A stretch of DNA of 32,000 bases from Staphylothermus marinus F1. GTDB lineage: Archaea > Thermoproteota > Thermoprotei_A > Sulfolobales > Desulfurococcaceae. The notes beneath the pieces are model-generated. The model had not been told where the DNA came from and did not search any database. It saw nothing but the letters and a program-made list of their open reading frames with translations. The stretch is from assembly GCF_000015945.1 (NCBI RefSeq), contig NC_009033.1, positions 330,001 to 362,000 on the forward strand. Reading direction: 5' to 3'. Of this stretch, positions 1 to 32,000 are shown in pieces. Position 1 is the stretch's first letter, and the number at the start of each line of letters is the position of its first letter. A program made the position numbers and the translations under genes.

Positions 1-91
1 GGTATTGATGGGAGAATATCCACGAGATCCTGCCTGGAATAAGTGTTTTTTAGTGTAAGAGTGTTGAGGCTGATTATAGTGATAATCCTAG

Positions 92-271
92 AAACTACCA
101 TATCCTATTAAACTTAAACCTGACACGGTAATACTAGATACTACTCATGGAATAAACTATGTGCCAACACTAACCTATAGAACACTAGTTTCCGTTATAA
201 GAACATATATTCTACTCAGCAATGTTAAGGAGATCAAATTTTACATGGTCGATCCTGATCCTTATCCGTGA
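92..271 (+). pseudogene. Relic of a CRISPR-associated DxTHG-motif (Csx1/CARF-family) gene
   Basis: Frame-2 translation of 92-268 reads KLPYPIKLKPDTVILDTTHGINYVPTLTYRTLVSVIRTYILLSNVKEIKFYMVDPDPYP, followed by TGA at 269-271. It contains the D-x-T-H-G signature. Six stops lie in the same frame within 65-91 and there is no start codon. It sits at the leader-distal end of array 1. Confidence 0.35.
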
Positions 272-547
272 CTATTCATTAAAAGGGAAAGAGCTGATCC
301 TGATATCCCATGTTTAAGAATAAATCTTATTAGGAAAACACGTATCCACTACACGAAGCCTATCGGTATATTTTCGGAGAAGTTGGATGCTTATATGGTC
401 AATATGTGGTGGATAAAGATGTTGAGAAGACAATACTAAAATATGGTAATATTTATAGAAGCGTTAAAGAACTTTTTATAGCTATAATTATGGATTAATA
501 CTTCTATTACTATATTTACAGAGGGAGATCAGCATTCAAGAATACAG

Positions 548-1162
548 CTTTCAATTCTTTTAATGGTGTTACGGAATCATATAAATCAACTGTTTGCTGG
601 TCTAGACGTAGCTTTCAATTCTTTCTGTGTTGTTACCCAACTCTGCTACGTCCTAGCACTCTAACAGGTATCTTTGCTTTCAATTCTTTCTATGTTGTTA
701 CTCTCGGAATAAATCTTAAATATAGAACTTGGGGAACGAAACTTTCAATTCTTTCTATGTTGTTACATGGCTCTACTAATGCTATCAACATGGATAACGA
801 AGAATATTACTTTCAATTCTTTCTATGTTGTTACCCCGCCTCGAGTAACGGGGGGCAGACACGGGGCTTAGAGCTTTCAATTCTTTCTATGTTGTTACGT
901 ATATTTGTTCCCGATTTAAGACCGTTTATTATACAGTTACCTTTCAATTCTTTCTATGTTGTTACCAATGATTACCCAGAAAGAGATCGTTGAATATGTT
1001 AGGAACTTTCAATTCTTTCTATGTTGTTACTTAAGACATGGGAAAACCCAAATTTTAAACTGTAAATGTTCTTTCAATTCTTTCTATGTTGTTACTTGTC
1101 CGTGATATTTCTAATGGGTTTTCCATATAGTATTCTGCTTTCAATTCTTTCTATGTTGTTAC
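548..1162 (-). CRISPR. CRISPR array 1: 10 repeats, 9 spacers of 39-43 bp
   Basis: The 25-bp repeat CTTTCAATTCTTTCTATGTTGTTAC (+ strand) starts at 548, 612, 677, 742, 810, 874, 941, 1006, 1071 and 1138. The copies at 548 (3 mismatches) and 612 (1 mismatch) are degenerate, marking the distal end. The leader lies at the 1163 side, so transcription is on the - strand. In RNA sense the repeat is GTAACAACATAGAAAGAATTGAAAG and ends in the ATTGAAAG 8-nt tag. Confidence 0.97.
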
Positions 1163-1320
1163 ATTAGTTCGAATACGTGTTACATTTATCTTTTTTGTTC
1201 GAACCACTATATATTTCTTTCTATATTTAATTCCTAGATTGATCGTGTTCGACCAGTTTTCTATAGACTTAATAGTATCTTTAAGGTATTGACGGGTTTG
1301 TATAATGAAAAATATTCGAG
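1163..1320 (-). promoter_or_regulatory. CRISPR leader of array 1
   Basis: Nearly identical to 3484-3642 and, as reverse complement, to 6509-6666 and 20682-20839. AT-rich, with TATA-like tracts and repeated TTCGAA-core motifs. Confidence 0.85.
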
Positions 1321-1336
1321 TGATTTTCTTTTGGGT

Positions 1337-2311
1337 TTAGGTTGTTTTTATGCTTGGTTTGTGTAGTATTTGGTTTGTTTTTAGTAGGTATTTTGTGTTT
1401 GTGTTTGTTTCTTCTAGGAGTAGGTGTCCTGCGTAGTAGTCTTGTATTATTAGTTGTTTTCCTATTATTTGTTTTAGGTTTGTTTCTTTTGCTTTATGGT
1501 ATTCTGTTATTTCTGTGTTTGGTTCTATTCGGAATATTGTTGGTTGTTTTGTTTGTTTTATTCCTAGGATTCGCTGTGTTTTTGTAAGTGTTTTTTCTAG
1601 TTTTAACAGTACTGGTGGTATTGGTGTTTTTATTGTTTCTTTTAGTTTTCTATGTGGTTTTTCTGTTAGTCTTTCTAGTTTTCCGGCTTTGATCTCTATG
1701 TTTCTTGTTTCTACTGCGCTGTTAGATGTGTATAGTGTTGTTGCTACTATGTGTGGTTGTTCAGCTATTCTATCTAGTAGTCTCCATGTTCTTGTTGTTC
1801 CTACTTTGAATTTGTCTTTGTTGTAGGCTAGTAGGTAGACTGTATAGTTTATTTTATCTTTGTATTTCTCATCTAGTATCCAGCAGTTTCTCAAGCTTTC
1901 TAGTCCCGCTGTTGAGAAGCATTTGGAATATATTGCTCTAATACTATTCCTATGCTTCGAGCAGTATCCAAGCTCTGAAACCGCTTCTCTAACACAGTAT
2001 TCCCTCTCTAAAGGATTATCTTTCCTCTCCAATGGACCATTATGCCAGCGACAATACTCTACATAGTTCTCCACAAACATAATTTTCTCGCCGGGAACAA
2101 TTAAGTGTAGTATATGCGAACCCTCCTCCTGAGCAATTAAACCATAAAATACAAGCTTATACCTAACAAGCTCCCTACCCATCTCCAAACCCATAAACAT
2201 ATCCAACCCAGAAACTCTAACATACTCCTTAGAATAAAACCTCGTATCAAAATAGAAAAGCCTAGGTATCAAAACATATCCCTCCCCCCATAAATCCATA
2301 AATTTCCTCAC
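1337..2311 (-). CDS. Uncharacterised 324-aa protein located between two CRISPR arrays
   Basis: Only long ORF in the 1.2-kb interval between leader 1 and the distal end of array 2; GTG start. It has YC-x-x-H motifs (YCRWH, YCSKH) and a segment, YTVYLLAYNKDKFKVGTTRTWRLLDRIAEQ, that resembles GIY-YIG/T5orf172-like cores (weak, from memory). The C-terminal third is K/T/N/Q/P-rich low complexity caused by nucleotide skew. Confidence 0.6.
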   Translation of the reverse strand: MRKFMDLWGEGYVLIPRLFYFDTRFYSKEYVRVSGLDMFMGLEMGRELVRYKLVFYGLIAQEEGSHILHLIVPGEKIMFVENYVEYCRWHNGPLERKDNPLEREYCVREAVSELGYCSKHRNSIRAIYSKCFSTAGLESLRNCWILDEKYKDKINYTVYLLAYNKDKFKVGTTRTWRLLDRIAEQPHIVATTLYTSNSAVETRNIEIKAGKLERLTEKPHRKLKETIKTPIPPVLLKLEKTLTKTQRILGIKQTKQPTIFRIEPNTEITEYHKAKETNLKQIIGKQLIIQDYYAGHLLLEETNTNTKYLLKTNQILHKPSIKTT

Positions 2312-2545
2312 CTATATTAAGGAATAATAATTATACATTAAATATTTCAGAAAACACATCGCTTCACGAAGCTAATAATTCCATTAGAATCCGGGACACT
2401 ATTTTCCAATACAAAGAAACCATTGATCCTTTTCTTAATAGTTCCATATAATTGACCAGCCATTTACAGGATAAATATTTACCTTTCATATTCATTATTC
2501 GAATACCAACAAACTAGAAGAATATGATACGTATAAGAACTATCG

Positions 2546-3483
2546 CTTTCAATTCTTTCTATGTTGTTACCTATCACTTCTATTTTGATCTATGGGAGGA
2601 GAACCCGTTACTTTCAATTCTTTCTATGTTGTTACGAGAAAATACTGCGTGAACTCTCTAAGCATGATTGTCGAGCTTTCAATTCTTTCTATGTTGTTAC
2701 ATTGACTCCTAATTTGTTTCTGCAAAAACGTGATATGCTCTTTCAATTCTTTCTATGTTGTTACTTAGAGTTACCTAGGGAACAGGTTTACGACTTAGTA
2801 ACTCAATCTTTCAATTCTTTCTATGTTGTTACATACACCGATCGAAGTTATTGAAGAATACGAGAGGGAAATATCTTTCAATTCTTTCTATGTTGTTACA
2901 AATACACTTGTCCAATATGCGGTAAAGAGTTTAAGAGTGCTTTCAATTCTTTCTATGTTGTTACATGGATTGTAATAAAATACAGAGCCGATTGGAGCTG
3001 GAACTTTCAATTCTTTCTATGTTGTTACTAGGGGGCAAGATCAAGGTTAGCCTCAAGGCTATGGCTACCTTTCAATTCTTTCTATGTTGTTACTGTTGTG
3101 TTGTGGGTTGTTGTTGTGTTTTTTTGTGTGTCTCTTTCAATTCTTTCTATGTTGTTACTTAGAGTTACCTAGGGAACAGGTTTACGACTTAGTAACTCAA
3201 TCTTTCAATTCTTTCTATGTTGTTACCATTTGAAGTATTTCGGCTAGACGTTTCCAGCCCATGTATCTTTCAATTCTTTCTATGTTGTTACTAATATAAA
3301 TAAGAGTGAGGATAAGAAGCAAGAAAAAATACTTTCAATTCTTTCTATGTTGTTACACCATCTGGTGAACGGGCCATTGGTGCTGTATGGTATAGCTTTC
3401 AATTCTTTCTATGTTGTTACCAAGCCATTCAAGCCATTGAACTATTTTTTTATGCATACTTTCAATTCTTTCTATGTTGTTAC
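2546..3483 (-). CRISPR. CRISPR array 2: 15 repeats, 14 spacers
   Basis: Repeat CTTTCAATTCTTTCTATGTTGTTAC starts at 2546, 2611, 2676, 2740, 2808, 2875, 2940, 3004, 3069, 3134, 3202, 3267, 3332, 3396 and 3459. The leader follows at 3484. One 43-bp spacer occurs twice (2765-2807 and 3159-3201). Confidence 0.97.
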
Positions 3484-3642
3484 TTTGGTTCGAATATGTT
3501 GTTACATTTATCTTTTTTGTTCGAACCACTATATATTTCTTTCTATATTTAATTCCTAGATTGATCGTGTTCGACCAGTTTTCTATAGACTTAATAGTAT
3601 CTTTGAGGTATTGACGGGTTTGTATAATGAAAAACATTCGAC
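3484..3642 (-). promoter_or_regulatory. CRISPR leader of array 2
   Basis: Conserved leader copy. Its repeat-proximal end carries GTAACAACATA (RNA sense), an 11-nt copy of the repeat 5' end, directly before the first repeat. Confidence 0.85.
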
Positions 3643-3711
3643 TAGTTTCCATTAGTTTTATGGGTAAAGTTTCTATATTTTTCTATACTATTTTTTATTT
3701 GGTGGCTGGTT

Positions 3712-4737
3712 TTGGTGTTTTTGACTGATTGGGGTCACTTGGTTGTTGATGATTATGGTGTTTTTCTTCGTAAGAAGCATGGTAGGATTGTTGTTGTTTC
3801 TAGGGGTGGTAGGGAGGAGTTTCCTGTTAGGAGGGTTCGTGAGGTTATTATTTCTGGTAAGGCTGGTATTAGTACTGAGTTGTTGAAGCTTCTTGCTGAT
3901 TCGGGCATTGATGTTTTGGTAACTTCTTATACTGGTAGGCCTGTTGCATTATTTGTTCATGCTAGGAGTGGTGGTAGTGTTAGGAATAGGATTGAGCAGT
4001 ATAGGTCGTTGGAGGATGGAAGGGCTTGTAAAGCTGCAGCTATGATTATCTCTGGTAAGTTGAGTAACCAGGTTAGTAACTTGAAATACTATAGCAAGCC
4101 TAGGAAGAACATTTCTCAGGAATCTAAAATACTGTATGAGAAGGCTGAGGAGATTAAGAAACTTAGAGAAAAGCTTAGAGATATTGAGACAAGTGATCTC
4201 GGGAAGTGTAGGGAGAATATTATGAGTATTGAGGCTCAAGCAGCTAATACTTACTGGGATGGTATGAGAATTGTTCTGGGTAAATATGGGTTTAAGGAGA
4301 GAGTGAAGAGGGGGAGAGGAAAAGAGGTTGATCCCGTAAATCTATGTCTCAACATTATATATAATAAGCTCGCAGGTACTGTCTGGAAATACGTGTTGAG
4401 ATTCAGCCTAGATCCTTTTCAAGGCTTCCTACATGCTAGGAGGCCTGGTAAATTATCTCTTGTGTATGATTTAATGGAGCCTTTCAGACCTATTGCTGAT
4501 AGATTTATTGCTAGGTTCCTATATAGGCTTGATCAAGGATTTCTAAGGAGAGCTAGCGGAGCTGAATTAGCCAAGTTGTTGACTAAGAAATACTATGAGG
4601 AATTCACTAGGCAGAGAATAGAGTATAAAGCTAGGAAGATGACCATGGAAGCAGCTGTTTTCTGGTTTGTACAGGAAATAGTTAGATTCTTAAATAATAG
4701 AACATCATCTATACAACCACCATATATGCCTTGGTGA
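3712..4737 (+). CDS. cas1: Cas1 integrase
   Basis: 341 aa. The C-terminal region FQGFLHARRPGKLSLVYDLMEPFRP matches the Cas1 catalytic-core signature. It is followed by csa1, cas2 and cas4. TTG/GTG start. Confidence 0.93.
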   Translation: MVFLTDWGHLVVDDYGVFLRKKHGRIVVVSRGGREEFPVRRVREVIISGKAGISTELLKLLADSGIDVLVTSYTGRPVALFVHARSGGSVRNRIEQYRSLEDGRACKAAAMIISGKLSNQVSNLKYYSKPRKNISQESKILYEKAEEIKKLREKLRDIETSDLGKCRENIMSIEAQAANTYWDGMRIVLGKYGFKERVKRGRGKEVDPVNLCLNIIYNKLAGTVWKYVLRFSLDPFQGFLHARRPGKLSLVYDLMEPFRPIADRFIARFLYRLDQGFLRRASGAELAKLLTKKYYEEFTRQRIEYKARKMTMEAAVFWFVQEIVRFLNNRTSSIQPPYMPW

Positions 4738-4745
4738 CTTAGACA

Positions 4746-5678
4746 ATGTATTATTTAGATGAAATAGAATATAAGCTGTTAATACATGATCTCCTCCCTC
4801 GTACTAGAGAGAACCCAATAGATGATCGTTTACGGGGGTGGAACTGGCACCAACCCCCTGTTAGACCATATAGTTTCGAGCTACAACTACCCATATGGGA
4901 AATCGCTGGATCAATTTGTCCAACATATAGAGATGTATGGATTAGGAGAAAAGTTCTCAGGAAGAAATTGTTTACAACTAGTAAGCAAGCTGAGGGAGTA
5001 ATCATACATAAAATAGTATCACATGTATTCAAGGAGGCTAAGAAGCTGATTTATTCAGGTGACTATTCTGATCTAAAAAACGCGTTACTTCCCGGCGTTA
5101 AAGAGCTTGTTGATAACGAGGTAAAATACATTAGTGAACTAGTAGAGAATATTGATGCTAATAAGATAAAAGAGTTCGCATTACAAGTAGCTGATTGGGA
5201 AATGCTAAGGATCGAGGGCAGGATTAACACGGTTAAAGCTAAGTATCCATATATTGATGAAGAAGGACTTGTAAGTCTCGCGGTTCCTGTAAGTCTTGAA
5301 ATGCCTGTTGATGGGAGGCTTCTAGGTTTAAGCAGTATGTTAAGAGTGGATGCTTCATGGCTACCCGGTGGTTTAATATATGAGATCAAAACAGGGTATA
5401 GGGAGAAATGGCATAAACTACAAGTCGCAGGATACGCGTTAGCATTGGAGAGTATATATGAGAGACCAGTCGATATAGGAGTGGTGGTTTATGTTAATAG
5501 AGCTGTTGAGGGTATACGTGTGAATAGAGATATTTTTGTGGTAAGCGATGATTTAAGATCAAGGTTTCTGGAGAAGAGAGACGAGATACAAATGCTCCTA
5601 CTCAAAGGTGAGGAACCCAGAATACCTGATAAGTGCCCGCGTAAATGCTTGTTTAGAAATATATGTTTAGGAGAATGA
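4746..5678 (+). CDS. csa1: Csa1 (Cas4-like RecB-fold nuclease of type I-A adaptation modules)
   Basis: 310 aa. RecB-like motif LIYEIKTG plus a C-terminal Cys cluster, DKCPRKCLFRNIC. Lies between cas1 and cas2, as in crenarchaeal I-A cassettes. Confidence 0.75.
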   Translation: MYYLDEIEYKLLIHDLLPRTRENPIDDRLRGWNWHQPPVRPYSFELQLPIWEIAGSICPTYRDVWIRRKVLRKKLFTTSKQAEGVIIHKIVSHVFKEAKKLIYSGDYSDLKNALLPGVKELVDNEVKYISELVENIDANKIKEFALQVADWEMLRIEGRINTVKAKYPYIDEEGLVSLAVPVSLEMPVDGRLLGLSSMLRVDASWLPGGLIYEIKTGYREKWHKLQVAGYALALESIYERPVDIGVVVYVNRAVEGIRVNRDIFVVSDDLRSRFLEKRDEIQMLLLKGEEPRIPDKCPRKCLFRNICLGE

Positions 5679-5684
5679 TCCGGG

Positions 5685-5951
5685 TTGAAAACTCTCATAG
5701 TATATGATATATCGAGTACGAAACTACGCAGTAAAGTCGCGGAGATACTGAAGGATTGGGGATTAACACGTATTCAATTAAGCGCGTTTATCGGCGAGTT
5801 AACGCCTCAGGAAAGAAATGATCTAGCAGAATATTTGAAGAGACTGCCCTTATCGGAACGTGATAAAATAGATATTTTCCCAATATGTATTAAGGATCTA
5901 AAGCTACACATGAGAATAGTTAAGGGAAGTATCAAGCATGGAGAACCCTGA
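5685..5951 (+). CDS. cas2: Cas2
   Basis: 88 aa. The N-terminus KTLIVYDIS is typical of the Cas2 ferredoxin fold. TTG start. Overlaps cas4 by 14 nt. Confidence 0.9.
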   Translation: MKTLIVYDISSTKLRSKVAEILKDWGLTRIQLSAFIGELTPQERNDLAEYLKRLPLSERDKIDIFPICIKDLKLHMRIVKGSIKHGEP

Positions 5952-6501
5952 AAACAAGTTCACAGTTAGAATGGTTGAAGAATATATTTTCTGCCCACTA
6001 GTATTCTACTATAAATACGTTCTAGGAATAAAAAAGCCTCCAAGCCTATGGAGCAATTTAGGGCGCCAAGTAGAGGAGGAGTTATCGAGGTATGTTGAAG
6101 AACACTATAATGTTATTGGTAAACAAGTCTTTCTAGAATCGAAAAAATATAGTCTAGCAGGAATAGTAGACTACATAGTAAAATATAGAGGAACATATAC
6201 ACCACTAGAAATAAAGTATAGTAGAAAACTAAAACCCTGGTGGAAATATACATTAACAACATATGCACTCCTAGTAGAAGAAACCTACTATAAACCTGTA
6301 AAAAACGCAATCCTAATAATGCCAGGACCAAAAACAACAATAATCAATATTACAAGCAACGATAGAAACTACATAATAAAAACACTAGAAAACATGAAGA
6401 AAACACTCGAAGAACAAACAACACCAAAACCAACACCTTCAAAATCATGCATCAACTGCGACTACAAAAACATATGCCCATACCAAACAAAAAACCAATA
6501 G
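5938..6501 (+). CDS. cas4: Cas4 (RecB-family exonuclease with Fe-S cysteines)
   Basis: 187 aa. N-terminal Cys (YIFCPLVFYY), the D...EIKYS nuclease motif and C-terminal CINCDYKNIC. The stop lies 8 bp before leader 3. Confidence 0.9.
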   Translation: MENPENKFTVRMVEEYIFCPLVFYYKYVLGIKKPPSLWSNLGRQVEEELSRYVEEHYNVIGKQVFLESKKYSLAGIVDYIVKYRGTYTPLEIKYSRKLKPWWKYTLTTYALLVEETYYKPVKNAILIMPGPKTTIINITSNDRNYIIKTLENMKKTLEEQTTPKPTPSKSCINCDYKNICPYQTKNQ

Positions 6502-6508
6502 AAATGTG

Positions 6509-6666
6509 GTCGAATGTTTTTCATTATACAAACCCATCAATACCTCAAAGATACTATTAAGTCTATAGAAAACCAGTCGAACACGATCAATTAGGGATCA
6601 AATATAGAAAAACATATATAACAATTCGAACAGATTAAATAAATGTAACAACGTATTCGAACCAAA
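6509..6666 (+). promoter_or_regulatory. CRISPR leader of array 3
   Basis: Reverse complement of leaders 1 and 2 with scattered substitutions. TCGAAC motifs at 6577, 6626 and 6657, GTCGAAT at 6509, TATA-like CATATATAAC near 6625-6635, and the half-repeat GTAACAACGTA at 6645-6655. Confidence 0.85.
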
Positions 6667-7597
6667 GTAGCAACATAGAAAGAATTGAAAGCCTCATAAA
6701 AACAATGTCTTAAAAAACAATTATATTTAAGTAGCAACATAGAAAGAATTGAAAGCTCAGCAATCAGCTTATTATCTCTATAAACCCTGATATTGGTAGC
6801 AACATAGAAAGAATTGAAAGTTCTTTTCTTGAGGGCTTCTCTAAGGGTTTCGGCTACTATGTAGCAACATAGAAAGAATTGAAAGTAGGCGAGGACGACA
6901 TGGTTAGGTGGAGAGCGAGAACCCGTTGTAGCAACATAGAAAGAATTGAAAGTCCCCCGCCACACCACGCACACAAAACATGCATGCAAAAGTAGCAACA
7001 TAGAAAGAATTGAAAGTTGTAGAATAGCCTGGGCTACTGCCTCTACCTTCTCTTTAGTAGCAACATAGAAAGAATTGAAAGTTTATCCCCACAAACCTTA
7101 GCAGTATATCGTATAACTGGTAGCAACATAGAAAGAATTGAAAGCGGACTCGGTTTTGCCAGCGATATCGGGGTAGCGGATGTGTAGCAACATAGAAAGA
7201 ATTGAAAGGTCCATAAATTTGTGGAGCATACTCTACTAGCATTTCATGTAGCAACATAGAAAGAATTGAAAGAAGATTAATGGAATTGCAACGCTTATTA
7301 ATGCTATTATTAGGTAGCAACATAGAAAGAATTGAAAGCTGCCGTATCAAGCTTCGGCACAATTTTTGTCCTAAATATGTAGCAACATAGAAAGAATTGA
7401 AAGTTAGAGACCTATGCGTCCTAATAGAGGTATTGCTCTCCTAGGTAGCAACATAGAAAGAATTGAAAGATAGGAACCGCTCTGTGGCATGCGTTTATAG
7501 AAATTGGTAGCAACATAGAAAGAATTGAAAGAGAGATACAGCGAGATAGATTATACGCCGACAATTGACCAAGTAGCAACATAGAAAGAATTGAAAG
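6667..7597 (+). CRISPR. CRISPR array 3: 15 repeats, 14 spacers
   Basis: Repeat GTAGCAACATAGAAAGAATTGAAAG starts at 6667, 6731, 6796, 6861, 6928, 6992, 7057, 7120, 7184, 7248, 7314, 7379, 7445, 7507 and 7573. All 15 copies carry G at position 4; the other arrays carry A. Confidence 0.97.
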
Positions 7598-7612
7598 ATT
7601 ATTTGGGGTTCC

Positions 7613-16346: not shown

Positions 16347-17000
16347 GAGAATACTCCTCGATACCTCGTTCCTGCTCCCAATACTAGGCTTTGAAACATC
16401 TGAGAGGATAATGAATACATTCTATAAGCTAGGTTCTTATAAGCTCTACTATAATGAGATAAGTATACTTGAAGCCCTATGGAAAATAATAAAGGTAATT
16501 AGAGGCAGAGATGAAGAAGTTTCACGTATTAGGCAAGGGGTTAGATCAATTATTGAGACTATTTGCTTATTTGGATATTATGGTTGTTTTGATAGATTGG
16601 CGGGGTTCGTTTTATAAATCCTCACTAATATAATGGTTAATGATTTGGGAAATGCAGATGAAGGGCTCATGGTGGTCTTGGTGGAGCCCCGATAACCCCC
16701 TCCGTGAAGGGATGAAGCCCCAACCCAAGAGGGGGAAGCCCGTGCAAATAATATCCAAAACAACCAAAAGATAAAGCACGGGCAACCACAATGAATCATG
16801 TACCCATAGATGATGAATCTATAGGTAACGCCATATACATGTATAGGTTGGGCCACAGAGATATGATAGATAACCTGCTATACTCGATAACTCTATCAAG
16901 AAAGCTTAAACTCCTAACAGTTGATGAAGAGCTTATAGGTTTTATAGAAAAACACAACTTACCAAGAAATAATATTATAACTCCCGAACAACTAGACTGA
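16333..17000 (+). pseudogene. vapC: PIN-domain toxin (VapC-like) split into two frames by an insert of about 230 bp
   Basis: The N-terminal part (ATG 16333, MRNNKRILLDTSFLLP...EISILEA...) carries the first PIN acidic residues and ends at a stop at 16615-16617. The C-terminal part (open from 16752, ...PIDDESIGNAIYMYRLGHRDMIDNLLYSITLSRKLKLLTVDEEL...) carries the distal acidic residues but is in a different frame. Confidence 0.6.
16661..16783. other. GC-rich hairpin-rich insert: candidate structured RNA or miniature mobile element
   Basis: 16661-16745 is about 64% GC by hand count (54/85) in a mid-30s % GC window. Three consecutive perfect stems: GGGCTC 16663-16668 with GAGCCC 16684-16689; CCCCCTC 16696-16702 with GAGGGGG 16729-16735; GCCCGTGC 16738-16745 with GCACGGGC 16776-16783. 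Confidence 0.45.
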
Positions 17001-17323
17001 ACTAAATAAAATAATATGTACAAATGCCAATAGAATATTATGAAAAGCTTAACCCGGCTAGAATAAAACCTAAAGCATTAAAGGTTTTGGATAAATTAGT
17101 AAATGAACTAGAAAAGGATCAAACATAAAAATTTCTTAAGAACTTATTATCTTTAAACACAGCTTATTCCATTGAATCATTTTCTTTTTATTAGGAAGAT
17201 ATTTCTGAACAATTGTTCTGCTAAAACTATGCTAATTTATTATCTTTCCAAGACTATTAAGGGCTACGGCGAAAACACGTATTCTATAGTTTTGAATATA
17301 GTCTCCTAATGAACTCGCCTTCC

Positions 17324-17521
17324 TTAATGTTTATATCTTGTGGTTTTCATCCTGGCTTCCACTATTTTTTCTCTTAGGATGACTATGTTTTGGTATATTT
17401 GAAAAACTAGTCCTTGCTCGATTTTTTTGTTTGGTTTTATTCTTGTTAGGAAGGATTCTATTTTGTCTACTAGATCTATTGCTTCATCCAATATTTCTTC
17501 TATATCCTTGTCTTTACTCAT
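17324..17521 (-). CDS. Small helical protein (65 aa), probably co-transcribed with the cas6 paralog
   Basis: Its start overlaps the cas6b stop region by 8 nt (17514-17521). Charged, helical-looking sequence. No recognisable family. Confidence 0.45.
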   Translation of the reverse strand: MSKDKDIEEILDEAIDLVDKIESFLTRIKPNKKIEQGLVFQIYQNIVILREKIVEARMKTTRYKH

Positions 17522-18413
17522 TGGATTGAATCACCTTTATTGTTACGTGTCCAAAACCGTTTGCTCTACTTGTTCCTATACCCATTATTGATGCGTGCAA
17601 TAATATGTTTTCTAATAAATGTTTAGCTTTAGTCTCAGCTAGGAGATCCCAGTCTATCATGTATTTTGCATAACCTATTATTCCTGGAAGAGACTTGTTT
17701 CCATAAACATATTTTACAGGCTTAACTGTTTCTAGCACAGTATATGTTTCATTAAGTAATGCATTCACTAGAATAACAACCTCAATATATTCCTTATCAC
17801 GTGTAAGCCTTAATAAGTCGCCTATGTTGTATGAGAAAACATTTCCAGGTGTAGGAAGAAACCTCTTATATCTAGTCTTCTTATAGGGGTCTAGGAGGAG
17901 TGCGGGAGTTCTAAACTCCACCTTCACAGCTATAGCATCATCTAAACGATAATCCAGCGGGATCTCTTCAGGCTTTGCTGGGAGCTTATATGATTCAATA
18001 TTATATTCAAGCAGTGACCACTTGGTATTGAAAAGTTTTAATCCATCAAGACTAGTTAGGGCTTCGATCATTTTAGATGCAATATCCTCTGTGAAACCAA
18101 CCCAGAACTCAACAGTATCTCCAGGATCAACTTTTAAAACAATATCGCTACCGCTTTTCTTCCATAAATACAAATATTTATTATTAACCCGCTTAGCAAG
18201 TGTAGATATAGCTATTGGTTTAGGATTATAGTTTGATGAGAAAACATCTTCTAAACCAGGCTCTGCATTGATTAGAAGTGTTTTAACAACTTTACCAGTA
18301 TATGGAGGGAGAACAGCTTCTCCCTTCACCTCTAATACAATATGTGCTTTATAATATGTTCTGGGAGAGGCGGAGTAAAGAAGTCTTGAACCAATTATAT
18401 CTGTTATAAGCAT
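17514..18413 (-). CDS. cas6: Second Cas6 paralog (cas6b), not adjacent to any array
   Basis: 299 aa, colinear with the 7613-8503 product. Shared blocks include AVLPP[FY]TGKVVK[ST]LLI and the C-terminal loop G[AI]G[ST]SRA.G[LF]GH[IV].IK. Confidence 0.85.
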   Translation of the reverse strand: MLITDIIGSRLLYSASPRTYYKAHIVLEVKGEAVLPPYTGKVVKTLLINAEPGLEDVFSSNYNPKPIAISTLAKRVNNKYLYLWKKSGSDIVLKVDPGDTVEFWVGFTEDIASKMIEALTSLDGLKLFNTKWSLLEYNIESYKLPAKPEEIPLDYRLDDAIAVKVEFRTPALLLDPYKKTRYKRFLPTPGNVFSYNIGDLLRLTRDKEYIEVVILVNALLNETYTVLETVKPVKYVYGNKSLPGIIGYAKYMIDWDLLAETKAKHLLENILLHASIMGIGTSRANGFGHVTIKVIQSNE

Positions 18414-18507
18414 ATATAAACACCAATAATGAGGTAGTACTTGTTACAAACAATATAATATATATGAATAATAGATAAAAATTATCACATCTAGACAAAC
18501 TTAACAA

Positions 18508-19650
18508 TTACTGAGCAGGAATATTGGATGGCGGAACCTCTTCGTTACTCATGCTTTTAAGTTCCTTCAACTTATTAACCGATCTATGGAATACATAGAT
18601 TACTCCACCAACAAGAACTGCTGTAATAGACAACAATATTATTATTCTCCAATCAATACTTGGACTAACTTGTTGAGTAGCAATATTAATGTCTTTATCA
18701 AGCATAAACCCTAAATCAATAGTTTTTGGTTCCCCTGGCTTAACAGCTAATATATTATAAGAGCTTTTCTGCTCAGCAGGTATTATTGATAAGCTTAATT
18801 CTTCACTCTTATAGAGTATGATAAGATAGCCGGGCCTATCACCATTATTAGTAACATTTATAGCTGTAGAACCTTTAAAGCCCTTAACAACTATGTTTGC
18901 TCCAGGCAGTCCTCCAGCAAGTATTTTAGCTTTACCTAGATCCTCTTCTAAACTAGTAGCTTTAGCGGGAAGATTTGTTTCGAGTGTTTCAAGCTTATAT
19001 ATTAATTCACCCGAAGACTCAGAACCTTTCACGTTCATGTCTAGATACATATATAGGGGTTGCAGGGTCCCCATGTGTAGATATGTTTCTCCTTCTGCTT
19101 CAAATATTCTACCTTGATCACTTATGTTCATTGAAACTTTATACTTGTACACGGGTAATCCATTATATGTATCCATGCCTAGATAAGATATATTGTAATA
19201 CGTTGTTAACCCGCTTAAAGGTATATTAAAAGTTCTAGATACTGCTCCCATTGTTTCTCCACCACTAAACGAACCCTTATAGTATTCGTCTAAATCTATA
19301 TCTACACTATACTCTAGCTTCTCAGTGTTTTCACTTGATCCACTAGGTGAGAACGTTGTTGTCGTTGTCGATGTGCCCGATGCTAGGGAGGCAGTAATCT
19401 TCTCAATACTAATCGTTACATGTACGGTGTCTTGTGAAGTCATTGTTGCATTATAGAGTATAACCACTTCGCTGTGCATAGAAAGATTAACATTAGTAGA
19501 TATGTCTAGGGTGAACAAGTATTTAACATAATAACTTGAATCCTCATCACTAATAACAGGTGTTACCACACCAGTAGGTATTAGTGATAATATTATTCCC
19601 ATAAATAATAATATAAGTATCTTATTCGACAACATATTATTTTCCACCAC
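18508..19650 (-). CDS. Secreted, membrane-anchored protein of unknown function
   Basis: 380 aa. Hydrophobic N-terminal signal/TM (ILILLFMGIILSLIP), a C-terminal TM (WRIIILLSITAVLVGGVIYVF) with a short cytoplasmic tail, and a Ser/Thr-rich patch (GTSTTTTTFSPSGSS). Confidence 0.65.
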   Translation of the reverse strand: MVENNMLSNKILILLFMGIILSLIPTGVVTPVISDEDSSYYVKYLFTLDISTNVNLSMHSEVVILYNATMTSQDTVHVTISIEKITASLASGTSTTTTTFSPSGSSENTEKLEYSVDIDLDEYYKGSFSGGETMGAVSRTFNIPLSGLTTYYNISYLGMDTYNGLPVYKYKVSMNISDQGRIFEAEGETYLHMGTLQPLYMYLDMNVKGSESSGELIYKLETLETNLPAKATSLEEDLGKAKILAGGLPGANIVVKGFKGSTAINVTNNGDRPGYLIILYKSEELSLSIIPAEQKSSYNILAVKPGEPKTIDLGFMLDKDINIATQQVSPSIDWRIIILLSITAVLVGGVIYVFHRSVNKLKELKSMSNEEVPPSNIPAQ

Positions 19651-19873
19651 AAAAACAAAAACTATTCTTAATCCTATATAATCCTACTGGTCATCCGTAC
19701 ATTGTTTTATATAGGCTCTCCTCTAGTATTAGGTTTTCATCATCCATTAAAGATGCTATTAGACTCCATATCAGCTTTATGAAGCTTTAAAGGAAATATA
19801 GTATACGTTCTATTCAAAGTTTCTAAAATAATTCTAGCATAAATAAGAAAAAATCGTCAAAAAATATTAAGAA

Positions 19874-20581
19874 CTATTTTCCCTCCTTTAACTTGATGAA
19901 TTCCTCAATAATTTTGTCTCCAGTGCTTGTCCCTATGCGTGATGCTCCTGCATCAATCATTGCTAATGCGTCTAGAGCGTGTCTTATACCTCCTGCAGCT
20001 TTAACTTTTATTCTCCCCTTAGCAACTCTATATAGTAATGCTACATCATGTATTGTAGCACCACCTGCTAAGAACCCTGTGGAAGTCTTAACATAGTCCG
20101 CTCCACTCTCAACTACAAGCTCTGTAGCCTTAACTTTTTCTTCATCACTCAACAAACCAGTTTCAATAATGACTTTAACTACACCAATATTATTTTTCCT
20201 AGCCTCCAATACAACATGCTTCATATCATCCAATACACGATCATAGTCTCCGCTCTTAAAATAATTAATATTCATAACCATATCAACTTCGGAAGCACCA
20301 GCTTGAGCAGCTAAACGAGTCTCTAAAACCTTAGCTCCAGCAAAAGTATTCCCCAACGGGAAACCAATAACAGTAGCCAACCTAATCGTATTACCAGCAA
20401 TCTCACGAGCCTTCAACAATAAACTAGGCGGAAGCATTAACACTGCAAAACCATACCTCCTAGTATCCTCAACATATTTCTCCAACAACTTATAATCAGC
20501 ATAAGGCTTCAACAAAGTATGATCAATCATAGAAGCAAACTCCTTAACACTAAGCTTCTCAACAAGCGAACCAACACCCAT
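19874..20581 (-). CDS. deoC: Deoxyribose-phosphate aldolase
   Basis: DeoC-type TIM-barrel sequence (DHTLLKP..., VIGFPLG, VDMVMNI, DYVKTSTGF with the Schiff-base Lys context, KAAGGIR). I place the start at the ATG at 20581 (MGVGSLVEKL). The longer ORF to 20767 runs into the CRISPR leader. Confidence 0.85.
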   Translation of the reverse strand: MGVGSLVEKLSVKEFASMIDHTLLKPYADYKLLEKYVEDTRRYGFAVLMLPPSLLLKAREIAGNTIRLATVIGFPLGNTFAGAKVLETRLAAQAGASEVDMVMNINYFKSGDYDRVLDDMKHVVLEARKNNIGVVKVIIETGLLSDEEKVKATELVVESGADYVKTSTGFLAGGATIHDVALLYRVAKGRIKVKAAGGIRHALDALAMIDAGASRIGTSTGDKIIEEFIKLKEGK

Positions 20582-20681
20582 AACACACCACCCCATAACT
20601 ATAAAATATAGCATCAAAACATATAAAACCACACCAAACACAAAACCAAGAAAAAAACACATACAAAACCAATGGAAACTG

Positions 20682-20839
20682 GTCGAATATTTTTCATTAT
20701 ACAAACTCGTCAAGGGGTCAGAGATACTATTAAACCAATAGAAAATCACTCGAACATGATCAATCAAGGATCAAATATGGAAAAACATATATAACATTTC
20801 GAACAAAAAAGATAAATGTAGCAAAGTATTCGAACCAAT
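20682..20839 (+). promoter_or_regulatory. CRISPR leader of array 4
   Basis: Fourth copy of the conserved leader and the most diverged. Ends with the half-repeat GTAGCAAAGTA directly before the first repeat. Confidence 0.8.
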
Positions 20840-21179
20840 GTAACAACATAGAAAGAATTGAAAGCGCTGGAGACTGGGTCTATGTGATACTGTGGAGATC
20901 TCCCGTAACAACATAGAAAGAATTGAAAGAGCTAGGGGGGATATAGCACCAGATACTCCTATATCCTCAGTAACAACATAGAAAGAATTGAAAGATTATA
21001 TATATTGTTTGGTATACATTTACTATTTTTAATGTAACAACATAGAAAGAATTGAAAGTCGAACCATATAGACATTCTCCCATTCGCACTAACTGTAAAG
21101 TAACAACACAGAAAGAATTGAAAGCATTGCAGTTATCGCATTGAGCACTTACTGGTAACAACATTAAAAGAATTGAAAG
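20840..21179 (+). CRISPR. CRISPR array 4: 6 repeats, 5 spacers, no adjacent cas genes
   Basis: Repeat GTAACAACATAGAAAGAATTGAAAG starts at 20840, 20905, 20970, 21034, 21100 and 21155. The last two are degenerate (ACACAG; ACATTAAAAG). The last spacer is only 30 bp, against 39-41 bp for the others. Confidence 0.95.
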
Positions 21180-21337
21180 AAATATTGACTAGAGGTATGA
21201 TCATTATTGGGGAGAAAGATGAAGTAATGAAGTGTTTTGATCGGGTGCTTGGGGAAAGATGTGTAGTGTTTTTTGTATTGTGTGGGGTTTATTGTTTTAT
21301 TGTTTAGGGTTTTGAGTTTGTTTGTTAGAATATTAGT

Positions 21338-22621
21338 TTATGTGTGTTGGTTTAGTAGTTTTATGATTTTTGGCAGCATTTCCCATCCATGAGGTATTAT
21401 TCCTAGTTTTCCTTTTCTGCATTCTTTTTCTGTTAGTTTTGTTGTTTGGTCTGGCTGTATTGTTTCTGCCATTACTGCTACGGGGACTGGATCATCTGTG
21501 TGTGCTCCTATAGATGGGGGTGTTGCGTGGTCTGCTGTTACTAGTATTGCTGTGTTACTACTCATTTTTTCTAGGAATGGTTGGACAAAGTATTTATCTA
21601 TATCTTCTATTCTCTTCTTTTTCAACTCTATGTTTCCATCGTGTCCTGGTTCATCTGGTCCTTTTAGGTGTACATAGACTATATCATATTTTTTAAGTGC
21701 TTCCAATGATTTCTCGAGTCTAACACTATATACCTCACTGGGATCTCCTATTGGTGGTTCTAACGCTATTGTGTCTGCTCCAAATATTCTACCAATCCCT
21801 ATTTCTACAGGCATTTCAGCTAAGACCGCAAATTTTAAACCATATTTTATGGGTAATGGAGTTGTTTTGGGTAGTGTTCCCCCAGCGTCTCGGAGCAGGA
21901 TAGCGTTTCCAGGCAATAAACCCTTTTCTTTCCTCTTAATGTTTACTGGGTGCTTATCTAGTATTTCAATTGTTTTCTCCGTGAAAATATTTGCTAGCTC
22001 AGCTGTTCTCTTAGCTTCTTCTGTGTTTTCGAGAGCTTCGACAGGTTTAATATATGGTTCGAACTCTTTAACTGCAATATTCAATAATCCTTTACGAATA
22101 TATGCTGGATCACTGTTGCTAACATATGGGCTTAACCTATATTTATCACTGCTAATAACAACAACTGCTCTATGACCAATAGTGGCTTTAACTCTTGCAT
22201 ATCCATCATATTTTCCAAGATCAAGACCGTCAACAGCTTTAGCAAGCTCGTTGGCTTCTTCAGTGGATAAGCTTCTGCCAACCCTTCTATCAATTAATTT
22301 CTTAGTCTTGGGATCAACTGTTGCGAAATTAGCTCTAAAAGCTACCTCATAGCCCTCCCTAATACTTAGCCCAGCACCAACTGCTTCAATAACCCCCCTA
22401 CCAGGATATACTTCGTGAGGATTATATCCAAGAATAGATATAACTGCTTCATCGCTTTCAGGAGCCACACCCTTCCCAACAGTATACATTAAACCGCAAA
22501 CACCATTACGAGCAATATAGTCTAATCCAGGCTTCACAGCAAGTTCCAACGTAGTAGCTGGGTCATCTAGTCTATCAGCCATACCATCTAGGACAAGATA
22601 TAATAATTTCTTAACCGACAT
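21338..22621 (-). CDS. apgM: Cofactor-independent phosphoglycerate mutase, archaeal type
   Basis: 427 aa. N-terminus LYLVLDGMADR, an HLKGPDEPGHDG metal-site region and VTADHATP are typical of archaeal ApgM (alkaline phosphatase superfamily). Confidence 0.85.
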   Translation of the reverse strand: MSVKKLLYLVLDGMADRLDDPATTLELAVKPGLDYIARNGVCGLMYTVGKGVAPESDEAVISILGYNPHEVYPGRGVIEAVGAGLSIREGYEVAFRANFATVDPKTKKLIDRRVGRSLSTEEANELAKAVDGLDLGKYDGYARVKATIGHRAVVVISSDKYRLSPYVSNSDPAYIRKGLLNIAVKEFEPYIKPVEALENTEEAKRTAELANIFTEKTIEILDKHPVNIKRKEKGLLPGNAILLRDAGGTLPKTTPLPIKYGLKFAVLAEMPVEIGIGRIFGADTIALEPPIGDPSEVYSVRLEKSLEALKKYDIVYVHLKGPDEPGHDGNIELKKKRIEDIDKYFVQPFLEKMSSNTAILVTADHATPPSIGAHTDDPVPVAVMAETIQPDQTTKLTEKECRKGKLGIIPHGWEMLPKIIKLLNQHT

Positions 22622-22985
22622 CCCAATAAATCACCTCATTATTATGTATTAACACGTAAACAACATATTTTAAAAATTATTAGTGGCGATTAACCTATGA
22701 TAAAGAATCTAATAGACTAATAGATATTCTGGAAAACAATATATAAATAGCTTGGTTAACCGAACAATTTTCCGGATGGATTATCTTTGATTAGTAAAAG
22801 ACTCAGGATTTAACAAAAAATATTTGGATAAACAAGAGTTAAGCCTAAATAAGTGTTCGAAAAAATCTTGGTATAATTAAGGTGATAAGGGATGTGTTTT
22901 AACGAGTAAAACAAGACTCCAATTCTCCCAAACCTATTCTAAGACTCTATTCTCGAAATATAGGAGAACCATTCTATTAAAACAT

Positions 22986-24239
22986 TTGAAACAATACAGA
23001 GATAGTAGTGTAGTAGAGATCATTGCTTGGATCGCTGATAAGATGGGAGATAAATTAATGCTCAGAGATCCTAGCGGGATAGAATCGTTCAGTATAAAAG
23101 GTATAGGTTCTGAAGAGATTAAGAGTCTTCCCCTAGAGACACTACTATGGATTAAAGGTATAGTTGTAGATGATACTATTATCGTTAGTGATTACAAGGT
23201 TATCCATAAACCCGTCAAGGAGAGAATAGTCGATTATACAAGAATAGATAATGTTGAATTATCAGATTACGCTAGGCATTACGCATGGTATTTTAGAAAC
23301 TCAATAATATCTTCCACTATAAAATTACTATCATATGTTACAAGGTATAGTAGGGAGAACCTATATAGTAAAGGCTTCATAGAGCTATTACCGCCGATGA
23401 TCAGCTTAGCCAGTGATCCAGGGCTTAGAGGTGCAAAGAAACTAAAAACAAAATATTATGGAGAAACATATGAGTTGACAAGCAGTGTTATAATGTTTAA
23501 ACAAGCATCTGTAGCTGTCTATGAAAAAGTATTCTTTACAGCAAGAAACATTCGTGAAGAACCACCGGAAAACATATGGACAGGTAGGCACTTATCCGAA
23601 TTTACTCAATTAGATATTGAATGGGCTATGAGCGATTTAGAAGATGTAATAAGGTTGGCTGAGGAACTACTATATACTGTATCTAAGATTATTGCTGATA
23701 AACACATTGATCTAATATACGATATTGGTGAGAGAAAAGAACCAATAATACTTAAACCACCATTTCCCAGGATAAGATATGATGAAGCATTAGAATTAGC
23801 CAGGAAACTTGGAGAACCCGTTGAGTGGGGTAAAGAATTAACACATAAAGCAGAAACAAAAATTGCAGAATACTATGATTCACCAGTATGGATTATAGGA
23901 TATCCTGTTATAAGCCGTGGATTCTACTATTTACCAGACCCCGATGATCCAAGATATAACTTAGACTTCAACCTATTATTACCAGAGGGGTACGGTGAAG
24001 TAATAGATGGTGGAACCAGAGAATATAGATATCCGCAAATCATTGAGAGAATAAAGAAGCTGGGCGAACCCCTCGATAAATATGAGTGGTTCATAGAACT
24101 AGTTAAGGAGGGCGGGATACCTCCTAGCAGTGGTTGGGGATTAGGATTAGAGAGACTAACAAGGTACTTGGCAGGACATAAGCATGTAGGATATGCAACT
24201 ATATTCCCCAAACTACCTGGAATAACTGGGACCCCGTAA
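22986..24239 (+). CDS. Class II aminoacyl-tRNA synthetase paralog (Asp/Asn/Lys subclass IIb), divergent
   Basis: 417 aa. N-terminal OB-like segment, motif 2-like region (ARNIREEPPENIWTGRHLSEFTQLDIEWA) and motif 3 (GWGLGLERLTRYL). TSSVIMFKQ replaces the usual QSPQ-type amino-acid pocket motif. TTG start. Confidence 0.7.
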   Translation: MKQYRDSSVVEIIAWIADKMGDKLMLRDPSGIESFSIKGIGSEEIKSLPLETLLWIKGIVVDDTIIVSDYKVIHKPVKERIVDYTRIDNVELSDYARHYAWYFRNSIISSTIKLLSYVTRYSRENLYSKGFIELLPPMISLASDPGLRGAKKLKTKYYGETYELTSSVIMFKQASVAVYEKVFFTARNIREEPPENIWTGRHLSEFTQLDIEWAMSDLEDVIRLAEELLYTVSKIIADKHIDLIYDIGERKEPIILKPPFPRIRYDEALELARKLGEPVEWGKELTHKAETKIAEYYDSPVWIIGYPVISRGFYYLPDPDDPRYNLDFNLLLPEGYGEVIDGGTREYRYPQIIERIKKLGEPLDKYEWFIELVKEGGIPPSSGWGLGLERLTRYLAGHKHVGYATIFPKLPGITGTP

Positions 24240-24247
24240 AAAGTTAT

Positions 24248-24994
24248 TCAGCGATGCGGTAATTTGCCGGTTAGAAGTAGCTGTTTCAGAAAGGAATAGT
24301 ATGGATCAGGTATTTTTAGCTCCTCATATCTCCTAATAATTTTTTCAACAGGATACTTTTTTCTCTTTAAAATAACTGTGTCGTTCTCGACTACAGCATA
24401 TCCAGCCCTTGGATCACCATCTCTTGGCTGACCAATGCTTCCCGGATTAATTACTTGTATGGAATCTATTGTTAACATGAACTGTACATGTGTGTGTCCA
24501 ACATAGATCCTCTCATACCGGTGTTTGCCACTGGTTTTTCCAAAAACATATTTTCGGCCAATTACTGCTCGTAAGATTTTCTCTATTATTTCCTCGTATC
24601 CAATCCATGGATATAAATAGTCATATAAGGGATTAGATGGTGATCCATGCACATATAATGCATTGTCTTTTTCAATAAATAACGGTAGTTTCGCCAAGTA
24701 TTCTTTATCATTACTACTCAACAATTTATTGGTTATATTTTCTCTAAACCATACACTAACCCAGTGTGTAGCTTCGCCGCATCTACAATCAACTCCGTAT
24801 CCAACAGCGTGGTCATGGTTTCCACGAATAATTCTGGCTCCAATAGTTCTCAAAACATCTATTACTTCTCCCGGGTAAGGACCATAATCTACTAGGTCTC
24901 CGAGAACAATCACTTCATCATATACTTCATTATCTAATATTGTTTGGAGAGCTGGTAGGTTTCCGTGTATATCGCTTATTAGTAATTTCTTCAT
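24248..24994 (-). CDS. Calcineurin-like metallophosphoesterase
   Basis: 248 aa. Contains SDIHGN, GDLVDYGP, RGNHD and GHTH in the canonical order. Confidence 0.85.
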   Translation of the reverse strand: MKKLLISDIHGNLPALQTILDNEVYDEVIVLGDLVDYGPYPGEVIDVLRTIGARIIRGNHDHAVGYGVDCRCGEATHWVSVWFRENITNKLLSSNDKEYLAKLPLFIEKDNALYVHGSPSNPLYDYLYPWIGYEEIIEKILRAVIGRKYVFGKTSGKHRYERIYVGHTHVQFMLTIDSIQVINPGSIGQPRDGDPRAGYAVVENDTVILKRKKYPVEKIIRRYEELKIPDPYYSFLKQLLLTGKLPHR

Positions 24995-25113
24995 TCAATG
25001 CTCACCTTCTAGTATAAGTATTTTATGTCAATAATTAAATTGCTTAGAAAATATTATGCTTTATAGGTAAAATTTTCATATATGATATTACTTTATATAT
25101 TTCTGGTAGTGCT

Positions 25114-26289
25114 ATGGAGCTTGTTATTGGAGAGAAAGGACTAGATGTCCGTGTAGCTAGGCTTTTATCTGGAATAGCTCGATGACCCTATACATTGATT
25201 CTGGGAATAAGTTTTCTGAGAAGCTTCTTAAGCATGTGGATGAGTAATACTGTTGCAACATATGTTATGCTCCCATTAGCAGCTGCATTATTAGCTGGTG
25301 TTAGAGATAAGGCTCCCAGGATATCATCTATAGCAATGGTTTCACTAGCTATGGGGGCTAGTATAGGTGGGACAGCAACATTGATCGGGACTCCTCCAAA
25401 CCTTATAGCTGCTGAGTTTCTCAATAAGTTTGCTTATGGACAATATGCTATAGGATTCTATGAATGGTTACTAATAGGATTGCCTGCTTGGATAATAGGG
25501 TTTAGTATAGGTGTGTTATTAGCGTTTCTATATGCTAGAATAACTGCTGGTGGAGAACTAGGAATTGTTGAGGATTATCTTAGAGGGATAAGGGAGAGAG
25601 GAGAAGCTAAGCCTTGGAGCAAGGTAGAGATTATAGCGTTGATAGAGCTGTTGATACTTGTAGGTTTATGGATTACAGAGCCTTTACACCGTATTAAAAC
25701 AGGTATTGCTGCAGGCATAGGTATACTGTTGTTCTTCGCAACAGGCATATTGAATCCGAAGGAGCATTGGAAAAAACTTGCATGGGATCTCATGGTATTG
25801 TTCGGTGCCGGATTAACTCTTGGATCAGGGTTGATGAAGAGTGGATGGGCTAATTATTTATTATCACAGCTACACGGCATAGGATCGCTTGGATGGGTAG
25901 GATTCTACATCATAGGTTTTACAGCATACTTCATAGGAACATTTATATCAAGCCATACTTCGACATCAGCATTCATAGCACCATTAACGATTCCTTTGGG
26001 AATGACTATGGCAGCATCACTTGGATTAAGCCCTGCAACAGGTGCGGCACTAGCAACTATTGTAGCTGTTGTATCGCTAAATAACGCTATAGCATTACCA
26101 ATATCTACTCCTCCATCAGCAATAGTATATGCTAGTGGTAAGGCAGATATAAAGGATCTAATGATCTATGGTTTCCTGTTCGGAATAGTTGCCAACGCAA
26201 TAATAATAACTGCCTTTGCTACATTATTGGACAACTATTTTGTAAGCATAAATAAAAATAATTATTTTTCTAAAACATGTATGGATTAA
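25114..26289 (+). pseudogene. DASS/SLC13-type anion (sulfate or carboxylate) permease: 5'-truncated with an in-frame stop
   Basis: The 364-aa ORF (25195-26289) has the first SNT hairpin motif only 17 residues in (SMWMSNTVATYVMLP) and the second near the end (ALPISTPPSAIVYA). The same frame upstream reads MELVIGEKGLDVRVARLLSGIAR, then TGA at 25183-25185. There is no room for the roughly 100 N-terminal residues before the divergent gene starting at 24994. Confidence 0.55.
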
Positions 26290-26507
26290 TCAATGTATCC
26301 GAGAGCTCTAAGCCTCTCCTTAACCTTTTCCTCGTCCTCCTTACTCATAGTTTCTCCTTCAACACTACTCGTCTCAACAAGTTGTTCCAGCACATATATT
26401 ATGAATTCCTCAATATTATTGAATCCAGCATCTTCTGCTTCCCGAGTTATTTTCTCATACAATGTTTTAGGAATACTTATTTTGACAGTAACTTCTTCCT
26501 CCGCCAA
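26286..26507 (-). CDS. Ribbon-helix-helix (CopG-like) protein with C-terminal LGYI(D) tail
   Basis: 73 aa. N-terminal beta-strand/helix pattern (VKISIPKTLYEKI), an acidic linker and the tail EEKVKERLRALGYID. Paralog of 27737-27967. Confidence 0.7.
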   Translation of the reverse strand: MAEEEVTVKISIPKTLYEKITREAEDAGFNNIEEFIIYVLEQLVETSSVEGETMSKEDEEKVKERLRALGYID

Positions 26508-26564
26508 GACATTTACACCATCTAAATTATATTGATTAGTAATGTATTAGCTTATTTTTATTTC

Positions 26565-27713
26565 TTAGTGTACGAAGGGGTCTTTAAAACTAAGTATTAC
26601 TTTGGCAACCTCCGGCCTCATCATGTATTCTGGCGGTGTAATACCTTTCTTAATTATTTCTCTAAGCTTAGTACCGCTTATCCTGATCCTGTATTCTTCG
26701 CCGTGGGGACATATTTTCTCATTAACCATTCCACCGCATTTCTTACAATAGAATGCTTCTCGTATAAATAATGGTGTTATGCCCAGGTCTGGGAATTCAT
26801 CGAATATCTCCCATGCTTCATATGGTTTATAATAATCTCCCACACCTGCATGGTCTCTTCCAACAATAAAGTGTGTTGCCCCGAAATTCTTCCTGACAAT
26901 AGCGTGGTGAACAGCTTCTCGAGGACCAGCATAGTTCATATTCATCATTAAACCAGCTAGTACAACCACATTATCTGGATAATAATGTTTGATCAATGCT
27001 TCATATGCTGCAAAAATAACTTCGTCACGGTAATCACCAGGCTTTTTCCAACCTATTAGTGGGTGAATGAATAAGCCATCCGTGAATGTCAAGGCTGCTT
27101 TTTGAACATATTCATGTCCACGATGAGGAACATTACGTGTTTGGAAAGCCACTATTGTTCTCCACTTTTTCTCTCTGAAAAGAACACGTGTTTCTATAGG
27201 CCATAATATTCTGTGTTCAAGTGGGTGATGAGGTTGGTTCAGTAAATCAATTGTTCCTCCAAGTAATAGTTCTTTGCGTTGATAAGTTTTAGCTACGCCT
27301 GGATGGTTGGGATCAGTTGTTTTATATACTTGTCTAGCATATTCTTTTTTATCCCATCCATATATTTCCTCAACTCTCATAATAGCGTAGATTTCATCTT
27401 TATATTTGAGAGCAATATCATCCCCCTCCTTAACATTGCTAATCTCTTCTGGATCAACATCTAGGATTACCGGTATAGTCCATGGAAGATCATTTGATAG
27501 CCTCATATCATATAATACATGTAAATAATCCTCTTGAACCATGAATCCCTCCAATGGGCTAAAGGCTCCATTAGCGATATCGAGCAAATCAATTAATCTC
27601 TCATAGCTAATCTCTATGCTTGGAAGCTCATGTGTCTCCTTTAATAGCGCTGTTCTCCTCTTGGAAGAAACAATTCTATTAACTAGCTTTCCACCGTGAG
27701 GACGAGGTATCAC
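26565..27713 (-). CDS. sat: Sulfate adenylyltransferase (ATP sulfurylase)
   Basis: 382 aa. Contains FQTRNVPHRGHEY (the QxRNPxHxxH motif) and VGRDHAGVG. GTG start. Confidence 0.92.
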   Translation of the reverse strand: MIPRPHGGKLVNRIVSSKRRTALLKETHELPSIEISYERLIDLLDIANGAFSPLEGFMVQEDYLHVLYDMRLSNDLPWTIPVILDVDPEEISNVKEGDDIALKYKDEIYAIMRVEEIYGWDKKEYARQVYKTTDPNHPGVAKTYQRKELLLGGTIDLLNQPHHPLEHRILWPIETRVLFREKKWRTIVAFQTRNVPHRGHEYVQKAALTFTDGLFIHPLIGWKKPGDYRDEVIFAAYEALIKHYYPDNVVVLAGLMMNMNYAGPREAVHHAIVRKNFGATHFIVGRDHAGVGDYYKPYEAWEIFDEFPDLGITPLFIREAFYCKKCGGMVNEKICPHGEEYRIRISGTKLREIIKKGITPPEYMMRPEVAKVILSFKDPFVH

Positions 27714-27736
27714 TATATATCACCTTTCATCTCATC

Positions 27737-27967
27737 TTAAATATATCCTAGCCGGCGAAGCTTCTCAATAATCTTCTGCTTATCCTCCTCAGTAAATGGT
27801 TCCTCATACTTTTCCTCTTCATGTGCAGCAACAACTTCTCTTAAAACATATGTTACATACTGGGATACGCTAGTGAAACCAGTGTTTTCAATAAGTTTTT
27901 TAATTCTATTATATAATGTTATAGGTATTGAGACAGTTGTGTATTTTATTCTTTTTTCGTCCTCCAT
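27737..27967 (-). CDS. Ribbon-helix-helix (CopG-like) protein, paralog of 26286-26507
   Basis: 76 aa. Contains TVSIPITLYNRIKKL and the tail EEDKQKIIEKLRRLGYI. Immediately upstream of sat on the same strand. Confidence 0.7.
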   Translation of the reverse strand: MEDEKRIKYTTVSIPITLYNRIKKLIENTGFTSVSQYVTYVLREVVAAHEEEKYEEPFTEEDKQKIIEKLRRLGYI

Positions 27968-28194
27968 ATTATCACCGAATACTATACTCTATGATTAATT
28001 AAATATAATTAAATAGGAAATAAAAATATTATGTAGTTGTGGAAAAATGATCTTTACAAACATATTATACATACTAATTTAATATATAAAAACACCTGAT
28101 CGATTCAAGTAGAAAACAATATAATTCCTCGATTACGGATAATAATGAATTGTTCAAATAATAATTACTAGTATCTAGTGGAAGGGGTTGTGTT

Positions 28195-28740
28195 TTGAAG
28201 CATCTAAATAAAGGATTTGTTGTCTGGTTCACGGGTTTACCTGGGAGCGGTAAGACCACGTTGGCTAAAAATGTTGCTAAGATTCTTAGAGATAAAGGTT
28301 ATCGTGTAGAAGTTATTGATGGTGATTGGGCTCGTAAAACAATTAGTTTAGGTGCTGGCTATACTAGGGAGGAGCGTAGAATACATTTACACCGTGTAGC
28401 ATGGGTTGCGAGACTGCTTGCTAGGAATGGAGTAATTGTTCTCTGTAGCTTCGTGTCGCCGTACCGTGATGTACGCAAGATGATCCGTGAAATAATTGAG
28501 GAAGAAGCACCATTTATTGAAGTATATGTTTATTGTCCATTAGAGGAGTGTATAAGGAGGGATCCCAAGGGATTATATAAGAAGGCTTTGCGTGGAGAGA
28601 TAAAACATTTCACAGGTATAAGCGATCCATACGAGCCCCCAGAAAACCCGGATATAGTTGTTGATACTGTTAAGTATTCAATAGAAGAAAATGTTGAAAA
28701 AATAATTAATTACTTGGCTAAAAGATTTGGCATTAATTAA
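28195..28740 (+). CDS. cysC: Adenylylsulfate (APS) kinase
   Basis: 181 aa. P-loop FTGLPGSGKTT, GDWAR in the position where CysC has its conserved D-G-D-x-x-R motif, and SFVSPY are typical of CysC. Divergent from the RHH-sat pair. Confidence 0.9.
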   Translation: MKHLNKGFVVWFTGLPGSGKTTLAKNVAKILRDKGYRVEVIDGDWARKTISLGAGYTREERRIHLHRVAWVARLLARNGVIVLCSFVSPYRDVRKMIREIIEEEAPFIEVYVYCPLEECIRRDPKGLYKKALRGEIKHFTGISDPYEPPENPDIVVDTVKYSIEENVEKIINYLAKRFGIN

Positions 28741-28849
28741 ATTTCTATTCTTCCACATAGTTTTTACATGGAGGAACTAATTAAACCTAGATTAAAGTGT
28801 CTTTATAAGTTGATAAACTAATAGTATGAATTAAACATATCATGCTTAT

Positions 28850-30223
28850 ATGGTGTGTTATGAGTTGAGGAGAGCTATTGTTATTGGATTAGATTGTGCT
28901 CCTCCAAGAATACTATATGATGAACTGAGAAACGAGCTAAACGTTCTCGGCAAACTAGTTGGTGAGGGCCAAAGATATATTATGCGATCCAGTCATCCAC
29001 CGATAACTATTCCTGCATGGATGGTTATGGCAACAGGTAAGACCCCAGGAGAGCTTGGATTATATGGTTTTAGACATAGAGTTCTTGGTAGTTATGATAA
29101 AATGTATATAGCGGACTCAACTAGGATAAGAGAAGAACCTATATGGAATACTCTGGGAAAACACGGTGTAAACAGTATTGTTGTAGGTGTTCCACCATCA
29201 TATCCGCCGAGACCAATAAAGGGGTATTTGATCAGTGACTTCATAACACCTGATCATACGAAAAGATATACTTGGCCACCATGGCTCAAAAAAGAAATAG
29301 AGAATAGATTCGGACCATACATATTCGATGTAGTATTCAGAATAGAGGATCGAGATAAAGTAGCTAAAGGATTATGGGAGATGACAGAGCAACACTTCAA
29401 AGTACTAGAATATTTATTAACAAATAAGAAATGGGGGTTTGCATGGTTTGTTGAGATAGGTGTTGATAGATTACATCATGCTTTCTGGAAATACTGGGAC
29501 CGTAATCATCCAAAACACGTTTCAGGCAATAAATATGAGCAAATTATCCCTAGCTATTATAAGTTTCTCGACGAGAAAATAGGTTCGCTCCTAGAAAAAA
29601 TACCTAAAGACACACTCGTATTCATAGTCTCTGATCACGGAGCTAAAGCTATGAAGGGAGCATTCGTTGTTAACCAGTGGCTTGAAGAAAAAGGATATTT
29701 AAAGCTTAAGAAGAAGCCTGAAAAACCCGGTGAAGACTTGAAACCTAACATGATAGACTGGGATCACACTAAGGTATGGGGTTGGGGCGGATATTATTCT
29801 AGGTTCTTCATAAACGTTAAGGGTAGAGAACCTAATGGAATAGTTGAGCCAAGCGATGTTCCTGAATTAATAGAGGAGCTAAAAGATGAGCTGAGAAAAA
29901 TCAAGGGTCCAAATGGAGAGGTATGGAATACTAAAGCATATGCTCCTCGAGAACTATATCCAGTAGTTAAGGGAGATCCTCCTGATATGATGGTTTACTT
30001 CGATGATCTAAGCTGGAGAGCTGCGGGAACAATTGGTTGGAACACTTTGTATTTAGAGGAAAACGATAAGGGGCCTGATGATGCTGTTCACGACTGGTAT
30101 GGTGTGTTCACAATATATGATCCTGAGGAAACTATTGAATCTGGAGATAAAGGCATTATAGATATTCATAGAATTAAGGATAAAATGATACAATATATTA
30201 TGGAGGATAAAAAAATAGTGTGA
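28850..30223 (+). CDS. Alkaline-phosphatase-superfamily enzyme (type I phosphodiesterase / nucleotide pyrophosphatase family)
   Basis: 457 aa. Contains GLDCAPP, the nucleophile region (PPITIPAWMVMATGKTPGELG), HHAFW and VSDHGA, consistent with the PF01663-type fold (family assignment from memory). Confidence 0.7.
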   Translation: MVCYELRRAIVIGLDCAPPRILYDELRNELNVLGKLVGEGQRYIMRSSHPPITIPAWMVMATGKTPGELGLYGFRHRVLGSYDKMYIADSTRIREEPIWNTLGKHGVNSIVVGVPPSYPPRPIKGYLISDFITPDHTKRYTWPPWLKKEIENRFGPYIFDVVFRIEDRDKVAKGLWEMTEQHFKVLEYLLTNKKWGFAWFVEIGVDRLHHAFWKYWDRNHPKHVSGNKYEQIIPSYYKFLDEKIGSLLEKIPKDTLVFIVSDHGAKAMKGAFVVNQWLEEKGYLKLKKKPEKPGEDLKPNMIDWDHTKVWGWGGYYSRFFINVKGREPNGIVEPSDVPELIEELKDELRKIKGPNGEVWNTKAYAPRELYPVVKGDPPDMMVYFDDLSWRAAGTIGWNTLYLEENDKGPDDAVHDWYGVFTIYDPEETIESGDKGIIDIHRIKDKMIQYIMEDKKIV

Positions 30224-30247
30224 TAAGTATTTCTAGGTGAGGCATTT

Positions 30248-32000
30248 ATGGTGAAAATAATAGATACAACGCTTCGAGACGCTCACCAATCACTATTAGC
30301 AACTCGTTTCCGCACAAGAGATATGCTGGAAATAGCTGATCTAATAGATAAGGCTGGATTCTATAGTTTAGAAGTGTGGGGAGGAGCAACATTTGATGCT
30401 GCTATTAGGTTTCTACGAGAAGATCCATGGGAGAGGCTTAGACTTATACGTGAAAATGTAAGGAATACAAAGCTTCAAATGCTTCTCCGAGGACAAAATC
30501 TTGTAGGCTACAGACATTACCCCGACGATGTTGTGGAGAAATTTGTTGAGTTAGCATATAAGAATGGAATAGATATTTTCAGAGTGTTTGATGCATTAAA
30601 TGATCCGAGAAATATGAAGACTAGTATTAGGAAAGCTAAAGAGGTTGGAGCAATTGTTCAAGGAGCTATGTGCTATACTATAAGCCCTGTTCACACCATT
30701 GATTACTATCTCAAATTCGCAGAAGAACTACTCGCCATGGATGTAGATATGATCACGATTAAAGACATGGCTGGCATACTAGAACCTCACAAAGCATACG
30801 AGCTAGTATCAGCTTTAAAGAAAGAATTCAAAGTCCCAGTAAATGTCCACACACATGCCACAGCAGGATTAGCTGTTGCAACTTACCTAGAAAGCGTGAA
30901 GGCGGGTGCAGACTATATAGATACAGCTATATCCCCCCTAGCATTTGGAACTGCTCAGCCAGGAATTCAAACAGTATACTATGCATTGCCATCAGATAAA
31001 AGACCGAGTATTCGATTAGATATTATAGATAAGATATCGAAAAAACTCACAAAGTTTATCGAGGAAAAATACCAACACCTACTAAATTGGAGAATACTAT
31101 TACCAAACCCCAACGTGATTATACATCAAATACCTGGCGGAATGTTCTCTAACTTAATAGCTCAGCTAAGAGAGCAAAATGCTCTAGACAAACTAGACGC
31201 TGTCCTAGAAGAAGTTCCCCGTGTAAGAGAAGAACTTGGATGGCCCCCACTAGTTACTCCATTATCACAAATAGTTGGTACACAAGCAGTCCTAAACGTA
31301 TTATTTGGAAGATACAAGATCATACCTAAGGAGACTAAGAACTATGTTAAAGGCTTATATGGCAGACCCCCTGCACCTATTAAGGAGGAAATTAAAAAGC
31401 TTATTCTCGGAGACGAGAAACCAGTAACTGTTAGACCAGCAGATCTATTGGAGCCAATGCTTGATAAGTGTAGAAGCGTATTAGTTGAGAAAGGGTATTT
31501 GGAGAAAGAAGAAGATATACTTACCTACTGCTTGTTCCCTGAAACAGCTCTAGAATTCTTCGAGGCAAGGAGGAAAGGAGAGATCGAAAAACCAGTTGTT
31601 AAAGAGGAGAAGCCTAGGAAAGTTATTAAGTTATACATTGATGGACAAGAATATATTGTCGGAGTTGAGGGTGTAAACATAGATGTTATTAAATCCATAG
31701 CACCTATCCCCACTATAGCTCCTGTCCCCCTAGCTGGAGCCCAAGCATCATCAACTATAACATCCACATCCATAACTAGTAGCGAAACCAGTTATAGAGG
31801 CGAACCAGTAAAGGCTCCAATGGCTGGGAAAATATTGAAGATACTTGTCAAGCCCGGAGATAAAGTTGCTAAGGGTAGTAAAGTAGTCATATTGGAGTCT
31901 ATGAAGATGTCAACAGATATATTAGCACCTATCAGTGGTGTTGTCGAGAAAATAATGGTTAAGGAGGGAGATGATGTTGAAGCAGGCGATATTCTATTAA
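30248..32000 (+). CDS. Biotin-dependent carboxyltransferase with C-terminal biotinyl domain (oxaloacetate decarboxylase alpha / pyruvate carboxylase B-type), 3'-partial
   Basis: Open frame from the ATG at 30248 to the window end. N-terminus IIDTTLRDAHQS (HMGL-like TIM barrel), and the biotin attachment motif LESMKM near 31900. Not in the ORF track because no stop lies within the window. Confidence 0.88.
   Translation, partial: MVKIIDTTLRDAHQSLLATRFRTRDMLEIADLIDKAGFYSLEVWGGATFDAAIRFLREDPWERLRLIRENVRNTKLQMLLRGQNLVGYRHYPDDVVEKFVELAYKNGIDIFRVFDALNDPRNMKTSIRKAKEVGAIVQGAMCYTISPVHTIDYYLKFAEELLAMDVDMITIKDMAGILEPHKAYELVSALKKEFKVPVNVHTHATAGLAVATYLESVKAGADYIDTAISPLAFGTAQPGIQTVYYALPSDKRPSIRLDIIDKISKKLTKFIEEKYQHLLNWRILLPNPNVIIHQIPGGMFSNLIAQLREQNALDKLDAVLEEVPRVREELGWPPLVTPLSQIVGTQAVLNVLFGRYKIIPKETKNYVKGLYGRPPAPIKEEIKKLILGDEKPVTVRPADLLEPMLDKCRSVLVEKGYLEKEEDILTYCLFPETALEFFEARRKGEIEKPVVKEEKPRKVIKLYIDGQEYIVGVEGVNIDVIKSIAPIPTIAPVPLAGAQASSTITSTSITSSETSYRGEPVKAPMAGKILKILVKPGDKVAKGSKVVILESMKMSTDILAPISGVVEKIMVKEGDDVEAGDILL

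Follow-up and report, generated by a model that had tools for sequence, protein, structure and literature searches.

The window of 32,000 nt analyzed here is the type I-A CRISPR-Cas region of Staphylothermus marinus F1. It contains four CRISPR arrays, each of which appears to be the center of a local bias affecting the two DNA strands differently. On seven of the eight array flanks, the strand that runs 5' to 3' away from the array was rich in G+T, and this polarity extended into neighboring genes regardless of their orientation. We interpret the pattern as a strand-asymmetric substitution bias around arrays that resembles damage by heat to single-stranded DNA, with outward transcription or R-loops as its most probable driver, a reading that we hold with about as much confidence as doubt. 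No earlier description of a local skew near arrays was found in our literature searches.

The pattern was first noticed around array 4 (20840..21179, plus strand), which is transcribed from left to right, matches the Rfam family CRISPR-DR27, and consists of five spacers and six repeats of GTAACAACATAGAAAGAATTGAAAG, the last of which is degenerate. An alignment of the four leaders delimited its conserved leader core of approximately 165 nt (20670..20839, plus strand), which contains four TCGAAC motifs. The array is flanked by two minus-strand genes, deoC (19874..20581; deoxyribose-phosphate aldolase, 235 aa, Pfam DeoC), whose 5' end, with the ATG at 20581, faces the leader, and apgM (21338..22621; cofactor-independent phosphoglycerate mutase, 427 aa, Pfam PhosphMutase and Metalloenzyme), whose 3' end faces the trailer; both products were 100% identical to S. 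marinus F1 proteins. The mechanical open reading frame of deoC extends to 20767, and homologs favor the 235-aa product. The leader-side skewed zone (20200..20669) begins at the distal edge of the leader core and spans the deoC promoter region and approximately the first 125 deoC codons; its minus (outward) strand is G+T-rich, with a plus-strand G+T fraction of 0.26-0.35. The trailer-side skewed zone (21180..21700) spans the noncoding trailer (21180-21337) and approximately the last 120 apgM codons, and its plus (outward) strand has a G+T fraction of 0.61-0.82.

Recounting reproduced exactly the hand tallies of the first-pass annotation, which had described a plus-strand G+T content of 17% left of the leader and 83% right of the array: G+T was 16.7% at 20581-20640 (A32 C18 G1 T9) and 83.3% at both 21241-21300 (two C residues) and 21301-21360 (no C). 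These two stretches had been called mostly noncoding, which is correct for 21241-21337, whereas 21338-21360 already belongs to apgM as its 3' end. The codon tallies were also exact; G or T ended 56 of the first 60 but 22 of the last 60 deoC codons (Fisher P = 3e-11), while 60 of the last 70 apgM codons ended in A or C and 41 of the first 60 in G or T (Fisher P = 3e-10). Two genes on the same strand shift in opposite directions; as had been proposed, the sign is set by position relative to the array, and it depends neither on gene orientation nor on which gene end is involved. The G+T fraction at third codon positions (GT3) in successive 30-codon blocks from the deoC 5' end was 1.00, 0.87, 0.87, 0.77, 0.70, 0.60, 0.40, and 0.32. 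The skew is far beyond chance: flank windows reached a G+T fraction of 0.75-0.83, whereas the 179 windows of 100 nt located over 2 kb from every array stood at 0.494 +/- 0.068 and none exceeded 0.65.

The same polarity was observed at the other three arrays. Array 1 (548..1162, minus strand, 10 repeats) had a plus-strand G+T fraction of 0.64-0.83 on its leader side (approximately 1163-1900); its trailer side (1-547) was unskewed and was the sole exception among the eight flanks. Array 2 (2546..3483, minus strand, 15 repeats) was flanked by an A+C-rich plus strand on the trailer side (2001-2545) and a G+T-rich plus strand on the leader side (3484-4020), the latter spanning the 5' end of cas1, where GT3 fell from 0.97, 1.00, 0.87, and 0.83 to 0.50 further into the gene. 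For array 3 (6667..7597, plus strand, 15 repeats of the GTAGCAAC variant), the plus strand was A+C-rich on the leader side (6190-6666), spanning the 3' end of cas4 (GT3 of 0.13 and 0.10), and G+T-rich on the trailer side (7598-8100), spanning the 3' end of cas6. Gene X (1337..2311, minus strand; 324 aa, no assigned function) lies between arrays 1 and 2; its coding strand is G+T-rich in the 5' part and A+C-rich in the 3' part, with an outward GT3 of 0.95 at the array 1 end and 0.76 at the array 2 end, and its protein changes from a G/V/F/L/W-rich N-terminus to a K/T/N/Q/P-rich C-terminus.

When the flanks were pooled, outward GT3 decreased with distance from the array, from 0.94 within 200 nt through 0.88, 0.87, 0.77, 0.69, 0.62, and 0.55 to a baseline of 0.48. 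An exponential fit (A = 0.56, lambda = 495 nt, likelihood-ratio chi2 = 373) gave a decay length of approximately 500 nt, a quantity that the first-pass annotation had raised; the bias faded over a distance of approximately 0.5-0.7 kb. The flank profile was low at 0-100 nt, peaked at 200-400 nt, and had decayed by approximately 700 nt. Gene orientation had no effect (0.85 in outward-transcribed and 0.79 in inward-transcribed genes). The flanks of the 6-repeat array 4 were as strongly skewed as those of the 15-repeat arrays, and this independence of spacer number fits sources at the array borders, for example the leader promoter region and read-through.

The repeats at the skew centers are the CRISPR repeats together with the leader TCGAAC motifs; CRISPR-DR27 and one tRNA were the only known RNA families in the sequences examined. 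Homology among the four leaders ended approximately 165 nt from the first repeat, beyond which the four upstream sequences were unrelated, yet each was A+C-rich on the sense strand. The skewed zone thus lies outside the conserved part of the leader and does not share its conservation. Since the trailers had no mutual homology either, we rejected the possibility that the skew was carried along by leader or trailer homology.

The base preference of the outward strand was T >> G > A > C, while the G+C content was unchanged across the skewed zones. At two-fold sites approaching an array, T/(T+C) climbed gradually from 0.65 to 1.00, as did G/(G+A), which started at 0.35 and reached 0.95; at four-fold sites, T rose from 0.38 to 0.88 and A fell from 0.41 to 0.03, with G at approximately 0.1 throughout. 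Runs of five or more T residues occurred 8.3 times per kb on the outward strand, compared with 1.3 on the inward strand and 1.3-2.9 in the background. Synonymous sites were nearly saturated, and amino acids were altered in deoC, apgM, cas1, and gene X. A parallel shift in amino-acid usage had been predicted and was indeed found, toward G+T-rich codons at deoC residues 1-30 (+0.08 vs 59 homologs) and toward A+C-rich codons at apgM residues 391-420 (-0.14, t = -3.8, vs 76 homologs).

Comparison with relatives showed that the gradient depends on the array. In strains L081 and L166 (approximately 98% identical), both the array and the gradient are kept, and the two trailer-nearest array 4 spacers of L081 are identical to those of F1. 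In L082 (81-86% amino-acid identity), the gene order AspRS-apgM-[311-aa ORF]-deoC-cas6 is kept, and both the array and the gradient are absent; at codons for the same amino acid, GT3 was 0.00-0.20 in F1 and 0.40-1.00 in L082 for apgM 361-427, and 0.75-1.00 and 0.54-0.78, respectively, for deoC 1-120. The gradient was also absent from 78 of 80 more distant array-free apgM orthologs. Their median GT3 over the last 70 codons was 0.46, only 1 of the 80 was as low as F1 (at most 0.14), and none reached the 5'-3' GT3 difference of F1 apgM (0.54). Three further deoC orthologs lacked the gradient as well. An intragenic gradient in array-free orthologs, which the first-pass annotation had named as fatal to its proposal, was therefore not encountered in L082 or as a rule among the 80 apgM and 3 deoC sequences.

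These comparisons, with the predicted amino-acid shift, uphold the earlier argument that neither selection on proteins nor horizontal origin of the cas genes explains the gradient. Horizontal transfer or a shift in G+C content was rejected on account of the constant G+C content and the gradients within intact conserved genes, and selection on codon usage is further opposed by the dependence of the sign on array position. Chance and artifact are countered by exact counts with Fisher P values of approximately 1e-10 and by independent assemblies from other samples (L081, L166, and L167) with the same skew; nothing specific favors an artifact, although some A+C-rich segments of the comparison loci (in L014, L034, and L077) proved to be runs of N. 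We assign a vanishingly small probability to chance, sequencing or assembly artifact, horizontal DNA, and selection on proteins or codon usage together.

Among related crenarchaeal cas1-cas4 modules (Cas1 65-68% identical, contigs ending in repeats), GT3 at the cas1 5' end was 0.93-0.97. The cas4 3' end of L174 had a GT3 of 0.07-0.20, and weaker forms of the skew were present in L098, L115, L156, and L163. Skewed relatives at this distance point to long-term maintenance of the pattern. The skew is not a general feature of CRISPR arrays; mean outward G+T was 0.504 over 66 flanks of 49 arrays at loci encoding Cas1 and 0.489 at arrays with other repeat families, and the affected arrays were only a subset of those with ATTGAAAG-type repeats. 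In other lineages, the leader side was affected more often than the trailer side (0.55 vs 0.50). Within arrays, the spacers were unskewed (mean G+T 0.484) and had no trend with position, and ageing of spacers inside the arrays was rejected. Two resident spacers had a flank-like composition (G+T of 0.03 and 0.18); no self-match of the A+C-only spacer was found in the window or the comparison loci.

The same polarity was also observed at rare sites away from arrays. It occurred at long near-perfect palindromes in relatives, which had no match among known RNA families, and in the L048 clade it switched in one intergenic region between convergent genes where no source was recognized. Approximately 2 Mb of related loci contained three paired switches, each of the outward type, and no inward one. 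Among 780 ORFs in array-free loci, extreme gene ends were all of the outward sense: GT3 was at least 0.8 at seven 5' ends and at most 0.2 at none, whereas it was at most 0.2 at five 3' ends and at least 0.8 at none; one of these extreme gene ends sits upstream of a tRNA gene. Of the flanks of seven tRNA genes, those downstream of six were unskewed (0.52) and one upstream flank was strongly skewed; apart from that one flank, seven genes are too few to be informative about transcription. The first 20 codons of 785 ORFs had a mean GT3 of 0.55, compared with approximately 0.50 deeper in the gene; with only approximately 1% extreme gene ends, transcription or translation acting on 5' ends in general was rejected as a sufficient cause.

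The skewed flanks suggest that some process opens DNA strand-specifically beside arrays. The position dependence that the first-pass annotation had ascribed to mutation pressure was borne out by the array-free orthologs; we infer that mutation rather than selection on the DNA produces the bias, that it involves single-stranded DNA, and that it stems from transcription. The outward strand gains T and G at the expense of A and C, with coding constraint resisting in part. C-to-T and A-to-G changes occur jointly on one strand, and purines also give way to T where all changes are synonymous, matching the heat damage expected of single-stranded DNA at approximately 90 C: cytosine deamination, adenine deamination, and loss of purines, with A then inserted opposite the gap. 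Something traveling outward from the array borders would repeatedly unpair the outward strand or shield the inward strand. The most likely driver would be outward transcription with R-loops, supplied on the trailer side by precursor crRNA reading through beyond the last repeat and on the leader side by divergent or antisense transcription exiting via the distal edge of the leader core; either way, transcription would leave the outward strand exposed as the non-template strand. Promoters for sense and antisense transcripts lie inside crenarchaeal (Sulfolobales) arrays (Blombach et al. 2023, doi 10.1101/2023.03.24.534125), and strand-asymmetric processing of DNA has hotspots at the arrays of the hyperthermophile Pyrococcus furiosus (Shiimori et al. 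2017, PMC5737086).

The base spectrum here has a counterpart in an organelle genome. On the heavy strand of vertebrate mitochondrial DNA, synonymous sites undergo C-to-T and A-to-G changes in proportion to the time spent single-stranded. As there, both transitions fall on one strand, are graded, and reach amino-acid usage; unlike there, where the cause is an asymmetric mode of replication, the bias is local to arrays and includes an extra shift from purine to T at four-fold sites. In transcription-associated mutagenesis, R-loop-linked skew, and immunoglobulin somatic hypermutation, excess damage falls on the non-template strand and is heaviest over the few hundred bases that follow the promoter. 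Their distance profile is similar to ours, and the polarity fits deoC, cas1, and the 5' end of gene X, for which the G+T-enriched strand is the non-template strand. At the 3' ends of apgM, cas4, cas6, and gene X, however, it is the template of the annotated gene, so that the transcription reading requires antisense or read-through transcripts at four of the seven flanks. Ordinary transcription has only a small effect on genes of these archaea (0.55 vs approximately 0.50) and none downstream of the six tRNA genes, which argues against this reading. Further points against it are the unskewed trailer of array 1, the lack of skew at most arrays elsewhere, and the switch in the L048 clade.

Diversity among three strains on the apgM side of array 4 bears on whether the bias is mutational or selected; the strain comparison covers that side, an exact look-up of the deoC product having yielded no record. 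The skewed part of apgM had 2 variable sites in 463 nt, compared with 9.5 expected from 20.6 per kb elsewhere (P approximately 0.004); diversity is therefore low, not high, which speaks against a mutational reading. An equilibrium two-state calculation from the site frequencies predicted approximately 1.4-2.3 times background diversity for an added forward mutation rate, 0.2-0.3 times for a suppressed reverse rate, and 0.5 times for selection. Within the cas1-cas4 module, the same pair of strains differs at only 2 of 2903 positions despite approximately 2% divergence elsewhere, a near-identity that points to a recent exchange of the CRISPR region and confounds the diversity test. The lowered diversity would suit flanks selected at the DNA level as insulators, in which T-runs terminate transcripts leaving the array and in which there is no TATA box and no folding of either strand because one strand is nearly free of A and the other of T. 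Runs of T are archaeal transcription termination signals, and their excess on the outward strand, the predominance of T at four-fold sites, and the persistence of the pattern among relatives with saturated synonymous sites all accord with such insulation. It would nevertheless demand strong selection at nearly every synonymous site over approximately 1 kb per array, outweighing amino-acid changes in conserved enzymes. Selection for terminators leaves the A-to-G shift at two-fold purine sites unexplained, the smooth exponential decay resembles distance-dependent exposure rather than an element with edges, and most arrays of other lineages lack the skew; we regard insulation as rather unlikely.

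Two further explanations were considered. CRISPR machinery could process DNA at arrays if integration nicks at the leader-proximal repeat, or R-loops formed by self-spacers, admitted an outward 3'-to-5' helicase-nuclease such as Cas3'/Cas3''; the inward strand would be degraded, and the outward strand would stay single-stranded until the gap was refilled. The genes cas3' and cas3'' are present in the window, a 3'-to-5' motor leaving the array would track the inward strand and expose the outward one, and both the more frequent involvement of leader sides in other lineages and the two spacers of flank-like composition are in line with this explanation. In P. furiosus and the type I-E system of E. 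coli, protospacer hotspots reveal DNA processing at arrays on opposite strands either side of the first spacer, with a strand preference that flips across the array, and were ascribed to integration nicks (PMC5737086, where the E. coli work is also reviewed). Those are short-term spacer-uptake data centered on the first repeat, however, and no compositional effect was reported, whereas the skew described here is an evolutionary footprint on both array borders. The trailer flank of array 4, which is 340 nt long, is no more skewed than trailer flanks 930 nt away from the first repeat, which is at odds with a source at that repeat. Moreover, the skew is no stronger where spacers are more numerous, its polarity recurs outside arrays (at palindromes, between convergent genes, and in front of a tRNA gene), and most arrays near type I systems are unskewed, making CRISPR machinery an unlikely cause. 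Quite improbable in our view is outward DNA synthesis from arrays, through break repair, fork restart, or origin-like firing at structure-prone DNA, with the outward strand acting as exposed lagging-strand template or as a new strand enriched in G+T via G-T mispairs. A switch from A+C to G+T marks bacterial replication origins, where the leading strand is rich in G and T and the sign flips, and a comparable switch toward an enriched outward strand crosses each center here; the outward direction of all paired switches in related loci, the polarity of the palindromes, and the frequent recombination suggested by the near-identical cas1-cas4 module fit as well. Bacterial skew, however, extends over a whole replichore at a few percent, compared with approximately 0.5 kb and 94% here, where many centers, each a CRISPR array, lie within 21 kb. 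The persistent long-distance skew of a crenarchaeal oriC was not seen, the baseline being reached within approximately 0.7 kb even though forks travel far; such an origin would also adjoin an orc1/cdc6 or whiP initiator gene, and a Pfam scan of 20 window ORFs identified cas and housekeeping genes and no Orc1/Cdc6. Mispairing of G and T alone would leave four-fold sites with a mixture of the two bases instead of 88% T. We rejected 5'-to-3' resection from a break in the array with deamination of the 3' tail, since the inward strand would then be the exposed one and the predicted skew would be reversed. The broader proposition that hyperthermophilic crenarchaeal arrays are sites of repeated strand-specific outward opening or degradation of DNA, via CRISPR machinery or origin-like restart, is one that we entertain tentatively while thinking it somewhat unlikely.

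If the arrays are such opening sites, the skew would be a permanent record of their activity with a measurable cost to neighboring housekeeping genes, and the long palindromes, which share its polarity, would form a second such class. A mutational footprint would also show that an immune locus can damage the genes next to it, here the coding sequences of deoC, apgM, cas1, and gene X. Selected flanks, in contrast, would constitute an unrecognized insulator architecture around arrays. Either way, events at array borders are testable by standard mapping of transcripts, R-loops, and nicks. If the bias is mutational, the footprint would be a natural strand-specific probe of the exposed strand beside arrays in an organism that is not genetically manipulable. 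It would permit detection, from sequence alone, of active or long-resident arrays and of other sites of recurrent DNA opening in hyperthermophiles, and it may help in dating when arrays were gained or lost.

The Staphylothermus marinus F1 window, from a marine hyperthermophile of the Desulfurococcales, contains a type I-A CRISPR-Cas region, in which our ORF and Pfam scans placed cas1-csa1-cas2-cas4, cas6 and csa3, cas7, cas5, cas3' and cas3'', and a second cas6. Four CRISPR arrays sharing the repeat GTAACAACATAGAAAGAATTGAAAG are located at 548-1162 and 2546-3483 on the minus strand (arrays 1 and 2) and at 6667-7597 and 20840-21179 on the plus strand (arrays 3 and 4). The complete F1 genome carries 12 arrays (PMC3035234). 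Arrays 1 and 2 are separated by gene X (1337-2311, minus), a 324-aa ORF with a weak DUF2797 match, and array 4 is flanked by deoC (19874-20581, minus) and apgM (21338-22621, minus), whose products were 100% identical to S. marinus F1 proteins. One 43-nt spacer was present twice in array 2 (2765-2807 and 3159-3201), indicating that its repeat-spacer units have been internally duplicated.

The first-pass annotation had reported opposite codon-ending gradients in deoC and apgM toward array 4, and a recount returned exactly the same figures. The three 60-mers flanking the array contained 17%, 83%, and 83% G+T, as against 0.494 +/- 0.068 (maximum, 0.65) in background 100-nt windows. Fifty-six of the 60 deoC codons near the array ended in G or T, falling to 22 of 60 (Fisher test, P = 3e-11), while 60 of 70 codons at the 3' end of apgM ended in A or C and 41 of 60 at its 5' end in G or T (P = 3e-10). 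When the strand running 5' to 3' away from an array (the outward strand; its complement is the inward strand) was considered, G+T reached 0.70-0.83 at seven of the eight array flanks in the window, the sole unskewed flank being that on the trailer side of array 1, at the window's left end. The skew was greatest at 100-400 nt from the edge of the array and returned to baseline by 600-800 nt. Outward third-position G+T, pooled over all genes, was 0.94 at 0-200 nt from the array and then 0.88, 0.87, 0.77, 0.69, 0.62, and 0.55 with increasing distance, reaching 0.48 at distances above 800 nt; the fitted exponential had an amplitude of 0.56 and decayed with a length constant of 495 nt (likelihood-ratio chi2 = 373). 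Genes with their 5' ends toward an array (deoC, cas1, and gene X) had a G+T-rich coding strand there (0.85), and those with their 3' ends toward an array (apgM, cas4, cas6, and gene X) had an A+C-rich coding strand there (outward G+T, 0.79). The side of the array alone sets the sign of the skew, which bears out the opposite responses noted earlier for the two minus-strand genes.

On the outward strand, the skewed zones consisted of 19% A, 11% C, 24% G, and 46% T, compared with a background of about 32, 18, 18, and 32%, respectively; G+C content was unaltered. At two-fold degenerate sites, T/(T+C) rose from 0.65 to 1.00 and G/(G+A) from 0.35 to 0.95, and at four-fold sites T rose from 0.38 to 0.88, A fell from 0.41 to 0.03, and G stayed at approximately 0.1. 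The preference on the outward strand is T >> G > A > C, and runs of five or more T were enriched on it (8.3 per kb). Amino-acid usage shifted in parallel, as G+T at codon positions 1 and 2, compared with homologs, moved in the direction of the local skew in deoC residues 1-30 (+0.08), apgM residues 391-420 (-0.14; t = -3.8), and Cas1 residues 1-90 (+0.07 to +0.10). The apgM C-terminus differed from that of a close relative by replacements such as V->I, A->T, G->N, and E->Q. The N-terminus of the gene X product was rich in G, V, F, L, and W and its C-terminus in K, T, N, Q, and P, a gradient that mirrors, within one protein, both of the opposite skew zones that the gene spans.

Homology among the four leaders is confined to a core of approximately 165 nt (20670-20839 in leader 4, with equivalents in leaders 1-3), which carries four spaced TCGAAC motifs. 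Its distal element, TTTTTCATTATACAAAC, is invariant and, on the opposite strand, reads like a TATA element facing outward; this may represent the promoter of the adaptation operon, duplicated with each leader. The skew started at the distal edge of this core, in sequence that was non-homologous among the four arrays, and the four trailers likewise showed no mutual homology. We therefore rejected the explanation that the skew is part of the conserved leader, as the skewed zone lies beyond the core. Since neither the skewed leader-side sequences nor the trailers are homologous, the skew arose independently at every flank. Two spacers, at 3094-3133 in array 2 and 6953-6991 in array 3, were of extreme sense-strand composition (G+T of 0.03 in AGACACACAAAAAAACACAACAACAACCCACAACACAACA and 0.18 in the other), similar to the A+C-rich sequence upstream of the leaders; this hints that some spacers were acquired from array flanks, and neither spacer matched any sequence in the fetched loci or elsewhere in the window.

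Comparison with relatives showed that the gradient accompanies the array and not the genes. In two strains approximately 98% identical to F1 from independent read sets (L081 and L166), both the array after apgM and the A+C-rich 3' end were kept. In a more distant relative (L082; 81-86% amino-acid identity), the order AspRS-apgM-deoC-cas6 was kept, the array was missing, and a 311-aa ORF without a Pfam match occupied its place between apgM and deoC (9212-10147 of that locus). A T-rich patch was present in this ORF at 9327-9739. When codons for the same amino acid were compared, L082 showed no gradient in either gene: the fraction of codons ending in G or T (GT3) was 0.40-1.00 in apgM codons 361-427 (0.00-0.20 in F1) and 0.54-0.78 in deoC codons 1-120 (0.75-1.00 in F1). 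Among 80 distant apgM loci, one genome per species and with no array within 10 kb, GT3 of the last 70 codons had a median of 0.46 (SD, 0.09); the F1 value of 0.14 was equalled or undercut in one, and its 5'-3' difference of 0.54 was reached by none. GT3 of the first and last 60 codons in three further array-less deoC genes was 0.73/0.58, 0.48/0.58, and 0.47/0.40, compared with 0.93/0.37 in F1.

The skew was not general to CRISPR arrays. In a survey of 49 arrays in Cas1-encoding metagenome and genome contigs, G+T of the outward strand, taken 50-450 nt from each array, averaged 0.504 overall and 0.489 for arrays with other repeat types (maximum, 0.60); on the leader side of ATTGAAAG-type arrays, the mean was 0.55, with 5 of 16 at 0.60 or more. 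In two relatives with contigs ending in repeats (L174 and L175, with Cas1 68% and 65% identical, respectively), GT3 at the 5' end of cas1 was 0.93-0.97, and that at the 3' end of cas4 in L174 was 0.07-0.20. Skew was weaker in L098, L115, L156, and the Desulfurococcus mucosus-like L163. As most surveyed arrays were unskewed and only some related ones were skewed, the footprint is restricted to certain lineages. Because it has been kept between relatives so diverged that their synonymous sites are saturated, the force behind it must be a continuing one and not a single burst.

The same polarity occurred at sites other than CRISPR arrays. Approximately 2 Mb of fetched loci contained three outward and no inward paired switches, and the extreme gene ends among 780 ORFs in array-free loci were outward in 12 cases and inward in none. 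Near-perfect palindromes, 180-260 nt long and without an Rfam match, formed the centres of two of the switches (L029 2182-2400 and L030 3798-4062) and of a related site (L031 8208-8412); in each of these three Desulfurococcaceae MAGs, the palindrome lies between apgM and a gene for a SAM-methyltransferase. The palindrome arms were 90-96% complementary, with a G+C-rich clamp (GGCCCSGCSG) at the base in L029 and L030, and the sequences diverge between genomes yet remain palindromic; their flanks showed outward G+T polarity (0.29 and 0.70 in L029 and L030), and the arms were also skewed. The third switch, from A+C-rich to G+T-rich, was mapped to a conserved spacer of approximately 55 nt between apgM and a convergent neighbour in a four-member clade (L048 3129-3180; homologous sites in L039, L041, and L044), where neither an array nor a palindrome was present; both convergent genes had A+C-rich 3' ends. 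One of the extreme gene ends lies upstream of a tRNA-Met gene (L025 30-106, minus), a further non-CRISPR source of outward polarity. The G+T-rich zone there (25-682) extends over the 3' end of an ORF of 1329 aa, and GT3 in the final 60 codons of this ORF was 0.12. In L014, L034, and L077, what looked like A+C-rich segments and 100-nt palindromes proved to be masked N runs and was discarded.

Polarity is the main constraint on the mechanism. If an array were broken and its ends then resected 5'->3' in the usual way, the inward strand would become single-stranded, and a skew opposite to that observed would be expected. A replication origin at the skew centre was rejected, as no initiator gene was present among the 20 window ORFs scanned and the skew is gone within 0.7 kb. 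A process moving outward that leaves the outward strand unpaired fits the polarity, and heat damage to single-stranded DNA fits the base spectrum. Candidates are transcription, in which the outward strand would be the non-template or displaced R-loop strand; a 3'->5' helicase-nuclease travelling on the inward strand; and forks moving outward from the array. We favour outward transcription with R-loops because the strength of the skew does not increase with the number of spacers, because the skew begins at the leader-core and last-repeat borders, because it also occurs at non-CRISPR sites, and because firing in both directions is known for crenarchaeal arrays (doi 10.1101/2023.03.24.534125). 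The peak at 200-400 nt and subsequent decay resemble the profile of promoter-proximal hypermutation, and outward T5+ runs would end archaeal transcripts and could restrict the length of the zone. Ordinary genes showed only a weak transcription-linked effect. Alternatively, the CRISPR machinery itself may drive the skew; in its favour, strand-asymmetric DNA processing has hotspots at the arrays in both P. furiosus and E. coli and has been ascribed to integration nicks (PMC5737086).

Strain diversity bears on how such a process would act. A comparison of three strains gave 2 variable sites in the skewed 463-nt part of apgM against 9.5 expected (20.6 per kb elsewhere; P ~0.004) and 4 in the 156-nt trailer. 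Based on the equilibrium frequencies observed, a two-state calculation predicted diversities of approximately 1.4-2.3 times background for added forward mutation, 0.2-0.3 times for suppressed reverse mutation (with the inward strand protected or preferentially repaired), and 0.5 times for selection. The low diversity thus favours suppressed reverse mutation and selection over added forward mutation, in a test that is weak and confounded, because near-identity of the cas1-csa1-cas2-cas4 module (3618-6520; 2 of 2903 positions differ between F1 and L167 from SRR5453780) points to recent exchange of the CRISPR region. The same two strains are approximately 2% different around apgM, which suggests that the CRISPR-cas region was recently exchanged or swept. 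Of the position-dependent mutation pressure originally proposed, dependence on position stands; added forward mutation is disfavoured by this weak test.

In how it works, the array footprint resembles replication skew, the heavy-strand gradient of mitochondrial DNA, and transcription-associated mutagenesis. Full-text literature searches returned no description of local strand skew beside CRISPR arrays or in Staphylothermus. We rate the array-flank skew as a strong and reproducible footprint of mutational type, for which we infer a mutational cause. The arrays of S. marinus are consistent hotspots of a process seen at approximately 1% of gene ends elsewhere, and their flanking skew, though akin to known mutational footprints, is apparently described here for the first time.
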